Source of the DNA: Candidatus Nomurabacteria bacterium
Lineage (GTDB): Bacteria; Patescibacteriota; Minisyncoccia; Phycocordibacterales; UBA918
DNA: 64,000 nucleotides
Direction: 5' to 3'
Assembly (NCBI GenBank): GCA_023898525.1
Contig: CP060227.1
Coordinates: 823,662 to 887,661 of the forward strand
A model generated the notes under the pieces. The model was given only the letters and a program-made list of their open reading frames with translations. It ran no database searches and was not told where the DNA came from. Below are positions 1-64,000 of the stretch, piece by piece. The first letter of the stretch is position 1; every line of letters begins with the position of its first letter. The position numbers and the translations under genes are program-made.

Positions 1-674
1 TCTTTTTGTGTGTGGGACCGGTAGGTCAAGGTAAGTCAACTACACTGGCTTCCATGATCAATGTGATCAATAAGACGCGTTCAGAACATATTGTGACTAT
101 TGAAGACCCGATTGAGTATGTGTATGCTGAGGAAAAATCTTTGGTTGACCAAAGAGAAGTTGGTATAGACACCGGTAGTTTTCATGAAGCTCTTAATGCC
201 GCTTTTCGTCAGGATGTGGATGTGATTCTGGTGGGTGAAATGCGTAACGCGGATACTATTTCAACGGCCGTAACTGCGGCTGAAACTGGTCACTTGGTCT
301 TTTCTACTTTGCACACGAATGACGCAGCCCAAACTATTAACCGTATCATCGATTCGTTTCCTGGTGATCAGCAGTCTCAGATACGGGTTCAGCTTTCTAG
401 TTCTCTAATTGCTATCTTTTCGCAGCGTCTAATCCCACACATAGCTGGAGGATTAGTTCCAGCATATGAGCTTTTGATCAACAACACCGCTGTCTCTAAC
501 CTGATTCGAGAGAACCGAATTCACGAAATACCATCAGTGATTGAGACCGGTCTTGAGCAAGGGATGATAGACATGAATCGTACCTTAGCTCGGTTAGTAC
601 AAAATGGCGATGTTACAGTTGAGAATGCTTTCACTTATTCGACTAACCCGAAAGGATTGGAACGTTTAATTTAA
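1..674 (+). CDS. pilT: Type IV pilus retraction ATPase PilT-like (PilT/PilU family), C-terminal portion; 5' end lies outside the window
   Basis: Walker A GPVGQGKST. Asp box DPIEY. His box LVFSTLHTND. The ORF is open to position 1. Confidence 0.85.
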   Translation, partial: FLCVGPVGQGKSTTLASMINVINKTRSEHIVTIEDPIEYVYAEEKSLVDQREVGIDTGSFHEALNAAFRQDVDVILVGEMRNADTISTAVTAAETGHLVFSTLHTNDAAQTINRIIDSFPGDQQSQIRVQLSSSLIAIFSQRLIPHIAGGLVPAYELLINNTAVSNLIRENRIHEIPSVIETGLEQGMIDMNRTLARLVQNGDVTVENAFTYSTNPKGLERLI

Positions 675-677
675 TTT

Positions 678-1904
678 TTGATTATGCTTTTTAATTACGT
701 CGCAGTTGATAATACCAATGCCCAACGTGAAGGAACGGTGGAGGCTGTCACCATAGACGCGGCAATTACAGCAATACAAAAACGTGGCTACACTGTAGTC
801 TCTATCGATCCTGTTGAGCAAGATAAGGGTGGTTTAAAGGGGATGTTCAATATTGAATTTAAGTTTTTCAATTCTGTTTCTAATAAAGAAATTGTGATTT
901 TGTCACGTCAGATCGCTACCTTATTCCAGGCTCACGTGTCACCGCTCAGAGTTTTTCGCTTGCTATCAGCGGAAATTGAAAACCCTCAATTAAAAAACGC
1001 CATGAACCAAATCGTCGAAGATCTACAGGGCGGCAACTCTATATCCAAAGCTCTTTCTAGTCACCCGCACATCTTTTCAACTTTTTATGTAAACCTAGTG
1101 CGGTCCGGTGAGGAGTCTGGATCTTTGGAAAAATCATTTGAATACTTGGCTGATTACTTAGATCGTTCCTATGAAATTATATCAAAAGCAAGGAACGCTC
1201 TGGTTTACCCAGCTTTTGTAGTGACTGTGTTTGTGGCAGTGATGAGTCTTATGCTTACGATGGTGATACCAAAAATCGCTGAGATATTAACCAGCTCTGG
1301 ACAAGATCTGCCGATTTATACCAAGATCGTCATAGCTGTTTCAAATTTCATGGTTGATTACATCGGTATAATATTAATACTACTTTCAGTCGGCGGTATT
1401 ATGTTGTGGCGCTTTATTCAGACTGATGTTGGTCGGAGAACTTTTGATGAGTTTTTGATTTCTATCCCATTTTTAGGTGACTTACAGCGCAAGCTTCTGC
1501 TCACACGTATCTGCGATAACTTAGCTACTATGTTGGAGCGTGGTATTTCTATGGTACAGGCGTTGGAAGTGACGGCTGACGTGGTTGATAACATGGTTTA
1601 TCGCGAAATAATTGAAGAAGCTTTATCTGAGGTTAAGAGCGGACGATCTTTTGGTGAGTCAATTTCTGAATACCCTGAGATTCCCGGGGTCTTAACACAG
1701 ATGGTTAAGGTAGGGGAAGAGACCGGTAGTCTTTCTGAAATCTTAACCACCCTGGCTAATTTCTATCGTCGTGAAGTTAATAACGCGGTAGATACCCTGA
1801 TCGGTTTGATTGAACCACTCATGATTGTGATTCTTGGTGTTGGTGTTGGAATACTTTTGGCTTCGGTTTTGATGCCGATTTACGGCCTAACAAACGCTTT
1901 TTAG
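678..1904 (+). CDS. pilC: Type IV pilus assembly platform protein PilC (GspF family)
   Basis: 408 aa with two T2SS-F repeats and 3 TM segments. Lies immediately downstream of pilT. Confidence 0.85.
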   Translation: MIMLFNYVAVDNTNAQREGTVEAVTIDAAITAIQKRGYTVVSIDPVEQDKGGLKGMFNIEFKFFNSVSNKEIVILSRQIATLFQAHVSPLRVFRLLSAEIENPQLKNAMNQIVEDLQGGNSISKALSSHPHIFSTFYVNLVRSGEESGSLEKSFEYLADYLDRSYEIISKARNALVYPAFVVTVFVAVMSLMLTMVIPKIAEILTSSGQDLPIYTKIVIAVSNFMVDYIGIILILLSVGGIMLWRFIQTDVGRRTFDEFLISIPFLGDLQRKLLLTRICDNLATMLERGISMVQALEVTADVVDNMVYREIIEEALSEVKSGRSFGESISEYPEIPGVLTQMVKVGEETGSLSEILTTLANFYRREVNNAVDTLIGLIEPLMIVILGVGVGILLASVLMPIYGLTNAF

Positions 1905-2088
1905 TGAACTTCCTTTCAAAAATTTACTACACTATCCACAAGTAAACTATTATAAGACACATAAGCTAGTATAATGAATAGTAGCCGACAACGTAGGCGT
2001 TTCCTGCTTACATATTATTCAGATACACAGCTGATATCTGGATCATTAAGTACAGGTATTAATATTTAATAATTCATTAACAATAAAT

Positions 2089-2535
2089 ATGAAAAAAACA
2101 ATGTTCAGTCGCGGCTTCACGCTCATCGAACTCTTGGTCGTGATTGCTATTATTGGTATCTTGGCAGCGGTTGTTTTGGCTTCACTTAATGACGCACGAA
2201 ATAGTGGTTCAGACGCTTCAATTAAGCAAAGTTTAGGCAATCTTCGCTCTCAGGCTGAAATAGTCTACAACACAAACAACTTCTCATACGCAAATGTTTG
2301 TTCTGATACCAAGGTGATCCAGCTTCTTGACGCAGCTGTATCAAATGGTCCGGCTACCGGACACTCATCAGCCGCGGTTTCTGCAACTAACGTTGCTTGT
2401 AATAACTCTGCTGGCGCATGGGCAGCAGCAGCTCCATTAAATGTAAGCGGCTATTGGTGTGTGGACAGTAGAGGAGTAGCTACCACAACAGCAGCTGCTA
2501 CTATAACTTCCGGTACTGACTACGTGTGTGACTAA
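2089..2535 (+). CDS. Type IV pilin (prepilin-type N-terminal cleavage/methylation domain), major pilin candidate
   Basis: N-terminus MKKTMFSRGFTLIELLVVIAIIGILAAV has the G/F cleavage site and Glu+5. C-terminal Cys pair (CVDS...CD). A strong terminator follows. Confidence 0.8.
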   Translation: MKKTMFSRGFTLIELLVVIAIIGILAAVVLASLNDARNSGSDASIKQSLGNLRSQAEIVYNTNNFSYANVCSDTKVIQLLDAAVSNGPATGHSSAAVSATNVACNNSAGAWAAAAPLNVSGYWCVDSRGVATTTAAATITSGTDYVCD

Positions 2536-2563
2536 CCAAAGGTACTAATAATTAATAGTTACA

Positions 2564-2590
2564 AAAACCGCCGAAGGCGGTTTTTGTTTT
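2564..2590 (+). terminator. Rho-independent terminator after the pilin gene
   Basis: AAAAACCGCCGAAGGCGGTTTTTGTTTT: GC stem followed by a T-run. Confidence 0.7.
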
Positions 2591-2644
2591 ACGGTTCTGT
2601 CTGGGCAGATTTCGCCAGTTATTTAGATAACAAATGACGGGTGA

Positions 2645-3499
2645 GTGATATACTTTAGACACATGTTAAATTTATTTTCAGACTTGCCAAGTGATGTTGT
2701 TGTGTTCACGTTTATCTTTGGTGTTATCATTGGTAGTTTTTTGAATGTTGTTATCTATCGGCTGAATACTGGTAAATCTCTAAATGGCAGCTCTCATTGT
2801 CTCTCGTGTGGTGCTAAGTTAAGGGCGTATGAACTGATACCGTTACTTTCGTATTTGATACTGAAAGGTCGGTGTAGAAATTGCGGGTCTGTTATTCCAG
2901 TGCGGTATTTTTTGGTTGAGTTCCTAACTGGTATTTTGTTTGTGGGAGTGGTCATGTTTGTATCGGGTGTGTTTGCTCAACTCTTGTTTTGGTTTGTGAT
3001 GGCTGTCTTGGTGGTGGTTGCTGTCTATGATCTGTACCATTTTATAATTCCAGACAAGCTGGTGTTATTGTTGGTGTTTGCATCGTTTGTGTATCAATTT
3101 TATCAGTTGATATTGGGTTTGTCGGCTATTGAATTTGCTTTTAATCTCGGAGCCGCTTTGCTTGGATCTTTTTTCCTTTTTTTGTTGTGGCGGCTATCTG
3201 ATGGCCGTTGGATTGGCTTTGGTGACGTCAAATTAGCGTTTCCTTTGGGTTTGCTGGTTGGTTACGCTTGGGTGTTTTCATTAATAATCTGGTCTTTTTG
3301 GGTTGGGGCACTGGTAGGATTGTCATTATTGGTTTGGCAGAGGATTAAAACCCGTGGACAACCGCACTTACGTTTCTTAGCGCGAGAGCTTACAATTAAA
3401 AGTGCGGTACCATTTGCTCCGTTTTTGATCGTCGGATTTTTAATAGTATTCTTTTTTTCACTAGATGTTATCTCACTGGTAAGTTATGTTCCAAAGTAA
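2645..3499 (+). CDS. pilD: Prepilin peptidase PilD (A24 family), bifunctional leader peptidase and N-methyltransferase
   Basis: N-terminal Cys cluster CLSCGAKL...CRNCGS. GSFLNVVIYRL motif. Multiple TM helices. Confidence 0.85.
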   Translation: MIYFRHMLNLFSDLPSDVVVFTFIFGVIIGSFLNVVIYRLNTGKSLNGSSHCLSCGAKLRAYELIPLLSYLILKGRCRNCGSVIPVRYFLVEFLTGILFVGVVMFVSGVFAQLLFWFVMAVLVVVAVYDLYHFIIPDKLVLLLVFASFVYQFYQLILGLSAIEFAFNLGAALLGSFFLFLLWRLSDGRWIGFGDVKLAFPLGLLVGYAWVFSLIIWSFWVGALVGLSLLVWQRIKTRGQPHLRFLARELTIKSAVPFAPFLIVGFLIVFFFSLDVISLVSYVPK

Positions 3500-4082
3500 G
3501 TATCGGTCATATAAACAAAACCATTTATTGAGTGGTGGTTTTGGTTTAGTTGAGATGATGGTTAGTATTGGAATATTAGTTTTAGTGATGAGTGTAATTC
3601 TGGCGAATCATCAAGCTTTTAATCATGCTGTACTCCTAAAAAGTCAGGCTTATGAAATAGCTTTTAAGGTTAGGGAAGCGCAGCTCTTTGCTGTTAGTGT
3701 GACCGGTGACTCTGGTGATTTTCGTAAAGTGTACGGCGTACACTTTAATGATAGTACCAGTAATGGTGTGTACAAAGTTTTTAGAGACAATAATGCGACC
3801 CAAAATTATTATTATGATTCTGTCAGTGAGGAATTTGGCGAGCAAGGAGTTTTAGACCCTAGGTTTGAGGTTTCGGATATTAGACTGCTTGGCAGTGCTG
3901 TTACACCAAATGATCTATCAATTATATTTACCAGACCAAATTTTGATGCCCGCTTTTTCACTGGACCACTAACAGAACCAGCTAATGTAACTGGGGCAGA
4001 GATCGATGTTCGTCTTCGTGGTTCGACTAGTCCAGTATATACAATTGAAATTACCAAAACCGGTCAGATTTCGGTAAAATAA
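3486..4082 (+). CDS. Pseudopilin / minor pilin with prepilin-type N-terminus
   Basis: GGFGLVEMMVSIGILVLVMSVILA fits the prepilin signature G-F-x-L-x-E plus a hydrophobic helix. Confidence 0.6.
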   Translation: MFQSKYRSYKQNHLLSGGFGLVEMMVSIGILVLVMSVILANHQAFNHAVLLKSQAYEIAFKVREAQLFAVSVTGDSGDFRKVYGVHFNDSTSNGVYKVFRDNNATQNYYYDSVSEEFGEQGVLDPRFEVSDIRLLGSAVTPNDLSIIFTRPNFDARFFTGPLTEPANVTGAEIDVRLRGSTSPVYTIEITKTGQISVK

Positions 4083-4092
4083 GTTATAGATT

Positions 4093-4764
4093 ATGCTTAA
4101 TTCCTATAAGAAACAGTCGGGCTTTACTCTCATTGAGATGATTGTATCTTTAGGGGTGTTTGCTGTGGTTGTGACGACAGCAGTGGGTGCACTTTTAGCA
4201 ATTATTTCAGCCAATAAACAACTCCAGGCTGAACAAAGTATTATGACCAATTTATCTTTTGCGATGGACACCATGACTAGAGAGATAAGGACTGGGTACA
4301 ATTATTACTGCAACGCTTATGAGAATTATTCAGCTGGTGGCCCCAACAATATTTTTACTGACGGCAATGACCATGAGGGTGTGGCCGGGGCTAGTAAACG
4401 TGATTGTCCGCTGGGAAGGCAGCCGAGCACACATGAGCTGCAAGGAGTTTCTTTTTACGAGGGTGGACAGAGTATTACCAGCTCTGTTTCTAACTCACAA
4501 CGCATAGCCTATTTCTTTGATGGTAACACCAAGGAAATAAAACGGCGAGTTGGAAATGGTCCGGCTCAGTCGGTTGTTTCGTCCGGTTTGGAGATTATAA
4601 ACGCAGAATTTTATGTCACCGGTAGTGAACCGCAAAGTGAAAATGGCAATGATGTTAAACAACCGACAGTAACAATTTATCTGGAAGCAAAAGAGAAAAA
4701 TAATCCAACCGGAAAGATTTATTCATTACAAACGACCGTAACACAACGAATTCTTGATCTATGA
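4093..4764 (+). CDS. Minor pilin (prepilin-type N-terminal domain)
   Basis: QSGFTLIEMIVSLGVFAVVV near the N-terminus. Confidence 0.65.
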   Translation: MLNSYKKQSGFTLIEMIVSLGVFAVVVTTAVGALLAIISANKQLQAEQSIMTNLSFAMDTMTREIRTGYNYYCNAYENYSAGGPNNIFTDGNDHEGVAGASKRDCPLGRQPSTHELQGVSFYEGGQSITSSVSNSQRIAYFFDGNTKEIKRRVGNGPAQSVVSSGLEIINAEFYVTGSEPQSENGNDVKQPTVTIYLEAKEKNNPTGKIYSLQTTVTQRILDL

Positions 4765-5345
4765 AATACAATAAGCAACAACAATCCGGTTTTTCTCTTA
4801 TCGAAACTTTAGTGGCAATTTCGATTTTGTTGCTGGTTATTGTGGCGCCTATGACTATTTCGTCTAAGACAGCCAAGAGCTCCACTTTTGCCACTGAGCA
4901 GATACAGGCTTTTTTCTTGGCACAAGAAGGTTTGGAGTTAGCACAAGCAGCTCGCAACGAATTACAGCTCAAGTATTTTGAAGGTAGCCAACTAGACCCT
5001 TGGGGAGAGTTTGTTAATGGGGCAACTTACGCTGAATGTTTTAGTGGTAGCGGCTGTGGTCTGGAGTGGAGTAGTGCGGTAGCTGACAGTCTGGTTGTCA
5101 GTGATTGTGATACTGGTACAAAGTGTCGCATGTACTTGGGTGTGAACGATCGACAACATTTTACTTATAGCAGTAGTGGTACAACAATTCAGCCGTTTAC
5201 CAGAAAAATTAGGATTACTGCCACACCGGGCGCTACCGACAGGGAGGTTTTGGTGACATCAACCGTAACGTGGCGTACGGGCTCGCTTGTGGCTGACCAA
5301 AAGGTTGAGCTTGATACTTATTTATTTAATACTTATGTCAATTAG
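4761..5345 (+). CDS. Minor pilin (prepilin-type N-terminal domain)
   Basis: QSGFSLIETLVAISILLLVIV. The start overlaps the upstream stop by 4 nt (ATGA). Confidence 0.65.
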   Translation: MKYNKQQQSGFSLIETLVAISILLLVIVAPMTISSKTAKSSTFATEQIQAFFLAQEGLELAQAARNELQLKYFEGSQLDPWGEFVNGATYAECFSGSGCGLEWSSAVADSLVVSDCDTGTKCRMYLGVNDRQHFTYSSSGTTIQPFTRKIRITATPGATDREVLVTSTVTWRTGSLVADQKVELDTYLFNTYVN

Positions 5346-5937
5346 TTTAAACACAAAACAGTCTGGTTTTGCTTTATTAATCTCTCTAATTGTGGTGGGA
5401 GTGGTTGTCTCGGTTGGCCTAACCATACTTGATTTGACCATCAAGCAACTATCTTTGTCTACTAACTCAAAGGATTCAGAGATAGCTTTTCATGCTGCCA
5501 ATGCTGGGCTTGAGTGTGCTCAGTATTGGCGTATTAAAGAGGAAGATAATCTTGAGCAGGGTAATGATGTGGTGTTTGAATGTTTTGGTCAAACCTTACC
5601 AGCTACGTCTAAAGTAAATATTCCTTCCGCTGATTTGATAAAAGGAAATGCACATACTTATGATTTTAAGTTTACTTGGGGAGCTGCTTCACTACAGCGC
5701 TGTTCTGAGGTGCGGATGTTGCTTTTGACTTCTGACGATGGTTCAACCGGGGCTGGGGTTGATAATGTCTCAACTTATATACCAGGATATGTATCACCTA
5801 GTGGTAATAATAAGTTTGAGTGTGAACCGGGCGGCCGCTGCACTCTGACTTCGGTACGTGGTTATAATCAGTCGTGTGGTGGTGCATCTTCAGGTGTTTA
5901 CGGTACCCTACAGCGAGAAGTTTTGCTAGAATCATAG
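5335..5937 (+). CDS. Pilin-like protein with an atypical N-terminus lacking Glu+5 (PilX/pseudopilin-like)
   Basis: MSISLNTKQSGFALLISLIVVGVVVSVG. The start is chosen at the internal ATG at 5335 rather than the track start 5287, which would overlap the upstream gene. Confidence 0.5.
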   Translation: MSISLNTKQSGFALLISLIVVGVVVSVGLTILDLTIKQLSLSTNSKDSEIAFHAANAGLECAQYWRIKEEDNLEQGNDVVFECFGQTLPATSKVNIPSADLIKGNAHTYDFKFTWGAASLQRCSEVRMLLLTSDDGSTGAGVDNVSTYIPGYVSPSGNNKFECEPGGRCTLTSVRGYNQSCGGASSGVYGTLQREVLLES

Positions 5938-5941
5938 GGTT

Positions 5942-7960
5942 ATGAAAAATGATTCAGAGAGCCGAAAGCGCCTTAGTGAATTGCGTAAATTGGTTGATTA
6001 TCACCGGCATCTTTACCACTCTAAAGATGCTCCAGAGATTTCTGATCAAGCCTACGACGCTTTACTGCGTGAGTTGGGGGCTTTAGAAGAAAAACTAGAA
6101 GGTAAGAAAAGTCAAATAAGTGAAGCGGTGGGAGGTGATGTCAGTAATGCTTTTGCTAAAGTAAAGCACGAGGTACCGCAGTGGTCGTTTGATAATGTAT
6201 TTGACCTAAAAGAATTGACGGCTTGGGAGGAGCGTCTTTACCGCTATGTTCATAAGCAGGGCATGGAAGTGTCTAAGGTGGATTACGTGGTTGAACATAA
6301 GATTGACGGTTTAAAGCTGGTGATTGAATACAAGGCGGGCGAATTCTTTAGAGCTTTAACGCGTGGTGATGGTGAGGTGGGTGAAGATGTGAGTCATACT
6401 GCTCGTACTATTAAGTCATTACCTAAGCATCTTAAATATCCGGTTGATCTGATCTGTGTTGGTGAAGTGTGGATGGCGGCTGATGAATTTGAAAAATTAA
6501 ACACTGAGCGTCAGAAAATGGGCGACAGTCTTTTTGCTAACCCGAGAAATGCCGCCGCCGGTTCGCTGCGTCAACTTGATCCAGCAGTAGCCAGGTCCAG
6601 GAACTTGTCACTTTTTGTCTATGATGTTGATCGATTTGGGGGGCGGGAAGCGAAGCTTCCCGCCCCCGCGACCCAGTGGGAAGAACTTCAACTCCTTAAA
6701 AAACTAGGCCTACCTACCAACTCCTACCCTAAGTGTTGCCGAACCTTGGCTGAAGTAGAGGAATATTATCAAGAGTGGAAGACAAAGCACGAAGATTTGC
6801 CTTACGGAGTTGACGGGGTGGTAGTAAAGGTTAATTCGGTAGAAGTTCAAACGGTAGCCGGCTACACTGCTAAGTCACCGCGGTTTGGTATTGCTTATAA
6901 ATTTCCAGCCGTTGAAACCACTACAATCGTTGAGGACATCCAATTGCAGGTTGGTCGGACTGGTGTAGTTACTCCGGTGGCTCATCTGCGACCGGTTACG
7001 GTCGATGGTTCGACGGTGACCAGGGCTACACTTCATAACGAAGACCAAATCAAACGGCTGGATGTACGAGTGGGTGATACGGTTATAATTCGCAAAGCTG
7101 GTGACGTGATCCCTGAGGTGGTGATGGTTTTGCCAGAATTGAGACCGGAAAGCAGTCGACCATATAAATTCCCGAGGACAGTAAAAGATTGTGGTGGTGA
7201 CGGTTTGATTGAGCGTATACCAGGTACCGCCGCTTATCGTTGTGTTTCACTTGACTCGGACTTTGTGCATAGGCAACGAATGTATTATTTCGTAGCAAAA
7301 GGGGCTTTTAATATCGATGGGGTTGGTCCGCGAATTATCGACGCTTTACTTGAAAATAATCTAATTAAGGATGCGGCTGACCTCTTTACCCTTACAGTGG
7401 AACAATTTCTATCTTTACCAGGATTCAAAGAAAGGGCAGCCCAAAATGCAGTGACTGCTATTCAAAATGCCAAGCGAGTCTCCTTAGCTCGACTTCTGGT
7501 TGGTTTATCAATCGAACATGTTGGCGAAGAAACAGCCCGGCTTCTGGCCAAGAATTTTCCAAGTATTGAAGCAATCTTAGAGGCTAAATATGAGGATTTG
7601 GTGGTAATTGATGGGGTGGGTGAGGTGATTGCGGATACTTTAGTCTCTTGGCAAGCGGACAAAGAAGAGCAGTCTTTGATCAAAAAGCTGCTGCCGCACT
7701 TAGATATTTATAATGATGAAACAGAGGTTGGAAGTGAGCTTGAAGGAAAGACCTTTGTATTTACTGGTACGCTGACAAAATTTACACGACCGGAGGCGCA
7801 AGATAAAGTTAGAAAATTAGGTGGAAACGTAGCTAGTTCAGTGTCGACAAAAACTGACTATGTAGTAGTTGGTGAGGCGGCTGGTAGCAAAGCCAAGCAA
7901 GCTCGGGATTTGGGGGTGACAGTCTTGTCAGAAGCAGAGTTTTTAGAGCTCGTGGCATGA
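5942..7960 (+). CDS. ligA: NAD-dependent DNA ligase LigA
   Basis: 672 aa. Adenylation motif KIDGLK, OB fold, Zn finger CGG...C, HhH motifs and a C-terminal BRCT domain. Confidence 0.9.
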   Translation: MKNDSESRKRLSELRKLVDYHRHLYHSKDAPEISDQAYDALLRELGALEEKLEGKKSQISEAVGGDVSNAFAKVKHEVPQWSFDNVFDLKELTAWEERLYRYVHKQGMEVSKVDYVVEHKIDGLKLVIEYKAGEFFRALTRGDGEVGEDVSHTARTIKSLPKHLKYPVDLICVGEVWMAADEFEKLNTERQKMGDSLFANPRNAAAGSLRQLDPAVARSRNLSLFVYDVDRFGGREAKLPAPATQWEELQLLKKLGLPTNSYPKCCRTLAEVEEYYQEWKTKHEDLPYGVDGVVVKVNSVEVQTVAGYTAKSPRFGIAYKFPAVETTTIVEDIQLQVGRTGVVTPVAHLRPVTVDGSTVTRATLHNEDQIKRLDVRVGDTVIIRKAGDVIPEVVMVLPELRPESSRPYKFPRTVKDCGGDGLIERIPGTAAYRCVSLDSDFVHRQRMYYFVAKGAFNIDGVGPRIIDALLENNLIKDAADLFTLTVEQFLSLPGFKERAAQNAVTAIQNAKRVSLARLLVGLSIEHVGEETARLLAKNFPSIEAILEAKYEDLVVIDGVGEVIADTLVSWQADKEEQSLIKKLLPHLDIYNDETEVGSELEGKTFVFTGTLTKFTRPEAQDKVRKLGGNVASSVSTKTDYVVVGEAAGSKAKQARDLGVTVLSEAEFLELVA

Positions 7961-7987
7961 TTTTGTTTAAGATGCTATGATGCAACC

Positions 7988-8296
7988 ATGAAGAAAGAAG
8001 ATGTAGAACATTTAAGTCGGTTGGCTAGGGTAAGATTAACAGACTCAGAGCTGGCGGACTTTACTACCGACATATCGGATATTATTGATTATGTCAGTGT
8101 GGTTCAGAGTATGGCGGCTGGAGGTGAAAAAGAGACCGAAACAGAGCCTGAATTAGGTCCACGCTACAATGTTTTTCGTAGTGATGTGGTGACAAATGAG
8201 CCTGATGCTTATACTGAAGATTTGTTGCGGGAGATGCCGTACAAAGAAGGACGCTTCTTAAAGGTCAAGAAGATTTTACAAACTGATACTGAGTAA
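7988..8296 (+). CDS. gatC: Glu/Asp-tRNA amidotransferase subunit C
   Basis: About 100 aa with the typical N-terminal V.HLA.LAR..L...E motif. Lies directly upstream of gatA. Confidence 0.8.
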   Translation: MKKEDVEHLSRLARVRLTDSELADFTTDISDIIDYVSVVQSMAAGGEKETETEPELGPRYNVFRSDVVTNEPDAYTEDLLREMPYKEGRFLKVKKILQTDTE

Positions 8297-8298
8297 TT

Positions 8299-9714
8299 AT
8301 GTTGACGATTGCTGAATTAAGAAAAAAACTGTTGTCCGGTGAAATCACGGCGGTGGAATTGGTGAAAAAAACTTTGCAAGACATCCGCGAGAAAGATGAG
8401 AATATAAATGCTTTTATTGCAGTTTACGATGACGCAATTGAAGAGGCTAAAATGGCCGATGAGAGAATCGCTAAAGAAGGTGATAAAGTGCCACCTCTTT
8501 GTGGTATACCGGTAGCGATTAAAAATAATATTTTAATCAAAGGTAAGAAGGCTACGGCTGCCTCTAAAATGTTGGAAAATTACACCGCCACTTATGATGC
8601 GACTATTATTGCTAAACTAAAAGCGGCTGGCGCCATCTTGATTGGTGCTACTAATATGGATGAGTTTGCTATGGGTAGTTCAACTGAGAGCTCGTATTTT
8701 GGTGTGACCAAAAACCCGCTAGATCCAGAACGTGTACCGGGTGGATCTTCTGGTGGTTCGGCAGCGGCAGTAGCAATGGGTGTGGTGCCGGTAGCGATTG
8801 GTACTGACACCGGTGGATCAGTCAGACAACCAGCTAGTTATTGTGGTTTGGTGGCTTTTAAGCCAACTTACGGTGCAGTGTCTAGAAATGGTTTGATTGC
8901 TATGGGTTCTTCCCTTGATCAAGCTGGCCCGCTAACAAACACTGTGGCTGACGCAGAGGCAGTTCATGAAATTATGGCTGGACTAGATCCCCTAGATATG
9001 ACGACTATCGCCCCTGATACTTATGATGAGGTTGTTATCAAGGATTCTTATACTATCGGTGTACCAAGACACTTTCTGGCTGATGGTGTCGATAAAGATG
9101 TTCTAGAAGTATTTGAGGAACAACTTAAAACTCTAGAGTCAGAGGGACATAAGGTGGTAGATATTGAACTGCCATTGTTTGAACAGGGTTTGGCTGCATA
9201 TTATATAGTTATGCCGGCTGAAGTGTCTTCAAACCTGGCTCGCTATGACGGTATTCGTTATGGTTTGTCAGTAGATGGAGATACATTGCTGGATGTATAT
9301 GAGAAAACGCGAGCCGAGGGCTTTGGGAAGGAAGTGAAGCGGCGCATTTTGCTCGGTACCTACGTGTTGTCGTCCGGTTATTATGATGCATATTACCGAA
9401 AGGCAGAATTAGTGAGGAGCAAAATGCGCCGCGAACTAAACGACGTTTTCACCTCAGTTGATGCGATTGTGTTACCAACTACTCCAACTCCTGCCTTTAA
9501 ATTTGGAGAAAAGTCGAGTCCACTAGCTATGTATCGCGAAGATATATTTACCGTACCCGTAAATTTAGCTGGTGTTCCGGCTATTTCCTTCCCCATGGGT
9601 AAGGTTGAAAGGGAGGGTGTATCGCTTCCGGTTGGGGTACAATATATAGCACCACATGGCGGAGACGCTCGTCTCTTTAATATCGGTAAGCGATTGTACG
9701 ATGAGCGGATCTAG
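8299..9714 (+). CDS. gatA: Glu/Asp-tRNA amidotransferase subunit A (amidase signature family)
   Basis: Amidase signature GGSSGGSAAAVA. 471 aa. Confidence 0.9.
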   Translation: MLTIAELRKKLLSGEITAVELVKKTLQDIREKDENINAFIAVYDDAIEEAKMADERIAKEGDKVPPLCGIPVAIKNNILIKGKKATAASKMLENYTATYDATIIAKLKAAGAILIGATNMDEFAMGSSTESSYFGVTKNPLDPERVPGGSSGGSAAAVAMGVVPVAIGTDTGGSVRQPASYCGLVAFKPTYGAVSRNGLIAMGSSLDQAGPLTNTVADAEAVHEIMAGLDPLDMTTIAPDTYDEVVIKDSYTIGVPRHFLADGVDKDVLEVFEEQLKTLESEGHKVVDIELPLFEQGLAAYYIVMPAEVSSNLARYDGIRYGLSVDGDTLLDVYEKTRAEGFGKEVKRRILLGTYVLSSGYYDAYYRKAELVRSKMRRELNDVFTSVDAIVLPTTPTPAFKFGEKSSPLAMYREDIFTVPVNLAGVPAISFPMGKVEREGVSLPVGVQYIAPHGGDARLFNIGKRLYDERI

Positions 9715-9729
9715 AGTTGGTAAAACTTC

Positions 9730-10350
9730 ATGGATTCAACTTTAAATACTACAACCACAGCTACCACTAACACCGGAGGGGTACCTCTAGAACCAGTTAC
9801 GTTTGATGTTGTATCAGCAGTAGTCGGTCTAATTACTGGCACTTCGTACACCGGAGTGACTGATTTTTTTGGTGGTTTATGGAACGCGTTTGTTATCATA
9901 TCCTACACACTTTCCATCATAATGCTTCTTATTTATGTTTACGCCGCTACTCAGTATCGGCAACTATCTAACTTGCGCTTAGAAATGATGCATAAAAGAG
10001 AGCGATTGTATGATGAGCAGTTTCGTAGCGGTCCAAGAAACAGTCGTTTGGAGGATATTGATAAGCATATAACTTCAGATAACCCAAATGACTGGAAATT
10101 GGCTATTATAGAAGCTGATATAGTCCTGGATGATGAATTAAAGAAAGTTGGGTATACAGGAACATCGCTTGGTGAAAGACTGCGTAGTATCAATACAGCC
10201 CAGTTGAACAGTCTTGACGATGCCTGGCAAGCTCATAAGGTGCGAAACCAAATAGCACACGGTGGAGCAGATTTTGTCCTGACTAAGCACTTGGCCGAAA
10301 ATACCATCAAACAGTACAAGCGAGTTTTTGGGGAGCTGGGTATACGTTAA
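9730..10350 (+). CDS. Hypothetical membrane-anchored protein with a HEPN-like Rx4H motif
   Basis: Thr-rich N-terminus, one TM helix (WNAFVIISYTLSIIMLLIYVY) and a helical C-terminal domain containing KVRNQIAHGG (R-x4-H). Confidence 0.45.
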   Translation: MDSTLNTTTTATTNTGGVPLEPVTFDVVSAVVGLITGTSYTGVTDFFGGLWNAFVIISYTLSIIMLLIYVYAATQYRQLSNLRLEMMHKRERLYDEQFRSGPRNSRLEDIDKHITSDNPNDWKLAIIEADIVLDDELKKVGYTGTSLGERLRSINTAQLNSLDDAWQAHKVRNQIAHGGADFVLTKHLAENTIKQYKRVFGELGIR

Positions 10351-10391
10351 TTCAGGTCCGGCATTTGTGCTAATTAATTTGTATAGAAATA

Positions 10392-10445
10392 GACCTTAAA
10401 GAGGAGCGGCTAGCGACGGGAAAGGTCTACCCTTGGTTGTTTTAC
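10392..10445 (+). repeat. Conserved about 54-nt element, copy 1 (a second copy lies at 29745-29797)
   Basis: gaccttaaagaggagcggctagcgacgggaaaggtctacccttggttgttttac is near-identical to the second locus. It contains a GGAGG-like motif and a 6-7 bp stem. Confidence 0.5.
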
Positions 10446-10567
10446 TTGATTTTAATTAGCATAGGTCCCAGACATGTCATTGCTTTTTAGTAAAAAATGA
10501 TGTATTGTGTTGACTTAAGGCTAATCACGTTAGTCTTTTTAATTTAGAGTACTGGAATAAATACGTA

Positions 10568-10885
10568 GCGGGGTGAGAAAGTGTCAAAACACTTTCGCAA
10601 GACCTTGCCTAGTATTTCTTGAGGCTACGAAAAGAAATACTGACAAGGTGTACAGATCCTGTAAGGATGAGGAGAGGAAACTTTTTCGTTCCAGATAAGG
10701 TAAAAATAAATACATAGCGTGACTAAGAGAGGTATCGAGCGAGAGAATTATATAGCTCTCATAACCTCCCTGGAGAACGCTTTTGTTTGAGGAGAGGTAA
10801 AAATAAATACATAGCGGGGTAGAGGAGAGGTACCTCGGGAGGCTCATAACCTCCAGACCCCGGTTCGATTCCGGGCCCCGCAACA
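10568..10885 (+). ncRNA. tRNA-like / candidate structured RNA locus: three imperfect tandem repeats (R1-R3) ending in a T-arm plus acceptor. tmRNA is an alternative reading, less well supported
   Basis: AATAAATAC(A/G)TAGCG(G/T)G occurs three times (about 10556, 10704, 10802). CTCATAACCTCC occurs twice. The 3' end is CCCCGGTTCGATTCCGGGCCCCGCA. Strong internal hairpins are present. Confidence 0.35.
10815..10882 (+). ncRNA. Degenerate tRNA-like element with a CAU (Met-type) anticodon loop
   Basis: Acceptor GCGGGG/CCCCGC. D-like stem GAGG/CCTC. Anticodon stem GGAGG/CCTCC with loop CTCATAA. T-arm CCCGG-TTCGATT-CCGGG. It is one nt short at positions 8-9 and has a 6-bp acceptor stem. Confidence 0.4.
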
Positions 10886-10936
10886 CTAAGAAAAAACCAA
10901 GAGTATAACTCTTGGTTTTTTCTTAGTGTTGCGGGG
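10876..10936 (+). terminator. Long (about 27-bp stem) hairpin/terminator that overlaps the 3' acceptor strand of the tRNA-like element
   Basis: ccccgcaacactaagaaaaaaccaagagtataactcttggttttttcttagtgttgcgggg is a perfect inverted repeat with an inner T-run. Confidence 0.6.
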
Positions 10937-11040
10937 CGATAAAACTTTTGCTTAGCATTAAAAAATGTGTCCAGGTGAAAAAAATAATTTTAACTTTGCT
11001 ATACTTTAACTCATTATAGACTAAATTAATTGTTGCTATT

Positions 11041-14000
11041 ATGAATTACTCTATTTATAAAAAACCGCAAACAGCTGGATGTGTAAGTAACTCATTTAAT
11101 TTAGCCATTACTAAAAGTGCGAGTTTTGTTCTCGCACTTCTGCTTATATTAGGGTCGTTAGAAAACGTTTCCTTTGCAGCTGTTCTTACTAATGGCGATG
11201 CTGGATATATTACCAACATTCAAACCCGTGATGGAAGTGATCTGTTTAGATCTGATGTACGAGAGGGAAGTGGTGGATTCTTATACGCATATGACATTCC
11301 CGTCCCACCTGGTGTTAACGGCCTCACCCCGCAAATCTCGCTACAGTACAACAGTCAGGGCAGTTCGGACCAAGATATACTTGGCTATGGTTGGAATCTT
11401 TCTATTCCATACATTGAACGGGTGAACAAACACGGCATCAATAAGCTCTTCGACCCCGCCTACGAAACCTTTTACTCCAGTCTTTCTGGTGAGCTTGTAT
11501 TCGATGGGGTAGATTACCTCACAAAAATCAACCAAGGCGACTTCATGAGATATAGCCGATTAAGTAATGGGTGGGTTGTTACTACAAAAGACGGTACCGA
11601 ATATCACTTTGGTTCTGACGTAGTAGCCCAACAGTCAGACCCGACCGATATCACTAACATTTCTCGTTGGTACCTCAGCTCGATTACTGACACTAACGGC
11701 AATATGGTCTCATATTCATACGTTAAAGACACTGGCGCAATTTATCCTAGTACCATCACTTACGGCCCATACACCATCGTGTTCACAACCGAAGCTGCTC
11801 CCACTCACTCGTCCTATAGTCTTGGCTTTAAGGTTGAACGAGATCAGCGTATCAATGCTATTGAAATAAAGGAAAATACCACAATCTTCACTCGACACGA
11901 CCTAACCTACGCTACTGGTATCAATACTCAACGTGACCTTCTGGAGACAATTACTCAAACTGACGTTATCACCAACACTAGCTTACCGGCGGTGATCTTT
12001 GATTACGGCGGCGAAGAAATTCCTCATTGGCAGAGCGACAGTTCGTTTGTATTCCCAGAGCCAATGGGACTTCAAGACAACGGTGTTCGGTTTGGTGACC
12101 TGAATGGTGATGGTCTTACGGATATGATTCGATACGAACGATACTGGAACGACATTCCCTCTGCACGGTGGACAGCTCGTCGTGTACACATCAATAAAGG
12201 CAATGGTAACTGGGATATAGATGTCCCGTGGAGCTGGGATGATATTGAGACACCGTTCTTCTTACACATTAATGATGGTGTATTCAGTAACACCGATAAG
12301 CGTTACGACATGGGCGCGCGCTTAATCGATGTTAACGGAGATGGGCTAGATGACTTCGTCGCTGCTTACAACTGCCTAGACTGGAGTAGTTCAGACTGTT
12401 CAAATGCACCAAACTATATGAAGGAAATTCTAGGTCCAATCCAAATGGATGTCTACCTGAACTCTGGCTCAGGTTTTGTAAAAGACGGCACTAACTGGTT
12501 AAATTTGCAGGCTATGTCTAGTTGGGATTATTCTCCTGCTGATATGACCAATCCAGGCCGAGCATTTGTTGATGTGAATGCTGACGGCTTACCAGACATT
12601 GTTCAATCAGTCGCTACGCTAAACTTCGGCTCGCATCCAAGTGAAAATGTAGCTTCAAATATTTGGATAAACACGGGTAATGATTGGGAACTTTCATCCC
12701 TTACTCTTCCTGCGGCACTTGCCAAATATCCGTGGCACCCTAGTTACCCAAATCTTCGTAAATTCAGTGACTATGGAACTCGATTTGCTGACGTTAACGA
12801 CGATGGGTTAATCGATGTTTTACGAGGATATCGACAGTCATTCAGTGGTAGCGTTAATACGTATACTGACGAAAAAACTGTATACATCAACACTGGTGAT
12901 GGTTGGGAAGAAGACGTGTCTTGGAACTTACCTGTTGAGTTTGTTATTCAAGATCAAACTTCTGGTTATCAGATGTTTGATTTTAACGGTGATAAACTTC
13001 CAGATATTCTTCAATCGCACTACCATAACAATAATGGTTTTAGTTATAATTTATACCTGAACAAAGGTACTACATGGCATCTTGAGAATTACTCAGTGAA
13101 CAGTACTCACTATCCAGTGTATCCTCAGCCACCTTTCCCGCTTACCAGGACAGCCGCTTATACAGGCGGTGGTGGTACGGCTATGATCGATTTTGATGGT
13201 GATAATCTACTTGACGCCTGGAATCTGTATTATCTAGACTTAGATGAAACTCAAAGCTCCGGTGGGAGTGTTTTCCTAAATACTTCAGATATTCCAGACC
13301 TAGTGACCTCAATCATTGATAAAAGCGGTTCCATTACTTCTATCAACTACGACGGCTACCTTGCTACTGTTCAATCAGACTATGTAAAAGTTGGTAACTC
13401 ACCAGTCAATCCGATAGTGGTCACTCATAAAACCATCGATAATAACCACGGTCACACGGTCACTGAAACATATGAGTACAATGATGCTCATCAGTACGTC
13501 GAGGTGAGCGATATTTTTGATCGCAAATTTGCCGGCTTCGGAAAAGTCACCAAAACCACCGATTTAGGAAAAGAAACCACTTACTACCACCAAGGAAACG
13601 GCGTAGCGACTACAACCGAAGAGGGCATAGATGACGAAGCATTAATCGGGCAGGTTTATCGCACAGAAATAACTGATCTTTCTGACAATCTCTATACACT
13701 TTCTCGTCAAAATTTTGCCACCACTTCACTTGGTAACGGCAGTACGTTTGTAAAACTGGAAAGCGGTCTCAAGCTTGATTACGATGGTGATAGCGACAAG
13801 AAAGCTTCGGCCAACAGCTACACCTACGACAACACCAATGGCTCACTCCTTACCAAAACGGAGTGGGGAGAGGTGAGTGGAAATACTGACGGTACTTTCT
13901 CAGATACCGGTACCGACAAGCAAGTGACAACTATTGAGTACGCTACCAATGCGAACGGTATAGTTCTACCATCCAAGCAAACCTTGACCGACAACTCTGA

Positions 14001-17000
14001 CACCAAAGTCCAAGAGTCTCGCTTCTACTACGATAACCAACCGCTTGGCACAGTTACTCTAGGTAACAAGACCAAAGAAGAGAATTGGCTAGGTGGCAGT
14101 AGTTATACAAACAAACAGTGGACATACAACAGCCTAGGGCTGGTAACCGCCGAAACTGATCCAGATGGTAATACCACCAACTATACTTACGATACCTATA
14201 ACTTATATCCAGCTAGTGTCACCAACGCCCTCAATCAAACCACACAGTACGAGTATGACTATTCTTCCGGGCAAGTAGCGACCACCACTGACGCTAATGG
14301 CAATATTTTTGCCACCACTTACGACGGGTTTGGTCGACCGCTTACCGTTACATCACCTGACCCACAGACCGGTACTCCGGTAGTACAGACCGAGTATGTC
14401 TATACCGATACTCCCGGCAGTGTCAGTGTGCAAAAGAAAGATTATCTAAATAGCGGATTAGTTAAAAACTCGTATACTTTCCTAGATGGCTTTGGCCGAA
14501 AGATGCAGGAAAGGCAAGAAGCGGAAGGAATGGATCAATACGTGGTGCGTGATTATGTCTACGGAAGCAATGATCTTTTGGAAAAAGAGTCACTGCCGTA
14601 CTTTGGTACCGGAGCGGCGAGAAGTGCTTCTACCACCAACGCAAACCTCTTAAGCACCTACGCTTACGATCCATTGGCTAGAGTAACAAGCGTAGCAACT
14701 GTGGTTGGTACGACCACTACCGCCTACGACCAATGGAAAGAAACCGTTACCGATACTGCCGGCAATGATAAGGTATTCCAGTATGACGCTTTTGGTCGAT
14801 TGGCAGCCGTGACCGAAAACGAGGGAACCAATTCATACACTACCAACTACACTTGGAATAATCTCGGTAATCTGACCAAGATAACTGACGCCGAAAGTAA
14901 TGTGCGAAATATAAGTTACGACGGACTTGGTCGCCGTACTAGCCTGGAAGATTTGCATGCACCAAGTGATAGTACTTTTGGAACTTGGACTTTTGCTTAT
15001 GACAACGCTGGCAACCTGACCAGCAAGACTAATCCAGAGAGTCAGACTACCAACTACACCTACGACGCTCTTAATCGCCAGTTGACCGAAGACTACACCG
15101 GACAGACTGGTACGGAAATCACTTATACTTATGATACTTGTACGGGTGGCGTGGGGCAACTTTGTACCGCTGCCAATTCTTCCGCTACCACTAACTACAC
15201 CTACACCCCAAACAACCTCTTGGCTTCAGAAGCTAAAACAATAAGTAGCAATACCTACACCACTAGCTATGAGTATGACCGCCAAGGCAACCAAACACTC
15301 ATTACTTATCCAGATAATTCAGAAGTGAAGTACACCTTTAATAAAGGTGGGCAGGTAGACAAAGTGGAACAAAAAGAGGGTGGGGGAACTTTTGCAAACA
15401 TTGTGAGTAATATTGATTATGGACCACATGGTCAGATGGAAAATATCGAATACGGCAATGGCTCTATAACTACTCGTACTTATGATGCGACCGAACTGTA
15501 CCGATTGAAAAATATCCTCACCACTGCCACCAGTACCTATGGCACCGGCGGTCCGGGAGAGGAGCTTATAAGTATTGAAGCCAAACTGGCTTCACTTACC
15601 ACTGAGCTCCCGCTTGCGACTACCAGTGAAGCCTTGGTGGTGGAGACGGTAGAGGAGCCGGTAGAGGAGATGGTCGCAACTTCTTCTGATCTTGCTATCG
15701 AACCGGCTACTTCAGATTCAACTACTGCAACTTCTACTAATATCGAAGCGACAAGTACAAACCAAGAAATAGCCGAAGCCGAACTCACCTCGACTACAAC
15801 CACAACTGATGAGGTGGTGGAGACTAGCGAAATTGCCACCACCACCACGGTCGCTGCTCCAGACGCGACTACCACTGCGTCTTCGTCGTCTGAAACCGCT
15901 ACCGGTACAGCTGACCAAGTGGTGAGTGTGGTAGAAGCTGATGTGGTATTTGATATACCTACCACCACTGCCACCAGTACTTTACCAGCAGTACCAACAG
16001 CTATTGCTTCTACCAGCAGTAACTCCACACCACCAGTTGCGGAAGCGGTGGTAGTTAATCAGGTAGTGGCTAAAAGCAAGCTAAAGCTAAAAATCAACAA
16101 CGCCCACGAAGCCCGAATGTGGCAAAAATACCACCATGAGCGAGTAGCTGGATTAGAAGCAGAGGGAGCTAATCAGGCTGTGCTTGATAAAGCCAAGTAT
16201 GCTCAGGATCAGTTGGAGTCATACTTAATTGAGGATGGTTATCTAAAAGAAAAAGGTGGAAGCGTAAAAGGACACGCTAAAGATTATGTAGAGAGCCAGG
16301 GTAAGAAACTTATAAGCAAAGTGGTGGACTTTATCTTACCGGATACCGTCCAAGCTTACCTATTTGGGTTAGAAGATTTTGAAAATTGTTCAGCTCTTCC
16401 GTGTACCTTTGACAACAATGTATCTTGGGGAGGGGTTACCCCGGCTTTAGATAACACCAGTAAGGTGGCTGGTGCGGATTCACTAAAAGAAACTGTGACT
16501 GGAGAAGGTTCCGGTGGCTTAGAGTTTGTTGATCAAAACACCGGCGAGATTTATGCTCAGTTTAAGGTATTTATTCCGAGTAATATGACTTGGGGACCTT
16601 CCGGTTATCATGGCATTCTTAGATTTGAAGATACGATCAACAACTCAGTTTTCTGGATGAATGTTGAGGATTGGGGCACAGCCAGACTAACCATGATGGG
16701 AGATGTTCTACCGTGGACTGACACCGGAATTGATTTGGTGAAAGGGGCGGTCAACACTATTGAAGTACGCTTTAAGACTGGAGCCACTAACGGCGATGTA
16801 GATATCTGGCTCAACAACACCAACGAAAGTGCACCTGACTACAACGGAAGTGGTACCCTAAACACCGGTACTGATAATGTTGACTATGTAATCGCCGGAG
16901 TTACTTATACTCCCGAAGCGATTAGTACCACCTACTTCGATGATATTGCTATCGACACTACCTTTATTGGTGAGCTAACTTCAGGTGGCCAACCGCCGGT

Positions 17001-18960
17001 GGTGCCATTTGTTGAGAATGTCCAAAACCTTTCCTATACCTACGACACTGTCGGTAATATTACCGAGATAGTAGACAACAGCGGTACCGACTCCGCCGGT
17101 ACCATCACCTACACCTACGACGACCTCTACCGCCTTATCTCAGCTTCCACTACTAATGCTAGTACTACTCCATACCAAGAAACCTATACCTACAACAGTA
17201 TCGGTAACGTCCTCAGCAAGTCTGATGTTGGTACGTATAGTTATGATGGTGGACAGAGTGGAGGAACCAGCTACTACATCTATGACGATAGCATCACTAC
17301 CGGTTGGACAGACTGGTCTTGGTGGACTACCATCAACCCAAGCGCCACCTCTCCTGTCTACTCAGGACTCTATTCATTGGGGTTAGTATACACCCAACCC
17401 TGGGCTGGTATCTCTTATCACAACAACAGTTTCGACAGCTCACCATATGATAATCTAGAGCTGGCGGTTAATGTCGGTACCGACACTACAGCCAATCTCT
17501 ACCTCTATTTCACCAACAGTGCCAGTACACCTTTTACCATCATTAACCTAAAAGACTACGTCACCGGCGGTTTCCAAGCCAACACCTGGCACAGCCTCAC
17601 CATTCCACTTTCAGACTTAGGTTACCAAAACTATCAAGGCGCCACTGAACTAAACATAGAGACCGACCAAGCCGCGACAGTGAATTTTGACAGTATTCGT
17701 TTGACTAGTACCGGCGGAGGAGGAAGCTACGCCAACCCCCACGCTGCCACCACCATCGGCGGCACCACCTACACCTACGACCAAAACGGTAACCTCCTAA
17801 CCGACGGTAATACCACTAACACCTGGAACTACCGCAACGAACTAACTGAGTCCACAAAAGCAGGAATAACGACCAGCTATGGATATGACCACAATGGTGA
17901 TCGAGTGTTCAAGACTACTTCCGAAGGAACGACTTATTATCCTTTCGCTAATTACGAAATTACTGATACTGGTACTACCACAAAGCACATCTACATGGGT
18001 GACCAATTAGTTGCCACGATTGAAGGTTCTGGTGCTGGAGCGTTGACGTATTACAACCATCTTGATCATCTCGGTGGTACCAGTGTGGTAACCGATGGTA
18101 TTGGAGCTATCACCCAAGAATTGGACTACTACCCATTCGGTGATACGAGGATAGATAATGAGTACGGAGACTTTAGACAACATATTCAGCACTCAGGTCA
18201 CCAGAAAGACGATGAAACAGGACTCATCTACCAAGGTGCACGTTACTATAATTCTGGTATCGGACGATATACATCACAAGATCCAGCAAACTTACGAAAT
18301 CCAGCGCAGTTCCTCTATGACCCACAACAGTTAAATACCTATGCGTATGCAAGGAATAATCCACTGAAGTACATTGATCCTACGGGGGAGAAGATTGAGC
18401 TTGTTTCTAGACCAGTAATTTCTTCTTATGATGCACATATGTTCTATCGAGTTACTCCAGATAATCCAGGCCAGATTTCTATTGATGGAATTCCTCAGGG
18501 CACTGAACAGTTTTCGATAGGGGCTTACAACCGAGGTGGTTTCTTAGGTATCGGCAATAAATTGACTCCAGAGTTTAGTTACGAAGGAGGTCCAGTGAAT
18601 ACTGACACCCCATACTTAAACGGGGAAAAGGCGCCTACAGCAAGTGTTGTTATCACACCACCAAACAACATGTCAGATACAGAGTTTATTAACAGTCTTG
18701 GTGCTTCAGCAAATAGTATCGACAAGACAGGTTATTATATGTTTGGTAAAACTGGTAAATTTGGTGTAGCTAATTCAAATAACTTCGTATACGAAGTTGG
18801 TAATAGGAGTGGTGTTGGTAATCAGGTCAGCTCGTTCAATTCAGGTGCATATACTCCAGGACAGAGTCAAGGAATCCCAACTGCAACATTGCTTGATAAT
18901 ATAAGGTCTAGCCTGAACAGTATTAAGGAGAGATTGTCCAAAAAAGATGATAGCGAATAA
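11041..18960 (+). CDS. Giant secreted polymorphic-toxin protein (2639 aa): signal peptide, SpvB/TcB-like N-terminal domain, FG-GAP-like repeats, RHS/YD repeats, S/T-rich linker plus LamG/CBM-like insert, Rhs core, variable C-terminal toxin domain
   Basis: Signal peptide ASFVLALLLILGS. DxNGDGxxD repeats (FGDLNGDGLTDM, IDVNGDGLDDF, VDVNADGLPDIV...). Many YD repeats (YTYDALNRQ, YEYDRQGNQ, YTYDTVGNI). Rhs core GARYYNSGIGRYTSQDP...NTYAYARNNPLKYIDPTGE, followed by about 200 unique residues. Confidence 0.85.
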   Translation: MNYSIYKKPQTAGCVSNSFNLAITKSASFVLALLLILGSLENVSFAAVLTNGDAGYITNIQTRDGSDLFRSDVREGSGGFLYAYDIPVPPGVNGLTPQISLQYNSQGSSDQDILGYGWNLSIPYIERVNKHGINKLFDPAYETFYSSLSGELVFDGVDYLTKINQGDFMRYSRLSNGWVVTTKDGTEYHFGSDVVAQQSDPTDITNISRWYLSSITDTNGNMVSYSYVKDTGAIYPSTITYGPYTIVFTTEAAPTHSSYSLGFKVERDQRINAIEIKENTTIFTRHDLTYATGINTQRDLLETITQTDVITNTSLPAVIFDYGGEEIPHWQSDSSFVFPEPMGLQDNGVRFGDLNGDGLTDMIRYERYWNDIPSARWTARRVHINKGNGNWDIDVPWSWDDIETPFFLHINDGVFSNTDKRYDMGARLIDVNGDGLDDFVAAYNCLDWSSSDCSNAPNYMKEILGPIQMDVYLNSGSGFVKDGTNWLNLQAMSSWDYSPADMTNPGRAFVDVNADGLPDIVQSVATLNFGSHPSENVASNIWINTGNDWELSSLTLPAALAKYPWHPSYPNLRKFSDYGTRFADVNDDGLIDVLRGYRQSFSGSVNTYTDEKTVYINTGDGWEEDVSWNLPVEFVIQDQTSGYQMFDFNGDKLPDILQSHYHNNNGFSYNLYLNKGTTWHLENYSVNSTHYPVYPQPPFPLTRTAAYTGGGGTAMIDFDGDNLLDAWNLYYLDLDETQSSGGSVFLNTSDIPDLVTSIIDKSGSITSINYDGYLATVQSDYVKVGNSPVNPIVVTHKTIDNNHGHTVTETYEYNDAHQYVEVSDIFDRKFAGFGKVTKTTDLGKETTYYHQGNGVATTTEEGIDDEALIGQVYRTEITDLSDNLYTLSRQNFATTSLGNGSTFVKLESGLKLDYDGDSDKKASANSYTYDNTNGSLLTKTEWGEVSGNTDGTFSDTGTDKQVTTIEYATNANGIVLPSKQTLTDNSDTKVQESRFYYDNQPLGTVTLGNKTKEENWLGGSSYTNKQWTYNSLGLVTAETDPDGNTTNYTYDTYNLYPASVTNALNQTTQYEYDYSSGQVATTTDANGNIFATTYDGFGRPLTVTSPDPQTGTPVVQTEYVYTDTPGSVSVQKKDYLNSGLVKNSYTFLDGFGRKMQERQEAEGMDQYVVRDYVYGSNDLLEKESLPYFGTGAARSASTTNANLLSTYAYDPLARVTSVATVVGTTTTAYDQWKETVTDTAGNDKVFQYDAFGRLAAVTENEGTNSYTTNYTWNNLGNLTKITDAESNVRNISYDGLGRRTSLEDLHAPSDSTFGTWTFAYDNAGNLTSKTNPESQTTNYTYDALNRQLTEDYTGQTGTEITYTYDTCTGGVGQLCTAANSSATTNYTYTPNNLLASEAKTISSNTYTTSYEYDRQGNQTLITYPDNSEVKYTFNKGGQVDKVEQKEGGGTFANIVSNIDYGPHGQMENIEYGNGSITTRTYDATELYRLKNILTTATSTYGTGGPGEELISIEAKLASLTTELPLATTSEALVVETVEEPVEEMVATSSDLAIEPATSDSTTATSTNIEATSTNQEIAEAELTSTTTTTDEVVETSEIATTTTVAAPDATTTASSSSETATGTADQVVSVVEADVVFDIPTTTATSTLPAVPTAIASTSSNSTPPVAEAVVVNQVVAKSKLKLKINNAHEARMWQKYHHERVAGLEAEGANQAVLDKAKYAQDQLESYLIEDGYLKEKGGSVKGHAKDYVESQGKKLISKVVDFILPDTVQAYLFGLEDFENCSALPCTFDNNVSWGGVTPALDNTSKVAGADSLKETVTGEGSGGLEFVDQNTGEIYAQFKVFIPSNMTWGPSGYHGILRFEDTINNSVFWMNVEDWGTARLTMMGDVLPWTDTGIDLVKGAVNTIEVRFKTGATNGDVDIWLNNTNESAPDYNGSGTLNTGTDNVDYVIAGVTYTPEAISTTYFDDIAIDTTFIGELTSGGQPPVVPFVENVQNLSYTYDTVGNITEIVDNSGTDSAGTITYTYDDLYRLISASTTNASTTPYQETYTYNSIGNVLSKSDVGTYSYDGGQSGGTSYYIYDDSITTGWTDWSWWTTINPSATSPVYSGLYSLGLVYTQPWAGISYHNNSFDSSPYDNLELAVNVGTDTTANLYLYFTNSASTPFTIINLKDYVTGGFQANTWHSLTIPLSDLGYQNYQGATELNIETDQAATVNFDSIRLTSTGGGGSYANPHAATTIGGTTYTYDQNGNLLTDGNTTNTWNYRNELTESTKAGITTSYGYDHNGDRVFKTTSEGTTYYPFANYEITDTGTTTKHIYMGDQLVATIEGSGAGALTYYNHLDHLGGTSVVTDGIGAITQELDYYPFGDTRIDNEYGDFRQHIQHSGHQKDDETGLIYQGARYYNSGIGRYTSQDPANLRNPAQFLYDPQQLNTYAYARNNPLKYIDPTGEKIELVSRPVISSYDAHMFYRVTPDNPGQISIDGIPQGTEQFSIGAYNRGGFLGIGNKLTPEFSYEGGPVNTDTPYLNGEKAPTASVVITPPNNMSDTEFINSLGASANSIDKTGYYMFGKTGKFGVANSNNFVYEVGNRSGVGNQVSSFNSGAYTPGQSQGIPTATLLDNIRSSLNSIKERLSKKDDSE

Positions 18961-18964
18961 ATAA

Positions 18965-19243
18965 ATGATTATTATGAAAAAACAATTTATATCAGCATAC
19001 CTAGGGTTATCTACAGGAATATTCCCCTTAGTGTGTTACAGAGTTTATGAGAATTATGGGATCAGAGGTGGTCTAAATGAAGTATTAGAGGGACTTTTGC
19101 TCTATTTACTTTTGTTCATTCCAATTTCTATCGTTCTAGTTTTAGCTGCAAAAGTGTTAGAAAAAATGAGTGTAAAATTGAATAATAAAATATTATTCCT
19201 AGTATCGTTGGCAATTGCTGTAATTTTCCTCTACTTGCTGTAG
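18965..19243 (+). CDS. Small 2-TM membrane protein; candidate immunity protein for the Rhs C-terminal toxin
   Basis: 92 aa, hydrophobic, starting 5 nt after the giant gene stop, as in a toxin-immunity arrangement. Confidence 0.4.
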   Translation: MIIMKKQFISAYLGLSTGIFPLVCYRVYENYGIRGGLNEVLEGLLLYLLLFIPISIVLVLAAKVLEKMSVKLNNKILFLVSLAIAVIFLYLL

Positions 19244-19440
19244 GTGACTAATCCATCTTAGCTATTACGGAAAAATGTAATTCTGACCCTTGGTCTGCAT
19301 TCGGTATAGTTCCGCCAAGAACAACAGACTTATTGCCTTTGGTGACTTCAATACAATTATCTAAAAGTAATCTTCTCTTGGTATCAAAAGTGTTTGCTTT
19401 ATTAAGCCTTAGTCTTAAGGTCGTGCAGTATTGAGGAAAT

Positions 19441-20200
19441 GGGGTCAGCCACCATTTATGATAAAATAAATGAATGCCAAGAATAAAAAGAGTAGATGTT
19501 GGTGGTGAAGTATATCACGTACTAAATCGTGCTAATGCTCGAGTGCAGATATTTGATAACAAAAAAGATTATCAGCAATTTGAAGAAATACTTGAAGAGG
19601 CTATTGAAAAATACGAAGTACCATTACTGGCATATTGTGTTATGCCAAATCACTGGCATATGGTACTGCAACCAAAACAAGATGGTGATATGCAGAAATT
19701 TATTGGGTGGCTTTCTAATACGCATACTCGTAGGTGGCATGTTACAAAAGATACAATAGGTCAAGGTCATCTATATCAGGGTCGATACAAATCATTTATT
19801 TGCGAACAAGACCATCACCTACTTACAGTTCTTAGATACGTTGAACGAAACGCTAAAAAAGCAAATTTAGTCAAAAAGGCTGAAGACTGGCAATGGTCAA
19901 GTGTATGGAGAAGAGAAAATGGTACTTTAGAACAAAAGAAAATATTAAGTAACTGGCCTATATCTATACCAAGAGACTATTTAAATCTTCTTAATAAACC
20001 TATGAATGAGTCTGAAGAAGAGGCTTTAGAAAAATCAGAAGAAAGAAGTATACCTTTTGGAGAAGAGGAGTGGGTTAATAGAAAAGTTAAAAAGTATGAG
20101 ATTGAACAAGTGTTACGGGGAGTAGGTAGACCTAAAAATGGTGGCTGACCCCATTTCTGACCCCATTTCCCCATTTCCACCATTTCCATTTCCGGAAAGG
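19441..20200 (+). mobile_element. REPtron-like unit: rayT gene flanked by inverted REP-like repeats, plus a CCATTTC tandem array
   Basis: GGGGTCAGCCACC at 19441-19453 and its exact reverse complement GGTGGCTGACCCC at 20140-20152. Then CCCCATTTC-type units repeat 5 times (20149-20200). Confidence 0.6.
19474..20148 (+). CDS. rayT: REP-associated tyrosine transposase RayT (Y1 HUH transposase, IS200-like fold) with a C-terminal extension
   Basis: YHVLNRAN. HUH motif PNHWHMV. GHLYQGRYKS. RYVERNAKKANLV...WQWSS. Confidence 0.8.
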   Translation: MPRIKRVDVGGEVYHVLNRANARVQIFDNKKDYQQFEEILEEAIEKYEVPLLAYCVMPNHWHMVLQPKQDGDMQKFIGWLSNTHTRRWHVTKDTIGQGHLYQGRYKSFICEQDHHLLTVLRYVERNAKKANLVKKAEDWQWSSVWRRENGTLEQKKILSNWPISIPRDYLNLLNKPMNESEEEALEKSEERSIPFGEEEWVNRKVKKYEIEQVLRGVGRPKNGG

Positions 20201-20276
20201 TGACATTATTCTGCATACATTAAAACACAGGAAAAACTTGCTAATATAACCATAAAATTGGTATATTCTTTTAACT

Positions 20277-20957
20277 ATGCAATGTATTATTTTGGCGGCT
20301 GGCAAGGGATCAAGACTTAGGCCGATAACAGACACTATCCCTAAACCGTTAGTGAAAGTTGACGGAAAAACCCTGATGGATCACGTAGTAGGGGCGTTAC
20401 CTAGTTCAATAAAGGAATTGATTATTGTTGTAGGTTATAAAGGTGACATGATAAGGGAATACTGTGGGGACAGCTTTTACGGACGACCGGTTACTTATTT
20501 GGAACAAAAGGAAATAAATGGTCCGGCCAAGGCGTTATGGCTCGCCAAAGATTTGATTAAAGGACGATTTCTTTTTATGTTTGCTGATGATATTCATGGT
20601 CGTGACGACATGGCGAGGGCGGTTTCTTATAGTCGCTCTATCTTGGCAACCACCAGTGACACTCCGGAACGCTTTGGTGTAATTGTTCGTAACCCTGATG
20701 GTACGATTGCTGATATGGTAGAAAAACCTTCATCCCCATCCTCCAATTTAGTTGCTACCGGACCAATGGTGTTGGATCAGCATATCTTTGATTTTGCTCC
20801 CGAGGCACCAATTAATGGTGAATATTTCATGCCTGAAATAATTATGCGCTATAAGGAGAAATATCCAATGGCGGTTGTGGAAGAGAACTTTTGGTTGGCG
20901 ATTGGTTACCCTGAAGACTTGGAAAAAGCTGAAAAGAAGATACAATCACTATCTTAA
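20277..20957 (+). CDS. Sugar-phosphate nucleotidyltransferase (NTP_transferase family)
   Basis: N-terminal MQCIILAAGKGSRLRPITDTIPKPL is the G-x-G-x-R pyrophosphorylase motif. Confidence 0.7.
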   Translation: MQCIILAAGKGSRLRPITDTIPKPLVKVDGKTLMDHVVGALPSSIKELIIVVGYKGDMIREYCGDSFYGRPVTYLEQKEINGPAKALWLAKDLIKGRFLFMFADDIHGRDDMARAVSYSRSILATTSDTPERFGVIVRNPDGTIADMVEKPSSPSSNLVATGPMVLDQHIFDFAPEAPINGEYFMPEIIMRYKEKYPMAVVEENFWLAIGYPEDLEKAEKKIQSLS

Positions 20958-20967
20958 ATAATTTATT

Positions 20968-21651
20968 ATGCAATGTGTTATCCTGGCGGCGGGAAAAGGA
21001 ACCCGCATGCGGCCTTTAACTGAACAAACTCCAAAACCGTTAATAGAAGTCTGTGGCAAACCTTTATTGCAGCATATCGTCGAAGCTTTGCCTGATGAAG
21101 TCGATGAAATAATCTTAGTGGTTAATTATCTTGAGGAGCAAATAAGGCGACATTGCGGTCTGCATTACTGCGGTAAATTGGTTCAGTATGTGCACCAAGA
21201 GAACGCGGTTGGGGGGACTGGTGAGGCTTTGCTGGCTGCGGCGCCACTTATCGAAGGAAGGTTTATGTTTATGTATGCTGATGACATTCATGGGTCGTAT
21301 GCTCTCAAAGCAGCTGTAACTTATCCTTATGCAATGCTTTCGGTGCAGCACGATGAACCACAGCATTTTGGTGTTTTGGATCTAAACTCGGACGGCACTC
21401 TCAAGGCTATTCATGAAAAGCCAGCAGAACCTACATCTAATCTTATAAACATCGGCGGGATGGTTTTGGACAAAAAGATATTTAAATATGATGTGGCACG
21501 GTCAGCGAATGGCGAATTGTATGTGACCGATATGGTAACGGCTTTTGCTCAGGATTATCCTGTTATGGTAGTGGAGCAATCTTTGTGGTTGCCGCTTGGG
21601 AAGCCGGAGGATATTTTGGCGGCGGAAAAAATGCTAGGGTGCAACCGGTAA
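20968..21651 (+). CDS. Sugar-phosphate nucleotidyltransferase, tandem paralog of the upstream gene
   Basis: MQCVILAAGKGTRMRPLTEQTPKPL. Alignable to the upstream gene along its whole length. Confidence 0.7.
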   Translation: MQCVILAAGKGTRMRPLTEQTPKPLIEVCGKPLLQHIVEALPDEVDEIILVVNYLEEQIRRHCGLHYCGKLVQYVHQENAVGGTGEALLAAAPLIEGRFMFMYADDIHGSYALKAAVTYPYAMLSVQHDEPQHFGVLDLNSDGTLKAIHEKPAEPTSNLINIGGMVLDKKIFKYDVARSANGELYVTDMVTAFAQDYPVMVVEQSLWLPLGKPEDILAAEKMLGCNR

Positions 21652-21705
21652 GAGAGGTGCAAGAAATTGAAAAAAATAGAATTTTATAGTAATGTGTTGA
21701 GCACT

Positions 21706-21779
21706 GTCGATGTAGCTCAGTCGGTTAGAGCGTAGCACTCATAAAGCTAAGGTCGGAGGTTCGATCCCTCCCATCGACA
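21706..21779 (+). tRNA. tRNA-Met (anticodon CAT), elongator type; could be tRNA-Ile2(LAU)
   Basis: Cloverleaf: acceptor GTCGATG/CATCGAC, D-arm GCTC-AGTCGGTTA-GAGC, anticodon loop CTCATAA, T-arm GGAGG-TTCGATC-CCTCC. G1-C72 is paired, so it is not an initiator. Confidence 0.85.
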
Positions 21780-22091
21780 CAATGTAGCGAAGCGGAATTG
21801 CGGAGAGGGGAAGCGCAAGGTTTGCGTCTAGCAAACCGAGCAGGGATCGAACGACGGGATGATGTCAGTATACGAGCGAATGAGGCGATAAAACAATGTT
21901 TAAACATAGTTTTATCGCGGCACCATGTATTTTTGTGAGTGAAACTAAACAAAATACACCGGTAACCGTCAGGATGACTTCTTCTATCTTTTCGAAGCGG
22001 GATGCTTTGAAAATTTACAAAATCATGTATAATGCTAGGCACAAACTTTATTTACCGAGGAAAAAGAAGGTTTTTGATAAGTTTGTTGACT

Positions 22092-22421
22092 GCGGTGGTA
22101 GCTCAACTGGTTAGAGCACCCGCCTGTAGACGTGCAGCTTTTTGTGCGAAAGCCAAATTGAAACTCTCCGGGATATCGGTGAAGGCTAAGTCTTCTTGAA
22201 GATATGCGAATACCGAGGGAACCCTATACACAAAAAAACATAGTATAGGGGCTCCGTAGAGACTAGATACCGGGGTACCTAAACCCAGCACTGCTTTTAA
22301 CTCTAAATATATTTAAAGTTAAAAGCAGTGCTGGACATGGTAAAGATATAGTCCACGCCTTTGTGAAAACATTGGAAGAAGTGCACGCGGGAGGTTGCGG
22401 GTTCGAGTCCCGTCTACCGCG
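22092..22421 (+). tRNA. tRNA-Asp (anticodon GTC) interrupted by a 256-nt group I intron in the anticodon loop (between positions 35 and 36)
   Basis: 5' exon GCGGTGGTAGCTCAACTGGTTAGAGCACCCGCCTGT. 3' exon CACGCGGGAGGTTGCGGGTTCGAGTCCCGTCTACCGCG. The T-arm and G73 are Asp-like (E. coli tRNA-Asp has the identical T-arm GCGGGTTCGAGTCCCGT). The spliced anticodon loop is CTGTCAC. Confidence 0.75.
22128..22383 (+). ncRNA. Group I self-splicing intron (256 nt) within tRNA-Asp
   Basis: The exon ends in U, paired to an intron G (P1: exon CTGT / intron GCAG). The intron ends in G. S element AAGATATAGTCC at 22343-22354. R/P7 GACTAGATACCGGGG at 22261-22275. GGACATGG P6-like. AAATTG P4-like. P10 CGTG:CACG. 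Confidence 0.75.
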
Positions 22422-22435
22422 CAGTTAGGTAAAAA

Positions 22436-22470
22436 CAAAAAACCACCAATGCTTGGTGGGTTTTTGTTTT
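22436..22470 (+). terminator. Rho-independent terminator after tRNA-Asp
   Basis: AAAAAACCACCAATGCTTGGTGGGTTTTTGTTTTT. Confidence 0.7.
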
Positions 22471-22721
22471 TAGGAAGCAAACTGCTTTGCTTTCGTACCT
22501 AACTGCTAGAAGGAGACATGCTGCTTTGCAACAGTTGGGTCCGGGTCAACAGTGTATTTATTTATTTTGGTACTTTAGACTCTGTTGAGATTTTAGAGAA
22601 TTTTAGTAACGGTAGTTGGTTAAGGAAGGATATATCTAAGTTGCCACAAGCCATCTCAAAGGATTGAACTCTAGACCTTTGCATTACAATTGAGTAAATC
22701 AGTGTCGTAAAAGATTATTAT

Positions 22722-22794
22722 GAGCCGACTCCGAGATTCGAACTCGGGACCTACGGTTTACGATACCGTTGCTCTACCTACTGAGCTAAGTCGG
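22722..22794 (-). tRNA. tRNA-Thr (anticodon CGT)
   Basis: Minus-strand cloverleaf: GCCGACT-TA-GCTC-AGTAGGTA-GAGC-A-ACGGT-ATCGTAA-ACCGT-AGGTC-CCGAG-TTCGAAT-CTCGG-AGTCGGC-T. Confidence 0.85.
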
Positions 22795-22868
22795 CGACGA
22801 ATATAATGTTAGTATAGTCGGACTTTGATTTCAATTGATTTTTTGATAGGATAGGCAAACTGAATATT

Positions 22869-22941
22869 GCCAATGTAGCTCAGTTGGTAGAGCGCGTCCA
22901 TGGTAAGGACGAGGTCTCCGGTTCAATCCCGGACATTGGCT
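22869..22941 (+). tRNA. tRNA-Thr (anticodon GGT)
   Basis: GCCAATG-TA-GCTC-AGTTGGTA-GAGC-G-CGTCC-ATGGTAA-GGACG-AGGTC-TCCGG-TTCAATC-CCGGA-CATTGGC-T. Confidence 0.85.
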
Positions 22942-22946
22942 CAAAA

Positions 22947-22975
22947 TAAAAAGCACCCGTTTAGGGTGCTTTTTA
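22947..22975 (+). terminator. Rho-independent terminator after tRNA-Thr(GGT)
   Basis: AAAAAGCACCCGTTTAGGGTGCTTTTTATT. Confidence 0.7.
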
Positions 22976-23038
22976 TTGGTATGCAGCTACTTGCTATTTA
23001 TGGATAAATGTAGCATTATGTTGATTGTGAGTTAATAC

Positions 23039-23377
23039 ATGGAGGGTACTGAAATGAACTGGTTGACTCTTATTGGAATATTTGTGTTGGTAATTGGAAT
23101 AGGAATTATCTGGACACAAATTGCGCTGTCTTTGAAGACAAGAAAAGAAAAAGAGGTGATGATGTGTGAAACTGAGGTTCGAAAGTTGTTAGAGGACCTT
23201 AAAAATACCGAACTCACCTTTAAGAGTGAAATAGATAGTATAATTACAGAGTATGATAAATATACTACCGATCAATTTGAAAAAGGTTTGCCAGATAGGC
23301 TTGCCTATATTAAGAAAATAAAACAGAAGCTTGAAGATATCAAGGACTCATCAGGTCAGGTTATGGGAGCTGCATGA
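23039..23377 (+). CDS. Hypothetical small membrane protein (one N-terminal TM helix plus a charged helical tail)
   Basis: 112-aa ORF followed by the hairpin TCCCCACACATTGTTTGCGGGGATTCTTTTTTT. Confidence 0.45.
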   Translation: MEGTEMNWLTLIGIFVLVIGIGIIWTQIALSLKTRKEKEVMMCETEVRKLLEDLKNTELTFKSEIDSIITEYDKYTTDQFEKGLPDRLAYIKKIKQKLEDIKDSSGQVMGAA

Positions 23378-23572
23378 AAATCCCTTGTTCACCAAATCAT
23401 TTAAATCCCCACACATTGTTTGCGGGGATTCTTTTTTTACCCACATGTACGTGCAGGTAAGGTCGGTTTGGTGTACTCAAATTTGACAATTCAAGCAAAA
23501 TGTCTGATACTCTGCGATGGGTTAGTTGAATACTGGGGTGCAACGATGTCATTGAGTTTGAGAGGCTAGAAA

Positions 23573-23767
23573 ATGGAAGAAATTCAGAAACTTATGACGT
23601 ATTTGGTGTTCATAGTAATTGCCGCTTTTTCGGCTTTAATTTTGCTGGGTTACATCAACGAAGTATTAGCATACGTCACTTTTTATTTATTTATGCTGAT
23701 TTTACTTATTGTATCGGCTAAGATTTTGCGTTTGATTTGGGTAAACAAAAAAGAATGTTTGCCATAA
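23573..23767 (+). CDS. Hypothetical 64-aa two-TM protein
   Basis: Short hydrophobic ORF with a terminator-like hairpin downstream (AGCGTCTC...GGGGACGCTTTTTT). Confidence 0.35.
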   Translation: MEEIQKLMTYLVFIVIAAFSALILLGYINEVLAYVTFYLFMLILLIVSAKILRLIWVNKKECLP

Positions 23768-23901
23768 TAAAATACAAGAGCGTCTCTGTTTTTTATAGGG
23801 GACGCTTTTTTAAATAACAGTTGACAGATTACTTTAAATGGAATACTTTTCTGAATGGAACGTTTGTTTCTGAGTAAATTTTTATTTCAAAGGAGCAAAA
23901 A

Positions 23902-24432
23902 ATGAAAGTATTTGATATACCAAGTATATGGGCAAGTGATTCATTTGTTTTTGTTTTTATCGTCGTGGTGTTTGTTATTCCTCTGGGAGCTGTAATTTTC
24001 CTACGAATCGTCAAAGAAGACTTTTTTCTAGAAAAACTTGCTGTCGATAGAAAGGAGATTGAAGAGGATATAAAAAAAGCACAAGATTGGGTAATAGAAC
24101 ATGGAGTTAATTTTCTAAAGGGATACCTGAATACTTTAAATGAAAAACTCAGTGGGACTGAGGGGATCGAAAACCCAAACCTATATGAGTTTGTTGTAGC
24201 GATATTAGTGCTAAAAAAAATTCGTGAAGAGCTTGATATTATTATTGATATTCAGACTAAGCTTTATAGAATAGAAGGACTTATAAAAAGCCAAGAAGAA
24301 GTTGGGTGTCTAGGTGATGGTAATATTGCTCTTGAATACAATAAGATTATCACCGGAAATTCTAATAAGCGAGGTGATTTGGCTAAAGAGTATAAAAATA
24401 TATCACGCTTATACGACACTATATCTTATTGA
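23902..24432 (+). CDS. Hypothetical protein with an N-terminal TM helix and coiled-coil region
   Basis: 176-aa ORF with GGAG-like RBS (AAAGGAGCAAAAAATG) and a downstream terminator GCCCATAAAAG...CTTTTTATGGGCTTTTTCTTG. Confidence 0.5.
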   Translation: MKVFDIPSIWASDSFVFVFIVVVFVIPLGAVIFLRIVKEDFFLEKLAVDRKEIEEDIKKAQDWVIEHGVNFLKGYLNTLNEKLSGTEGIENPNLYEFVVAILVLKKIREELDIIIDIQTKLYRIEGLIKSQEEVGCLGDGNIALEYNKIITGNSNKRGDLAKEYKNISRLYDTISY

Positions 24433-24682
24433 AAAAGTTACACAGAAGGATTGCCGTTTAATAAAGCTGAGCCCATAAAAGATACTTAAAAATCCTTTTT
24501 ATGGGCTTTTTCTTGTTGATAACTCAAAGGTATTTTTATTCCTATTTTAAATTTTTGTGATATTATGCGATTGGGTTGTAAAACCAAACTTAATTGGTCA
24601 ACAATGACAGGTGTCCAAGGGGAGGGTTGACTTTTTATCTAATTAATTGTAGACTTAAAAAGAACCTTTGAAGGAGGATGTC

Positions 24683-24955
24683 ATGAAAATTGTCTTACAA
24701 AAAGCAATTGATAAAATTGTACAAATTTACAATGTTTGGTCTGATTTTACTGATAATTTTATCAAAAACAGACCTCGCAAATTTTTAATCATTGTGTTTG
24801 GCACAATCTTTGCTGTTTCTGTTATGTTTCAAGGTGGTCTAGTTTCGGTTGGTGACTTAGTACAAACTGCGGTGGCTGCCGGTATATTGTCCTTGATATT
24901 ATTTGTAATCATTGCTGGGCAGATAAGTCGCGATGTCGAGAGGAGTCGTGAGTGA
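24683..24955 (+). CDS. Hypothetical two-TM small protein
   Basis: SD AAGGAGGA sits 5 nt upstream of the ATG at 24683. The track start at 24668 is a TTG inside the SD. Confidence 0.45.
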   Translation: MKIVLQKAIDKIVQIYNVWSDFTDNFIKNRPRKFLIIVFGTIFAVSVMFQGGLVSVGDLVQTAVAAGILSLILFVIIAGQISRDVERSRE

Positions 24956-24967
24956 TCACCCTTCTCG

Positions 24968-25016
24968 AAAAAAATCCCTGTAACCTAATCTTTACGATCA
25001 AGGACAGGGATTTTTT
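24968..25016 (+). terminator. Rho-independent terminator
   Basis: AAAAAAATCCCTGTAACCTAATCTTTACGATCAAGGACAGGGATTTTTT. Confidence 0.7.
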
Positions 25017-25089
25017 AATTCCCGATTTTTTAATATTCTAAATTCTAATTAATGGGCGATGGGTCACATTTTTGCTATACTCGTAAACA

Positions 25090-25962
25090 ATGAAAGATCC
25101 ACAAGTACGAATTGCTGATATAGAAGCCAAGATGCTCGAACCGACTTTTTGGAACGACTCAAAAGCCGCGCAGGCCATGATTAAGGAACTGCAAGAGCTT
25201 AAGGATGCGGTGGAAGGCAAGGGTAAATACGACCGAAGTAACGCTGTTATGACCATAGTGGCTGGCGCGGGCGGAGATGATGCGGAAGACTTCGCGCGGA
25301 TGTTGGTCGAGATGTACCGCGGGTATTGTACGAGTAAAGGATGGGAGATGGTGGTCTTAGATAGTAACACCAATGATCACAATGGCTACCGTAATATCAC
25401 CATCGAAATACAAGGCAAAGAAGCTTACGGTACTTTGCGACACGAGTCTGGCGTGCATCGTCTGGTGCGTATCTCACCTTTTAATAGTAACGGTAAAAGA
25501 CAAACTTCTTTTGTTTTGGTTGAAGTCTCACCACGGATTGATGATGTCAGTGCGGTGGAGCTTAAGGATGATGAGTTGGAGGTGAGTTTTGCCCGCGCCG
25601 GAGGCGCGGGCGGTCAAAACGTAAACAAGCGGGAAACTGCAGTTCGCATTGTGCATAAGCCGACCAATATCTCCGTTCATGTCTCTTCTGAGCGGTCACA
25701 ACAGCAAAACCGTGAGCGTGGCCTGGCGCTACTGGCTGGTAAACTTTATGCGTTTTACGAAGCGCAGCGTGAGCGAGAGCTTCAAGGATTGTCGGTTGAG
25801 AAAACTCTCAAGATAGAGTGGGGTAGCCAGATCCGGTCTTATGTTTTACACCCGTATCAGTTGGTAAAAGACCATCGGACCGGCGTAGAGGTGCGTGATG
25901 TTGAAAAGGTTTTGTCGGGTGACATCAGTTCGTTTATAAGCGCTTCTCAGGGTAAAAATTAA
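25090..25962 (+). CDS. prfB: Peptide chain release factor 2 (short N-terminal domain, no programmed frameshift)
   Basis: SPF motif ([15 protein letters not shown]). GGQ motif ([12 protein letters not shown]). 290 aa in a single frame. Confidence 0.85.
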
Positions 25963-25980
25963 TATGGTATACTATCAGCT

Positions 25981-26664
25981 ATGATTTACTTTGATAACGT
26001 TTTTAAGCTCTATGATGACGGACGTTCGACTGCTCTTCAAGAAATAACCTTTCAAGTTGCACCCAAGGAATTCGTTTCCATAGTAGGTCATTCAGGCGCG
26101 GGTAAAACCACGCTTCTCAAGATGATTATTGCTGAAGATCGTCCGAGTCAAGGTCAGGTTTTTTTTGAGTCCTTGGATATTCATAAAATTCCTCGCACCA
26201 AGCTCCCACACTATCGCCGCAAGATTGGCACAGTCTTCCAAGACTTTAAGCTCCTACCCAATAAGACCGCCTATGAGAACATTGCTTTTGCTATGGAGGC
26301 CAACGGGCGAACTGATGAAGAAATTGCGGAAAATGTACCGCAAGCATTGTCTCTCGTTGATCTTGATGACAAAGCTTTTAACTTCCCAAGCGAACTTTCC
26401 GGCGGCGAGAAGCAAAGAGTAGCTATCGCTCGAGCGATTGTTAATCAACCGGACATCATCGTAGCTGATGAGCCGACCGGTAACCTTGACCCAATAGCTA
26501 CTTATGAGGTGGTACAGATCCTTCGCAAGATTAACGACCTTGGAACCACTGTCATTATGACTACTCACAATAAGGGTGTTATTGATGAGTTGGGACGACG
26601 AGTCATCACAATGGACGAAGGTCGGATTGTTCGTGATGACGCTAATGGTAAATACGTATTATAA
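25981..26664 (+). CDS. ftsE: Cell division ATP-binding protein FtsE
   Basis: Walker A GHSGAGKTT. ABC signature LSGGEKQRVAIARA. Walker B IIVADEPTGNLD. Followed by ftsX. Confidence 0.9.
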   Translation: MIYFDNVFKLYDDGRSTALQEITFQVAPKEFVSIVGHSGAGKTTLLKMIIAEDRPSQGQVFFESLDIHKIPRTKLPHYRRKIGTVFQDFKLLPNKTAYENIAFAMEANGRTDEEIAENVPQALSLVDLDDKAFNFPSELSGGEKQRVAIARAIVNQPDIIVADEPTGNLDPIATYEVVQILRKINDLGTTVIMTTHNKGVIDELGRRVITMDEGRIVRDDANGKYVL

Positions 26665-26671
26665 TTAATTT

Positions 26672-27595
26672 ATGTTAACAGCTCTTCGCAGAATTACACG
26701 GGCAGGATTTGTAGGTTTTTGGCGCAGTGCCTATGTGTCTTTAGCCTCGATTTTTGTTATAACCATCACTTTGTTTGTGATTGGTTCAACTATGTTTATT
26801 AGTCAACTTTTAGATACTTCACTTAAAACAATCCAAGAAAAAGTTGATATTAATGTATATTTTGACGTAGCTGCTCCACAAGAAGAGGTTGATGCCATAA
26901 AGGCCGCCGTTGAAGCTTTGCCGGAAGTCTCCAGTGTTACCTACACTTCCCGTGAGGAAGCGTTGGCAAAATACCGCGAAAAGAACAAAAATAATGAGAT
27001 TGCCCTGCAGGCACTGGCCGAACTAGACGAAAACCCACTAGAAGCAGATATTGCTATTCAAGCCAAGGAGACTTCACAGTACGAGAGTATCTCTCGCTTT
27101 ATTGAAGAAAAACGAGCGGCTGAGTCGGTCCAGGCTCCGGTTATCAGTAAAGTTACATACAACGACAACAAAGATTCTATAGATACTTTGACTACTATTA
27201 TTGATGCGGTAGAACGAGTTAGCTTTGCGATCATGGTGGTTTTGATTATTGCCGCTGTATTAATTACCTTTAACACAATTCGTCTGGCTATCTACACCGC
27301 GCGCGAGGAAATTTCTATTATGCGTTTAGTGGGAGCCTCCAACATGTTTATTCGTGGACCTTTCATGGTTCAGGGCTTTATGTATGGTTTGGTTGGTGGA
27401 GTCTTCGCTTTACTTATCTTGTATCCGATTACTGCTTGGCTTGGCCCGCGGACCGAAGAATTCTTTGACGGTTTCAATTTGTTAACTTATTTCATTAATA
27501 ATTTCAGTGATATTTTCTTAACCTTGGTCGGTATTGGTATCGTACTTGGTTTATTCTCCAGTATTTTAGCAGTGGCTCGTTACCTAAGAGTTTAG
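26672..27595 (+). CDS. ftsX: Cell division permease FtsX
   Basis: 307 aa with an N-terminal TM helix, a periplasmic domain and three C-terminal TM helices. Immediately downstream of ftsE. Confidence 0.8.
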   Translation: MLTALRRITRAGFVGFWRSAYVSLASIFVITITLFVIGSTMFISQLLDTSLKTIQEKVDINVYFDVAAPQEEVDAIKAAVEALPEVSSVTYTSREEALAKYREKNKNNEIALQALAELDENPLEADIAIQAKETSQYESISRFIEEKRAAESVQAPVISKVTYNDNKDSIDTLTTIIDAVERVSFAIMVVLIIAAVLITFNTIRLAIYTAREEISIMRLVGASNMFIRGPFMVQGFMYGLVGGVFALLILYPITAWLGPRTEEFFDGFNLLTYFINNFSDIFLTLVGIGIVLGLFSSILAVARYLRV

Positions 27596-27604
27596 TTAAT
27601 CGTT

Positions 27605-29272
27605 ATGTCTAAGACTAGAACCAGTAAAAAGCGCAAAGCGTCTAATGCTAAATATATTTTCGTAGTCGGTGGGGTAATGAGTGGGGTAGGTAAAGGTGTT
27701 ACTTCCTCTTCTATTGCCAATCTTTTGCAGGCGCGCGGTTTGACGGTAACTGCGATGAAAATCGACCCTTATATAAACGTCGATGCTGGTACTATGAATC
27801 CTACCGAACACGGCGAGGTGTTTGTCCTCAAGGATGGTTTGGAGACTGACCAAGACATGGGTAATTACGAGCGCTTTTTAAACCAAGATTTACCGTCTAT
27901 CAACTACATGACTACTGGAAGTGTGTATCTGTCTGTAATTGAAAAGGAGCGAAACCTTGGCTATGAGGGAAGGAACGTGCAGGTGGTGCCCGATATTCCG
28001 CTTGAGGTTATTTCAAGGATTAAAAAAGCTAGAGAGAAAGCTGGAGCCGATGTGGTGATAATAGAAGTGGGTGGCACAATCGGTGAGTACGAAAACATTC
28101 TTTTCTTGGAAGCGATTCGTATGATGCGAAGTGAGCAACCGGATGATGTGGCGGTGGTAATGGTGAGTTATTTGCCGGTACCGGGTAGTATTGGTGAGAT
28201 GAAGACCAAGCCGACCCAGCACGCGGCCAGAACCTTAGGTAGTGCTGGGGTGTTTGCTGATATGATTATTGCTCGGAGCCCGGTCGATATAGACGAGAAG
28301 CGGAAAGTAAAGATAGCGACTTTCTGTGGAGTGAAAAAAGAGAATGTTATCTCTGCTCCTGATGTAAATAGTATTTACGATATCCCACTCAACTTCGAAG
28401 CTGATCATTTTTCAGAAAAATTATGCCGAATTCTAAAGTTACCACTCAAGAAATCAGCTGACCTTTCGGCTTGGAAACGTTTTGTAGCTAAGTCTAAAAA
28501 GGGTACCGATAAGGTCAAAATAGCAGTGATCGGTAAGTACTTCCAGTCAGGAGACTTTGTCTTATCTGACGTTTATTTGTCGGTCCTTGAGGCGATAAAA
28601 TATTCAGCCTATGCTCAAGGTCTTATTCCTGAGATTACCTATCTATCGGCCGGGGACTTTGAAGATAAAAATAAGCTAAAACAACTTAAGAATTTTTCAG
28701 GAATTTTGGTCCCGGGCGGTTTTGGCTCGACCGGAATCGATGGTAAGTTAAAAGTGATTGAGTATGTACGTAAGAATAGGATACCGTACTTCGGTATTTG
28801 TTATGGTATGCAGTTGGCGGTCCTTGAGTATGCTAAAAATGTTCTAAGATTAGAAGATGCCAGTACGGCAGAGATCAACCCTAAGGCCAAACACTTGGTG
28901 GTAGATATTATGTCTGAACAGCGAGAAAATATTGCTACTGGTAATATGGGTGGTACTATGCGTCTGGGTGAGTATGAAGCGGTCATCAAGAAAGGTACTC
29001 ATGCTTATAAAGCCTACAAGAGCTCAAGCGTAATAGAGCGCCATCGTCACCGCTACGAGATTAACGAGGAGCATATTGCTAAGCTCGAAGACAAGGGAAT
29101 AATTTTCTCTGGCACTTCACCGGACTGTAGATTGATGGAGATTATGGAACTGCCAGCTAGTGCGCATCCTTTCTTTATGGGGGTACAGTTTCACCCTGAG
29201 TTGATCGCCCGACCACTGAGACCACACCCACTTTTCACGGCTTTTGTTAAAGCGGCTTACGAGGCTAAGTAG
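27605..29272 (+). CDS. pyrG: CTP synthase PyrG
   Basis: N-terminal YIFVVGGVMSGVGKG. Glutamine amidotransferase triad region GICYGMQ...HRHRYE. Confidence 0.9.
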   Translation: MSKTRTSKKRKASNAKYIFVVGGVMSGVGKGVTSSSIANLLQARGLTVTAMKIDPYINVDAGTMNPTEHGEVFVLKDGLETDQDMGNYERFLNQDLPSINYMTTGSVYLSVIEKERNLGYEGRNVQVVPDIPLEVISRIKKAREKAGADVVIIEVGGTIGEYENILFLEAIRMMRSEQPDDVAVVMVSYLPVPGSIGEMKTKPTQHAARTLGSAGVFADMIIARSPVDIDEKRKVKIATFCGVKKENVISAPDVNSIYDIPLNFEADHFSEKLCRILKLPLKKSADLSAWKRFVAKSKKGTDKVKIAVIGKYFQSGDFVLSDVYLSVLEAIKYSAYAQGLIPEITYLSAGDFEDKNKLKQLKNFSGILVPGGFGSTGIDGKLKVIEYVRKNRIPYFGICYGMQLAVLEYAKNVLRLEDASTAEINPKAKHLVVDIMSEQRENIATGNMGGTMRLGEYEAVIKKGTHAYKAYKSSSVIERHRHRYEINEEHIAKLEDKGIIFSGTSPDCRLMEIMELPASAHPFFMGVQFHPELIARPLRPHPLFTAFVKAAYEAK

Positions 29273-29281
29273 TTATTAATT

Positions 29282-29707
29282 ATGGCAAGTTGGGCGGTCT
29301 ATGCACTATTGGCGGCTTTCTTTGCTTCACTAGTAGCAATTTTTGGTAAGCTGGGCGTAAAGGATGTTGATAGTAACTTAGCGGTGGCAATTCGGACTGT
29401 CATTATTTTGTTTTTTGCTTGGGGGATTGTCTTGTTGCAGGGTAATGCGGGAGATATGTTCAAGATTTCCAAATACTCCATGACTTTTATTGTGCTCTCC
29501 GCTTTGGCGACTGGTGCTTCATGGATGTTCTACTATAAGGCCTTGCAACTCGGCGAGGTATCTAAGGTGGCACCGATTGATAAGTTTAGTATTGCGCTGA
29601 CTATTCTTATGGCATTTATCATACTGGGTGAGAAGCCAACTTTTGGTACGGTACTCGGTGGGCTTTTGGTAACAGCCGGGGTGTTTGTCACAATTTATGT
29701 GAAGTAG
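29282..29707 (+). CDS. EamA-like small membrane transporter (DMT superfamily, 4 TM)
   Basis: 141 aa with four hydrophobic helices and an EamA-like pattern. Confidence 0.55.
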   Translation: MASWAVYALLAAFFASLVAIFGKLGVKDVDSNLAVAIRTVIILFFAWGIVLLQGNAGDMFKISKYSMTFIVLSALATGASWMFYYKALQLGEVSKVAPIDKFSIALTILMAFIILGEKPTFGTVLGGLLVTAGVFVTIYVK

Positions 29708-29744
29708 ACATAAAATCAATCAAAACAAAAAATAACAGAGGTGC

Positions 29745-29797
29745 GACCTTAAGGAGGAGCTTGTGACGGAAAAGGTTGTTCCTTGGTTATTGTTTTA
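29745..29797 (+). repeat. Conserved about 54-nt element, copy 2 (copy 1 lies at 10392-10445)
   Basis: gaccttaaggaggagcttgtgacggaaaaggttgttccttggttattgtttta. Confidence 0.5.
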
Positions 29798-29869
29798 TAC
29801 CTAATAAGTTGGTGATGAATTAAGATGATTTCTTTACTTCAAATTTGTCTTTAAATATGGTAGATTTAT

Positions 29870-29894
29870 GACGCGCGGCCAAAGGCCGCGCGTC
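29870..29894 (+). other. GC-rich stem-loop without a U-tract
   Basis: GACGCGCGGCCAAAGGCCGCGCGTC. Confidence 0.5.
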
Positions 29895-29909
29895 TACTAA
29901 AACAAAAAT

Positions 29910-29931
29910 TGCCGGATCGTCTAATGGTAAG
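29910..29931 (+). other. Partial duplicate of the 5' 22 nt of tRNA-Gln
   Basis: TGCCGGATCGTCTAATGGTAAG versus the tRNA 5' end TGCCAGATCGTCTAATGGTAGG. Confidence 0.5.
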
Positions 29932-29997
29932 CAGAGCTTTCTTTCATCATTCGCTCGGACACAGAAGAGGTATTTTGTACAAATTTATATTCACCGC

Positions 29998-30068
29998 TGC
30001 CAGATCGTCTAATGGTAGGACTCCAGGTTTTGGTCCTGGCTATCTAGGTTCGAGTCCTAGTCTGGCAG
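29998..30068 (+). tRNA. tRNA-Gln (anticodon TTG)
   Basis: TGCCAGA-TC-GTCT-AATGGTA-GGAC-T-CCAGG-TTTTGGT-CCTGG-CTAT-CTAGG-TTCGAGT-CCTAG-TCTGGCA-G. U1-A72 and G73 are Gln-type. Confidence 0.8.
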
Positions 30069-30125
30069 CGGTGGATGGAAATACAAAATACCTCTTTTGT
30101 GTCTCTCGCTCATTCGAAAGTAGGT

Positions 30126-30304
30126 AAAACAATCTGGGAGATTGTTTTACGGGTTTTGCACCACAAGGGTATTTCTATTTTAATAGTCGTTTCACTCATT
30201 TAAAATAAGTCCACCACAAGGGTATTTCTATTTTCATGGTCGCTATCGCTTTCTGAAAATTAGGTCGTCCATGGTATTTAGGCTGAGACAGTCTGGGAGA
30301 CTGT
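30126..30304 (+). repeat. Structured repeat region downstream of tRNA-Gln: two 31-nt direct repeats plus twin CTGGGAG-loop hairpins
   Basis: DR CACCACAAGGGTATTTCTATTTT(A/C)AT(A/G)GTCG at 30159-30189 and 30212-30242. Hairpins AAAACAATCTGGGAGATTGTTTT (30126-30148) and ACAGTCTGGGAGACTGT (30288-30304), with an A-T to G-C change that keeps the stem paired. Confidence 0.5.
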
Positions 30305-30418
30305 TGAAGAAGGTTGTCTAGTATTTTATGACAAAAAAAGGAAATAAAATACTGACAAACCAGTCTGTACTGATGCTGTAAGGATCGGGTCTTATTCAGA
30401 CAGTCAATTAGTGATAGT

Positions 30419-30928
30419 ATGAGATACTTTATGAGAAAAATTTTTGAAAAACTTAAAAATGCATACAACTCATTAGCTTCAAAATTGAAAAATAAGGGTG
30501 AAGATTCAAATTTCAGAGGTTCAGATCATCTGTTTAATTCAGGTGATATTTTTACAGCCAAAAATGATGAGCTAATGGATGCTTTAAGAGAGTTAGGGAT
30601 AGGGCATGTTCCCAATGATATAGTCAGGCATCGACAAATAATTCGAGCGCTTACTATTGATAGCATTATCAATAGAAGGCATGTGGAGGCTCTCGAAAAG
30701 AAAAATACACAGCTGGCAGCCTTCAATATCATTCTTTCTATCGCGGTAATCCTTTTAACTGCTTGGGGACTTTTTATTTCACCACAAGCAAAGGTAGCCC
30801 AAAATGAAGTTGATAATTTTCAGCGTCAAGCACAGTCTTTTTGTGAAAATAATCCAAGAGGTTATTGGTCAATGTTGGGAGGGGGAGAAAAGGGTTGTGT
30901 TGAGATACTAGAAATGCTTGCTGAATAG
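30419..30928 (+). CDS. Hypothetical protein with a C-terminal TM helix
   Basis: 169-aa ORF. Confidence 0.45.
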   Translation: MRYFMRKIFEKLKNAYNSLASKLKNKGEDSNFRGSDHLFNSGDIFTAKNDELMDALRELGIGHVPNDIVRHRQIIRALTIDSIINRRHVEALEKKNTQLAAFNIILSIAVILLTAWGLFISPQAKVAQNEVDNFQRQAQSFCENNPRGYWSMLGGGEKGCVEILEMLAE

Positions 30929-31036
30929 CTCGCGATAGTGACCAAGTCCTAGTTTTTGTTTAATACTAGGGGTAAAATATATTGGTGATCGACGGGACTA
31001 GTCTAAGTTTAGAGAACAATTAATATTTCTGTAAAA

Positions 31037-31663
31037 GTGGCAATAATGCATGTTATGGTAAATAGTATAGAAATTAAAGACGTGAAATATTTTCTGGCTA
31101 ATTTAATGGTAGTATTTATTGTGTTTATGGTACCTATAGCCTTTGCGTATGGGCTAAAAAAACAGGTGGATATATACGGGTTTTCTCCGATTGAAGAATC
31201 TGGTGATGTGTTAATAAAACATATTAAGGAACACTTTTGGGTATTTTCAATACTTAACATTGCTGAGGATTTTCCTTATTATAAAATTACGCCAAATGTA
31301 GACAGTGTTAGTCATGCTGTTGAGTATCTATCCTTAGACGGGGAAATTGTAGCGTATATCACATTTGATTCATTGAGTTGTTTGGTAAATGACACATATT
31401 CTGCAGAGGAGCTTTTTGGAATTGGTGATGATGTTGATTGGACAGATTGTGAATACGTAAAAAATTTTGGTTTCGCTCAAATAACCACTGATGAATATAA
31501 ACCAAAGATAAATATCACCATAGGAGGTTTAGGGTTTATAATCATATTATTCGCTTTTTTTGTTACTTGGAATAGTTTAATACTGCTTGCTGTCGGTTCT
31601 TTAAAAGCGGTAAAGTCAATAGTTAATCGTGTGTTTGATTGGATTTTAACTACGAAATATTAA
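31037..31663 (+). CDS. Hypothetical membrane protein
   Basis: 208 aa with an N-terminal TM helix and C-terminal TM helices. Confidence 0.45.
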   Translation: MAIMHVMVNSIEIKDVKYFLANLMVVFIVFMVPIAFAYGLKKQVDIYGFSPIEESGDVLIKHIKEHFWVFSILNIAEDFPYYKITPNVDSVSHAVEYLSLDGEIVAYITFDSLSCLVNDTYSAEELFGIGDDVDWTDCEYVKNFGFAQITTDEYKPKINITIGGLGFIIILFAFFVTWNSLILLAVGSLKAVKSIVNRVFDWILTTKY

Positions 31664-31877
31664 CCATGAGATGTACCTTTTGTAGCAATACAATAGAAGT
31701 TGAGTTGTATACAGGTGATGTTGCTCATAAAAAATGTCAAACTAAAAATATGGTCACAGATAAATAGGGATAACTGGGGTCAGTATCCATTTCCAACCAA
31801 CATCCTCCCAATTAACACAACCACCCATGCACCACCACATGAAACTACAACCAGACATGTTTAGATTCCATCTTTAC

Positions 31878-32420
31878 CCCGCATGCTTGTCATCGGGGGA
31901 AACATTGTCATACTAAACAGTAATGAAAGGTAAACCACAACATATCAAAAAACCACACAACAAAACTCTGTTCATCTATCATCTGGTATGCCCAGTAAAA
32001 TACAGAAGAGATGTATTTACACCACCAATATCAAAAACATTTAAAAACTTATGTTTGGAATTTGGTCCAGCTTACGAGATATACTTTCTTGAAATAGGAA
32101 TAGACGAAGATCATGTACACTTTTTAATACAAACAATTCCAAACATACGTTTCTCTGATACGGTAAAGAAAATAAAAAGCATCACCTCCAATCATCTCTT
32201 TAAAATCCACCCTGAACTAAAAATAAAACTCTGGGGAGGAAAGTTCTGGACTGAAGGTTATTATGCAAATACAGTGGGTAATGCCAGTATGGATATTATT
32301 ACCAATTACGTTAAAAACCAAGGTTATCCCGAATACCAACAGCTACACTCCGCACCAGTTCAGACTTCACTGTTTACTACCTAGTCCAACGCCGATACCC
32401 CGTATGCTTGTCATCGGGGT
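31878..32420 (+). mobile_element. IS200/IS605-family insertion sequence (543 bp) with subterminal hairpins, inserted 3' of TTAC
   Basis: Left hairpin CCCCGCATGCTTGTCATCGGGG (31877-31898). Right hairpin CCCCGTATGCTTGTCATCGGGG (32398-32419). It carries a Y1 tnpA gene. The flanking sequence is ...CTTTAC|. Confidence 0.7.
31923..32384 (+). CDS. IS200/IS605 family transposase TnpA (Y1 HUH)
   Basis: HUH motif DHVHFLIQ. Catalytic Tyr region GYYANTVG. 153 aa. Confidence 0.85.
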   Translation: MKGKPQHIKKPHNKTLFIYHLVCPVKYRRDVFTPPISKTFKNLCLEFGPAYEIYFLEIGIDEDHVHFLIQTIPNIRFSDTVKKIKSITSNHLFKIHPELKIKLWGGKFWTEGYYANTVGNASMDIITNYVKNQGYPEYQQLHSAPVQTSLFTT

Positions 32421-32885
32421 AGTTCATTAGTTTGTTCTGGAACCGAGAAAATTGAAATTCGTTTGCTTGATGAAAAGCGTCAGCAAATTTCCGTGGGTGA
32501 CACTATCACTTTTACAAACGCAGATGAAAAGTCGGACACTGTTTTGGTAAGGGTGGTTGATTTGGTTAGATTCGATACCTTCAAAGATTTGTGTGAAGCT
32601 CATGACCCGATTCTCTATGGGTCTAAAAATACAGAAGAATACCATTTGATGTACAAATACTATTCTGAAGCAGAAGAACAAAAGTATGGTGTACTGGCAA
32701 TACATTTGCAAATAATTTAATACGTGCCGCTAATAATTGTAATTTTGTTATACTAAAACCATGAACAAAGCCGAGAATTCTGGGGTAAGCACGCTCTGGT
32801 ATGGGGGAATCAAGAGATTATCTTTGGTACTGAGACTAGTAACTGTCCGTGGCAATGATTGCTGTAAATATTTCTTTGAGGTTAT

Positions 32886-32910
32886 AAAAAAACGGGCGCG
32901 GCCCGTTTTT
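32886..32910. terminator. Bidirectional rho-independent terminator between convergent genes
   Basis: AAAAAAACGGGCGCGGCCCGTTTTT. Confidence 0.7.
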
Positions 32911-32914
32911 CTAG

Positions 32915-33484
32915 TTACATAATATTAACATTAACTATACACGAATTGTAGTCAGTAATATCATGTGGTGATGATTTGGCTAATCCTTCGCCTGTTAATG
33001 GAAAAACCCATAAATTTTTGGTGCCGATCTTGTCAGCAATACTTATTAAATAAGCAATAGCCGGAATAGTGTCATTTACTGACCAGAAAGAACTGTCTTC
33101 ACCTATCCTGTCAACGTGTTCTAAAAATTCGTTTAACGATAGAGCGATCGGTCTATGTCTTCTCTTAAGAGCCTGTTCCTTCTTTGCGTAATTGTGTATC
33201 CAAGAAGATAATTCACTTTTAACTAATCTAAGATGTCTACTGGTTGATTTTTTGAAAATACCTTCAACTATTTTTACTCTTACATAAGTTTCTAAGCCAG
33301 ATAGTTTAGGATCAGAAAACATCTTTTCATACCACATAGCTTTATCAGACTGAGGGCTATGATAAATGCCGTGAGTATCAGTGAAATTATAAAATATAGT
33401 TTTTACTTCCAATCGAGGCACTCCCTCTTCACCTGGACACATGAACTCTGGACCCAGCAAAACCAAGTCAATAGTCGCTGTCAT
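32915..33484 (-). CDS. Hypothetical protein (189 aa)
   Basis: ORF only; no recognisable motif. Confidence 0.45.
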   Translation of the reverse strand: MTATIDLVLLGPEFMCPGEEGVPRLEVKTIFYNFTDTHGIYHSPQSDKAMWYEKMFSDPKLSGLETYVRVKIVEGIFKKSTSRHLRLVKSELSSWIHNYAKKEQALKRRHRPIALSLNEFLEHVDRIGEDSSFWSVNDTIPAIAYLISIADKIGTKNLWVFPLTGEGLAKSSPHDITDYNSCIVNVNIM

Positions 33485-33536
33485 GTTTTTTCTCCTGTAA
33501 AAAAGTCTGCCCGTAGTCTATGCTTGTGGTGTCGTT

Positions 33537-34073
33537 TTGTCAAAAAGTGATAGATATTATATGCTAATAAAAATAATAACCTTTATGAACGAAATTGATT
33601 GGAATCAAAAATTGAAAGAAGCGCTTGATCGAACTGAGTTTATGGCGATCTCAACTATTTTTGAGGGTGAGACGTGGACGAATCCGGTGGCCTTTGCTTA
33701 CGATGAGAAGATAAATCTATATTTCATTTCAAAGATGGCTAGCCGCCATAGTGAAAATATCCTCAAGAATCCAAAGGTGTCAGTGGCGGTCTACAAGACC
33801 GAACGTTTTGTATCCGGTGATGTCTTGGGGTTACAAATAAAAGGCGAGGCTAAACATCTAACAGATAAGGAAGAAATCAAAGCCGCTGCCGCTTACTATT
33901 TTGAACGAGGTCATGGTAATGATGAGTTTAGAAATAAAACAGCCGAAAGAGCTGGAGCTGAAGCTCCGTGGCAATTTTTTAAAGTAACGCCGATTGAAGT
34001 CTGGTGTTTTGATTCGAGAGAGTTTGGTAGTGAGAGAAAACTGACTCCGCTCGATATTATTGAATTGGGCTAA
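33537..34073 (+). CDS. Pyridoxamine 5'-phosphate oxidase-like FMN-binding split-barrel protein (general stress protein 26-like)
   Basis: Pattern MAISTI...GETWTNPVAFAYDEK.NLYFIS...S.H..NI..NPKVSV. Confidence 0.6.
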   Translation: MSKSDRYYMLIKIITFMNEIDWNQKLKEALDRTEFMAISTIFEGETWTNPVAFAYDEKINLYFISKMASRHSENILKNPKVSVAVYKTERFVSGDVLGLQIKGEAKHLTDKEEIKAAAAYYFERGHGNDEFRNKTAERAGAEAPWQFFKVTPIEVWCFDSREFGSERKLTPLDIIELG

Positions 34074-34114
34074 ATGGTGTTTTTATAGGGTTATTAAAAA
34101 GCAACACCTACTTT

Positions 34115-34612
34115 TTAGTTTGTCTTAGTTTTAGATCTCCTTTTAACATACTTATATTCGCGCCAGGTGAGCCAGACGACAAATATATCAAAGACGGTGA
34201 GTAGGATAAGAAAAACTGAGTGGGTGTGAGTGTAGCGATAAATTTGGTAAAAGATAAAAGTGGTAAAGACGATCATGGCAGAAGGGAAAGCCCACAGCTG
34301 TTCGCGAAGCAAACCAACGGCCAAGAGGAGTTTTGTGACCCCGTGGCTAAGGAGATAGATTGCCGCAAAAAGTTGAAAATCAGCAGCCAGGGAAGGGGTA
34401 TGGTTTAGAATAAAGTTGGCTAAAATATCACTAGGGTCTTCAATTAATTCTGATTGTATCAATTGCTTGATCAGGTCGGAGGTTGCTCCGTGGAATAAAA
34501 AAAGTATACCACCGATAATTTCCAGTATACCGTTTAGAGCTTTCAAAAAAACACTCCAGATGAATATCAGGTGAATGCGCTTTTCTTTCTCGACAGGATT
34601 TAGGTTAGACAT
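34115..34612 (-). CDS. Hypothetical 4-TM membrane protein (DUF2127-like)
   Basis: 165 aa, hydrophobic. Confidence 0.45.
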   Translation of the reverse strand: MSNLNPVEKEKRIHLIFIWSVFLKALNGILEIIGGILFLFHGATSDLIKQLIQSELIEDPSDILANFILNHTPSLAADFQLFAAIYLLSHGVTKLLLAVGLLREQLWAFPSAMIVFTTFIFYQIYRYTHTHSVFLILLTVFDIFVVWLTWREYKYVKRRSKTKTN

Positions 34613-34684
34613 GTGGTAAGTATACGATATGTCTTACGTTATGAACAATTGTTCGGTAAGTGATTTTTTGAGACAATTATAATT

Positions 34685-34987
34685 ATGTCGAAAGGGGTAT
34701 ACGAACTAAAATCAAAGATACTGGTTTATCCAGGTATGTCGGGGTGGCGGTTTTTGGTTTTACCAAAAAAAGAAAGTGTAGAAATAAAAGAAAAGTTTGG
34801 AAAGCAAGCGAGGGGATGGGGTTCGCTGCCGGTATCAGTCACGGTAGGGAAAACGACCTGGGAAACCTCTATTTTTCCAGATCGTAAGTCAGGGACTTAT
34901 ATTTTGCCGCTTAAGGCAAAGATCAGAAAAGCGGAGGAGATATATGATGATGATACAGTGCGGTATGTGATGGAAATTAGTATTTAA
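34685..34987 (+). CDS. DUF1905 domain protein
   Basis: Pattern ILVYPGMSGWRFLVLP...GWGSLPVSVTVGKTTWETSIFP. Confidence 0.55.
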   Translation: MSKGVYELKSKILVYPGMSGWRFLVLPKKESVEIKEKFGKQARGWGSLPVSVTVGKTTWETSIFPDRKSGTYILPLKAKIRKAEEIYDDDTVRYVMEISI

Positions 34988-35110
34988 CTAAAATATAAAA
35001 CTTGTAATCTTAATAAAGTAAAAAAGATATTTAGATAGAGGAAATAAGACTCCACAAAAAAACAGCAAGCGGCTTTTTCTTTATTTTAACAAAGCATCAG
35101 TACTATAAAC

Positions 35111-35596
35111 TTGATATACTTTATCTATATGAAAACCCGACCAAAATTTATACCAAAACCAGGACAGGTAGATTTCACTAATATTAGGTGGGCGCCGGTT
35201 GTTAATTGTGTAGTTGAATATGAGGGTAGTTTTTTGCTGGTAAAAAGAAGTCAGGAGTTGAGACTTTATCCAAATTTTTGGAACGGCATTTCAGGATTTT
35301 TGGATGACGATCAGTGTCTGGAAGAAAAGGTAAGGAATGAAATAAAAGAAGAATTGGGACTGGATGAAAATGATGTTTTAGAAATAAGATTGGGTCAGAT
35401 TTTTGATCAAGATGAGCCAAAATATAAAAAGACTTGGATAGTACATCCGGTTCATGTGAAGGTTAAGACAGATAAAATAACTTTGGATTGGGAGGCGGCA
35501 AACTACAAATGGCTTGAGTTTAGTGAAATTAAAGATCTAGATTTATTACCGGGATTTGATTTGGTACTGAAGTCGCTTTTTCCTGAGTCGTACTAA
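35111..35596 (+). CDS. NUDIX hydrolase
   Basis: Nudix box GISGFLDDDQCLEEKVRNEIKEELGL. Confidence 0.7.
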   Translation: MIYFIYMKTRPKFIPKPGQVDFTNIRWAPVVNCVVEYEGSFLLVKRSQELRLYPNFWNGISGFLDDDQCLEEKVRNEIKEELGLDENDVLEIRLGQIFDQDEPKYKKTWIVHPVHVKVKTDKITLDWEAANYKWLEFSEIKDLDLLPGFDLVLKSLFPESY

Positions 35597-35696
35597 GATT
35601 ATAGATGGCTTGTGGCTGTGTGCAGGTTGACATATTGTTACTAGTATGTTATTAGTTAGTGACACCGACGTGGTGTATTTTAAAGGAGGAAGTAGG

Positions 35697-36101
35697 ATGT
35701 CTGCATTACGAGAAGCACTACAGCAAAAAGGTTTTTCGGCCAGTGACGCACAACTTCGTGAAATAGAGGAAGCTAAGGCGGTTGAAATTATGAAAGAGCA
35801 AGATGCTCAGCTTAAGGCCGGCAGATTTGAGGTTCAGAAAAAAGAAATTCTGGACAACTTAAATTCAACAAGTTCTATTAAAAAATTCCGTTCCTTAAGC
35901 CGTAAGTTATTGCTCATGAGTCCAGATTTGGTAGGAGACGTGGTTAAAATTGCTCACCAGAGAGGGGTCAAGAGACAGCCTAAGCAAGGCGGTACAGCTC
36001 TAATCGCACAATTGCTCGAGATACGAGAATTATTGCAAAAAAGGGATCTCACTGAAGCTGAGAAGACACGTATTGTTGATCGTACTCTCACAAAGAATTA
36101 A
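35697..36101 (+). CDS. Hypothetical protein
   Basis: Start set at the ATG after SD AAAGGAGGAAG. The track start 35646 lies upstream. Confidence 0.4.
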   Translation: MSALREALQQKGFSASDAQLREIEEAKAVEIMKEQDAQLKAGRFEVQKKEILDNLNSTSSIKKFRSLSRKLLLMSPDLVGDVVKIAHQRGVKRQPKQGGTALIAQLLEIRELLQKRDLTEAEKTRIVDRTLTKN

Positions 36102-36155
36102 TTGGAGGCTTACTGTGAATTACATAGGAGTAGCTCTCAAAATACCAATATGACC

Positions 36156-36190
36156 AAACGCCAACCGACAAAGTTGGCGTTTTTTATTTT
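36156..36190 (+). terminator. Rho-independent terminator
   Basis: AAACGCCAACCGACAAAGTTGGCGTTTTTTATTTT. Confidence 0.7.
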
Positions 36191-36282
36191 TATAAAACAA
36201 AATCGAGATATAGCAATCTTTTATTGCTACGGGAGTGGGGTATCATAGAGGCATTAACGTCCAGTTTTAAAGTAAATACCGT

Positions 36283-36726
36283 ATGTCAAAAAAGAAAAAA
36301 CACAAAAAGAATAAGAACCTGTACTCACAGCCTGTTCAGGTTACCAACGAATCAGTTCAAGCTACTGCGTCTGATAATAATAGTGCCGAGCAAAAACTCC
36401 TAACGGCTGATGAGGGGTTTGATAAATTAGAGAACAAGCCGGTGGATTTGCTTGGTGGTAGCGGTTCTGTGGCAGAAGAAAATAAGACTGAATCAAGTAC
36501 CGAGAACGAAACATCTACCATTGAGATGGAATTTAAGACTGAGGCAATAGCTAGTACTAATGAGGATAAAACCTCTGAACCAAAATCAGATTTGGTAGAG
36601 GTAATCAGTTCACCGACAGAATCAAAAATGGCAGATAATGAAACTGAGGATCAGACTACTAGTAACTTTGTGCCTTTTTGGATTGGTATTATTGTCGGCG
36701 CGATATTAATGTACCTATTTTTGTAG
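36283..36726 (+). CDS. Acidic low-complexity protein with a C-terminal TM anchor
   Basis: Lys-rich N-terminus, E/T/S-rich body, C-terminal FWIGIIVGAILMYLFL. Confidence 0.45.
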   Translation: MSKKKKHKKNKNLYSQPVQVTNESVQATASDNNSAEQKLLTADEGFDKLENKPVDLLGGSGSVAEENKTESSTENETSTIEMEFKTEAIASTNEDKTSEPKSDLVEVISSPTESKMADNETEDQTTSNFVPFWIGIIVGAILMYLFL

Positions 36727-36761
36727 AATCACAGTGTTAGAGTGGTGTTTTTCTGCTATAC

Positions 36762-36793
36762 AAAAACCGGAAGCTTTAGCTTCCGGTTTTTGT
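36762..36793. terminator. Bidirectional terminator between convergent genes
   Basis: AAAAACCGGAAGCTTTAGCTTCCGGTTTTT. Confidence 0.7.
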
Positions 36794-36801
36794 TTGTAAG
36801 T

Positions 36802-37200
36802 CTATCCAGACTTACTCTTTTTGAAACAATCAAGACATTTTAAGTTGCTGGTATCACGCGGATTGAAGGGGAGTGACGTGATAATAGCTCCGCAGCCGGC
36901 ACATTCCCATTCACCTGAAAACCTAGGACGTTCACTGCTGGCTGGTACCATATCCGGAGCAAAGTCCTCGTGTGGAGGCGGTTCGGTAGCTACTTCTGCG
37001 TAATCTGGTATATCGTCATGCGGAGGCGGTTCTGAGATGTTGGGTGTTTCTGATATTTCTGGTGCTCGCTGGTCTTTGTCTTTACTTTTTTGTTTGGCGT
37101 AACAGGTGCGACAAGTCAGGCCTGATTCGCTTCTTGGTACAAACGGTAGTTCGGTTATTGGTCCACCGCAAGTACTACATTTCCAATTTCCTTGATGCAT
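36802..37200 (-). CDS. Tandem zinc-ribbon protein
   Basis: Two copies of CxxCGxxIT.LPF.PR...C..C (CSTCGGPITELPFVPR...CRTCYAK and CAGCGAIITSLPFNPR...CLDCFKK). Confidence 0.5.
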   Translation of the reverse strand: MHQGNWKCSTCGGPITELPFVPRSESGLTCRTCYAKQKSKDKDQRAPEISETPNISEPPPHDDIPDYAEVATEPPPHEDFAPDMVPASSERPRFSGEWECAGCGAIITSLPFNPRDTSNLKCLDCFKKSKSG

Positions 37201-37317
37201 ATTAATATAAATTATATAAAAATTATTAGTCGAGTATAACAAAATAGTTAAGACTCTGAAATGCAGATAAGAGGGTAATTTGTTATACTCGATTGATTAA
37301 AATAATTTTTAAGATAT

Positions 37318-39138
37318 ATGACCAAAGCGGAAATCTTTTTGAATAAAGTAAATGACAGGTTGTTCAAGTTGCATCGTAATTATGAACGGTTGTTTTGGGT
37401 GTCGTATATGGGTGATCATTCGGTTGATGAAAAGAAAAATAAAGCTTTAAATGAACTCGATGCTTTTCGCGGTAGTGAAAAACTTTTGGCTGAAGCGAAG
37501 CTTTTGCAAACTGAGATAAAAGATAAAAAACTTAAAGCCAGATTACAACATTGGGTAGACTACTTATCGCAACAACAACTAAGCAGCGAAGCTAAAGCTA
37601 TAAAAGAAAAAGTTACTAAACTCGAAAGTCTAATAACCAAGAAACGTGCCGAGCGAGTGACTGGGTATATTGACCCAAAGACTAAAACATTTGTACCAGC
37701 TTCGGAGTTAAAGATGCGAATGATGATGCGGACCGACCAGGAAGAGAAGGTTAGAAAAGCTTGTTTTGCTGCGCTTGAGAAATTGCCGTTTGATTGTTTG
37801 GATGAATATGTTGAGATTGTAAAGTTGCGAAATGAGTTTGCTAGGACTCTCGGCTATAGTGACTTTTATGACTACAAGCTAAAAGCAGAAGATAAGATGA
37901 CCAAGACAGAACTCTTTTTATTGTTTGATGATATTGCTGATAAGACCAAATCAGTCTTTGCTGACATACGAGACATGGAGAAGGAAATTAAAGGTTTGCG
38001 TAAACCGTGGAATTTTTCATACTTAATGGCCGGAGACTTTACCAAAGAAGAAGATCCTTATTTTCAGTTTGATGAGTCGCTTTTGCGGTGGGGGAGGTCT
38101 TTTGCAGCTTTGGGAATAGATTTTAAGGGAGGAAAACTACAGTTAGATTTGCTTGATCGAGAAGGGAAATGGAATAATGGATTTTGCCATTGGCCGGATT
38201 TGGTCCACTTTAAAGACGGAAAGAGAATATCTGGTTCGGCAAACTTTACTTGTAACGTAGTACCAGGGCAGGTTGGCTCAGGAGTGGCAGGATATAACAC
38301 TCTGTTCCATGAAGGTGGTCATGCGGCACATTTACTAAACAGTGAACAACAGGATGTTTGTTTTAACCACGAGTATGCGCCAATGACAGCAGCTTGGGCG
38401 GAAACCCATAGTATGTTTATTGATAGATTATTTTCTAGTATAGAGTGGCGACAGCGGTATGCCAAAGATGTCAATGATAATGACTACCCGTTTGAATTAT
38501 TTGTAAGAAAAGTCAAAAAGCTTGGTGTTTTAAAACCTACTAAGATTCTCTCGATAATATTTGTCGGTAATTTTGAGCGAGAAGTTTATGAATTAAAAAA
38601 TCCATCCACTAAAAAAATAATAGAGATTGCCAAGAAAAATTATCGTAAGTATTACGACCATTCTGAGGACTCACTATGGGCTTTAAATATTCCTCATATT
38701 TACGCCTGGGATAGTGCTTGTGCTTACCATGGCTATGGTTTAGCGGAAATTGCTCTTAGTCAATGGCGAGAGTATTTCTATAAAAAATATGGCTACATAG
38801 TAGATAATCCCGAGGTTGGGAAAGAGATGAAAAAAGTTTGGCAACTTGGTTCAAGCAAGTCATTTACTGAATGTGTGAAATTGGCTACCGGTAAAAAACT
38901 CTCCAGCCAAGCTTTTATCAAGGCTGTTACTATGTCTCCTGAAAGAGAAATAGCCGAAGCGAAAAAACGACTAAGAAGAATGGAGTCAGTAAAACCGTAC
39001 ACGAAGCCGGTTGATCTAAAAGCGGAAATAAAAATGGTCCACGGTAAAAAAGTAATCGCCACCAATAAAGTGAGCTTTGAAGCCATGGCTAAAAAATATG
39101 GTGAGTGGGTGAAGGGAATGGCTAAGTCGGAAGGGTGA
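37318..39138 (+). CDS. Zinc metallopeptidase, M3-like oligoendopeptidase family (HExxH)
   Basis: FHEGGHAAH zinc-binding motif. 606 aa, alpha-helical. Confidence 0.6.
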   Translation: MTKAEIFLNKVNDRLFKLHRNYERLFWVSYMGDHSVDEKKNKALNELDAFRGSEKLLAEAKLLQTEIKDKKLKARLQHWVDYLSQQQLSSEAKAIKEKVTKLESLITKKRAERVTGYIDPKTKTFVPASELKMRMMMRTDQEEKVRKACFAALEKLPFDCLDEYVEIVKLRNEFARTLGYSDFYDYKLKAEDKMTKTELFLLFDDIADKTKSVFADIRDMEKEIKGLRKPWNFSYLMAGDFTKEEDPYFQFDESLLRWGRSFAALGIDFKGGKLQLDLLDREGKWNNGFCHWPDLVHFKDGKRISGSANFTCNVVPGQVGSGVAGYNTLFHEGGHAAHLLNSEQQDVCFNHEYAPMTAAWAETHSMFIDRLFSSIEWRQRYAKDVNDNDYPFELFVRKVKKLGVLKPTKILSIIFVGNFEREVYELKNPSTKKIIEIAKKNYRKYYDHSEDSLWALNIPHIYAWDSACAYHGYGLAEIALSQWREYFYKKYGYIVDNPEVGKEMKKVWQLGSSKSFTECVKLATGKKLSSQAFIKAVTMSPEREIAEAKKRLRRMESVKPYTKPVDLKAEIKMVHGKKVIATNKVSFEAMAKKYGEWVKGMAKSEG

Positions 39139-39159
39139 AAGTCATAAAAAAGTAAAGCA

Positions 39160-39186
39160 AAAAATCCCTGTGAGAGGGATTTTTTG
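39160..39186 (+). terminator. Rho-independent terminator
   Basis: AAAAATCCCTGTGAGAGGGATTTTTT. Confidence 0.7.
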
Positions 39187-39225
39187 CTTTACTGTCATTC
39201 TTAGCTATGTTAGTCTAGTTTGACA

Positions 39226-40935
39226 ATGCAGAAAAAATATCTTGCTACTATAAATCTTTCCAAATTAGGCTTTCGCTATTTTCGGATAATGCTCGAGTCT
39301 AAGGCTTTTTCGCGTAAGTTTATTCAAGCGATGGTTGATCATCCAAATACTGGTTACATATTTGAAGGAAAAGGTTGGTCAGGAAAAAAGAAGGTCTTGG
39401 GACTTGGTATATGGGCGACGAGTAATAGTGAAATTGTTGATATTTCAAACCATATTAGAGCCATGATTCCAAAATCGTATAAAATTGCTTATCAATCAGA
39501 ATTGACTAGGTTGGAATTTTTCACGGAAATTGAAGGTAAAAAAAGACAATTGGTACTTTTGGATGAACTGGACTATAAATTAAAGCTATCTCCTCATGAG
39601 CTCGATTATTTAAAACTCATTAGTATAGACCCAGCCTTGGAAGTTGATGTAATGGCTAGGCTTTTAAATGTGATACCGGAAAAGGTGACTGAGATAGAGA
39701 GTAAACTTAAACGTGAAAATGTTTATTATGGCTTGACCGAGAATAGGCAGTTACCTAAAGGCTATACAAAATTTTTTGTTGATACTACTTCACTTTCGAT
39801 TGTGGAAGTGGATGAATATGCTGCGCTTTTAAAAAATGATAACAAGTGTGTGTACCTAGCACGCGGTAATGGAAAGTATAATTTTGAATTTGAGTATATA
39901 GTGACTGATAAAAAACAATTCAAGAAAAAATACGGAACTCTTCTGGAAATAAGTAAAAGTGTTCTTTTTCATAACAATATATATTCCAATTTGTTCCCAC
40001 AGTCTAAATTTGTTAATACCAAGATTGTTCAGGAAGAATTCATTAAGTTAGCTAAGCAAAATAGTGAATATTTTGACCTTAGAAACTCAGAGTTATGGTA
40101 CGTAAGTCATGATGGTGCACAATCGTATCTAGATATATATTCTGAGAGAGATTATGAGTCTGTAATGAAAACTGGTGAAGTAAGTCTATTTTCTGATTTG
40201 GCCAAGAATTTAATTAAGGATAATAAAAAGTTTAATATCATCGATCTTGGTAGCGGTGATGGTGTTAAAGGAAAGACTTTTATCGAGACTTTGGGTGAGG
40301 AAAAAGTAAAGTCATATTTTCCGGTTGATATACAGGAGTTGGAATTGTCACGAACAATGAAATCACATGAAGATGCTAAATACTCTATCCACCCAACGGT
40401 TTTGCGGTTTGAGAATCTGGCTTCTAGATTTCCGGTTGGGGCTAAAACTGATGAGATAAATATTTACGCTATATTTGGTGGTACCTATGGTAATTTTAAA
40501 CGAGAAGATATAAATAGATATTTAAGTTCAATTATAAGAACAGATAAAGATAAATTAATTGTGGCAATTCCAATCAGAGGTAATTTATCTGAAAAAGATA
40601 TATTAGCTACCTATCTAAACAAGACCACTGAACATGTTGCTTTTTCAGTTTTGAGACAAATTGGTTTTGATAAAAAAGATTTTGCTAAAAATATTGTTAA
40701 CCAAGGTTATATACTGCAACAGAGATTTGAAGACGATTCTGTTGTCTTGTACTTTACTCTAGCTAAAGATGTTCGAATACTTGGTTTTACTATAGAAGCC
40801 GGAACTCGGTTTGATATTGTTACATCGTGGAAACCAACTTTGGCTGATTTTAAATCAGCTTTAGAAAAATCTTTTTCAGTTGATAAAATAGTTTCTAATA
40901 AAACATTTGCTTTAGCTGTCTGCTCGAAGAAATAA
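39226..40935 (+). CDS. Two-domain protein: an unknown N-terminal domain fused to a C-terminal EgtD-like (Methyltransf_33) SAM-dependent methyltransferase
   Basis: IIDLGSGDGVKGKTF is SAM motif I, as in histidine N-alpha-methyltransferase-like enzymes. Confidence 0.5.
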   Translation: MQKKYLATINLSKLGFRYFRIMLESKAFSRKFIQAMVDHPNTGYIFEGKGWSGKKKVLGLGIWATSNSEIVDISNHIRAMIPKSYKIAYQSELTRLEFFTEIEGKKRQLVLLDELDYKLKLSPHELDYLKLISIDPALEVDVMARLLNVIPEKVTEIESKLKRENVYYGLTENRQLPKGYTKFFVDTTSLSIVEVDEYAALLKNDNKCVYLARGNGKYNFEFEYIVTDKKQFKKKYGTLLEISKSVLFHNNIYSNLFPQSKFVNTKIVQEEFIKLAKQNSEYFDLRNSELWYVSHDGAQSYLDIYSERDYESVMKTGEVSLFSDLAKNLIKDNKKFNIIDLGSGDGVKGKTFIETLGEEKVKSYFPVDIQELELSRTMKSHEDAKYSIHPTVLRFENLASRFPVGAKTDEINIYAIFGGTYGNFKREDINRYLSSIIRTDKDKLIVAIPIRGNLSEKDILATYLNKTTEHVAFSVLRQIGFDKKDFAKNIVNQGYILQQRFEDDSVVLYFTLAKDVRILGFTIEAGTRFDIVTSWKPTLADFKSALEKSFSVDKIVSNKTFALAVCSKK

Positions 40936-40953
40936 ATTATTGTTTGCAAATTT

Positions 40954-40984
40954 AAAAGCCTCTTAATTTTATTAAGAGGCTTTT
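40954..40984. terminator. Bidirectional terminator
   Basis: AAAAGCCTCTTAATTTTATTAAGAGGCTTTT. Confidence 0.7.
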
Positions 40985-41459
40985 AAGAAAAAGGGAGGAA
41001 CTCAATTCGGTCAAAATCAGCAGCGCGGTTTTTGTAAAAAACATGTGCGTTAAATTTTTCACCCTTGGCCATTTTTTCAAACCATTCACGGTCTGATTCG
41101 AGCATTTTGCCTAGAGGCAAATTGTCTATTTCGTACCAGTCTGGGATCATGTCAGCGGTTTCTACTGGGATACCGATAAAATGTTCGGTGCGGAATATGT
41201 GTACTTCAAAGTCGGGTGTATTAGCGTCAAAAAAAGTTATTACGCCTAACTTTTCAATTTTATCGACTTGTAGTTCTATATTTACTTCTTCCCAAACTTC
41301 TCTCAATAGACATTCTTCGATCGATTCGTCAGGTTCTACTTTGCCACCTGGTCCGTTTAGAGTATCGGTACCGATTTCACCTTTCTTCTTGTAACCAAGA
41401 AGAATCTTATTTCTTTTTACTATCAGAGCTAGGGTAACGATTTTCATAATATTCTCCAT
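40983..41459 (-). CDS. NUDIX hydrolase (MutT-like)
   Basis: Nudix box GGKVEPDESIEECLLREVWEEVNI. Confidence 0.7.
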   Translation of the reverse strand: MENIMKIVTLALIVKRNKILLGYKKKGEIGTDTLNGPGGKVEPDESIEECLLREVWEEVNIELQVDKIEKLGVITFFDANTPDFEVHIFRTEHFIGIPVETADMIPDWYEIDNLPLGKMLESDREWFEKMAKGEKFNAHVFYKNRAADFDRIEFLPFS

Positions 41460-41533
41460 TAACTTGCCTCATTTGAGCATATAACTTTTTAAGATAATTG
41501 CAATGAGCTTTGTGTGGTAAGATGTTTTGGATT

Positions 41534-42082
41534 ATGAAAAAAACAACTACGATTATTAACCTTGAACTGAAACATTATTGTGCTGATTTTTCAAAAATTA
41601 GGAAAGTTTTGTTGGAGTTGGGTGCGGTAAAAGATAGAGTAGTTAAACAAAAAGATTACTATTTTGTGTTACCGGAAGAAAAGAGTAAAAATAGAGCTCG
41701 CTTAAAGTTACGGGTCGAAGGAGGGGTTATGTATTTGGTGTACTATGAGCGACCAGACTTTATTTTTGGAAAAGATACAACTTCAGATGGAGGATATTTG
41801 GTGGTTGAAAAAGAAATGTTGAATTTTCTTAAACGTTCTCTTGGAGTGATAGCGGTGATAGAGAAAAAACGAGAAGTTTGGAAAAAGAAGAATACAGTGT
41901 TCCACTTGGATGAGGTAAAAGATGTGGGTGGCATATTTGAAATTGAGTTACAAAAAAGAGGAAAGATTAATGAAAAAGACCGTAAAGAATTTTCAATTTA
42001 CCAAAACAAAGTCCTGCCTTACCTTGGTCCTGTGGTTAACGGTTCTAATATTGATTTAGTTAAGAAAACTCAAAATAAATAA
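41534..42082 (+). CDS. CYTH domain protein (class IV adenylyl cyclase / triphosphatase fold)
   Basis: N-terminal ExExK (INLELK) plus downstream charged beta-strand pattern. Confidence 0.55.
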   Translation: MKKTTTIINLELKHYCADFSKIRKVLLELGAVKDRVVKQKDYYFVLPEEKSKNRARLKLRVEGGVMYLVYYERPDFIFGKDTTSDGGYLVVEKEMLNFLKRSLGVIAVIEKKREVWKKKNTVFHLDEVKDVGGIFEIELQKRGKINEKDRKEFSIYQNKVLPYLGPVVNGSNIDLVKKTQNK

Positions 42083-42099
42083 TTTGTTATAATTTACGT

Positions 42100-42483
42100 A
42101 TGAAAACTATTTTAGTTGATGCTATATATTGTTTTGTTTCTGATGAGGGAGAAGTGTTCAAAGAAATGTACGACCTCTTGGAGACTTATCCAAACCCAAA
42201 GATTCTTTTAACCGGAGCTGACGATGAACAGTTTAAAAAATGGAATCTGGCCAATATGCCGTATGAAGTTTTTACCCTGAAGCATCAGCCGGAAAAAACT
42301 GACCCAGAATATTATCGTACGTTACTGAACAAATTTGGACTCACACCTTCAGAGGTAATTTATTTTGAGCATAATCCCGAAGCGGTAAAGAGTGCTGAAT
42401 CGGTCGGTATTACTTCACGTGTTTATGACGATAATACAAAAGATCTGGTAGCCTTGAAAGAGTTTTTGGATTATAGCTTATAA
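42100..42483 (+). CDS. Hypothetical protein, possibly HAD-like
   Basis: 127 aa with weak HAD C-terminal resemblance. Confidence 0.35.
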   Translation: MKTILVDAIYCFVSDEGEVFKEMYDLLETYPNPKILLTGADDEQFKKWNLANMPYEVFTLKHQPEKTDPEYYRTLLNKFGLTPSEVIYFEHNPEAVKSAESVGITSRVYDDNTKDLVALKEFLDYSL

Positions 42484-42530
42484 TGTGGCGTAAGTGCAGA
42501 AGGGGAGGTAAATAAATTTAAATAAGATAA

Positions 42531-44372
42531 ATGAAAATAATAAAATTACTGTTTGACAGAGAACATTGGGTGGAGATCGCAGCGATAGTGGTGGTAGGTT
42601 TGGCTAGTTTACTTTTTTCTCTGGAGATCATATCAATACCAATTTTGGTAGCGGCTATTTTGCTCGGTGCTTACCCAATTGCTAAGGAAGCTCTTCTAGA
42701 CCTGTTTACTAAGAAAAAAATTGGCACCGAGTTATTTATTACGGTAGCGGTGGCGGTCGCTCTCTTGGGTGGGGAGTATCTGGCTGGGGCTGTGGTCTTG
42801 ATGATTATTTTGATCGCTGAATACATTGCTAGTGTTTCGGGAGAAAGAGCTAGGGCGTCAATCCGTGACTTAATTGGTACAGTACCAAAAACCGCTATTA
42901 TTAAATGTGGTGACAAACAACTGACAGTTGACTTAGCTTCGATAAAAATTGACGACATAGTTTTGGTAAGGGCTGGCGATAAGATACCGGTTGATGGGGT
43001 GGTGGTGGCTGGTAACGGGTTTGCTAATCAAGCACCGATTACCGGTGAGAGTTTACCGCAGGGTAAGATGGTTGGTAGCGATGTTTATGCTGGTACCATA
43101 TTGGAGTCTGGCGCTCTTGATATCAGAGTCACTAAGCTAACGGAAGACACGGTTTTCTCGAGAATCATTGCTCTGGTTGAGGAGGCGGAAAGTCGGGAGC
43201 CGTTGATTCAGAAGTTTACTGATCGGGTAGCGACTTGGTTGATTCCAATCGCCTTTGTATTTGTGGCGGTGGTCTATTATTACACTCAAGATATAAAGTT
43301 GATTATCGCGCTGTTGATCTTTACTTCTCCGGCTGAGCTTGGACTAGCTACACCTTTGGTGACTATATCGGCGGTGGCCAGAGCGGCGCGCGAGGGTATA
43401 TTAGTAAAAGGTGGCTTGTATCTTGAAGCTTTGGCTCGGGCTGACACTTTCGTATTTGATAAAACTGGTACTTTGACACTGGGGGACTTGAAGGTAGATA
43501 AGATTCGGGTGTTTGACCGAAATTTTGATGAAAGGGAGGTATTGTCTATTGCTGCAGCGGCCGATAGTCGGTCTGGTCATCCTTTGGCCAAGACTATTGT
43601 TGAGTACGCTAAGGAGATAAATGTTTCGCATATTGCACCGACTGAGTTCGCGGTTTTGGATGGTCGAGGCGTAAAAGCAACTGTTGGCGGTAAACAGGTT
43701 TTGGTTGGAAATGTGACTTTAATGCATGAGAATTCTGTAGATCTGCCGAGTGACGTTAAAATTACTGATGACACGACTGTCTACGTGGCAATGGAGGGTA
43801 AATTGGTCGGGGCTATTTTAATTAGTAGTATTGTCAGGCCGGGAGCAAGAGCGGCTATCCAATCATTAAAAGCTGGCGGGGTGAAAAAAGTGATGATGCT
43901 AACCGGAGACAATGAGGAAGCGGCTAAGAAGATAGCCTCTCAACTAGCGATTGATGAGGTAAGAGCTGATTTATTACCGGAAGATAAAATTAAGATCGTA
44001 GACCAATTGCAGTCCGAAGGTCGGCTGGTAGCGATGGTGGGTGACGGTGTCAATGACGCACCGGCGCTAGCGGCTGCTAGTGTGGGGGTGGCTATGGGTT
44101 CAGTCGGGACCGGGTCAGCGATGGAGGCCGCCGATATAGTCTTAGTAAATGATGATCTGGAGAAACTGGCTCACGCTCGAGCAATCAGTAGCCGGGCTTA
44201 TAAAACAATTCGAGAAAACATTTTTGTTGGAGTTGGAGTGGTGCATGTGGTGGGAATTATTCTGGTTTTAACTCATGTGATCGGTCCGATTCAGGCGGCA
44301 ATTATTCACTTGGTGCCTGATACTTTAGTGTTTTTGAATTCTATTAAGTTACTGAAAGTTAAAATTTACTAA
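42531..44372 (+). CDS. P1B-type heavy-metal P-type ATPase with variant TM6 motif SPA (no N-terminal metal-binding domain)
   Basis: DKTGTLT, GDGVNDAPAL and TGES motifs. TM6 reads FTSPAELGLATP instead of CPC. Confidence 0.75.
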   Translation: MKIIKLLFDREHWVEIAAIVVVGLASLLFSLEIISIPILVAAILLGAYPIAKEALLDLFTKKKIGTELFITVAVAVALLGGEYLAGAVVLMIILIAEYIASVSGERARASIRDLIGTVPKTAIIKCGDKQLTVDLASIKIDDIVLVRAGDKIPVDGVVVAGNGFANQAPITGESLPQGKMVGSDVYAGTILESGALDIRVTKLTEDTVFSRIIALVEEAESREPLIQKFTDRVATWLIPIAFVFVAVVYYYTQDIKLIIALLIFTSPAELGLATPLVTISAVARAAREGILVKGGLYLEALARADTFVFDKTGTLTLGDLKVDKIRVFDRNFDEREVLSIAAAADSRSGHPLAKTIVEYAKEINVSHIAPTEFAVLDGRGVKATVGGKQVLVGNVTLMHENSVDLPSDVKITDDTTVYVAMEGKLVGAILISSIVRPGARAAIQSLKAGGVKKVMMLTGDNEEAAKKIASQLAIDEVRADLLPEDKIKIVDQLQSEGRLVAMVGDGVNDAPALAAASVGVAMGSVGTGSAMEAADIVLVNDDLEKLAHARAISSRAYKTIRENIFVGVGVVHVVGIILVLTHVIGPIQAAIIHLVPDTLVFLNSIKLLKVKIY

Positions 44373-44441
44373 ACCAGATTTATTTTTGAAAGAAATCTAG
44401 TTTCAAAATTAGCTTTATTTAATTTGTGCTATACTCGGTGT

Positions 44442-44876
44442 ATGTTAAAAGAATTTGTAGTTAGATGTCGAGCCGTAATACTGCACGAAGGTAAGTTGTT
44501 GGTGGTGAGGCATGTTCATGATACATCGTACGTATGTTTGCCTGGTGGACACTTGGAGTTTGGAGAGGATGTTATATCCTGTCTGAAGCGAGAAATTGTC
44601 GAAGAATTGGGGATTGAGCCTGAGGTTGGACAATTGCTTTATGTAAATACTTTTACGGTTGGTGATATTAAACAACCGGTAGAATTTTTCTTTGCGGTTA
44701 AAAACTCAGCTGATTATCTGAAGATTGGTGAAAACGAAAGAACTCATGCTCATGAGTTAGAAGATTTTGAGTGGATTGCGCCGACTGATGGGGTTAGACT
44801 GTTGCCGGAAAAATTTGCTGAGGATTTTCGGGCTGGTCGCATAGACTTAGACAAGACTAAATTTTTGATGGGTTAA
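44442..44876 (+). CDS. NUDIX hydrolase
   Basis: Nudix box GGHLEFGEDVISCLKREIVEELGI. Confidence 0.7.
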   Translation: MLKEFVVRCRAVILHEGKLLVVRHVHDTSYVCLPGGHLEFGEDVISCLKREIVEELGIEPEVGQLLYVNTFTVGDIKQPVEFFFAVKNSADYLKIGENERTHAHELEDFEWIAPTDGVRLLPEKFAEDFRAGRIDLDKTKFLMG

Positions 44877-44881
44877 GATCT

Positions 44882-45256
44882 ATGAATGAAGGACAGAAAA
44901 TTAGATGGTACGCTTTTGACTTTGATGGTGTGATTGCCGAATATGAAGGTTTTAAAGGGAAGAATCATTTCGGTAAACCAAACAAAGTAATAGTTGAAAC
45001 TATAAGAAGGTTAAAAGAAATGGGTCACAAGATCATTGTCTATTCTACACGAGGAGAAGAATTTCTTAAGAAATACTGTAGTGATAATAATATACCAGCA
45101 GATTATTTTAATAAAAACCCTGAGTTAGAAGGAGATAATCCAGGCAAACCCATAGCTTACGTTTATGTTGATGACAGAGCTGTTTGTTATAAAGGACAGG
45201 AAAGTGAACGGTTGCTAGAAGAAATTTTAAGTTTTAAAGCTTATTGGGAAAAATAA
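44882..45256 (+). CDS. HAD-superfamily phosphatase-like small protein
   Basis: Motif I FDFDGVI. 124 aa. Confidence 0.5.
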   Translation: MNEGQKIRWYAFDFDGVIAEYEGFKGKNHFGKPNKVIVETIRRLKEMGHKIIVYSTRGEEFLKKYCSDNNIPADYFNKNPELEGDNPGKPIAYVYVDDRAVCYKGQESERLLEEILSFKAYWEK

Positions 45257-45284
45257 AACTTGACAACTCTGGTATGATTAAAGC

Positions 45285-47294
45285 ATGGAGCACGTACATC
45301 ATAGCGGGCATGGACATGGTTCTGGAACGGGTCATGGTTCTGCCGAGATTTTTTTGAAACGATTTTGGGTCGTAACTTTTTTGTTGATTCCACTGGTGTT
45401 CGCTAACCAGATGGTAATGCAGGCAGTAGGGCTTCAGGCTCATACTCTAAGTAAGTGGTTTGGTTTTTTTATTGCGACGGTGATATTTGGCTTTGCCTTA
45501 GTTTTTTTTGAACACGCTTGGCACGAGATAAAGGCTAAGCAGTACGGCATGATGACGTTGGTGTCGCTGGCGGTGGGAGCTGGGTATTTATTTTCGGTAG
45601 TGGCGACTTTTGTGTCAACACTTGAGGCTGATTTTTATTTAGAAATATCAACGCTTATTTGGGTGCTGATGTTTGGTCACTACCTGGAAGCCAGGTCGGG
45701 AGCGGCGGCGGGTAATGCTTTGTCAGAAGTAGCGAAGCTTCTGCCTAAAAAGGCGCATCGTTTGATTGGTGATAGAGAGGAGGAGATTGAGATAAGTGAG
45801 CTCAAGGTTGATGATTTGGTCCTGGTAAAACCGGGTGAAAAAATTCCAGCTGACGGTGTGGTTTCGTTGGGTGTAGCAAATGTTAACGAAGCTCTAATTA
45901 GTGGTGAGTCAAAGCCGTTGTCAAAAAAGGCTGGAGACGAAGTGGTGGCTGGGTCTATTTGTCTTGATGGTTCTTTAACTATCCGTCTAACTAGGGTCGG
46001 TGAACATTCAACTATCGGTCAGATTAAAAATTTGATCGCTAAGGCAGAAATGACTAAGCCTAAGTCACAACGGCTGGCCGACAAAGCGGCGGCAATTTTG
46101 ACCGCGGTGGCGGCTATTACTGCACTTTTGACTGTTTTGGTGTGGTCGCTAATTTTAGGTGAGACTTTTGTTTTCTCAATTACACTCGCTATTACAGTTT
46201 TGGTGATTGCGTGTCCACATGCGCTTGGGTTGGCGATACCAACAGTCACTACCATAACCACCTCAATTGCAATTAAAAGCGGCTTTTTTATCAAAAATCT
46301 AGCCAAGCTAGAAGTACTGAAAAAGGTCAACTATGTTGTGTTTGATAAGACGGGTACTCTAACGACTGGAGAATTTGGTGTAAATGAAGTGGTGGCGGTT
46401 GGTGACGAAGTTGAAGCTAATGTATTAGCAGTAGCGGCATCGTTAGAACAACATTCATCGCATATTATCGGTCAGTCAATAGTAGCAGATGCAAAAAATA
46501 AGAACTTGCAGCTTCATCAAATTTTGAATTTCAAAAATATCGCCGGTAAGGGTGTACAAGCTGAGATAGATGAGGAGATATACGTGGTCGGTAACGTGGC
46601 TATGATGGAATCTTTTGGCGTCGAAATTGAAACTGTGAAAGAAAAATATATAGAATTATCGAGCAAAGGTAAGACGGTGGTGTTTGTGGCTAAACAAAAA
46701 AAGATAATCGGTCTTATCGTCTTGTCTGACGCTATTAAAAAAGAAGCTTTTCTGGCGGTTGAACGTTTACACGGTTTGGGTGTGAAGGTGGCTATGTTGA
46801 CTGGCGATAATCAAGCGGTAGCCAAAGCCGTAGCTGAAGAGTTAAAAATTGATACGTACTTCGCCGAAGTTTTGCCGGAAGATAAATACCAGCATATTAA
46901 GTCTCTGCAAGAAAGAGGTGGAGTAGTGGTGATGGTGGGTGATGGTGTAAACGACGCTCCGGCTTTGACTCAGTCTGATGTCGGAGTGGCAATCGGCGCT
47001 GGGACAGATGTGGCGGTGGAGGCTGGAGATGTGGTGTTGACCCGCAACAATCCGGAGGATGTGGCTCGACTCATAATCTTGGCCAAAAAAGTTTATGTAA
47101 AAATGGTACAGAATTTAGTGTGGGCACTTGGTTACAATATCATTGCTATTCCAGCGGCGGCTGGTGTGTTCGCTAGTCAATTTTTCTTTGGCGGTTTTCT
47201 TTTAAGACCGGAAATCGGTGCTTTAATAATGAGTCTCTCGACAGTAATAGTTGTAGCTAATGCTCTATTGTTGAAGCGAGTCAATCTTAAGTAG
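45285..47294 (+). CDS. CopB-type (P1B-3) copper-transporting P-type ATPase with a His-rich N-terminus
   Basis: N-terminus MEHVHHSGHGHGSGTGHGS. CPH motif in TM6 (IACPHALGLAIP). DKTGTLT. GDGVNDAPAL. Confidence 0.8.
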   Translation: MEHVHHSGHGHGSGTGHGSAEIFLKRFWVVTFLLIPLVFANQMVMQAVGLQAHTLSKWFGFFIATVIFGFALVFFEHAWHEIKAKQYGMMTLVSLAVGAGYLFSVVATFVSTLEADFYLEISTLIWVLMFGHYLEARSGAAAGNALSEVAKLLPKKAHRLIGDREEEIEISELKVDDLVLVKPGEKIPADGVVSLGVANVNEALISGESKPLSKKAGDEVVAGSICLDGSLTIRLTRVGEHSTIGQIKNLIAKAEMTKPKSQRLADKAAAILTAVAAITALLTVLVWSLILGETFVFSITLAITVLVIACPHALGLAIPTVTTITTSIAIKSGFFIKNLAKLEVLKKVNYVVFDKTGTLTTGEFGVNEVVAVGDEVEANVLAVAASLEQHSSHIIGQSIVADAKNKNLQLHQILNFKNIAGKGVQAEIDEEIYVVGNVAMMESFGVEIETVKEKYIELSSKGKTVVFVAKQKKIIGLIVLSDAIKKEAFLAVERLHGLGVKVAMLTGDNQAVAKAVAEELKIDTYFAEVLPEDKYQHIKSLQERGGVVVMVGDGVNDAPALTQSDVGVAIGAGTDVAVEAGDVVLTRNNPEDVARLIILAKKVYVKMVQNLVWALGYNIIAIPAAAGVFASQFFFGGFLLRPEIGALIMSLSTVIVVANALLLKRVNLK

Positions 47295-47330
47295 TGGCAC
47301 CAAGAGCAGAGGGTTGGTATAATTGCATTA

Positions 47331-47732
47331 ATGACAACTAAAATCGTGGAAGTGGTAAGGAAAATAGCTTCTGCTTTTATTTTTGTGGCTTTTGCTAGTG
47401 TTCTGTTTTTTAGTCTGTTTCATTTACACAATATTGGTGTTACTGGTATGTCTGATTGTCCGTTTATGTCTCATCAAGAGACAGTTTGTCCGATGAGCTT
47501 GATTGATCATATTGAGGCTTGGAAGACTATGTATATAGCGGTCATGCCCACTATTGTTTTTGTGTTGATGGTTTTACTACTAGTTTCAATTGCTCCAAAC
47601 TTATTATTTAGCTTTCCAATATTACGGGCATCTTTTATAAAACAACGACTGAGAGAGCTGACCTATACTTTTTATTCGCGATATTTACAAGAATTTTTTT
47701 CAGATGGTGTTTTAAATCCCAAGTCATTTTAA
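47331..47732 (+). CDS. Small membrane protein with a CxxC/CP-containing Cys/Met cluster (CPFMSHQETVCPM); candidate copper-handling accessory protein
   Basis: 133 aa, 2-3 TM. The Cys/Met cluster sits between the TM helices. Located between copB-like and the multicopper oxidase. Confidence 0.4.
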   Translation: MTTKIVEVVRKIASAFIFVAFASVLFFSLFHLHNIGVTGMSDCPFMSHQETVCPMSLIDHIEAWKTMYIAVMPTIVFVLMVLLLVSIAPNLLFSFPILRASFIKQRLRELTYTFYSRYLQEFFSDGVLNPKSF

Positions 47733-47775
47733 GTATTTCTGAGTAAATTATTATTAGGCTTAATTAAGATTTAAG

Positions 47776-49425
47776 ATGAAATACGCATTAATTTTTATCG
47801 GTATAGCAATATTAGTGTTGGCTGCTGTGATTGGGTACGGTACATACAACGAATCAGACGATGTTTATCCGCACGGCACGATGATGGGTGGTAATTATGA
47901 TTACAATCGTGAGGGCGGTGATTTGACCAAGCTTTTAGACGACACTGTACCTTTGGTTAAACCAACTGAAGTAGTTGAACTCAAAGATGGTGATACTTTT
48001 GATCTGACAGCTTCAATTGTGAAACGGGAGGTGGGAAATCGAATGATAAAAAGGTTAGCTTACAACGGTCAGATACCTGGTCCAATTATAAAAGTTGAGA
48101 AGGGGGCAAAGGTAACTGTAAATTTTAAGAATGAAATTGATATGGAAACAGCACTTCATTCACACGGTTTACGGGGAGACTACCGGTTTGACGGGGCCAC
48201 TCCTTTGAGTCAAAAGCCAATTCCGGTTGGTGAAACTTTTACCTATGAACTTGAGTTTCCTGACGCTGGTATCTATTGGTATCATCCGCATGTGCGTGAA
48301 GATTATCAGCAAGAGCTGGGACTTTACGGCAACATGGTGGTGACGGAGCTGGGGTACTGGAACGAGGTTGGACAAGAAGAATATTTAATTCTAGATGATT
48401 TTCTAAAGGGAGGAGAATTTAGTTCAGAAAGTGTAACTCATACCATGATGGGCCGGTTTGGTAACACTTTATTGATTAATGACCGTTCTGACTATTCTTT
48501 AGAGGTAGAAAAAGGTAAGGTTACAAGATTGTATTTGACAAACGTTGCTAACACACGAACTTTCGACGTTACCTTACTGGGGGCTGAGGTAAAGTTGGTG
48601 GGAGGCGATAATGGTCGAATTGAACACGAAAAAATGGTTGACGATGTGATTATTGCTCCAGCTGAGCGCTATGTGTTGGAAGTCTTGTATTCAAAAGCTG
48701 GAACTTACCAAATTGTTCATCAAGGTAAAAAGATCGGTACAGTAATAGTTAGGGACGGAGGAGATGGTGAAATCGTACCGTTTGAGAAACTTCGTTCGAA
48801 TGATGATTATCTAACTATTCGTCAGAGTATGTCTGATTGGTTAAGTAAAGATCCTGATAAGAAATTGAGATTAGATATAGAAGTGGCTGGTGATATGGTC
48901 GGTATGATGACTGCTTCTGATGATGAACATGGTGATGATGCAATGCGTGAACATTGTCGAATGATGCCGGATATGCCGGGCTGTGAATCATATTTGGAAG
49001 ATGATGATCATAGCGGTGGTCATAATGACGGAATTGAGTGGGAAGATAACATGCTCATGATGAATAGCATGAGTACTGATAAAAATACTAAGTGGGTAAT
49101 TGAAGATCAGGAGACGGGTAAGAAAAATAGTGATATCAGTTGGAATTTTGAAGCTGGACAGATGGTTAAAGTTTCTATTTACAACGATGAAAAAGGTTTA
49201 CATCCGATGCAGCACCCAATTCACTTTCACGGACAGAGATTTGTAGTTTTGGCGGTTGATGGTAAAGCTAATGATAACTTACAGTGGAAAGATACGGTTT
49301 TGATCCCAAAAGGACAGACAGTGGACATTTTGGTTGATATGAGCAATAAAGGAGAGTGGCTGGCACACTGCCACATTGCTGAGCATATGCATGCTGGGAT
49401 GATGTTTGATTTAATTGTTGAATAA
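47776..49425 (+). CDS. Multicopper oxidase (CueO/laccase-like) with a Met/His-rich insert
   Basis: Copper ligands HSHGL, WYHPH, HPIHFHG and HCHIAEHMHAGMM. N-terminal signal/TM. Confidence 0.85.
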   Translation: MKYALIFIGIAILVLAAVIGYGTYNESDDVYPHGTMMGGNYDYNREGGDLTKLLDDTVPLVKPTEVVELKDGDTFDLTASIVKREVGNRMIKRLAYNGQIPGPIIKVEKGAKVTVNFKNEIDMETALHSHGLRGDYRFDGATPLSQKPIPVGETFTYELEFPDAGIYWYHPHVREDYQQELGLYGNMVVTELGYWNEVGQEEYLILDDFLKGGEFSSESVTHTMMGRFGNTLLINDRSDYSLEVEKGKVTRLYLTNVANTRTFDVTLLGAEVKLVGGDNGRIEHEKMVDDVIIAPAERYVLEVLYSKAGTYQIVHQGKKIGTVIVRDGGDGEIVPFEKLRSNDDYLTIRQSMSDWLSKDPDKKLRLDIEVAGDMVGMMTASDDEHGDDAMREHCRMMPDMPGCESYLEDDDHSGGHNDGIEWEDNMLMMNSMSTDKNTKWVIEDQETGKKNSDISWNFEAGQMVKVSIYNDEKGLHPMQHPIHFHGQRFVVLAVDGKANDNLQWKDTVLIPKGQTVDILVDMSNKGEWLAHCHIAEHMHAGMMFDLIVE

Positions 49426-49557
49426 AAAACTAATAAATCAGTCAAACAATAAAACCATCAGTTTAAACTGATGGTTTTATTGTTTGAGCGGCAAGAGATC
49501 CTTACTCGTGCTATAATGTGAAATGTCATTAAACAGTTTAGAAATTTTAGAATATTT

Positions 49558-50403
49558 ATGTCAAAGACTATAAAAATATCCTATGTGGCGTTAGTTGTAT
49601 CAATAGTTGGCCTTTTGGCCACTACTGTGTACGCTAATCATGCTTGGGGTAAATATCATTGGAATTTATCAACTCAGGATACTATTGATAATCCTTTAAA
49701 ATTGGGGAATAACCTAACCTCAGTCGATTGGGATTCAAGCCTTAATTTAGCAGCGGTTGATTGGAATCAGTCAGTGATCAAAAATCAGATTGTAGCGGGA
49801 GCCGGTCAAACTAATTGTGATCCGGTGCTGGGTCAAGTGGAGGTGTGTAATGGTGAATACGGAAACAACGGCTGGTTAGGCATCGCTCAGATCTGGACCT
49901 ATCGTGGTAAAGAAGCGCACATTGCTCAGGCGGTAACTATGATGAATGATACCTACTTCAATTTACCACAGTACAACACTAGCGCTTGGAAAAATATGGT
50001 TATGTGTCAAGAAGTCGGTCACACTTTCGGACTAGCTCATCAAGATGAAGATTTTTATAATCTAAACCTAGGTTCTTGTATGGACTACACTAGTGATCCA
50101 ACTGGTATACTTGGTACTAACGGTACCTTAAACAACGAAAGACCAAACCAACATGACTATGATGAATTACAATTAATCTACGCTCACCTAAACGACACAA
50201 CGAGTGGTGGTAGTAAGCCAGGTAAAGGGTCCGGTGGCAAGAAGAGATTGGGTTCGACTACTGTAAACCCAGCTGAATGGGGACAGGCAATTGCGCAAGA
50301 TGCTCAAGGCAAGAATTCAGTTTATGTTAGAAATTTGGATAATGGAATGCAGTTGATTACTCATGTACTTTGGGTTCCAGGAGAAGAGCAGGATCATCAT
50401 TAA
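49558..50403 (+). CDS. Secreted metzincin-like protein with variant motif QEVGHTFGLAH (QExxHxxGxxH)
   Basis: Signal/TM MSKTIKISYVALVVSIVGLLATTVYA. Zinc-binding-like motif with the first His replaced by Gln. Confidence 0.4.
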   Translation: MSKTIKISYVALVVSIVGLLATTVYANHAWGKYHWNLSTQDTIDNPLKLGNNLTSVDWDSSLNLAAVDWNQSVIKNQIVAGAGQTNCDPVLGQVEVCNGEYGNNGWLGIAQIWTYRGKEAHIAQAVTMMNDTYFNLPQYNTSAWKNMVMCQEVGHTFGLAHQDEDFYNLNLGSCMDYTSDPTGILGTNGTLNNERPNQHDYDELQLIYAHLNDTTSGGSKPGKGSGGKKRLGSTTVNPAEWGQAIAQDAQGKNSVYVRNLDNGMQLITHVLWVPGEEQDHH

Positions 50404-50424
50404 TTTATAAAACTCTAAGTTGAG

Positions 50425-50468
50425 TAGACCAAAAGCCGCGCCATTTTATGGCGCGGCTTTTGGTCTAC
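50425..50468 (+). terminator. Rho-independent terminator (about 18-bp stem)
   Basis: GTAGACCAAAAGCCGCGCCATTTTATGGCGCGGCTTTTGGTCTAC. Confidence 0.7.
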
Positions 50469-50478
50469 CGTTTACTAT

Positions 50479-50508
50479 TTGACATTAGTACGTCCGTACT
50501 AATATAAT
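50479..50508 (+). promoter_or_regulatory. Sigma70-like promoter (TTGACA-18-TATAAT) with an embedded candidate LexA operator TAGTAC-N4-GTACTA
   Basis: -35 TTGACA at 50479-50484. Palindrome TAGTACGTCCGTACTA at 50486-50501. -10 TATAAT at 50503-50508. Lies directly upstream of lexA. Confidence 0.5.
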
Positions 50509-50515
50509 AATAGTA

Positions 50516-51094
50516 ATGAAAGATTACAAAACTAAACTCTCAAGTTTTTATAATCAACATCAGCGGATGCCAACTTATAGTGAGCTCATGAGTTTGTTGG
50601 GTTATAAAAGTAAAGGGGCGGTGCGCTACTTGGTGGACAAGTTGGTCACTGGTGACTTACTGGCTAAGGATAAAATTACTGGTCGACTAGTACCGGGTAA
50701 GAAGTTTTTAGCTGATGAAAAAGTACCTCTCTTGGGCTTGGTCGAGGCTGGGTTTCCGTCTCCAGCTGAAGAAGAGGTGCAAGACACAATTAGCTTTGAT
50801 GAATATTTGCTTCCTAACAAAGAGTCTACTTATATCCTAAAGGTGAAAGGTGACTCCATGATTGAGGCCGGTATTCGTGATGGGGATATGGTGGTGGTAG
50901 AAAGGAGGGGTGGTTATAAACCCGGGCAGATTGTGGTTGCTTCAGTTGATGGTGAGTATACTCTTAAGTATTTACGTAAGAAGGATAATCTTCTTTATCT
51001 AGAACCAGCCAACAAAAACTATAAGCCAATTTATGCCAAGGAAACCTTAACTGTCGATGCGGTGGTAACAGCGGTGGTTCGTAAATATTTATGA
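50516..51094 (+). CDS. lexA: LexA repressor (S24 peptidase)
   Basis: N-terminal wHTH. Catalytic VKGDSM (Ser) and RDGD..VV...K (Lys). Confidence 0.85.
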   Translation: MKDYKTKLSSFYNQHQRMPTYSELMSLLGYKSKGAVRYLVDKLVTGDLLAKDKITGRLVPGKKFLADEKVPLLGLVEAGFPSPAEEEVQDTISFDEYLLPNKESTYILKVKGDSMIEAGIRDGDMVVVERRGGYKPGQIVVASVDGEYTLKYLRKKDNLLYLEPANKNYKPIYAKETLTVDAVVTAVVRKYL

Positions 51095-52395
51095 CCTGGG
51101 GAACTTCAATTTTGTGGCCAAAAGCCATCCTTCATATTGACGGAGATTCATTTTTTGCGGCTTGTGAAGTGGCCAAAAAACCTCACTTAAAGGGAAAGCC
51201 GGTTGTTACCGGCCAAGAGAGAGGAATTGTCTCAGCCGCTACTTATGAAGCAAAGGCTCTTGGGGTTAAGCGGGGGATGAGCTTATCTGAAGTTAGGAGA
51301 CTTTACCCGGAAGTGATTTTTTTACCGTCTGATTTTGAAACCTACCATCTATTTTCTCGGCGAATGTATGAGATTGTCAGGCGTTATACACCAGCAGTAG
51401 AAGAATATAGTATCGACGAGTGTTTTGCTGACTTGGGTGGAATGCAGCGGGTAAACAAAATGTCGTATGAGAAGATGGCAGAGCGAATCAAGTATGAACT
51501 TGAGCTGGAGTTAGGAATAACTTTTTCGGTTGGCTTGGCTCCGACTAAGGTTTTGGCCAAGATTGGTTCAAAGTGGCAGAAGCCATCTGGTTTAACTCTG
51601 ATTCCGATGATTGAAGCTAATAATTTTTTGATTAAAACACCAATTGAGAGTGTTTGGGGGATTGGTGGTAGTACAGCAGCTTTTCTTTCAAAATACCAAA
51701 TAAGAACGGCCCAAGATTTTGTTAACCTTAGTCAAGGTTGGGTGGAACAAAATTTAGCTAAGCCGATTGTAGAGGTCTGGCGGGAGTTGCGGGGGCAGGC
51801 AGTTTACAAAGTCGATGCTGCCGGTAGGCAAAGTTACCAGTCGCTCAGTAAGACAAAAACTTTTACACCACCGTCGACGGATTTTGATTACGTATTTTCC
51901 CAGTTGTCTAGAAATATCGAAAATGCTTGCCTTAAGGCTAGGTCTTGGAACTTGGTTACCGAAACAATTTTCTTTTTTCTTAAGACTCAGGATTTTAAAT
52001 ATCACGGTTGTGAGATAAAATTACCTTATCCGACAGCGGTTCCGCAAGAGATTATCTCGGCAATAAAGCCTTATTACCAAAAAATTTTTAGGGATAACGT
52101 GCGATATCGAGCCACTGGTGTAACTTTAATGAAGTTGCAAAGTGGTTTAGAAACTCAATTAGACTTATTCGGAGCTGTTACAAAATCTGAGGGTTTAACG
52201 AAAATATTTTCCAGTGTCGATGAAATATCAGCTCGTTATGGTAGACATACGGTTTTCTTAGGTTCTAGTTTGTTAGCTAAAAACGAGAGAAAATGGGGGA
52301 GTGAAGCAAAAGAACCGGCTAAGAATAATGATCTATTTAAAGGGGGGATGCCTAAACGACGATTAAATATACCGATGCTCGGTGAGATTGGCTAA
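51091..52395 (+). CDS. dinB: Y-family DNA polymerase IV (DinB-like)
   Basis: ILHIDGDSFFAACE motif. SIDECF motif. Its start overlaps the lexA stop. Confidence 0.85.
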   Translation: MTWGTSILWPKAILHIDGDSFFAACEVAKKPHLKGKPVVTGQERGIVSAATYEAKALGVKRGMSLSEVRRLYPEVIFLPSDFETYHLFSRRMYEIVRRYTPAVEEYSIDECFADLGGMQRVNKMSYEKMAERIKYELELELGITFSVGLAPTKVLAKIGSKWQKPSGLTLIPMIEANNFLIKTPIESVWGIGGSTAAFLSKYQIRTAQDFVNLSQGWVEQNLAKPIVEVWRELRGQAVYKVDAAGRQSYQSLSKTKTFTPPSTDFDYVFSQLSRNIENACLKARSWNLVTETIFFFLKTQDFKYHGCEIKLPYPTAVPQEIISAIKPYYQKIFRDNVRYRATGVTLMKLQSGLETQLDLFGAVTKSEGLTKIFSSVDEISARYGRHTVFLGSSLLAKNERKWGSEAKEPAKNNDLFKGGMPKRRLNIPMLGEIG

Positions 52396-52496
52396 GTTTT
52401 TGGGTAAGAGGTTGCAATTTTAAACGTCAGGAATAATATGTTAAGTACAATAGTTCTTTGTGTTGAATGGCGAATTAGTAGTTAGACAAACTTATT

Positions 52497-53903
52497 ATGA
52501 ATATGAAAATTTTAAAAAATACAATCAACATAGCTCTAATTGTTGCTCTGGTTATACCGGTAGCTATGTTTGTGACTGTTCCTAAAGCCGAGGCGGCTTG
52601 TAGTTACCAAGGGTTTATCAGTTCACATGGTAAATGTGCTAAATCTTTTAAGTCTGAACATTATTATGAACATGACGATGAAGACGAAGATGAGGGTGGT
52701 GACGATGGTTATCGGTACCGCAACTTTTACGGTGATGATTACTATAATTCACAAATCTCACGGTTGTTGGCTTTAATAGCGCAATTACAGGCTTTGTTAG
52801 ATGTGCGTAATGGTACATCATATGGCGATAACGCTGAGATTGATGTTACTACCCAGTCTGCTATATCAATCAATGACGACAGTGCTACTTTGCGGGGAAT
52901 TATTGATTTTAATAATTCTGAGACTGCTAGGGTTTGGTTTGAGTACGGTACTAGTCTAAATAACCTAAACCGAGAAACCTCTAAAATAAATCTCGACGAC
53001 ACTGACCCAAGTACTTTTAGTAAGACTGTGACTGACCTTGATGACAATACTCGATATTACTTCAGAGCGGTCGGGGAGGATGAAAATGGCGACGAAGATC
53101 GTGGTGTTCGCTTAAGTTTCATCACTGATAGAAGTGGTGCTTCAGGTAATAGTGATGAGCCTGTAGCCACAACCGAAGAGGCTGAAAATGTTGACGAAGA
53201 TAGTGCTGAATTAAACGGTTCAGTTGATATGAACGACTTTGATAATGGCCGAGTCTTCTTTGTTTATGGCGAGGATGAGGGTATGGTTGAAGATGTTGAG
53301 GATGATTACGATAAGTACGTAGAGGTTGAGGAGTCTGGTGATAATTTACAAAAAGTGTTGGTAGATTCTGATCTGGATACAGATGATGATTATGCTCGGG
53401 TGGTTAACAGCCTAAATACAGATACTGAGCATTACTTTGCGATGTGTGTCGAGTATGAAAACGAAGATGGTGATGATGTATTGACCTGTGGTTCGGTTGA
53501 GAATTTTACAACTGACGATACTTCGGCTAATTATGAATATCCGACTGCTAATACAAGTGATGCTGACCTAGTAACATCGACTTCTGCTGAACTAAACGGT
53601 TCAGTTGATATGAACGACTTTGATAACGGTCGAGTTTTCTTTGTGTACGGCACTAATGAAAGTGAGATTTCAGATATTGCTGATGATTATGATACTTACA
53701 CAGGAATTGTAGAAGATGAAAATCTTTTTAAGGTTAGTGTAGATGCTGATCTTGATGGAGTAGATTCATACACTGAAAAAGTTGAAGAACTTGAAGCTGA
53801 TACTGAGTACTTTACCAGTATTTGTGTCCAGTTTGAGAATGAAGATAATGATGACACTCTAGTTTGTGGTGATGTTGAGAGGTTCAAGACTGACGCTAGC
53901 TAG
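52497..53903 (+). CDS. Secreted acidic protein with three tandem about 110-aa repeats of unknown function
   Basis: Signal peptide. Repeated AELNGSVDMNDFDNGRVFFVYG...DTEYF..ICV.FENEDxDD blocks. Confidence 0.5.
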   Translation: MNMKILKNTINIALIVALVIPVAMFVTVPKAEAACSYQGFISSHGKCAKSFKSEHYYEHDDEDEDEGGDDGYRYRNFYGDDYYNSQISRLLALIAQLQALLDVRNGTSYGDNAEIDVTTQSAISINDDSATLRGIIDFNNSETARVWFEYGTSLNNLNRETSKINLDDTDPSTFSKTVTDLDDNTRYYFRAVGEDENGDEDRGVRLSFITDRSGASGNSDEPVATTEEAENVDEDSAELNGSVDMNDFDNGRVFFVYGEDEGMVEDVEDDYDKYVEVEESGDNLQKVLVDSDLDTDDDYARVVNSLNTDTEHYFAMCVEYENEDGDDVLTCGSVENFTTDDTSANYEYPTANTSDADLVTSTSAELNGSVDMNDFDNGRVFFVYGTNESEISDIADDYDTYTGIVEDENLFKVSVDADLDGVDSYTEKVEELEADTEYFTSICVQFENEDNDDTLVCGDVERFKTDAS

Positions 53904-53924
53904 TTGGTGGTTAAGTTGATAAAT

Positions 53925-53949
53925 AAAAAACACCCGTTGGGTGTTTTTT
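53925..53949 (+). terminator. Rho-independent terminator
   Basis: AAAAAACACCCGTTGGGTGTTTTTT. Confidence 0.7.
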
Positions 53950-54017
53950 ATTTATGTCTACTATAACGGTGACATCTACCGTAATTAGTCAAAGAACTGT
54001 TATACAATATTCTTAAT

Positions 54018-55712
54018 ATGTTACGTTACTTATTTTTATTTTTGGTTATCTTTTTTGCTAACACAAATTTAGTGCAAGCTGAATCAATTAAAAATTTTGC
54101 CGCTGAGTATGTAGTACAAAAAGATGGGACAGTGGAGGTAGTTGAAACTATCGCTTATGATTTTGAGTCGTCCAGTCGGCATGGAATTTATAGGGACTTG
54201 GACAAAAAACACGCCCAACCACCGACTGAGTGGTATAAGACACGCTGGGTTGAAATTGATATTCTATCTGTTTTAAGGGACGGTTTAAATGAACCATATG
54301 TCGTTAGTGACTCCAACACCATGTTAAACATAAAGATTGGTGATCCCGATAGGACCATTACCGGTTTGCATACCTACAAAATCACATATCGGCTAATTGG
54401 AGCACTCTCTTACGGTGGTGACGGGGCCGAATTTTATTGGAACGTTACTGGTAACAACTGGTCGGTACCGATTAGTCAGGCGACAGCTTTGGTTCAAGGC
54501 GAGTCCTTGGGAATTTTGACTGACCAAAGTGCCTGTTATCAAGGACTATTAGGTAGTTCAAGCAGTTGTGATGTTAACGAGCGTAGAATAGATGGATCGG
54601 TCTTTTTTAAAGCTAGTTCATTAGGAGTCGGTTACGGCTTGACGGTGGCGACCGAGCTTGATCCGACCACTGTAGCTTTTTTGACCACGGAAAAGACATC
54701 ATATTTCCCGCTCGTTCTTCTCCTGGTTACATTGTGGCTGATTTTCTTTAGCTATAAGGTTTATCGGTTTAGGACACAAGCCAAGACTAAGTTGCCGGTT
54801 ATTGCCCAATATGAACCGTACGAAAATTACCTACCAATGTACACTGGCGTTTTATATGACGGCCGGTTGGATCCTAGAGATATCACTGCTGGAATCTTAT
54901 ATTTAGCAGAACAGGGTTTTATTAAGATCCGTAAAACAGAAAAGAAGGTCATGTTACTGTTTACTGTCGATGATTATGAAATAGTCCTAATGCGGCCGCT
55001 TTCGGAGATACCAACTAAGTTCTTGAGAGAATTATCCGGACTCTTGTTTGCTGAACATGATGCACCGCCGGCATCTGTGATGTTGTCTGGTTTGGCCAAG
55101 AACCGGACTGAAAATTATAAACTAGTCCAGAGTCTCAACTCCAGTTTAAAGAAAGATGTAATCAAGGCTGGATTTAAAATAAAAAGTTGGCCGTCATTTG
55201 GTTGGCTGCTCATAATTGCTCCGATTGTTATTTTTGCTGTTTTTATTTGGCTTGGCATGGTTGAGGAGGGAATTTTCTTGGCTTTTTATGCTCTTATTCC
55301 AACGATCATTTTGATTGTCCTCTTGCTTAGTGCTCGTTTGACCAGAAAGGGTTATGAGGTTGAGAATTATCTGGATGGCTTTCGTTTGTTTTTGTCAGTT
55401 ACCAATAAGGAGCGTTTTGATTTTCATAATGCCCCAGAAAAAAGCCCTGAATTATTTATGAAATATTTACCGTACGCGGTGGCCCTCGGAGTTGAAAAGA
55501 AGTGGTCTAAGGTTTTTGAGGGAATTACCATTCCTCAGCCGGATTGGTATGAAGGTGATCATATTGGCACTTTTTCTGCTACTGAACTCACGAGTGACAT
55601 CGCTGCTTTTTCCAGTGCTTTTACTGCCAACACCAGTTCTGGTACCTCAGGTTCATCGGGGGGTGGTTTTTCAGGTGGCGGAGGTGGTGGCGGCGGAGGT
55701 GGTAGTTGGTAG
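54018..55712 (+). CDS. DUF2207 family membrane protein with a Gly-rich C-terminus
   Basis: Signal peptide, N-terminal beta-rich domain, TM helices and C-terminal GGGFSGGGGGGGGGGSW. Confidence 0.65.
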   Translation: MLRYLFLFLVIFFANTNLVQAESIKNFAAEYVVQKDGTVEVVETIAYDFESSSRHGIYRDLDKKHAQPPTEWYKTRWVEIDILSVLRDGLNEPYVVSDSNTMLNIKIGDPDRTITGLHTYKITYRLIGALSYGGDGAEFYWNVTGNNWSVPISQATALVQGESLGILTDQSACYQGLLGSSSSCDVNERRIDGSVFFKASSLGVGYGLTVATELDPTTVAFLTTEKTSYFPLVLLLVTLWLIFFSYKVYRFRTQAKTKLPVIAQYEPYENYLPMYTGVLYDGRLDPRDITAGILYLAEQGFIKIRKTEKKVMLLFTVDDYEIVLMRPLSEIPTKFLRELSGLLFAEHDAPPASVMLSGLAKNRTENYKLVQSLNSSLKKDVIKAGFKIKSWPSFGWLLIIAPIVIFAVFIWLGMVEEGIFLAFYALIPTIILIVLLLSARLTRKGYEVENYLDGFRLFLSVTNKERFDFHNAPEKSPELFMKYLPYAVALGVEKKWSKVFEGITIPQPDWYEGDHIGTFSATELTSDIAAFSSAFTANTSSGTSGSSGGGFSGGGGGGGGGGSW

Positions 55713-55761
55713 TTAAAATCTGTATTCAATAATCGCCTAGCTCACAAATTATGCTTGATAG

Positions 55762-56442
55762 ATGGCCGGCTTCCAGTATTTGTTATATGATGCAAGTCAT
55801 ATGCAAGGTCAAGGTATCAAATTAATCTGTCTAGATTTAGATAGTACTCTAATTCCAGATAATAGTTGGTTTAAACTAAACTTGGCTTTTGGTATTACAG
55901 CTAAGGAGGATGAGGAAATGTTCAAAGCCTATATTTCTGGACAGTTGGAATATAGTGCTTGGTTAGACAAACTGGCGGCTTTGTATAAAGAAAGAGGTTT
56001 AGCTAACGCAGATTTGGCTAAAAAAGTGTTGTTAGATTATGAGCTGAAACCGGAAATTAAGGAAGTAATGGGCTATTTACGTGACCGAAGCTATAAGCTG
56101 GTAATTATATCTGGGTCTTTTTTGATGTTAACCAGGGCAGTGGCGGGTGAACTCGGTATTGATAGGTATGAAGCTAATACTGAATTACAGTTTTCTGAGA
56201 ACGGTGATTTTATTGATATTAAGTCAGGGGGTGAGGAAAAATTTGCTAAGGTCAGGTATTTAGAAGCGGTATGTTCCGAATTAGGCATTACTTTAACAGA
56301 GTGTGCATGTATTGGTGACGGCCGCAATGATGCTGAGATATTTAAAAAAACCGGACACGGTATAGTTTTTGAGGGTCATGATTTTGAAGGTCAAGTTTGG
56401 AAAACAATAAAGAATTGGTCAGATCTTAAAAGTATATTTTAG
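55762..56442 (+). CDS. HAD-IB family hydrolase (phosphoserine phosphatase-like)
   Basis: Motif I LDLDSTL. Motif IV GDGRND. Confidence 0.6.
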   Translation: MAGFQYLLYDASHMQGQGIKLICLDLDSTLIPDNSWFKLNLAFGITAKEDEEMFKAYISGQLEYSAWLDKLAALYKERGLANADLAKKVLLDYELKPEIKEVMGYLRDRSYKLVIISGSFLMLTRAVAGELGIDRYEANTELQFSENGDFIDIKSGGEEKFAKVRYLEAVCSELGITLTECACIGDGRNDAEIFKKTGHGIVFEGHDFEGQVWKTIKNWSDLKSIF

Positions 56443-56450
56443 TCAGTGAA

Positions 56451-56510
56451 ATACAAACCATAAGCGGTACCGGGCAAAGCCCGGCGCCGCTTATGGTTTG
56501 TATTTTTTTC
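56451..56510. terminator. Bidirectional terminator (long stem)
   Basis: ACAAACCATAAGCGGTACCGGGCAAAGCCCGGCGCCGCTTATGGTTTGTATTTTTTTC. Confidence 0.7.
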
Positions 56511-56517
56511 AACTTAT

Positions 56518-56886
56518 TTACACCAATTCCAGTCTGACTTTCTTTACGATATCTTCAAGGCTACTTTGGGTTTTTATAATGTAGTCCGTGATATCGCTTG
56601 TGTGAGCCGAGGCGACATTTGTGACATCGTCCATAGCAGTTAATACTATAACTTTAGCGTTGCGACCCCAAGGGTCTCGACGAAGTCTTTTTAGAGTTTC
56701 GTGGCCGTCCATTACCGGCATGATTATATCAAGAAGAATCAGGTCGGGTTTTTTTTCAATTGCCATTTTTAAACCAGCTTCACCGTTATTAGCCACGTTG
56801 ACTTGAAAACCGGCTTCACTTACAGCATCAGCCATCGCTTCACGAACGTCAGCTTCATCCTCTATAATCAGTACTGTTTTTTGCAT
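56518..56886 (-). CDS. Single-domain response regulator (CheY-like receiver)
   Basis: Pattern VLIIEDE...DLILLDIIMPVMDG...K. Start set at the MQKTVLII ATG. Confidence 0.8.
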   Translation of the reverse strand: MQKTVLIIEDEADVREAMADAVSEAGFQVNVANNGEAGLKMAIEKKPDLILLDIIMPVMDGHETLKRLRRDPWGRNAKVIVLTAMDDVTNVASAHTSDITDYIIKTQSSLEDIVKKVRLELV

Positions 56887-56979
56887 ATATTTAATCTTAG
56901 CATATCTAGAGAAACAGCATACGCAATATGTGTGCAACTTAAGTGTTCAAGACAGGGTTAGTTGTTATTATTAAGATAA

Positions 56980-58227
56980 ATGAAGCTGGCTGATATTTTT
57001 GAACTCATACTAATAGTCTTGATACCTTTGGTCCTACCGATTGTCTGGTGGTTTATTTTGCCTGGAGAATCGTCGGGAGCTGTATTCATGACTGTATTTG
57101 TAGTACAAATTATTTTGACTTTTTCACTCTATCTACTTACGCGCAGAAACATACGTGTAACCTCAGCTGAGATAGCTGTCTATAAGAGTGACGCTAATGA
57201 ACAATTTAATTCTATCTATGAGCGCAGTCCTATACCGTATGTCACCATCAATCAGACTGGTGAAATTATCATGTTTAATCCAGCTGCCGTAAATTTCTTT
57301 GAGAGCTCGACCGACTCAATTGTTGGACTCAATTTTTTTGACTTATTACTTGATGAACAGCCGGATAACTTATCGGTAGTAAAAGGCAAGGTTGATTCTG
57401 GTGTTACGGTAAATGATGAGGAATTGCAAATCCATACCACGGCCGGCAATATAAAATGGGCTTCATTATCCGTGTATCCATATGAAGTTAAGGATCAGAG
57501 ACTGGTTTCAATCCAAGATATTACCGAGCAGAAAATTGTTGATGCGGCCAAATCAGAGTTTGTGGCTTTAGCCACTCACCAACTTCGGACTCCAATCTCT
57601 GCTATTCGTTTTAACGTTGAATTATTGCAGAATAAGATGAAAGGAACTCTAACTGAAGATCAGACAAAGTACATAAATAAAATAGACCGTAATATTGTCC
57701 GGATGATCGCCTTGATCAACGATTTTCTTAGTGTGTCGAAACTTGAAATGGGAACCTTTGCTACGAGTTTACAGCCAATTGATATGACTCAATTTCTAGA
57801 TTCCATCGTGGATGAATATATTGAAAAGATTACTGATAAGAACATAAAGATGAGTCGTCATGACATACCGGCCAGTTTGTCTTATAACTCTGATTTAAGA
57901 CTATTGCATATTATAGTTAGTAACTTGATGTCAAACTCGGTTAAGTACACAAGAGCTAGTGGTGAGATAACTCTAAGTTATGAATTGCATGACAACAAGA
58001 CCATAGTGATAGTGGTGACTGATAATGGTATTGGTATACCAAGTAACGAAATCGATAATTTGTTTAGCAAATTCTATCGGGCCAGCAACGCGCAAGCTCA
58101 AAATACCGAGGGTACAGGGTTGGGCCTCTATATTGTGAAGTTGTCGGTTGAGAAACTGGGTGGAAAGATAGAGGTGGCGTCTGATACTGAAGTAGGGACT
58201 ACCTTCACTGTTACCTTACCTTATTAG
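56980..58227 (+). CDS. Sensor histidine kinase with N-terminal TM helices and a PAS-like domain
   Basis: H-box ATHQLRTPISAI. N-box and G-boxes (DNGIGIP, GTGLGL). Confidence 0.85.
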   Translation: MKLADIFELILIVLIPLVLPIVWWFILPGESSGAVFMTVFVVQIILTFSLYLLTRRNIRVTSAEIAVYKSDANEQFNSIYERSPIPYVTINQTGEIIMFNPAAVNFFESSTDSIVGLNFFDLLLDEQPDNLSVVKGKVDSGVTVNDEELQIHTTAGNIKWASLSVYPYEVKDQRLVSIQDITEQKIVDAAKSEFVALATHQLRTPISAIRFNVELLQNKMKGTLTEDQTKYINKIDRNIVRMIALINDFLSVSKLEMGTFATSLQPIDMTQFLDSIVDEYIEKITDKNIKMSRHDIPASLSYNSDLRLLHIIVSNLMSNSVKYTRASGEITLSYELHDNKTIVIVVTDNGIGIPSNEIDNLFSKFYRASNAQAQNTEGTGLGLYIVKLSVEKLGGKIEVASDTEVGTTFTVTLPY

Positions 58228-58275
58228 TGAAGATACTGTATGGTTAAGTTATAAAAACATGCTAGGATAGGTGGC

Positions 58276-59034
58276 ATGAAAATTGAGTATGAGTATATAT
58301 ATGGTAAACACGCTGTCTTTGAGGCATTAGACAGGCGTCCGGATATTGTTGGGCAGGTTTTTTTAGATGAGAATTTTTCTGACCAGAAAATAATTAACCA
58401 GATTGAAAAATTAGAGCTGACGCCTAAACTGTTAAACCTTAAAAACCCACCACGTGGGATATCAGCCAAGGCTAGTCACCAAGGGGTGGTGGTGGGTATC
58501 GTGCCTGATCGCTTATTGGTATCATATAAAAAATTTGTTTCTGAGCTTGAAGTTTCTTCGGACACAGCTTTGCTGATTTTGGGTGAAGTTCAAGATCCTC
58601 ATAACGTGGGGGCAGTTATTAGATCAGCGGCTGCCTTCGGTTTGGCTGGGGTTTTAATTCCTCCACATAATCAGGCTCCAGTTACTGGTACAGTTATAAA
58701 GGTCTCGGCTGGTATGGCTTTTCGAATTCCACTGGTTACAATCAGTAATGTGAACAGTGTGTCTCGTGATCTACAAAAGCGCGGTTTTTGGGTCTATGGA
58801 CTTGACGGTGAGGGAACGGTAACAACTACTACCGAAACTTACGAAAAACCAACTGCTTTTATTTTGGGTAACGAAGGATCCGGACTCCGACAAAAGACCA
58901 AGGAATTATGTGATGACATAGTTTCTGTACCAATTCACGGGCGTTGTGAATCACTAAATGCTGCAGCGGCAACTGCTGTAGTGCTGGCCTCGTGGAGTGC
59001 CAAACACCCTAGCGCACTGATTGAAAAAATATGA
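58276..59034 (+). CDS. TrmH/SpoU family RNA 2'-O-methyltransferase (RlmB-like)
   Basis: SpoU motifs NVGAVIRSAAAFG, GNEGSGL, ESLNAAAATAVVL. Confidence 0.8.
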   Translation: MKIEYEYIYGKHAVFEALDRRPDIVGQVFLDENFSDQKIINQIEKLELTPKLLNLKNPPRGISAKASHQGVVVGIVPDRLLVSYKKFVSELEVSSDTALLILGEVQDPHNVGAVIRSAAAFGLAGVLIPPHNQAPVTGTVIKVSAGMAFRIPLVTISNVNSVSRDLQKRGFWVYGLDGEGTVTTTTETYEKPTAFILGNEGSGLRQKTKELCDDIVSVPIHGRCESLNAAAATAVVLASWSAKHPSALIEKI

Positions 59035-59110
59035 TAGTATATCGACAACGTTAAGTCGCATCTTGGTGGTAAGCGTTGGTTAATTTATTTTTTTAGCTGT
59101 TATTATTTTT

Positions 59111-59932
59111 ATGGAAGAAGATAAAAAAAGAGTAGAAGAAGAGGTGTCGACTGGTGAAACCAGAGTTGATGAGACTCCGGTTGCTGGTTCAGAAGATAAG
59201 GCTGATTCTAGTTCGGTAACTAAAGCCAGCTCTAAGGGTAAGGGTATTTTGATATCCACGATTATTGCGGTAATTGTATTGGCTATTGGCTTAGTTTTTA
59301 TGTTGGAGCGTGACGGTCGGATAAACACTGGTTTATTTACTGGTGTAATTTCTTACCTAGATGCTAGAGAACCGGTCGCTAAAGTTAATGGTGCAGTTAT
59401 TCCTAAAAGTGATTTAGATAGTGGGGTACAACAGTTGGTGGAGATGGCTAAGTTGCAGGGAATAGAAGCAGACGAGGCAGCTATAGCTGAATTTCGTTCT
59501 CAAGCAATTGAAACCTTGGTTAACGGAGAACTTTTGCGTCAGGAGGCGGTAGAAAAAGGAATGACAGCTAGTGTTGAAGATATTGATGCAAGGTATAGTG
59601 AGATTGAAGATGGGGTTGGGGGTGCTGAAACTCTTGGCGTTAAAATGGCAGAATTCGGAATTACGGAAGAAAGTTTAAGACGCGATATTGAAAATGAGAT
59701 TTTAATTCAGGCGTTGTTCGATACTGTTGTTAATAAAGATGAAATAGAGGTAACCGAAGATGAAATAACTGATTTCTACAATCAGTCAGGTGGTCTAGAA
59801 GCTGGCTTACCTGAGATTGATGAGGTTAAAGATCAGATAGTTGATCAGCTTAAGTTCAATAAGGAGCAAGAAGTGATCGGTACTTATATTGACGATTTGC
59901 GTGAAGGGGCTGAAATTGAGATTTTGATTTAA
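59111..59932 (+). CDS. Membrane-anchored SurA-N/PpiD-like chaperone domain protein
   Basis: Acidic N-terminus, one TM helix, then a SurA-N-like helical domain (VNGAVIPKSDLDS...LL.QEA...G). Confidence 0.45.
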   Translation: MEEDKKRVEEEVSTGETRVDETPVAGSEDKADSSSVTKASSKGKGILISTIIAVIVLAIGLVFMLERDGRINTGLFTGVISYLDAREPVAKVNGAVIPKSDLDSGVQQLVEMAKLQGIEADEAAIAEFRSQAIETLVNGELLRQEAVEKGMTASVEDIDARYSEIEDGVGGAETLGVKMAEFGITEESLRRDIENEILIQALFDTVVNKDEIEVTEDEITDFYNQSGGLEAGLPEIDEVKDQIVDQLKFNKEQEVIGTYIDDLREGAEIEILI

Positions 59933-59948
59933 CAGTCTTTCATTCAAG

Positions 59949-59977
59949 GAAAAAACCGAGGATGCTCTCGGTTTTTT
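59949..59977 (+). terminator. Rho-independent terminator
   Basis: AAAAACCGAGGATGCTCTCGGTTTTTTT. Confidence 0.7.
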
Positions 59978-60041
59978 TGTAGCCTAGCTGGGTGGGAAAA
60001 TCGGGTGTTTTAACACCCGATTTTCCCACCCAGCTAGGCTA
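59978..60041. repeat. 64-nt perfect palindrome (30-bp stem, 4-nt loop) immediately upstream of mgtE
   Basis: GTAGCCTAGCTGGGTGGGAAAATCGGGTGTT-TTAA-CACCCGATTTTCCCACCCAGCTAGGCTAC. Confidence 0.8.
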
Positions 60042-60058
60042 CCTGTTATACTTAACTA

Positions 60059-61312
60059 ATGACAAAAGATTTGGAAAAGATGGTTAGAAAAATTTCTAGA
60101 GATCCAGCTGAGCGCGTGGCCCTTTTGAGGTCGCTTTCTTTAGGAGAGCAGAGTGCTGTGTTTCAGGAACTGTCACCACACGTGCAACAGACCTTACTAA
60201 GTCAATTACGGATAACTGAAATAGTCGATATCATCGATCATTTGGATCCACGTCAAGCAGAAAATATTTTGCCGAGAGTTAAGAATGACAAACAGCGGTT
60301 GAAAATAATAAAGAAAATCAAAACTGAAGCTAGAGAAAAAATAGAATTCTTTTTACGCTTTCATCCAAAGGCGACAATGTCGCTCATTAGTTTTAACTAT
60401 GTCCTACTACCGAGCAAGGCCAGAATCAATGAAGCGGCAGACGCGATTGAGGAACATTATCACGATACCGGTAAATTCCCAGAAGTCTTGATACACGATA
60501 ATGGACAGTTGGTTGGTGAAGTTCCGATGTCTACCTTGGTGAGGTATCGCAACGGTTCAACTCTGAAAAAATATATCACACCAGTACAGACCATCACTTA
60601 TCAGGCTGAGGTGGCCCAGGTTATTGATATTTTGACCGAATCAAAGCGTAAAAAGGTAGTTGTTCTTGATAATGATCAGAGTGTATTGGGGGTTATTTAT
60701 GCTGATGAAGCATTGGAATTATTTGGAAAGTTGCCAGCTGAGTCCCTTTATAATGTTAGTGGTGTTGATGAAAATGAGCGGCCTTTTGATACGGTGTGGC
60801 GCAAGTTTAAAAATCGTTATAAATGGTTGATTTTAAACTTGGCCACCGCTTTTTTGGCTGGTTCTATGATTTCTTTGTTTCAGGATACTTTAGCCACTTT
60901 GGTCATTTTGGCTATTTATATTCCGATTGTGGCCGGTATGGGAGGTAATGCAGCTAGTCAAACTTTTGCGGTGATGTTGCGTGGGATAACTCTTGGGACT
61001 ATATCTTTAAGAAATGGTATGCCGGCTATTTGGCGAGAGGTGGGTGCGGGATTTTTAAACGGTATTCTGATTGGTTCGATAGTGGCGGTGATTTCGGTGG
61101 TTTGGAATAACGACCCTCTTTTAGGGGTGGTGGTTGGGCTTAGTATGGTTGGGGCACATCTCATCGCTGGTTTCTTTGGAGCCTTTGTGCCACTATTACT
61201 AAAACATTTAGGTAAAGATCCGGCTGCCACTTCTACTATTTTTATTTCCACGGCTACCGACGTCTTTGGATTGTTTATTCTCTTGGGACTAGGAACAATG
61301 ATCTTGTTGTAG
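60059..61312 (+). CDS. mgtE: Magnesium transporter MgtE
   Basis: N-terminal MgtE_N, tandem CBS domains and a C-terminal 5-TM domain carrying the typical Asp. Confidence 0.85.
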   Translation: MTKDLEKMVRKISRDPAERVALLRSLSLGEQSAVFQELSPHVQQTLLSQLRITEIVDIIDHLDPRQAENILPRVKNDKQRLKIIKKIKTEAREKIEFFLRFHPKATMSLISFNYVLLPSKARINEAADAIEEHYHDTGKFPEVLIHDNGQLVGEVPMSTLVRYRNGSTLKKYITPVQTITYQAEVAQVIDILTESKRKKVVVLDNDQSVLGVIYADEALELFGKLPAESLYNVSGVDENERPFDTVWRKFKNRYKWLILNLATAFLAGSMISLFQDTLATLVILAIYIPIVAGMGGNAASQTFAVMLRGITLGTISLRNGMPAIWREVGAGFLNGILIGSIVAVISVVWNNDPLLGVVVGLSMVGAHLIAGFFGAFVPLLLKHLGKDPAATSTIFISTATDVFGLFILLGLGTMILL

Positions 61313-61357
61313 TTTCTTACATTGATTTTATCTAAGTTCTAGATTATATTTTTTGAC

Positions 61358-62155
61358 ATGTTGTCTCAGGCCCTAATCTTTTCATTAGTCATAATGTCGA
61401 TCTCTTTGGTTGGTGTGGTTTTTGTTCAAAAAACTACTCGTGACTTCTTAGAGAACAGATTATCATTCCTCGTTTCTTTTTCGGCTGGCGTTTTTTTGAT
61501 CACGGCTGGGGCAATTGGTCTTGAAGTGTTCTCAGTGGCAACCTCTCCCTGGTTAGGGGCCGGCTTAATAATACTTGGTTATCTTTTGGCGTCTGGCATT
61601 CATTTTGTTTTACCGGAAACTCACCATCACCATGATAAGGATTGTCACAAAAAACACCACGGGGCTAAGCGTTTAATTATTGGAGACTCTCTCCATAATG
61701 CGGCTGATGGAGTAGTGCTGATAACTGCTTTTGGAGCATCGGCCACCCTTGGTTTTGCAGTAGCTGTCTCTATCATCATTCATGAAGCGTTACAGGAGAT
61801 CTCTGAATTTTTTGTTTTAAAGCAGGCTGGTTTTTCAACTATGAAGGCTCTATTCATAAACTTTCTATCTTCCAGTACAATCCTTGTTGGTGTACTAATT
61901 GGTTATTACGCTTTGGCTTCAGAGACTGTTGAAATGGTCCTTTTGGCTGTGAGTGTTGGATTCTTTTTGCATGTGGTTATCCATGATTTGTTGCCGAAGC
62001 GGTCTCATCATGAGACGTCAAGTCAATTTTTTAAACATATGCTTTGGGTATTGTTGGGGGTAATTCTAATGTTTTCTGTTTCAACTTTCTTAAGCGAATC
62101 ACATAACCACTCCGAAAGTAATTTGACAGAGTCTAGTCTAGATAATGAATATTAA
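61358..62155 (+). CDS. ZIP-family metal (Zn/Fe) transporter (ZupT-like)
   Basis: His-rich loop HHHHDKDCHKKHHG. HNAADG and HEALQE motifs. 8 TM. Confidence 0.75.
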   Translation: MLSQALIFSLVIMSISLVGVVFVQKTTRDFLENRLSFLVSFSAGVFLITAGAIGLEVFSVATSPWLGAGLIILGYLLASGIHFVLPETHHHHDKDCHKKHHGAKRLIIGDSLHNAADGVVLITAFGASATLGFAVAVSIIIHEALQEISEFFVLKQAGFSTMKALFINFLSSSTILVGVLIGYYALASETVEMVLLAVSVGFFLHVVIHDLLPKRSHHETSSQFFKHMLWVLLGVILMFSVSTFLSESHNHSESNLTESSLDNEY

Positions 62156-62182
62156 GATAACTTTTGTTATAATTTCCAAACA

Positions 62183-62767
62183 ATGTCTAACACTAAGTAT
62201 TGGCCAACTTATTTTCTATTAGCTGTTTTAGTGGTTATGGGTGCAGTTTTCCTCTATCTAACTAATGAACATAATAAGCGCATGGAAACAATTGCGATTG
62301 GCGAAACCAATCGCCAGTTGGCTGAATCAAATCTAAATATACAAGATGGTGGTGTTACAGACACTAAAAATACCAAATCAGATGATTGGCATACAATTTA
62401 TCCAGTGACAAAACCGTTGCGAATCGGAAACGTAGAGGTGGAGGCTTCGGTGGCTAAAACTTGGGCTGATCGTATTAAGGGATTGTCAGACACTCCCTAT
62501 TTGCCTGATAATGTGGTCAAATTGTTTGTCTTTGATGCTGAGGCTGAGCATGGTATTTGGATGAAAGATATGAATTACGCAATCGATATTATCTGGGTAG
62601 ACGAAAATAATAAGATTGTAGATATAAAAAAGAACGCCACCCCAGAAAGTTACCCAGAATCATTTACTCCATCTGTTCCAGCTCTATATGTAATAGAAAC
62701 AGTTTCTGGTTTTGTTGATCAGCATCAGATTAGTATTGGTGACGAAGTGGCTAACGTTAAAAAGTAG
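62183..62767 (+). CDS. DUF192 domain protein (COG1430)
   Basis: N-terminal TM/signal. Central aromatic DUF192 motifs (W.D.I) in the stretch ...GLSDTPYLPDNVVKLFVFD...GIWMKDMNYAIDIIWVDEN.KI. Confidence 0.65.
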   Translation: MSNTKYWPTYFLLAVLVVMGAVFLYLTNEHNKRMETIAIGETNRQLAESNLNIQDGGVTDTKNTKSDDWHTIYPVTKPLRIGNVEVEASVAKTWADRIKGLSDTPYLPDNVVKLFVFDAEAEHGIWMKDMNYAIDIIWVDENNKIVDIKKNATPESYPESFTPSVPALYVIETVSGFVDQHQISIGDEVANVKK

Positions 62768-62784
62768 GCGATTGCTTGAATCAC

Positions 62785-63804
62785 CACCCTAATTGCACAG
62801 ACCATCACTTCCAAAATATCTGATGTGGAGACTTGAAATTATGTCTCTTTCTAGGACGATGATTTATACGACGAACCGCTTCAGAAAGTTCTTGTGGAGT
62901 AATGGTGTTGAAATCCAAGTCTTTCGGAAAATATTGTCGAAGTAGCCCGTTAGTATTTTCATTGGTACCACGCTCCCAAGAGTGGTATGGATAAGCAAAG
63001 TACACAGTCATACTCGTTTGTTTCTCAAACCGTTCCCAGTCACTGAACTCGGTACCGTTATCAAAGGTAGCGGTCTTTCGTTTGTTTTTGGGTATACGCC
63101 TGAATTTTTCCACCGCCAGTTTAGTGAGTAAAGTAGCATTTAATTTTGGCAGAAGATACGCAATTAGATACCCGCTTCTGCGATCAACGAAGGTGACAAT
63201 ACGTACTCGTTTGTCTCTTCCCAGCATAGTATCTCCCTCCCAATCTCCCAAACGGGAGCGACGTTCAATAATGGGCGGTCGTTCATCAATACGACGTTTC
63301 TTGGCTCTTTCACGAACTTTTTCACGTATTTTGGTGCCTCGTTTGCGCCGATACTTGCCTTTCTGAGAACGAAGAAATTGTTTAAGGTGTGGAGCTCGTT
63401 CGTTAATGTATCGGTAGATAGTGCTCGCAGAGATGTCATCACGTACTCCGACTATCTGTTCCGGTGAGTAGTGTTGTTTTAATAATCGTTTCACTTCTCG
63501 TAATAATACTCCTTTGAGTATTCTAGTACCTTCCATAGCAATGATACGTGCCTGTTTTTTCTTTCTGCGAACCTCGCGAGCATCGTATCTATCCCGACCA
63601 CCATACGCTTTAATATGTCTATTAACCGCACTTGGATCTTTGTTGATAATGTGCGCAATCTCCACTCCTGAGTATCCCGCTTTGAGCATACGTGAAATAA
63701 CCGGCCAGTCTTCCGGTCCTATTTGTTTGTGTGACATACAAAAGCAGTATGTATGTCATCTTGACCTGTGCAATTAGGGTGCAAAGGATTGTGCAATTAG
63801 GGTG
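62785..63804 (-). mobile_element. IS30-family insertion sequence (about 1 kb) with terminal inverted repeats; the right-end IR is duplicated
   Basis: IRL CACCCTAATTGCACAG at 62785-62800. Inverted copies CTGTGCAATTAGGGTG at 63766-63781 and TTGTGCAATTAGGGTG at 63789-63804. Confidence 0.7.
62805..63737 (-). CDS. IS30 family transposase (DDE)
   Basis: N-terminal HTH. DDE region LGDWEGDTM...TFDNGTEF...WERGTNENTNGLLRQYFPK. Confidence 0.85.
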   Translation of the reverse strand: MSHKQIGPEDWPVISRMLKAGYSGVEIAHIINKDPSAVNRHIKAYGGRDRYDAREVRRKKKQARIIAMEGTRILKGVLLREVKRLLKQHYSPEQIVGVRDDISASTIYRYINERAPHLKQFLRSQKGKYRRKRGTKIREKVRERAKKRRIDERPPIIERRSRLGDWEGDTMLGRDKRVRIVTFVDRRSGYLIAYLLPKLNATLLTKLAVEKFRRIPKNKRKTATFDNGTEFSDWERFEKQTSMTVYFAYPYHSWERGTNENTNGLLRQYFPKDLDFNTITPQELSEAVRRINHRPRKRHNFKSPHQIFWK

Positions 63805-63847
63805 AGAATTCAGGTTGAGCGACTGGAAATTTTATAAAAATGTGGTA

Positions 63848-64000
63848 TATTTATTTTGCATGGTGATCGCCCAGCACCATTTTTTGTTGTCATTTTAAAT
63901 ACACTGCGGTTTACGAAGTTACTTAAGTTTACTCAGCTTGTGTAAATGAATGATTACCAAAAATGGTGCTGGGAGGAAAGTCCGAACACACTCGAGCACC
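63848..64000 (+). ncRNA. rnpB: RNase P RNA (rnpB), 5' portion with an extended P3; continues beyond the window
   Basis: P4 region GGAGGAAAGTCCGAACACACTCGAGCAC (compare Bacillus GAGGAAAGUCCAUGCUCGCAC). It is preceded by a P3-like long hairpin CCCAGCACCATTTTT...AAAAATGGTGCTGGG and a P2-like GGTGATCG. Confidence 0.5.

Follow-up and report, generated by a model that had tools for sequence, protein, structure and literature searches.

An endonuclease-free group I intron at position 35/36 of the tRNA-Asp(GUC) gene of a Candidatus Nomurabacteria bacterium

A tRNA-Asp(GUC) gene interrupted between anticodon positions 35 and 36 was found at positions 22092-22421 of the plus strand of the window, by which the whole stretch of 64,000 nucleotides that was analysed is meant. 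It is considered highly likely that this gene, the only one for tRNA-Asp(GUC) by published counts, is split between U35 and C36 by an endonuclease-free group I intron of 256 nt that is removed by splicing. The interrupting sequence is a group I intron, with a catalytic fold that is conserved and covarying. The tRNA-Asp intron is already known, with its exact locus and boundaries, from the literature (PMC13011429), and it adds nothing new to biology. That paper is extended slightly by a structure backed by covariation and by syntenic empty sites that set the boundaries exactly, while the residual novelty is limited to the sequence family of the window's intron and a possible link of this family to phage tRNA introns.

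Gene Structure and Coordinates

The coordinates of the gene, of the helices of the intron and of the flanking signals are collected in the table below. Exon 1 ends in CCTGT (...CCCGCCTGT at 22127), the intron begins with AGACGTGCAG and ends with GAAGTG, and exon 2 begins with CACGCGGG at 22384. The joined exons form a 74-nt cloverleaf that was called tRNA-Asp(gtc) by ARAGORN when the spliced sequence was supplied, and the genomic sequence was called tRNA-Asp i(37,256) in the intron-aware mode; under default settings, ARAGORN did not report a tRNA-Asp at the locus. CCA is not encoded at the 3' end of the tRNA-Asp, the bases after exon 2 being CAG. No homing endonuclease ORF was found in the 256-nt intron, in which the longest fully contained ORF has at most 27 aa.

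Upstream of the tRNA, some 58 nt from its 5' end, there is the candidate promoter. No plus-strand sigma-70 candidate passed the consensus scan, and the TTGAAA/TATAAT candidate failed it because of its spacer of 15 nt, the rule being 16-18 nt. The intrinsic terminator is situated between the tRNA-Asp gene and a convergent tRNA-Thr(CGU) gene. Within the window, neither further copies of the intron family nor other split tRNAs were detected, and an ARAGORN call of 'tRNA-Ile i(37,64)' at 29910-30069 was rejected as spurious, since it overlaps an ordinary tRNA-Gln.

Features of the interrupted tRNA-Asp(GUC) gene, its intron and its flanking signals, in window coordinates
Feature	Positions	Strand	Description
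Candidate promoter	22007-22033	+	TTGAAA (22007-22012), 15-nt spacer, TATAAT (22028-22033); read by eye, weak
tRNA-Asp exon 1	22092-22127 (36 nt)	+	Acceptor 5' strand, D-arm, anticodon-stem 5' strand, C32 U33 G34 U35
Group I intron	22128-22383 (256 nt)	+	RF00028 match, family profile, covariation
P1	22124-22137	+	Exon CUGU and intron A1 (22124-22128) paired with UGCAG (22133-22137)
P2 hairpin	22141-22157	+	GAAA tetraloop at 22148-22151; found in the MFE fold
P3	22166-22171 (CUCCGG) with 22270-22275 (CCGGGG)	+	Double changes in 5/6 pairs; 98.5% of cells paired
P4	22176-22181 with 22211-22216	+	100% paired; pair 64:130 is A-U in 14 and U-A in 8
P5, enclosed by P4	22185-22192 with 22201-22207	+	95-100% paired
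P6 (GG/CC) and P6a hairpin (CCCUAUAC / GUAUAGGG)	22218-22255	+	Double changes in 6/10 pairs; 93% of cells paired
P7 pseudoknot	22261-22265 (GACUA, R element) with 22349-22353 (UAGUC, S element)	+	5/5 pairs invariant, complementary in 22/22
P8	22276-22342	+	Base UACC/GGUA; receptor-like CCUAAA...CAUGG; perfect 18-bp extension hairpin at 22285-22334
P9.0	22355-22356 with 22381-22382	+	Pair 283:308 is C-G in 13, U-A in 8 and U-G in 1
P9, enclosed by P9.0	22358-22364 with 22369-22375	+	GAAA tetraloop at 22365-22368; double changes in 6/7 pairs
Omega-G, last intron nucleotide, 3' splice site	22383	+	Directly after the covarying P9.0; empty sites; published boundary
tRNA-Asp exon 2	22384-22421 (38 nt)	+	C36 A37 C38, anticodon-stem 3' strand, variable loop, T-arm, acceptor 3' strand, G73
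Bidirectional intrinsic terminator	22443-22469	both	7-bp stem CCACCAA TGC TTGGTGG, T-runs on either strand

Homologous Introns and Group I Architecture

In a local Rfam search thresholded on E-value, the group I model RF00028 aligned over its full length (1-253 of 253) at 22116-22375 with 48.8 bits and an E-value of 1.8e-11. At the Rfam gathering score of 50 the intron was not reported, the default miss being due to a score 1.2 bits under that threshold. The sequence-only reading had named this covariance model as a check and had taken a lack of any hit as the sign of a disrupted pseudogene; the match itself bears the proposal out, but a verdict of 'no hit' at the Rfam default threshold would wrongly fail a genuine intron. 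Against the profile of its own family, the window intron scored 201 bits. Five of 20 same-family relatives reached 51-55 bits with RF00028, and the family is systematically under-annotated because only these 5/20 attain the gathering score.

Homologues were collected with an exon-only pattern, applied to one genome per species, that required the tRNA-Asp T-arm after G-CAC instead of U-CAC, and at least 120 loci were matched. A group I-like S element was present just upstream in 24 loci among the matches listed, one of them (L005) incomplete. At least 21 introns belonging to the sequence family of the window intron, and 57-81% identical to it, were found at the same tRNA-Asp site in other Patescibacteria, in MAGs labelled as Saccharibacteria, Daviesbacteria, Paceibacterota, Yanofskybacteria, Nomurabacteria, Lloydbacteria, Minisyncoccia and Elulimicrobium. 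Apparent introns of 99-117 nt in tRNA-Asp genes of Paludibacteraceae and Alphaproteobacteria were rejected as artefacts, each consisting of an entire tRNA-Asp with a second copy of the 3' half behind it.

The window intron and 21 homologues (22 sequences) were aligned and analysed with RNAalifold, and then with a hand-written P1-P9 model that includes the P7 pseudoknot and P9.0. RNAalifold recovered P1, P3, P4, P5, P6/P6a, P8 and P9, as well as the anticodon stem across the intron. Standard pairs occupied 96.0% of the cells of the model, compared with 33-43% when the 3' partners were slid by 1-3 columns, both-sided changes were seen in 34 of the 61 pairs, and none of 500 shuffles reached any of the five observed covariation measures. 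For the window intron by itself, a folding energy of −94.6 kcal/mol was calculated (z = −6.3), and its MFE structure recovers P1-P6, P8 and P9.

In P1, U-1 of the exon, which is U35 (22127), pairs with G22134 as the U-G wobble that marks the 5' splice site, and the pair is U-G in 22/22 sequences; the U-G pair in P1 had been correctly placed in the sequence-only reading. An A-U pair of this helix is changed to G-C in one sequence, and the guide GCAG is present in 23 of 24. All six pairs of P2 are changed on both sides, with 83% of cells paired in spite of a one-column MAFFT offset in some rows. P5 bears a motif (GCUAAG...UAUGC) resembling the 11-nt receptor. The base pairs of P8 vary as C-G 13 / U-A 9 and as A-U 13 / G-C 5 / C-G 2 / U-A 1, and its 18-bp extension is, within the alignment, common only to the window intron and one relative (L059); the possibility that the extension is a dispersed repeat or MITE was rejected, its arms occurring nowhere else in the window. 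Two U-U mismatches are contained in P9 of the window intron.

The S element AAGAUAUAGUCC was located at 22343-22354, where the earlier reading had given AAGATATAGTCC, and the P7/R element GACTAGATACCGGGG was likewise found, at 22261-22275. The P7 pseudoknot is the guanosine-binding core. Its invariance is uninformative for covariation and is, as far as the alignment goes, consistent with a catalytic core. The GAAA loops of P2 and P9, together with the receptor-like motifs of P5 and P8, would be expected to clamp the fold, by analogy with the Azoarcus intron.

The one structural element that did not hold was P10. In the canonical register, 0 contiguous pairs were found, and the CGTG:CACG pairing that had been put forward makes a second use of G22134, a base already engaged in the wobble pair with U-1; this pairing (4-5 bp) exists in 12 of 22 family members, is reduced to 1-2 bp in the others and is not conserved, and P10 as drawn is at best a minor contributor. 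Many group I introns have a weak P10 or can do without one, and for this reason the absence of P10 does not exclude group I membership.

The metagenome-derived origin of the source genome raises the question of an assembly or binning artefact, in which two tRNA halves would have been joined around an unrelated sequence. Such an origin is extremely improbable, given that the exon-intron-exon arrangement recurs in more than 20 independent assemblies, that one of the relatives (L075) has identical neighbours (tRNA-Met, Asp, Thr, then prfB-ftsEX-pyrG) and that the source, a genome of 1.09 Mb, is recorded as complete.

Splice Boundaries and tRNA Isotype

Two loci, L140 and L145, were found to be syntenic empty sites, with a tRNA-Met upstream (96% identical) and a tRNA-Thr downstream, in which the uninterrupted gene joins the equivalent of 22127 straight to that of 22384. 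The bases flanking the insertion differ (T|A at the 5' end and G|C at the 3' end), and the insertion is therefore delimited unambiguously as 22128-22383. The terminal intron G of the sequence-only reading is thereby fixed in the window as G22383. The same G is present in 24/24 homologues, a count that was not taken as evidence because the search pattern required it.

The main competitor for the isotype is a tRNA-Ala(UGC) gene with the intron at 33/34, both boundaries being shifted by 2 nt so that exon 1 would extend to U33 (22125) and exon 2 would start from UGCAC (22382). In the window, the shifted boundaries likewise yield a U at −1 and a G at omega, and an Ala call was made by tFind for this locus (PMC13011429, Table 1). 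A metagenome scan was run for uninterrupted genes with the exact anticodon arm and T-arm, the two junction bases being left free (G or T). All 50 genes retrieved read GT at the junction (GUC, Asp; CTGTCAC), TG (Ala) being found in 0/50, and ARAGORN called 49 of the 50 tRNA-Asp; four metagenome genes were identical to the ligated exons of the window over 74/74 positions. Together with the ARAGORN calls on the spliced and genomic sequences, these genes uphold the tRNA-Asp(GUC) host that had been proposed. The ligated exons also matched tRNA-Asp genes annotated in E. coli, in 5426 of 5426 complete genomes, and the E. coli matches were exclusively to tRNA-Asp. The spliced tRNA carries the G73 previously noted, G10, C38 and G34-U35-C36, which are the Asp identity elements known from established work on the tRNA-Asp of E. 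coli and yeast, and lacks G3:U70; in the family as a whole, no member has G3:U70 and all have G73, G10 and C38.

The intron itself also speaks against Ala. With the shifted boundaries, the omega position would be filled by an A or a U in 10 of the 24 homologues, and this would-be omega (column 308) covaries with the base in column 283, its partner in a P9.0 pair (C-G 13 / U-A 8). The P1 wobble lies at U35 in all 22 sequences, whereas U33 forms a Watson-Crick pair, and the empty sites connect 22127 with 22384. The Ala assignment is accordingly given next to no probability and, judged on six lines of evidence, the isotype is Asp and the site is 35/36. The spliced RNA would be expected to read CCUGUCAC for Asp, as opposed to CCUUGCAC for Ala.

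Published Record and the tRNA Set of the Genome

The intron is listed for GCA_023898525.1 (GTDB class Paceibacteria) as Asp(GTC) 35/36, the gene spanning 845753-846082 and the intron 845789-846044 (Nakagawa et al., mSystems 2026, PMC13011429, Table S3). Window positions 22092-22421 were found to be identical to the Table S3 sequence at 330 of 330 positions and the intron (22128-22383) at 256 of 256, with equal boundaries (36 + 256 + 38). The proposal of a 256-nt group I intron at 35/36 is thus corroborated by the RF00028 match, the covariation, the empty sites and the identical published boundaries. In the same paper, the legend of Fig. 3b labels this example 'tRNA-Asn (GUU)', while Table 1 and Table S3 give Asp(GUC) (PMC13011429); the sequence supports Asp over the Asn label of the legend. 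An earlier preprint describing tFind (Williams 2020, 10.1101/2020.01.27.920355) raised the known tRNA/site classes to 21. Asp is not named in the running text of that preprint, the table of which is an image, and on this textual basis the priority for Asp would rest on the 2025 preprint and the 2026 paper.

Among the tRNA introns of complete genomes, the 35/36 site was reported in 28 of 333 cases, and 19 of these 28 were from Patescibacteria, where such introns are enriched and the site is characteristic (4,934 complete genomes; PMC13011429). The description of the 35/36 site as uncommon in the sequence-only reading therefore holds for bacteria overall (28/333), but not for Patescibacteria. 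The window intron, placed at 35/36 of a tRNA with a GUN anticodon in a genome of the Patescibacteria (CPR), fits this group. The 35/36 introns are mostly without endonuclease genes, which in tRNA introns are confined to those longer than 500 bp, and nearly all tRNA introns of Patescibacteria belong to subgroup IA and not IC, as do 25 of the 28 introns at 35/36 (PMC13011429). Precise self-splicing in vitro was reported for one Asn and one Asp 35/36 intron of Patescibacteria (PMC13011429).

The published tRNA-Asp counts for GCA_023898525.1 are 0 with tRNAscan-SE, 1 with ARAGORN and 0 with tFind, which reports a third Ala instead (PMC13011429, Table S2). By these counts the split gene is the only tRNA-Asp gene of the genome, and removal of the intron is consequently required to decode GAU and GAC; the gene is essential on the same grounds, the sole tRNA-Asp hinging on intron removal. 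Asp codons account for 6.4% of the codons in seven window ORFs. Default annotation fails at this locus, with no tRNA-Asp from tRNAscan-SE, an Ala from tFind and an intron missed by Rfam by 1.2 bits, and as a consequence of such failure a complete genome can seem to lack a tRNA.

The same failure of the standard annotators to register the gene, and an RF00028 score just below the gathering score, would be in line with a tRNA pseudogene broken by a decayed or inactive intron-like insertion, the locus yielding no functional tRNA. This is very unlikely for the only tRNA-Asp, by published counts, of a complete genome in which Asp codons are in normal use. Moreover, all the core helices are intact, and compensatory changes preserve them in at least 21 species; each of the two exons has 100% identical counterparts in uninterrupted genes from other sources, and the gene owns a terminator. 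On sequence grounds, the group I intron of this tRNA-Asp gene is very probably functional.

Comparison with Related Introns

A published counterpart in host and site is the tRNA-Asp(GUC) intron of GCA_001029755.1 (Microgenomatia), which shares with the window intron the 35/36 site, U-1, omega-G, the lack of a homing endonuclease and a Patescibacteria host. This intron self-splices in vitro (PMC13011429). It differs in belonging to another sequence family, the global identity being 53% and the score with the profile of the window family 17.8 bits. It is also shorter (196 nt), with GGCAG as the guide and a core of AATTCGGGGAAACC...GGTAATCCCGAGC, as compared with GGGATATCGGTGAAGG...AATACCGAGGGAAC in the window intron. 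Taken together, the two introns spliced in vitro in PMC13011429 scored 17.8 and 22.1 bits against the window family profile, at about 53% identity.

In contrast, the tRNA-Asn(GUU) 35/36 intron of GCA_030583765.1 (PMC13011429, Table S3) was found to be a member of the window's family, with 129.8 bits and an E-value of 4e-41. It resembles the window intron in its CUGU|...G splice context, its guide of the CGCAG type and its P9 GAAA hairpin, and departs from it in its Asn host, its length of 205 nt and the lack of the long P8 extension.

The small IC3 tRNA introns, such as those in the tRNA-Ile(CAU) of Azoarcus and in cyanobacterial tRNA-Leu(UAA), are about 200-250 nt long, contain no ORF, interrupt the anticodon loop and have a P1-P9 core. 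The window intron is similar to the Azoarcus type in its size, the lack of an ORF, the GAAA tetraloops on P2 and P9 and the motifs resembling the 11-nt receptor in P5 and P8. Nevertheless, the IC3 tRNA introns are inserted at 34/35, 36/37 or 33/34 and not at 35/36, and the core sequence differs too. The IC3 core signature, which we take to be AAUUGCGGGAAA...CAAUCCGCAGCCAAGC, was absent in this form from the window intron. Close variants of it (AATTCAGGGAAACC... in L099 and AATTGCGGGAAACC... in L109) were found at the identical tRNA-Asp site, where these two loci carry another, IC3-looking intron that scored 12.7 and 8.7 bits, respectively, against the window family profile.

Proposed Splicing Pathway

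The pathway suggested by the structure would start from a single precursor transcript ending at the downstream intrinsic terminator, at 22443-22459. The intron would fold into P1-P9, with the guide GCAG pairing with the exon CUGU and placing U35 in the U-G wobble, and an exogenous guanosine bound at P7 would then cut after U35 (22127). The terminal G22383 would be brought to the site of this guanosine by P9.0 and P7, and exon ligation would restore the anticodon loop CUGUCAC. The tRNA would presumably be completed by RNase P, 3' trimming and CCA addition. Self-splicing of this intron is suggested by its architecture and by the conservation of its family.

A real group I intron could also be removed in vivo in a manner that is not autonomous, with a protein cofactor, unusual conditions or regulated splicing being needed. 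The introns that have been assayed are distant relatives of the window's family, P10 is weak and P9 of the window intron holds its two U-U mismatches, all of which leave some room for such a dependence. It is nonetheless unlikely, since the intron has a complete, compact architecture that includes a pair of GAAA tetraloops and a pair of receptor-like motifs, like that of the efficient small self-splicing tRNA introns, no protein is encoded by the intron, and other 35/36 introns of Patescibacteria splice protein-free (PMC13011429).

Genomic Context and Possible Mobility

The genes of the window are cellular housekeeping genes, including those for LigA, GatA, PilC, the release factor PrfB, FtsE/FtsX, the CTP synthase PyrG (USN87577.1) and DinB, and MgtE is also present. 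A phage origin of the window was rejected; in a comparison with 50,697 phage records, DNA similarity was seen for a tRNA-Thr and for nothing else.

Syntenic relatives that are similarly diverged from the window (about 70% identity in prfB-ftsEX-pyrG) differ in the presence of the intron, which is found in L075 and absent from L145 and L151. Additionally, the invariant 17-mer of the family occurs in six large viral contigs, and the group I introns of these contigs have the P3-P8 core in common with the family. The patchy syntenic presence and the viral core relatives are a hint, drawn from sequence comparison, that the intron may be mobile without an endonuclease. Movement of the window family by reverse splicing between tRNA genes with GUN anticodons, and between phages and Patescibacteria, is a speculative extension to which a low probability is given; within it, a further possibility would be that GTP-dependent splicing of the sole tRNA-Asp serves as a control by growth state.

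In five of the six viral contigs, the intron is located at 34/35 in tRNA-Leu(UAA) or tRNA-Ile(UAU) genes. In many Patescibacteria, introns of the window's family are inserted at the CUGU|N site of both tRNA-Asp and tRNA-Asn.

Viral Introns with the Same P3–P8 Core

The P3–P8 catalytic core of the window intron was also found in group I introns of six large viral contigs from IMG/VR (L172, L173, L174, L176, L177 and L178; 60–485 kb), which scored 47–73 bits against the profile of the window-type family. The viral introns were inserted at position 34/35 of tRNA-Ile(UAU) in L173, L177 and L178 and at the same position of tRNA-Leu(UAA) in L174 and L176, while that of L172 was placed outside any tRNA. 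The tRNA-Ile and tRNA-Leu introns carry the guide GAGCC, whereas the guide of the window intron is GCAG.

Occurrence at the tRNA-Asp Site

The syntenic locus, with the order tRNA-Met, tRNA-Asp, tRNA-Thr and prfB-ftsEX-pyrG, was compared between the window (21704–22960) and the loci L140, L145, L151 and L075. The intron was present in L075 and the window and absent from L140, L145 and L151, with similar divergence among intron-bearing and intron-less relatives (flanking genes at ~70% nucleotide identity), and no homing endonuclease was found at this locus. A second, IC3-looking intron type occupies tRNA-Asp 35/36 in a Thiotrichaceae MAG (L099, core AATTCAGGGAAACC...) and a Patescibacteria group MAG (L109, core AATTGCGGGAAACC...CAATCCGCAGCCAAGCC), so the site is shared by no fewer than two intron families that look unrelated. 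Additionally, a window-type (Patescibacteria-type) tRNA-Asp intron was observed in L055, a 315-kb contig labelled 'uncultured Gammaproteobacteria'; the organism label may be wrong, or the window-type family may extend beyond Patescibacteria.

The introns of 99–117 nt called by intron-aware ARAGORN in three Paludibacteraceae loci (L023, L104 and L114) and two from Alphaproteobacteria (L025 and L035) were rejected as miscalls, each locus having a complete tRNA-Asp with its 3' half directly repeated 60–120 nt downstream, a pattern expected where integrated elements have left att-site remnants. Uninterrupted tRNAs with the body and T-arm typical of tRNA-Asp were also observed in a Bacteroidetes MAG (L084) and a Proteobacteria MAG (L113), both with the anticodon loop CUGGCAC and the anticodon GGC, nominally Ala; possible explanations are sequencing error, a pseudogene or a tRNA with a switched anticodon.

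Genes Surrounding the tRNA Cluster

The nucleotidyltransferase pair lies directly upstream of tRNA-Met, and apparently only one matching stretch is present in the syntenic relatives L075 and L145, compared with two genes in the window. The transposase-like ORF is located just upstream of the tRNA cluster.

Features of the window around the interrupted tRNA-Asp gene
Feature	Position	Strand	Remarks
2,639-aa ORF	11041–18960	+	phrog_10385, E 7.5e-76, part of length
224-aa ORF, REP-associated tyrosine transposase-like	19474–20148	+	NF047646, 69.8 bits (sub-threshold; cutoff 80)
Sugar-1-phosphate nucleotidyltransferase genes, tandem paralogues (226 and 227 aa)	20277–20957, 20968–21651	+	
Bidirectional terminator	22443–22469		Single hairpin, T-runs on both strands; between tRNA-Asp (+) and convergent tRNA-Thr(CGU)
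tRNA-Thr(CGU)	22722–22795	-	Convergent with tRNA-Asp (+)
RF2-like release-factor ORF, 290 aa	25090–25962	+	Pfam PCRF match

The PCRF match of the RF2-like ORF begins at profile position 94, and approximately the first 70 residues are therefore absent. Upstream, none of the frames showed a short ORF carrying a CUU-UGA frameshift site, and a 95-aa ORF in the upstream region 24668–24955 had no Pfam match. The Logan assembly gave an identical 290-aa call for this gene. The only match of the 2,639-aa ORF was to a phage protein family of unknown function, and its GC content (0.46–0.47) is above that of its surroundings.

Follow-up and report, generated by a model that had tools for sequence, protein, structure and literature searches.

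The window analysed here, a stretch of 64,000 nucleotides from a Candidatus Nomurabacteria genome, contains downstream of an EamA gene a tRNA-Gln locus built from tRNA pieces, complementary arms, direct repeats and hairpins, and one of its structured units has a counterpart at the tRNA-Met locus of the same window. The features are as follows:

29740-29800, + strand: block A, a hairpin-containing motif of 60 nt directly after the EamA stop codon; a paralogue (10387-10450) lies directly after the stop codon of another gene
29838-29866, + strand: promoter-like element (TTCAAA, 17-nt spacer, TGgTAGATT), judged by its conservation the presumed ancestral tRNA-Gln promoter
29870-29894, + strand: GC-rich 11-bp hairpin, a perfect inverted repeat, at the start of the presumed transcript
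29910-29929, + strand: what is left of the ancestral tRNA-Gln at its 5' end (tRNA positions 1-20, up to GGTA in the D loop), assigned by 19/20 identity, by the tRNA start in relatives and by the same remnant in metagenome contig L111
29930-30119, + strand: inserted cassette, absent from the relatives L001 and L002, of a 28-nt spacer, left arm (29958-29997), tRNA-Gln (29998-30069), right arm (30068-30103) and a 16-nt tail TCTCGCTCATTCGAAA
29958-30103, + strand: leader-trailer helix that lengthens the 7-bp acceptor stem of tRNA-Gln by about 37 bp, supported by inverted repeats, fold, duplex energy and compensatory changes
29998-30069, + strand: tRNA-Gln(UUG), functional-looking by ARAGORN, Rfam score and identity to L001
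30120-30158, + strand: putative decayed middle pieces of an old tRNA-Gln, GTAGG (positions 18-22) and GGGTTTTG (anticodon-loop region), with hairpin 1 between them, from a marginal spliced alignment
30124-30150, + strand: hairpin 1, an inverted repeat with 12-bp stem and GGG loop, by metagenome likenesses of the form of the first hairpin (HPa) of the family units
30159-30242, + strand: two 31-nt direct repeats, possibly a duplicated fragment of a decayed unit
30284-30383, + strand: family unit found by covariance model, with HPa (hairpin 2, 30288-30304), P2, HPb (30319-30357), junction TGTACTGA and HPc (30372-30386, loop TGTAA)
30384-30403, + strand: decayed copy of the tRNA-Gln 3' end, from T loop to acceptor 3' strand, at the family's slot for the duplicate end
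10588-10679, + strand: second, better-preserved family unit, upstream of tRNA-Met (model R3, 75 bits, E 6e-16)

ARAGORN places tRNA-Gln(UUG) at 29998-30069, and the Rfam tRNA model RF00005 matches 29998-30068 with 59 bits at a gathering score of 29. The gene is identical to the tRNA-Gln of L001 in 72 of 72 positions and, by its sequence, looks functional and is probably the working gene of the locus; the 20 nt repeated at 29910 do not make a tRNA by themselves. Inverted repeats of about 22 bp around this tRNA had been proposed from the sequence alone, and we find them displaced by one base (29958-29979 and 30082-30103, pairing in 21 of 22 positions) and as part of a larger structure, in which a second pair of arms (29983-30004 and 30061-30082) links them to the acceptor stem. 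Arms and acceptor stem together form about 44 nearly continuous base pairs with a single bulge of 3-4 nt, and the fold of the 561-nt region has a z-score of -9.2 against shuffles.

The duplex energy of the leader-trailer helix is -49.5 kcal/mol, compared to a median of -13.8 kcal/mol among 145 tRNAs tested. Only five of these 145 reach -40 kcal/mol or stronger, i.e. the window tRNA-Gln, that of L111, and the tRNA-Gln(CUG) genes of L172, L088 and L166, the last three having equally strong helices (-44 to -47 kcal/mol) made from different arm sequences; weaker helices near -28 kcal/mol occur at tRNA-Val in L008 and tRNA-Ile in L087 and L151. Between the window and L111, 94% of 43 pairs are retained, five of them with compensatory changes, and slid controls retain at most 51%. 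The window tRNA-Gln thus shows what characterises an RNase III stalk, a long near-perfect leader-trailer duplex enclosing a stable RNA.

Upstream, the partial copy of the tRNA 5' end noticed in the sequence-only reading is confirmed, with 29910-29929 matching 29998-30017 in 19 of 20 positions (chance expectation 0.01) and the reported gap of 66 nt following from a start-to-start distance of 88 nt and a 22-nt copy. Comparison with relatives, which that reading had proposed as a check, gives this copy its meaning: the intact tRNA-Gln of L001 and L002 begins exactly at the position of the partial copy, behind the same leader, and the order EamA, promoter-like element, GC hairpin and tRNA-Gln is kept in L001, L002 and L004. 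The promoter-like element is about 90% identical to L001 compared to only about 74% for coding DNA, and L002 has the same hexamers at the same spacing; the consensus scan did not call a promoter at 29838-29866, and its function is presumed from sequence conservation. The GC hairpin has the same structure in L001 and L002 with a different sequence. The cassette has a counterpart in metagenome contig L111, which aligns with 29908-30125 at 82.6% over 218 nt (E 5e-60), and its junction GGTA|AGCARAGCTT is common to the window tRNA-Gln and the tRNA-Ile loci of L087 and L151. Copies of a tRNA's 5' end were found upstream of 18 of 135 tRNAs; within 300 nt of the three other tRNA-Gln loci having the helix there was none. 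The locus is not an assembly artefact, since a Logan contig of independent origin (L081) agrees with it without a difference as far as position 30027. Sequencing run SRR12358676 contains the strain.

Downstream of the cassette, both further repeat types of the sequence-only reading are present. The 31-nt direct repeats (30159-30189 and 30212-30242) agree in 29 of 31 positions and lie 53 nt apart; they match nothing elsewhere in the 64-kb window or in viral contigs and are not recognised by the family model. A CRISPR array, which would have three or more regularly spaced copies and unique spacers of about 30 nt, was rejected for them, as two copies enclose a single spacer of 22 nt and the window has no third. 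The twin hairpins (30124-30150 and 30288-30304) have ACARTCTGGGAGAYTGT in common, and their two differences are mirror images of each other. The CT and AG of CTGGGAG are able to pair, by which the loop may be GGG alone. Hairpins nearly identical to hairpin 1 (e.g. GTAAACAGTCTGGGAGACTGTTTAC) open units in L104, L130, L110 and L009; in the window scan with the family model, the rest of a unit is unrecognisable after hairpin 1. Neither hairpin 1 nor the GC hairpin qualifies as an intrinsic terminator, the terminator scan finding none in 29600-30500 and hairpin 1 being followed only by GGGTTTTG. The spliced alignment assigning the middle tRNA pieces is marginal in the window (p 0.03-0.06), and their positional equivalents in L111 are clear (p < 0.002). 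At the far end, TCGGGTCTTATTCAGACAG matches tRNA positions 53-71 (TCGAGTCCTAGTCTGGCAG) in 13 of 19 positions.

None of the repeats of the Gln locus recurs elsewhere in the 64 kb, and Tandem Repeats Finder reported nothing at either the Gln or the Met locus. Similarities of the left inverted-repeat arm to the 31-nt repeats and of the cassette spacer to the downstream spacers are no better than shuffles (p 0.1-0.8), a 7-nt direct repeat TCATTCG considered as a target duplication is not above shuffles either (p > 0.1), and a MAFFT alignment of putative 53-nt units was uninformative.

The block before ORF 30419 said to be shared with a tRNA-like locus is indeed shared: the best non-self match of 30341-30385 in the window is 10629-10668 (E 0.002) at tRNA-Met, and 29745-29791 likewise has a counterpart at 10392-10441 (E 1e-4), collinear with the first. 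Hairpin 2 and the covarying block (block B) together (about 30284-30403) form one unit of a tRNA-associated family. A covariance model built from metagenome members only matches 30295-30396 with 48.7 bits (E 1.6e-9); with window sequences left out of the model, the scan of the window recovers two units and no others. Compared to the family, the unit at the Gln locus has five extra nucleotides in the junction and a G.G mismatch in HPc; its exact hairpin ACAGTCTGGGAGACTGT stands before a unit in L009. The unit at tRNA-Met follows a copy of the tRNA-Met leader and first 8 nt (10560-10582), an arrangement also seen in L132, L135 and L182. Block A is absent from the orthologous site in L001, and a block A model found no further member in about 800 kb of related loci.

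Two other elements of the window are distinct from these units. An IS200-like element (31860-32428) with TACCCCGYATGCTTGTCATCGGGG hairpins at both ends is a separate insertion, and the unit was rejected as a PATE of this resident element, its hairpins ACAGTCTGGGAGACTGT and GANNC-TGTAA-GNNTC being unlike the IS ends and unlike each other. A group I intron was found at 22116-22375 (48.8 bits); such introns are known in tRNAs of Patescibacteria (PMC13011429), which bears only on the tRNA-Asp at 22.1 kb, while 29650-30450 at the Gln locus gave no Intron_gpI signal and the units measure only about 100 nt.

At least 120 metagenome stretches match the family, its breadth and variability being under-sampled because the retrieval pattern fixed 24 bases. 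The family is a widespread set of elements of CPR bacteria (Patescibacteria), its metagenome contigs carrying no taxonomic labels. The elements measure roughly 100-150 nt and the inserts overall 66-190 nt. Among the matches listed, most units have a same-strand tRNA ending 90-130 nt upstream, with at least 15 isotypes represented, and the typical order is tRNA, its terminator, the unit and an exact copy of the last 21 nt of the tRNA. An exact duplicate of at least 21 nt, from T54 to the tRNA 3' end, is present in 21 of the 68 tRNA-adjacent units among these matches. Direct repeats of tRNA segments as expected of a tRNA-targeting integrative element are therefore found in the family, and the window itself has the 19/20 repeat of the 5' end and the decayed 3' copy at 30384-30403. 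Inside the units, the last ~21 nt of the upstream gene also recur in inverted orientation. Occasionally, units lie at the fusA 3' end with a duplicate of about 20 nt. Two units per contig occur in L089, L098, L119, L132 and L204, as in the window.

The fold is a multi-helix junction of P1, P2/HPb and HPc with HPa in front. P2 occurs in two states, GGTTG/CAACC in 59 units and CCTTG/CAAGG in 30, never crossed among the matches listed. In 27 sequences, 90.2% of cells pair compared to 75.8% in shuffles, with double changes in 106 cells compared to 35.9 (0 of 500 shuffles). This covariation proves a folded single strand, RNA or DNA alike, and counts of G.T and A.C (24 and 18) give no strand signal. 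Conservation is very strong at the junction nucleotides GAC and UGUACUGA and in the loop UGUAA; the arm able to pair with the 3' end of the neighbouring tRNA follows the T-loop variants of that tRNA.

Apart from tRNA, nothing in Rfam 15 came near its gathering score at the Gln and Met loci of the window or in the members from L009 and L006. The few hits below threshold, for example of miRNA and sRNA models on tRNAs and on the palindromes of terminators, resemble what simple hairpins give by chance. The family is absent from the papers searched. In viral contigs, nothing matched either of two patterns for block B, the 31-nt repeat or the 3' half of the tRNA; phage and plasmid collections gave no BLAST match to a unit, and a metagenome scan with the tRNA-Gln 3' half was equally empty. 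No recurrent protein family lies near the 120 loci listed, clustering of neighbouring genes giving housekeeping genes only. Being short, non-coding and present in many copies, several per genome, the family resembles MITEs; it was rejected as a MITE proper, since its paired termini vary by locus and copy the adjacent gene, with a repeat of about 21 nt and no fixed inverted ends. Iterons, a T-box or riboswitch leader of ORF 30419, hammerhead or other known ribozymes, tmRNA or permuted tmRNA, a retron and group II intron fragments were each set aside for want of their defining feature.

With moderate confidence, we read 29910-30403 (500 bp) as an older tRNA-Gln gene split by small non-coding insertions at three of its loops. 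In the order of events that we infer, a cassette of about 190 bp would have entered the D loop after GGTA, bringing a complete tRNA-Gln between long complementary arms; this tRNA would now serve as the working gene, its transcription probably starting from the former promoter (29838-29866), and the first 20 nt of the old gene would have been left stranded upstream. Near the anticodon loop, hairpin 1 and decayed material including both 31-nt repeats would mark a second insertion, and at the T loop one recognisable unit (hairpin 2 and block B) would precede the decayed old 3' end. According to this model, the units are non-autonomous, site-specific insertion elements that would spare the genes they enter by providing a new end together with a terminator. 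Their movement would depend on an enzyme with its gene elsewhere, perhaps with the folded single strand as substrate. Once transcribed, the two arms flanking the working tRNA would pair into the ~44-bp stalk, most plausibly cut by RNase III before RNase P and 3' trimming complete the tRNA.

Contig L111 displays this anatomy clearly, containing collinear tRNA-Gln pieces 18-32, 33-47 and 48-72 with units between them at the anticodon and T loops (p < 0.002) and T-stem halves that are still complementary across the insertion. The junction of tRNA-Gln and flank in the window corresponds to an empty site compared to L110 and L121, where the flank GGTGGATGGAAATACGAAATACCTCTTTTGTGTC follows tRNA, terminator, unit and duplicate. 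In L098, two units with identical cores adjoin different tRNAs, and tandem or nested copies occur in L119, L132 and L111. We take the empty site, the L098 cores, the tandem copies, the fusA insertions, the junction common to Gln and Ile loci and the 5' copies at 18 of 135 tRNAs as signs of mobility. A mobilising gene was not found: the 120 loci listed have no recurrent protein family, and the part of the window covered (the ORFs at 30.4-36 kb) has no integrase. The fit of the inverted arm to whatever tRNA adjoins it would not be accounted for by a simple mobile element. Identical cores within one genome could also reflect gene conversion among fixed functional modules.

It is conceivable, with a clearly lower probability, that tRNA loci of CPR bacteria carry the units and the leader-trailer helix as fixed modules with a function as RNA and not as mobile DNA, possibly serving 3'-end processing, quality control, protection of tRNA ends or read-through control. 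The arms would then co-evolve with the tRNA since the RNA pairs with or mimics the tRNA 3' end, and gene conversion would homogenise the cores. Strong conservation of the junction nucleotides and the UGUAA loop, covariation in every helix, the tracking of T-loop variants by the complementary arm, the position of units nearly always on the strand of the tRNA and the lack of an associated transposase or integrase all fit such modules, as does the end of core identity in L098 at T-loop-like sequences, where conversion tracts would stop. However, a strong intrinsic terminator usually lies between tRNA and unit with no room for a promoter, which implies low co-transcription. Moreover, presence differs at orthologous sites (the window compared to L110; L004 or L001 compared to L172), units break pseudo-tRNA copies in L111 and L088 and sit within the fusA 3' end, and decayed copies such as that of the window suggest dispensability. 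The terminator in typical members likewise argues against a single composite transcript, and the suggestion of a regulatory leader of ORF 30419 is not supported by the family, which has no conserved downstream gene, some units facing the 3' end of a convergent gene.

Rather unlikely is a core (P2/HPb, UGUACUGA, the HPc loop UGUAA and the target-end helix) acting as a guide-like or catalytic single-stranded RNA or DNA that would direct its own insertion into tRNA loops or gene 3' ends while rebuilding the invaded gene, i.e. a protein-poor mobility system specific to CPR bacteria.

A fold-back template switch at the acceptor-stem palindrome, by which the 3' flank would have been copied inverted upstream and the other repeats would be unrelated local duplications, is very unlikely. 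It would account for the left arm continuing into the acceptor 5' strand, the reverse complement of the 3' strand, for which the 7-nt stem suffices, and the G of the remnant opposite the A of the gene at position 5 would be expected from copying a G.U pair; long palindromes including the tRNA 3' end are also common after tRNAs (window tRNA-Met, 10875-10937, and L001). But neither the 28-nt spacer nor the 16-nt tail corresponds to a nearby sequence in inverted form, the junction GGTA|AGCARAGCTT recurs at tRNA-Ile loci of other organisms, and the three other tRNA-Gln loci have the helix and lack the 5' remnant.

Also very unlikely is a classical att scar, in which a large island (the low-GC block at about 30.4-42 kb with the IS200-like element) would have entered by a tyrosine integrase with the repeats as attL arm sites. 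Duplicated tRNA segments reportedly are a hallmark of integrase-mediated integration, synteny with L001 ends right after the tRNA, the downstream genes of L001 lying at 42 and 47-49 kb of the window, and GC drops to 0.36-0.38 past 30 kb. Yet the ORFs at 30.4-36 kb include no integrase, the tRNA 3' end has no second copy in the 64 kb, the duplicated piece is the 5' end merely 88 nt away, L111 has the same composite in another downstream context, and the IS200-like element is a separate insertion with its own hairpins. Of the three explanations offered by the sequence-only reading, its tRNA-targeting integration scar comes closest: the 5' copy at the tRNA start of relatives and a family bounded by tRNA duplicates agree with it, while the integrase and the far-end 3' copy are missing, and the locus looks like several small nested insertions, one with a working tRNA, not like the scar of one large element. 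Neutral strain-specific duplication debris, for which the uniqueness of the Gln-locus repeats in the window and their absence from the closest genome L001 could be cited, has next to no probability, the L111 composite being conserved with compensatory changes and the hairpin-2/block-B unit having at least 120 relatives with covariation, so that the refuting observation named beforehand, repeats confined to one strain and not conserved, was clearly not made.

CPR bacteria have tiny genomes with tRNA genes that are probably mostly single-copy, and an invader must therefore avoid killing its host. The Gln locus and its relatives represent a recurrent solution, in which small structured inserts bring or duplicate the missing tRNA end. 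They expose a highly conserved structured element of ~100 nt, with at least 120 metagenome stretches, no Rfam match and no description in the papers searched, as a candidate new family of non-coding RNAs or mobile elements, and the model adds a tRNA precursor that would need release from a ~44-bp stalk. Loci of this kind are also a source of errors in CPR genomes, their partial tRNA copies and pseudo-tRNAs leading to mis-annotation and the assemblies suffering breaks. If the elements are structure-guided or self-acting, they would represent a new mobility mechanism, and tRNA genes nested in the wreck of their predecessors would be a by-product of self-directed insertion.

Among known systems, integrase islands, prophages and CIMEs targeting tRNAs share with our loci the insertion at a tRNA loop, the replacement end supplied by the insert, the displaced repeat of about 20 nt and tandem accretion at one tRNA. 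In contrast, the inserts here measure only ~100-190 nt and not kilobases, no integrase lies near the 120 loci listed, one core stands beside at least 15 isotypes with arms fitted to each, and the insert contains an inverted copy of the target; furthermore, the structure is kept by covariation, which double-stranded att sites do not need. D-loop insertions duplicating the 5' end are unusual for integrases. MITE and REP elements (Neisseria Correia, REP/BIME, Rickettsia palindromic elements) are likewise short, non-coding and multi-copy with hairpin-forming inverted termini, lie between genes beside terminators and form long RNA hairpins if transcribed, whereas our units have neither fixed terminal inverted repeats nor a short target duplication, take their termini and the ~21-nt repeat from the neighbouring gene and are strictly tied to tRNA 3' ends. 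Casposons, archaeal and Cas1-dependent, target the 3' ends of tRNA and EF-2 genes with target duplication, a preference resembling that of the units for tRNA and fusA (EF-G) 3' ends, but they measure 8-20 kb and have Cas1, a polymerase, their own terminal inverted repeats and duplications of 14-15 bp, none of which is present here.

Integron attC sites and CTX-phi attP(+) with XerCD also keep structure over sequence, the target being rebuilt in double-stranded form by the hairpin. One arm is inverted within the element once it has integrated, which by analogy would explain the order a - terminator - a' - core - a. The family has an additional conserved multi-helix core to which nothing in those sites corresponds, and the likeness is an analogy of architecture. 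The RNase III stalks of rRNA operons resemble the leader-trailer helix in that flanks enclose the mature RNA, which in rRNA operons is freed by a cut in the stalk, and structure, not sequence, is kept across loci, and by the same analogy cleavage may be similar; we know of no leader-trailer stalk of this kind for a bacterial tRNA. Finally, the multi-intron and split tRNAs of archaea (Thermoproteales, Nanoarchaeum) also consist of pieces parted by short structured inserts, several at a time and including non-canonical positions, and joined by complementary flanks. Different from these, the loci described here belong to bacteria without a known splicing endonuclease and have no bulge-helix-bulge, and their pieces look like decaying pseudogenes beside an intact gene.

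The locus around the single tRNA-Gln(UUG) of the window (29998-30069; ARAGORN and Rfam), which follows the gene run prfB-ftsE-ftsX-pyrG-EamA, points to nested replacement of tRNA genes in CPR bacteria, the window being part of a genome of this group (Patescibacteria). The gene lies among these repeats:

29910-29929: 5' copy of tRNA-Gln, 19/20 identity
29958-29979 and 30082-30103: inverted repeat, 21/22 paired
29983-30004 and 30061-30082: second arm pair, connecting the inverted repeat with the acceptor stem

The second arm pair bridges the inverted repeat and the acceptor stem, and leader and trailer therefore lengthen the latter to ~44 bp. All repeats listed in the sequence-only reading are confirmed, including the 31-nt direct repeats (29/31 identity between copies) and the twin hairpins (sharing ACARTCTGGGAGAYTGT), and the locus is richer than it described. 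The region folds far more stably than shuffles (z = -9.2). The independently assembled Logan contig L081 is identical up to position 30027, so the arrangement is not a mis-assembly.

The synteny leading to tRNA-Gln is also present in the related loci L001, L002 and L004, the EamA of L001 being 94% identical to that of the window. Upstream of the tRNA, L001 and L002 have a conserved promoter-like element (TTCAAA, 17 nt, TGnTAGNNT) and then a covarying GC hairpin, and their tRNA starts at the very position where the window has just the 20-nt partial copy. This identifies 29910-29929 as the 5' end left stranded by the ancestral gene, the working tRNA-Gln lying 88 nt downstream with new flanks. 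The GC-rich hairpin between promoter-like element and tRNA-Gln (window, 29870-29894; L001, 4488-4516; L002, 4460-4486) is kept in the three genomes despite differing sequences, so the pre-tRNA may have a conserved stem-loop at its 5' end.

The metagenome contig L111 shows the same order as the window, i.e. partial copy ending GGTA, spacer, left arm, tRNA-Gln, right arm and TCTCGCTCAYTCG, and is 82.6% identical to window 29908-30125 across 218 nt (E 5e-60). Between the two helices 94% of 43 pairs are retained and five pairs are altered on both sides, slid controls showing at most 51% pairing and at most one double change. The leader-trailer duplex of the window is the strongest among the 145 tRNAs of all loci compared (-49.5 kcal/mol; median -13.8), followed by those of tRNA-Gln(CUG) in L172, L088 and L166 (-44 to -47 kcal/mol), which have different arm sequences, and then by that of L111 (-40.4 kcal/mol). 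The compensatory changes and the strong duplexes with differing arms indicate that the helix is maintained as a structure and not only passed on as sequence. The insertion junction GGTA/AGCARAGCTT recurs at the tRNA-Ile loci of L087 and L151, likewise with 5' remnant and leader-trailer helix. With rRNA processing stalks as the model, we infer that RNase III would cut the ~44-bp stalk of the working tRNA before RNase P and 3' trimming act.

At the tRNA-Gln locus, hairpin 2 and the block B following it make up a single unit of a large family. A first covariance model, built from the window's two copies of block B, matches Saccharibacteria loci directly 3' of tRNA-Ser (L009, where the exact hairpin ACAGTCTGGGAGACTGT precedes the block) and of tRNA-Gln (L005). 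At least 120 metagenome-contig stretches match a 24-base pattern, and viral contigs, phages and plasmids gave no match to pattern or unit. The typical order is:

complete tRNA
intrinsic terminator within a palindrome, of which the tRNA acceptor 3' strand is part
inverted copy of the last ~22 nt of the tRNA, broken by hairpin HPa, its loop often ...CTGGGAG...
P2 around the AU-rich hairpin HPb
invariant junction TGTACTGA
hairpin HPc, with a 5-bp stem and the loop TGTAA
direct duplicate of the tRNA 3' end, from T54

Among the matches listed, the duplicate is exact (at least 21 nt, up to the tRNA 3' end) in 21 of 68 tRNA-adjacent units, the neighbouring tRNAs comprise at least 15 isotypes, nearly always on the same strand, and a minority of units lies upstream of the tRNA, whose leader and first ~8 nt are copied ahead of the unit. 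A few of these matches sit at the 3' end of fusA, the EF-G gene (metagenome loci L153, L154 and L139), where the unit is followed by a repeat of the final ~20-30 nt of the coding sequence, so the elements are not confined to tRNA genes. No Rfam family matches any unit member tested and the family was not found in the literature searched; it is a widespread family of structured elements covered by neither. A family unit and an EamA of CPR type (80% identical) lie on the 402 kb contig L006, which is labelled Nostocoides sp. MAG but is probably Saccharibacteria sequence binned into an actinobacterial MAG.

The unit fold is real. Among the matches listed, P2 is GGTTG/CAACC in 59 units, CCTTG/CAAGG in another 30 and never a cross between the two states, and HPb, HPc and P1 show several Watson-Crick pair types at positions left free by the search pattern. 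In a 27-sequence alignment 90.2% of cells are paired compared to 75.8% in shuffles, with 106 versus 35.9 double-change cells and a covariation score of 0.39 versus 0.13 (0/500 shuffles), slid controls reaching at most 48% pairing. The covariation shows that a single strand folds, which may be either strand, as RNA or DNA; G.T versus A.C counts give no strand or RNA/DNA signal. A second covariance model, built from metagenome members alone and no window sequence, places exactly two units in the window:

10588-10679: unit at the tRNA-Met locus, 75 bits, E 6e-16
30295-30396: unit at the tRNA-Gln locus, 48.7 bits, E 1.6e-9

The hairpin block proposed to be common to both loci is thereby recovered at both sites. 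The tRNA-Met locus (10560-10940, +), of the upstream-of-tRNA type, contains leader and 5' end in three copies starting near 10560, 10700 and 10797, one leader copy being followed by the high-scoring unit and the middle copy being a degenerate pseudo-tRNA. A 30-bp perfect palindrome (10875-10937) starts within the tRNA-Met 3' acceptor strand, and a similar palindrome overlaps the tRNA-Gln end in L001.

Downstream of the working tRNA-Gln, L111 carries collinear pieces of a second tRNA-Gln (positions 18-32, 33-47 and 48-72; p < 0.002). A unit at the anticodon loop and another at the T loop separate the pieces, T-stem complementarity persisting across the insert. The window has the L111 design, further decayed:

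30120-30124: GTAGG, putative old tRNA-Gln piece
30124-30150: hairpin 1, of HPa form
30151-30158: GGGTTTTG, putative old tRNA-Gln piece
between GGGTTTTG and the unit: ~125 nt of unrecognisable sequence including both 31-nt repeats
30284-30383: family unit
30385-30403: TCGGGTCTTATTCAGACAG, 13/19 against tRNA positions 53-71

The window's spliced alignment to tRNA-Gln is, taken alone, marginal (p 0.03-0.06). These data suggest a model according to which 29910-30403 would be one old tRNA-Gln gene with three interruptions, i.e. a ~190-bp cassette with the replacement tRNA inserted after GGTA in the D loop, a decayed insert near the anticodon loop and a family unit in the T loop.

Further features of the window are:

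22094-22425 (+): tRNA-Asp(GUC) gene, called neither by ARAGORN nor by Rfam at the gathering score
29740-29800 and 10387-10450 (+): block A, a ~60-nt paralogous motif
31860-32428 (+): minimal 569-bp IS200-family element with a 153-aa Y1 transposase and direct hairpin repeats TACCCCGYATGCTTGTCATCGGGG on both sides
42531-44372 and 45285-47294 (+): two paralogous P-type ATPase genes with a common GDGVNDAP-coding segment
59979-60042: 31-bp perfect palindrome, GTAGCCTAGCTGGGTGGGAAAATCGGGTGTT and its reverse complement, immediately after a terminator-like hairpin and ahead of the next ORF

A group I intron of ~260 nt splits the tRNA-Asp in the anticodon loop after CCTGT (position 35/36). Intron_gpI matches 22116-22375 with 48.8 bits, just below its gathering score of 50 (E 1.8e-11), and the intron contains a 25-bp perfect palindrome (22285-22334). 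The split gene is in agreement with the class of tRNA group I introns in Patescibacteria described in PMC13011429. Block A has a stem of 8 bp, two of its pairs being compensatory, then a loop with AARGAGGAGC...GACGG and the tail CCTTGGTT; both copies begin 30-40 nt past a stop codon, the orthologous L001 site lacks it and no relatives were found in ~800 kb of related loci. The IS200-family element shares 99.5% identity with an ENA contig and with copies in GCA_020632175.1, where at least two lie on separate contigs. In the two loci compared from that assembly, apparently a different genome, the IS copies are the sole parts matching the window, and the high identity suggests recent activity or transfer of the element. 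The P-type ATPase region is rearranged compared to L001, and 30-42 kb has a lower GC content (0.34-0.39) and many small ORFs without assigned function. The family model matches the 59979-60042 palindrome weakly (15.8 bits).

With moderate confidence we regard the units as small non-autonomous site-specific insertion elements rebuilding the gene they enter. Insertion, rather than a fixed RNA module, is favoured because the window's tRNA-Gln/flank junction represents an empty site compared to L110 and L121, where the same flank follows tRNA, terminator, unit and duplicate, because identical cores lie next to tRNA-Lys and tRNA-Leu in L098, and because tandem, nested and decayed copies, the fusA insertions and the terminator placed between tRNA and unit are observed. 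Against a simple mobile element, no mobilising enzyme was found among the neighbouring ORFs of the window and the family loci, no known mechanism would fit the inverted arm to each tRNA newly entered, and gene conversion could account for identical cores inside one genome. The integration scar considered in the sequence-only reading stands in part, as insertions with duplicated tRNA ends. By analogy with integron attC and CTX-phi, the insertion elements might use an attachment site that folds as a single strand, which would account for the order in which direct and inverted copies are found.

Follow-up and report, generated by a model that had tools for sequence, protein, structure and literature searches.

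Among described insertion sequences, the closest counterparts of the element reported here are IS200 of Salmonella and E. coli and IS1541 of Yersinia, which carry tnpA as their sole gene, encoding a Y1 HUH transposase of ~150 aa, and have no tnpB. Both lack terminal inverted repeats, possess subterminal hairpins, and occur as multiple near-identical copies. Elements of the IS200 group in ISfinder measure 600-750 bp. IS200 itself, at 707 bp, has been called the smallest fully autonomous IS known (PMC4513863). Two further members of the IS200/IS605 family, IS608 of Helicobacter pylori and ISDra2 of Deinococcus radiodurans, carry tnpB; IS608 inserts at TTAC and ends in TCAA, while the ISDra2 target, TTGAT, exceeds four bases. 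The guide and cleavage tetranucleotides of IS608 are AAAG/TTAC at the left end and GAAT/TCAA at the right (PMC5934647), and the top strand of family elements, including IS608 and ISDra2, is reported on the lagging-strand template (PMC5027513).

Here we describe an element from Candidatus Nomurabacteria that, by every defining feature legible in its sequence, belongs to the IS200 group of the IS200/IS605 family. It resembles IS200 and IS1541 in gene content, in its ends, and in occurring as near-identical copies. It differs from them in having a CPR bacterium as host, in a transposase less than 40% identical to phage-borne and other IS200-type transposases, and in the absence of any match to Rfam, including its IS200-related RNA families. 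It is also shorter, at 561 bp against the 707 bp of IS200, and its tnpA ATG lies only 55 nt from the left end, a leader with no room for the long structured 5' UTR and antisense art200 region of IS200. TnpA aligns with that of IS608 in fold and catalytic residues (2A6M/2VJV), and as in IS608 the palindromes are imperfect with an unpaired base, the putative cleavage sites lie outside the hairpins, and the index-wise guide pairing is similar. In contrast to IS608, there is no tnpB, the flank and terminus read TA(N)ATT and TTCATT, each putative cleavage site is 9 nt away from its hairpin, and TTAC is internal. ISDra2 provides the closest solved TnpA structure (2XM3) and likewise has a target of more than four bases, but its target and hairpin sequences are different and it carries tnpB. 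REP/RAYT systems also combine a hairpin with a tetranucleotide on the 5' side of its foot, and a solo hairpin is present in a Patescibacteria MAG, whereas the transposase here is of the IS200 class and the gene moves with its two hairpins.

We conclude with considerable confidence that the element is a 561-bp IS200-group insertion in codon 10 of a 106-aa ASCH gene, the precise excision of which would restore the gene. What is new is the structure of the element; the transposase gene itself is ordinary and already auto-annotated. Its distinguishing features are its size, a six-position flank signature, and the CPR host, with size the mildly notable point.

Results

The DNA analyzed (the window) is a 64,000-nt stretch of a ~1.09-Mb Patescibacteria/CPR genome assigned to Candidatus Nomurabacteria (GenBank contig of 1,087,875 bp). 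Its genes lie mostly on the + strand and include five tRNA genes, pyrG, and a gene for an NAD-dependent ligase, and the cumulative GC skew rises steadily. The whole window is on one replichore with strongly co-oriented genes: 50 of the 57 ORFs of at least 120 aa are on the + strand, and the cumulative skew rises monotonically over positions 1-64000. The tRNA genes (Met twice, Thr-CGT, Thr-GGT, and Gln) are located at 10813-10884, 21706-21780, 22722-22795 (- strand), 22869-22942, and 29998-30069. Because tRNA-Thr(CGT) is ~84% identical to the tRNA-Thr of large Escherichia and Aeromonas phages, a phage origin was briefly suggested. Descent of the window from a jumbo phage was dropped in view of pyrG, the NAD-dependent ligase, and the GenBank name, and when 22 kb of context was compared with phages by megablast, the tRNA genes were the only matches. 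The window comes from a small Patescibacteria chromosome rather than from a phage.

The 561-bp unit contains a single ORF, an intact tnpA located between two hairpins (Table 1). The encoded protein matches Pfam Y1_Tnp (PF01797) with an E-value of 9e-35 (119.8 bits, cutoff 23) and the NCBIfam IS200/IS605 transposase model NF033573 with 120.8 bits (cutoff 55). ISDra2 TnpA (2XM3) was the best-scoring solved TnpA, with an E-value of 1.7e-16, and IS608 TnpA (2A6M) also aligned; in these alignments the catalytic residues H64-V-H66, Y129, and Q133 correspond to the DHVH and Y(I/V)xxQ motifs (Y-I-E-S-Q in 2XM3). Neither tnpB nor iscB is present, and the neighboring genes encode the ASCH protein, an uncharacterized 189-aa protein, and a PNPOx-like protein. 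The assignment to the IS200/IS605 family proposed in an earlier reading of the sequence alone (hereafter the sequence-only reading) is upheld, as is the absence of tnpB, which that reading had suggested checking. Four NCBI accessions carry this TnpA, from MAG GCA_020632175.1 and a 1,087,875-bp contig (MCB9810579.1, MCB9810799.1, MCB9811045.1, and USN87544.1), and its name there is already "IS200/IS605 family transposase". Upstream of tnpA, a promoter-like site overlaps the left hairpin and could possibly yield a nearly leaderless tnpA mRNA, which would explain the very short left end. Since promoter-like sites in the region are not more numerous than in shuffled sequence, this candidate is a weak lead.

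Table 1. Features of the element and of the interrupted gene (coordinates count from the first letter of the window)
Feature	Position	Strand	Description
ASCH gene, 5' fragment	31839-31867	+	Encodes MKLQPDMFR from its ATG; ends 2 nt into the following codon
Target / left cleavage-site sequence TAGATT	31862-31867	+	Stays in the left flank; cleavage inferred after the last T
Left-end tip CCATCTTTA	31868-31876	+	9 nt; conserved in copies
Presumed left guide tetranucleotide G_L, TTTA	31873-31876	+	Role by analogy with IS608 (PMC5934647)
Left subterminal imperfect palindrome	31877-31898	+	CCCCG-C-ATG CTTGT CAT CGGGG; C bulged at position 6
Promoter-like site TTGTCA-16-TGnCATACT	31887-31914	+	Overlaps left hairpin; ends 8 nt before tnpA ATG
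tnpA	31923-32384	+	Y1 HUH transposase, 153 aa, intact; between the two hairpins
Presumed right guide tetranucleotide G_R, GATA	32394-32397	+	Assigned by position; conserved in all relatives; role inferred
Right subterminal imperfect palindrome	32398-32419	+	CCCCG-T-ATG CTTGT CAT CGGGG; T bulged at position 6
Right-end tip TAGTTCATT	32420-32428	+	Presumed right cleavage site CATT at 32425-32428
ASCH gene, 3' fragment	32429-32720	+	From third base of codon 10 to stop 32718-32720
Residual TTG-initiated ORF	32463-32720	+	85 aa; GenBank hypothetical protein H6779_04205 / USN87582.1

The element lies within the 5' end of an ASCH-domain gene and in the same orientation. The start of that gene, which reads ATG AAA CTA CAA CCA GAC ATG TTT AG... 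at 31839, now continues into the IS and terminates at a TAA codon (31914-31916), giving a 25-residue peptide. Removal of 561 bp (31868-32428) yields MKLQPDMFRLVCSGTEK..., a 106-aa protein that matches Pfam ASCH (PF04266) with 28.6 bits (cutoff 21.2) across profile positions 1-101 of 103. The sequence-only reading had proposed looking for an uninterrupted ASCH ortholog in related strains; when the reconstructed protein was used as the query, full-length, uninterrupted homologues were recovered (P0002-P0019). The homologue alignment comprised 17 proteins, 35-61% identical, of which 15 carry a precomputed PF04266 match. Their N-termini follow the pattern M..MKLQPEPF..G.K.IEIRL, matched in the window by MKLQP, and the alignment shows that the two halves belong to one gene; neither half has acquired a stop codon or a frameshift.

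The residual TTG-initiated ORF, which the sequence-only reading thought might still express the C-terminal fragment, is real as an ORF and is annotated in GenBank. It begins at family position L21 and lacks three residues of the N-terminal G..E.R strand, namely G13 and E18, which are invariant in the family, and R20, which is nearly so; the ASCH function has thus most likely been lost. Alone, the 85-aa ORF has no match in Pfam, ASCH included, and no Shine-Dalgarno-like sequence was seen by eye upstream of its TTG; together with the missing residues, these observations make its functional expression unlikely.

To define the extent of the element, we combined an alignment of its copies with HMM-scored fusions of the interrupted gene. 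A search for other copies, also suggested by the sequence-only reading, showed that the identical TnpA is encoded on four contigs, including two other, unrelated loci of MAG GCA_020632175.1 (L001 and L002) and an ENA contig (L003), and a metagenome scan with TnpA recovered 73 related loci. The copies, at least 3-4 in number, differ by 1-3 nt of 561 (~99.5% identical or better), and the window, L001, and L002 are 2 nt apart in each pairing. These differences aside, L001, L002, and L003 are identical to the window from (ATT)CCATCTTTACCCCG... on the left to ...CGGGGTAGTTCATT on the right, and the sequences outside are unrelated. The common sequence therefore starts with CCATCTTTAC... at 31868 (or at 31865, if the ATT is included) and ends with ...GGGGTAGTTCATT at 32428. 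The right terminus GGGGT(A/T)GTTCATT, with divergence directly 3' of it, was found in 24 of 25 copies among the window and L001-L023; in this count the right flank of the L007 copy ends early at a contig end. More distant relatives (L005-L018), with TnpA 78-88% identical, have the same layout and measure 561-562 bp where a contig spans both ends.

These boundaries differ from those of the sequence-only reading, which had put the element at 31878-32420 (543 bp), ends that would place the hairpins at its very tips, with insertion directly 3' of TTAC according to the IS608 rule. TTAC is indeed found at 31874-31877, and the 543-bp deletion does fuse the gene in frame, to a product of 112 aa rather than the 113 aa claimed that passes the Pfam ASCH threshold (26.6 bits, cutoff 21.2). 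However, copies at unrelated loci also agree over the 10-13 nt preceding 31878 and the 8 nt following 32420, so TTAC is internal and the hairpins lie 9 nt inside the tips at each end. In all relatives, moreover, TTAC corresponds to the conserved left end, being composed of TA and the first C's of the hairpin, and what precedes the element is TA(N)ATT. Compared with every one of the 17 homologues, the 543-bp fusion is also longer by six residues (FHLYSS), and it receives the lowest score from the homologue HMM (n=17), 129.3 bits compared with 138.9 bits for the 561-bp fusion. We therefore consider it highly improbable that the element has these ends, which would predict an empty site of CATCTTTACAGTTCATTAG.

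The trinucleotide ATT recurs at the two junctions (31865-31867 and 32426-32428), and as a result an identical empty site would be produced by removing 31865-32425, 31866-32426, 31867-32427, or 31868-32428. Of these registers we chose the last, because in this family the flank retains the target sequence and the element includes its own right cleavage site. Since the base at -4 is variable and must be flank DNA, the question of length narrows to whether the invariant ATT is flank, giving 561 bp, or element, giving 564 bp (31865-32428). The longer element would be the same IS200-group insertion, start with ATTCC, and be inserted 3' of T-A-N (TAG). It would account for the presence of ATT before CC in 13 of 14 sites, as expected of element sequence, and its excision is likewise in frame. 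The spacing of the interrupted protein argues against it: in all 17 homologues the number of residues from MKLQ to the invariant glycine is that of the 561-bp excision product, whereas the 564-bp product is one residue shorter and scores 134.2 bits with the homologue HMM against 138.9. A second argument comes from L023, a member of a sister subgroup with TnpA 77% identical, in which a right end directly abuts a left end (...GGGGTAGTTCATT|CCTAAATATT...). Here CC follows the right end without intervening ATT, which places the left tip at CC. Furthermore, a 564-bp element would have the sole variable position as the base directly 5' of its cut, its target would be unlike its right-end terminus, and TTTA could not pair with TTAN. 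With ATT as flank, by comparison, the left TA-N-ATT resembles the element's own right terminus, TT-C-ATT. On these grounds we regard the 564-bp element, for which the empty site would read ATGTTTAGATTAGTTTG (donor joint ATGTTTAGAGTTTGTTC) and the circle junction GTTCATTCCATC, as unlikely, and we adopt 561 bp, a choice that draws on the protein spacing (a 4.7-bit difference), the sister-subgroup junction, and analogy. The 561-bp element predicts a donor joint, or empty site, of ATGTTTAGATTAGTTTGTTCTGG and a circle junction of ...GTTCATT|CCATCTTTACCCC..., i.e., GGGGTAGTTCATTCCATCTTTACCCCG.

The junction in L023 (positions 1-80), where the right end of one copy abuts the next left end as ...GTTCATT|CCTAAATATTCTCCGC..., could have arisen by tandem insertion at the CATT terminus of the element itself, or it could be a circle junction captured in the assembly. 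In the same subgroup the left and right hairpins are unlike each other (CTCCGC...GCGGAG versus CCCCGT...CGGGG).

No terminal inverted repeats were found; both ends instead carry a subterminal imperfect palindrome on the same strand. The underlying 22-nt motif, CCCCGYATGCTTGTCATCGGGG, i.e., CCCCG(C/T)ATGCTTGTCATCGGGG, which the sequence-only reading had recognized at both ends, occurs exactly twice in the 64 kb, both times on the + strand, while shuffled sequence contained no match even at up to 3 mismatches. As single-stranded DNA, both motifs fold into hairpins whose stem has 5+3 bp and in which the pyrimidine at position 6 stays unpaired, and the TA/TA flanks of the right hairpin add 2 bp to its stem. 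Folding energies are -7.9 kcal/mol (z -2.7) for the left segment (31860-31905, 46 nt) and -8.2 kcal/mol (z -2.9) for the right segment (32388-32432, 45 nt).

The left flank was compared across 14 independent sites, of which 11 are independent metagenome insertions of related elements and the others nearly identical copies that occupy unrelated loci in the same organism. T is found at -6 in 14/14 sites, A at -5 in 13/14, any base at -4, A at -3 in 13/14, and T at both -2 and -1 in 14/14, giving the consensus T-A-N-A-T-T, after which the element starts with CCA.... Beyond GTTCATT the right flanks of these sites are random. Because ATT is invariant and also forms the last 3 nt of the conserved terminus TTCATT, it does not appear to be a duplicated random target. 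Described targets of ISDra2 and IS608 are 4-5 nt, whereas six flank positions are conserved here. The hexamer TANATT occurs 94 times on the + strand of the 64-kb window and 107 times on its - strand, so targets are plentiful.

By analogy with IS608, the tetranucleotides at the feet of the two hairpins, TTTA and GATA, may act as guides. When TTTA is aligned index-wise with (G/A)ATT and GATA with CATT, the first and fourth bases pair at both ends, the third gives a homo-mismatch at both, and the second pairs at the left end only. This pattern mirrors that of AAAG/TTAC and GAAT/TCAA in IS608, a likeness that is suggestive only. Covariation between guide position 1 (T or A among relatives) and target position -4 was non-significant (Fisher p = 0.28), and the guide rule could not be fitted to the subgroup L019-L023.

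In a different Patescibacteria MAG (WFTF01000050.1; L004:428-467), a hairpin copy occurs alone, with an extended perfect stem (AATGAACTACCCCGTATGCTTGTCATCGGGGTAGTTCATT) and no nearby tnpA. The segment L004:420-475 (56 nt) folds with -16.3 kcal/mol (z -7.9). This solo hairpin, in another CPR genome, could be a miniature element or else a relic, either REP-like or derived from a right end; it was the single solo hairpin in a hairpin scan of genome contigs. Its existence, along with a weak match of TnpA to the NF047646 model (REP_Tyr_transpos), would be compatible with a domesticated REP-associated tyrosine transposase (RAYT/TnpA-REP) accompanied by REP-like hairpins, a REPtron rather than a mobile IS. 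That match, though, reaches 23.2 bits where the cutoff is 80, as opposed to 120.8 bits (cutoff 55) for the IS200 model. The whole 561-bp unit, extending beyond the hairpins, is present at several unrelated loci with 1-3 differences, it interrupts a gene, and just two hairpins occur within 64 kb. A domesticated system thus has very little probability, and we retain the interpretation as a mobile IS200-group element.

That the copies are only 1-3 nt apart indicates recent activity of the element. The insertion itself is present beyond the window: both junctions are independently assembled in Logan contigs of SRR12358676 (L081 and L082), each of which ends inside an IS hairpin and so carries the same insertion, and the left junction is also present in L003. 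The undamaged ASCH halves and the copy identity of ~99.5% or better mark the insertion as recent, in agreement with the precise, recent insertion into the 5' end of the ASCH gene envisaged by the sequence-only reading. No empty site of this or any other copy was recovered from the hairpin scan of genome contigs, exact look-ups of neighboring proteins, or homologue loci. The intact homologue P0006 (loci L078-L080) is an uninterrupted gene in another neighborhood, and for this reason synteny offers no DNA-level empty site. BLASTN of the element against plasmid and phage collections gave no match. Two pairs of contigs, L003 and the window (31839-32440) and L019 and L022, share a common left flank and have unlike right flanks; chimeric assembly through the repeat, or rearrangement mediated by the IS within the populations, could account for this.

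Discussion

The arrangement of the element suggests a transposition cycle modeled on that of IS608 and ISDra2. TnpA dimers would bind both hairpins on the single-stranded top strand and would cut after TAGATT (31867|31868) and after the terminal TTCATT of the element (32428|32429). The cleavage tetranucleotides, NATT on the left and CATT on the right, would probably be positioned by TTTA and GATA at the hairpin feet. The ends would then be joined into a single-stranded circle, with precise resealing of the donor, and the circle would re-insert 3' of another TA(N)ATT without target duplication. According to the cumulative GC skew of the window, the top strand of the element is the G-rich strand, i.e., the lagging-strand template, as in the reported cases; this is one observation, and the GC skew of the short metagenomic flanks of other copies was small and mixed.

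With its ends and target defined, the element can be masked or registered, and the 85-aa hypothetical protein H6779_04205 can be annotated as the C-terminal remnant of an ASCH protein whose gene the IS has disrupted. As a minor point for transposon biology, a reduced CPR genome of ~1.1 Mb harbors a compact and apparently active IS200-type element. Its size is below that of the textbook smallest IS, and its target differs from those of the IS608 and ISDra2 models and is longer. The element could possibly serve as a minimal system for the guide and target rules of Y1 transposases; it represents no new kind of biology. More tentatively, and with rather less than even confidence, we suggest that it may be the type example of an undescribed Patescibacteria-associated IS200-group lineage, in which an IS of 561-562 bp would be the shortest autonomous one and would combine a possibly leaderless tnpA, hairpins 9 nt from the tips, a six-position target, and REP-like solo-hairpin derivatives.

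Several minor observations concern relatives of the element and its surroundings. In L025 (~975-1060), where TnpA is 71% identical, the loop and inner stem of the right-end hairpin are inverted (CCCCGATGCAAGCATACGGGG), and the inverted hairpin sits within an extended palindrome, ATATGAACTA...TAGTTCATAT. Between the ASCH gene of the window and the 189-aa gene that converges on it lies an inverted repeat (AAAAAACGGGCGCGGCCCGTTTTT, 32889-32911), GC-rich and bordered on each side by runs of A and T. It looks like a bidirectional terminator, although a simple scan did not report it. One ORF of 2639 aa (11041-18960, + strand) is by far the largest in the window. Finally, two neighboring + strand genes at 42531-44372 and 45285-47294 encode paralogous large proteins that match the PHROG ATPase family phrog_12316 with E-values of 4e-100 and 2e-107, respectively.
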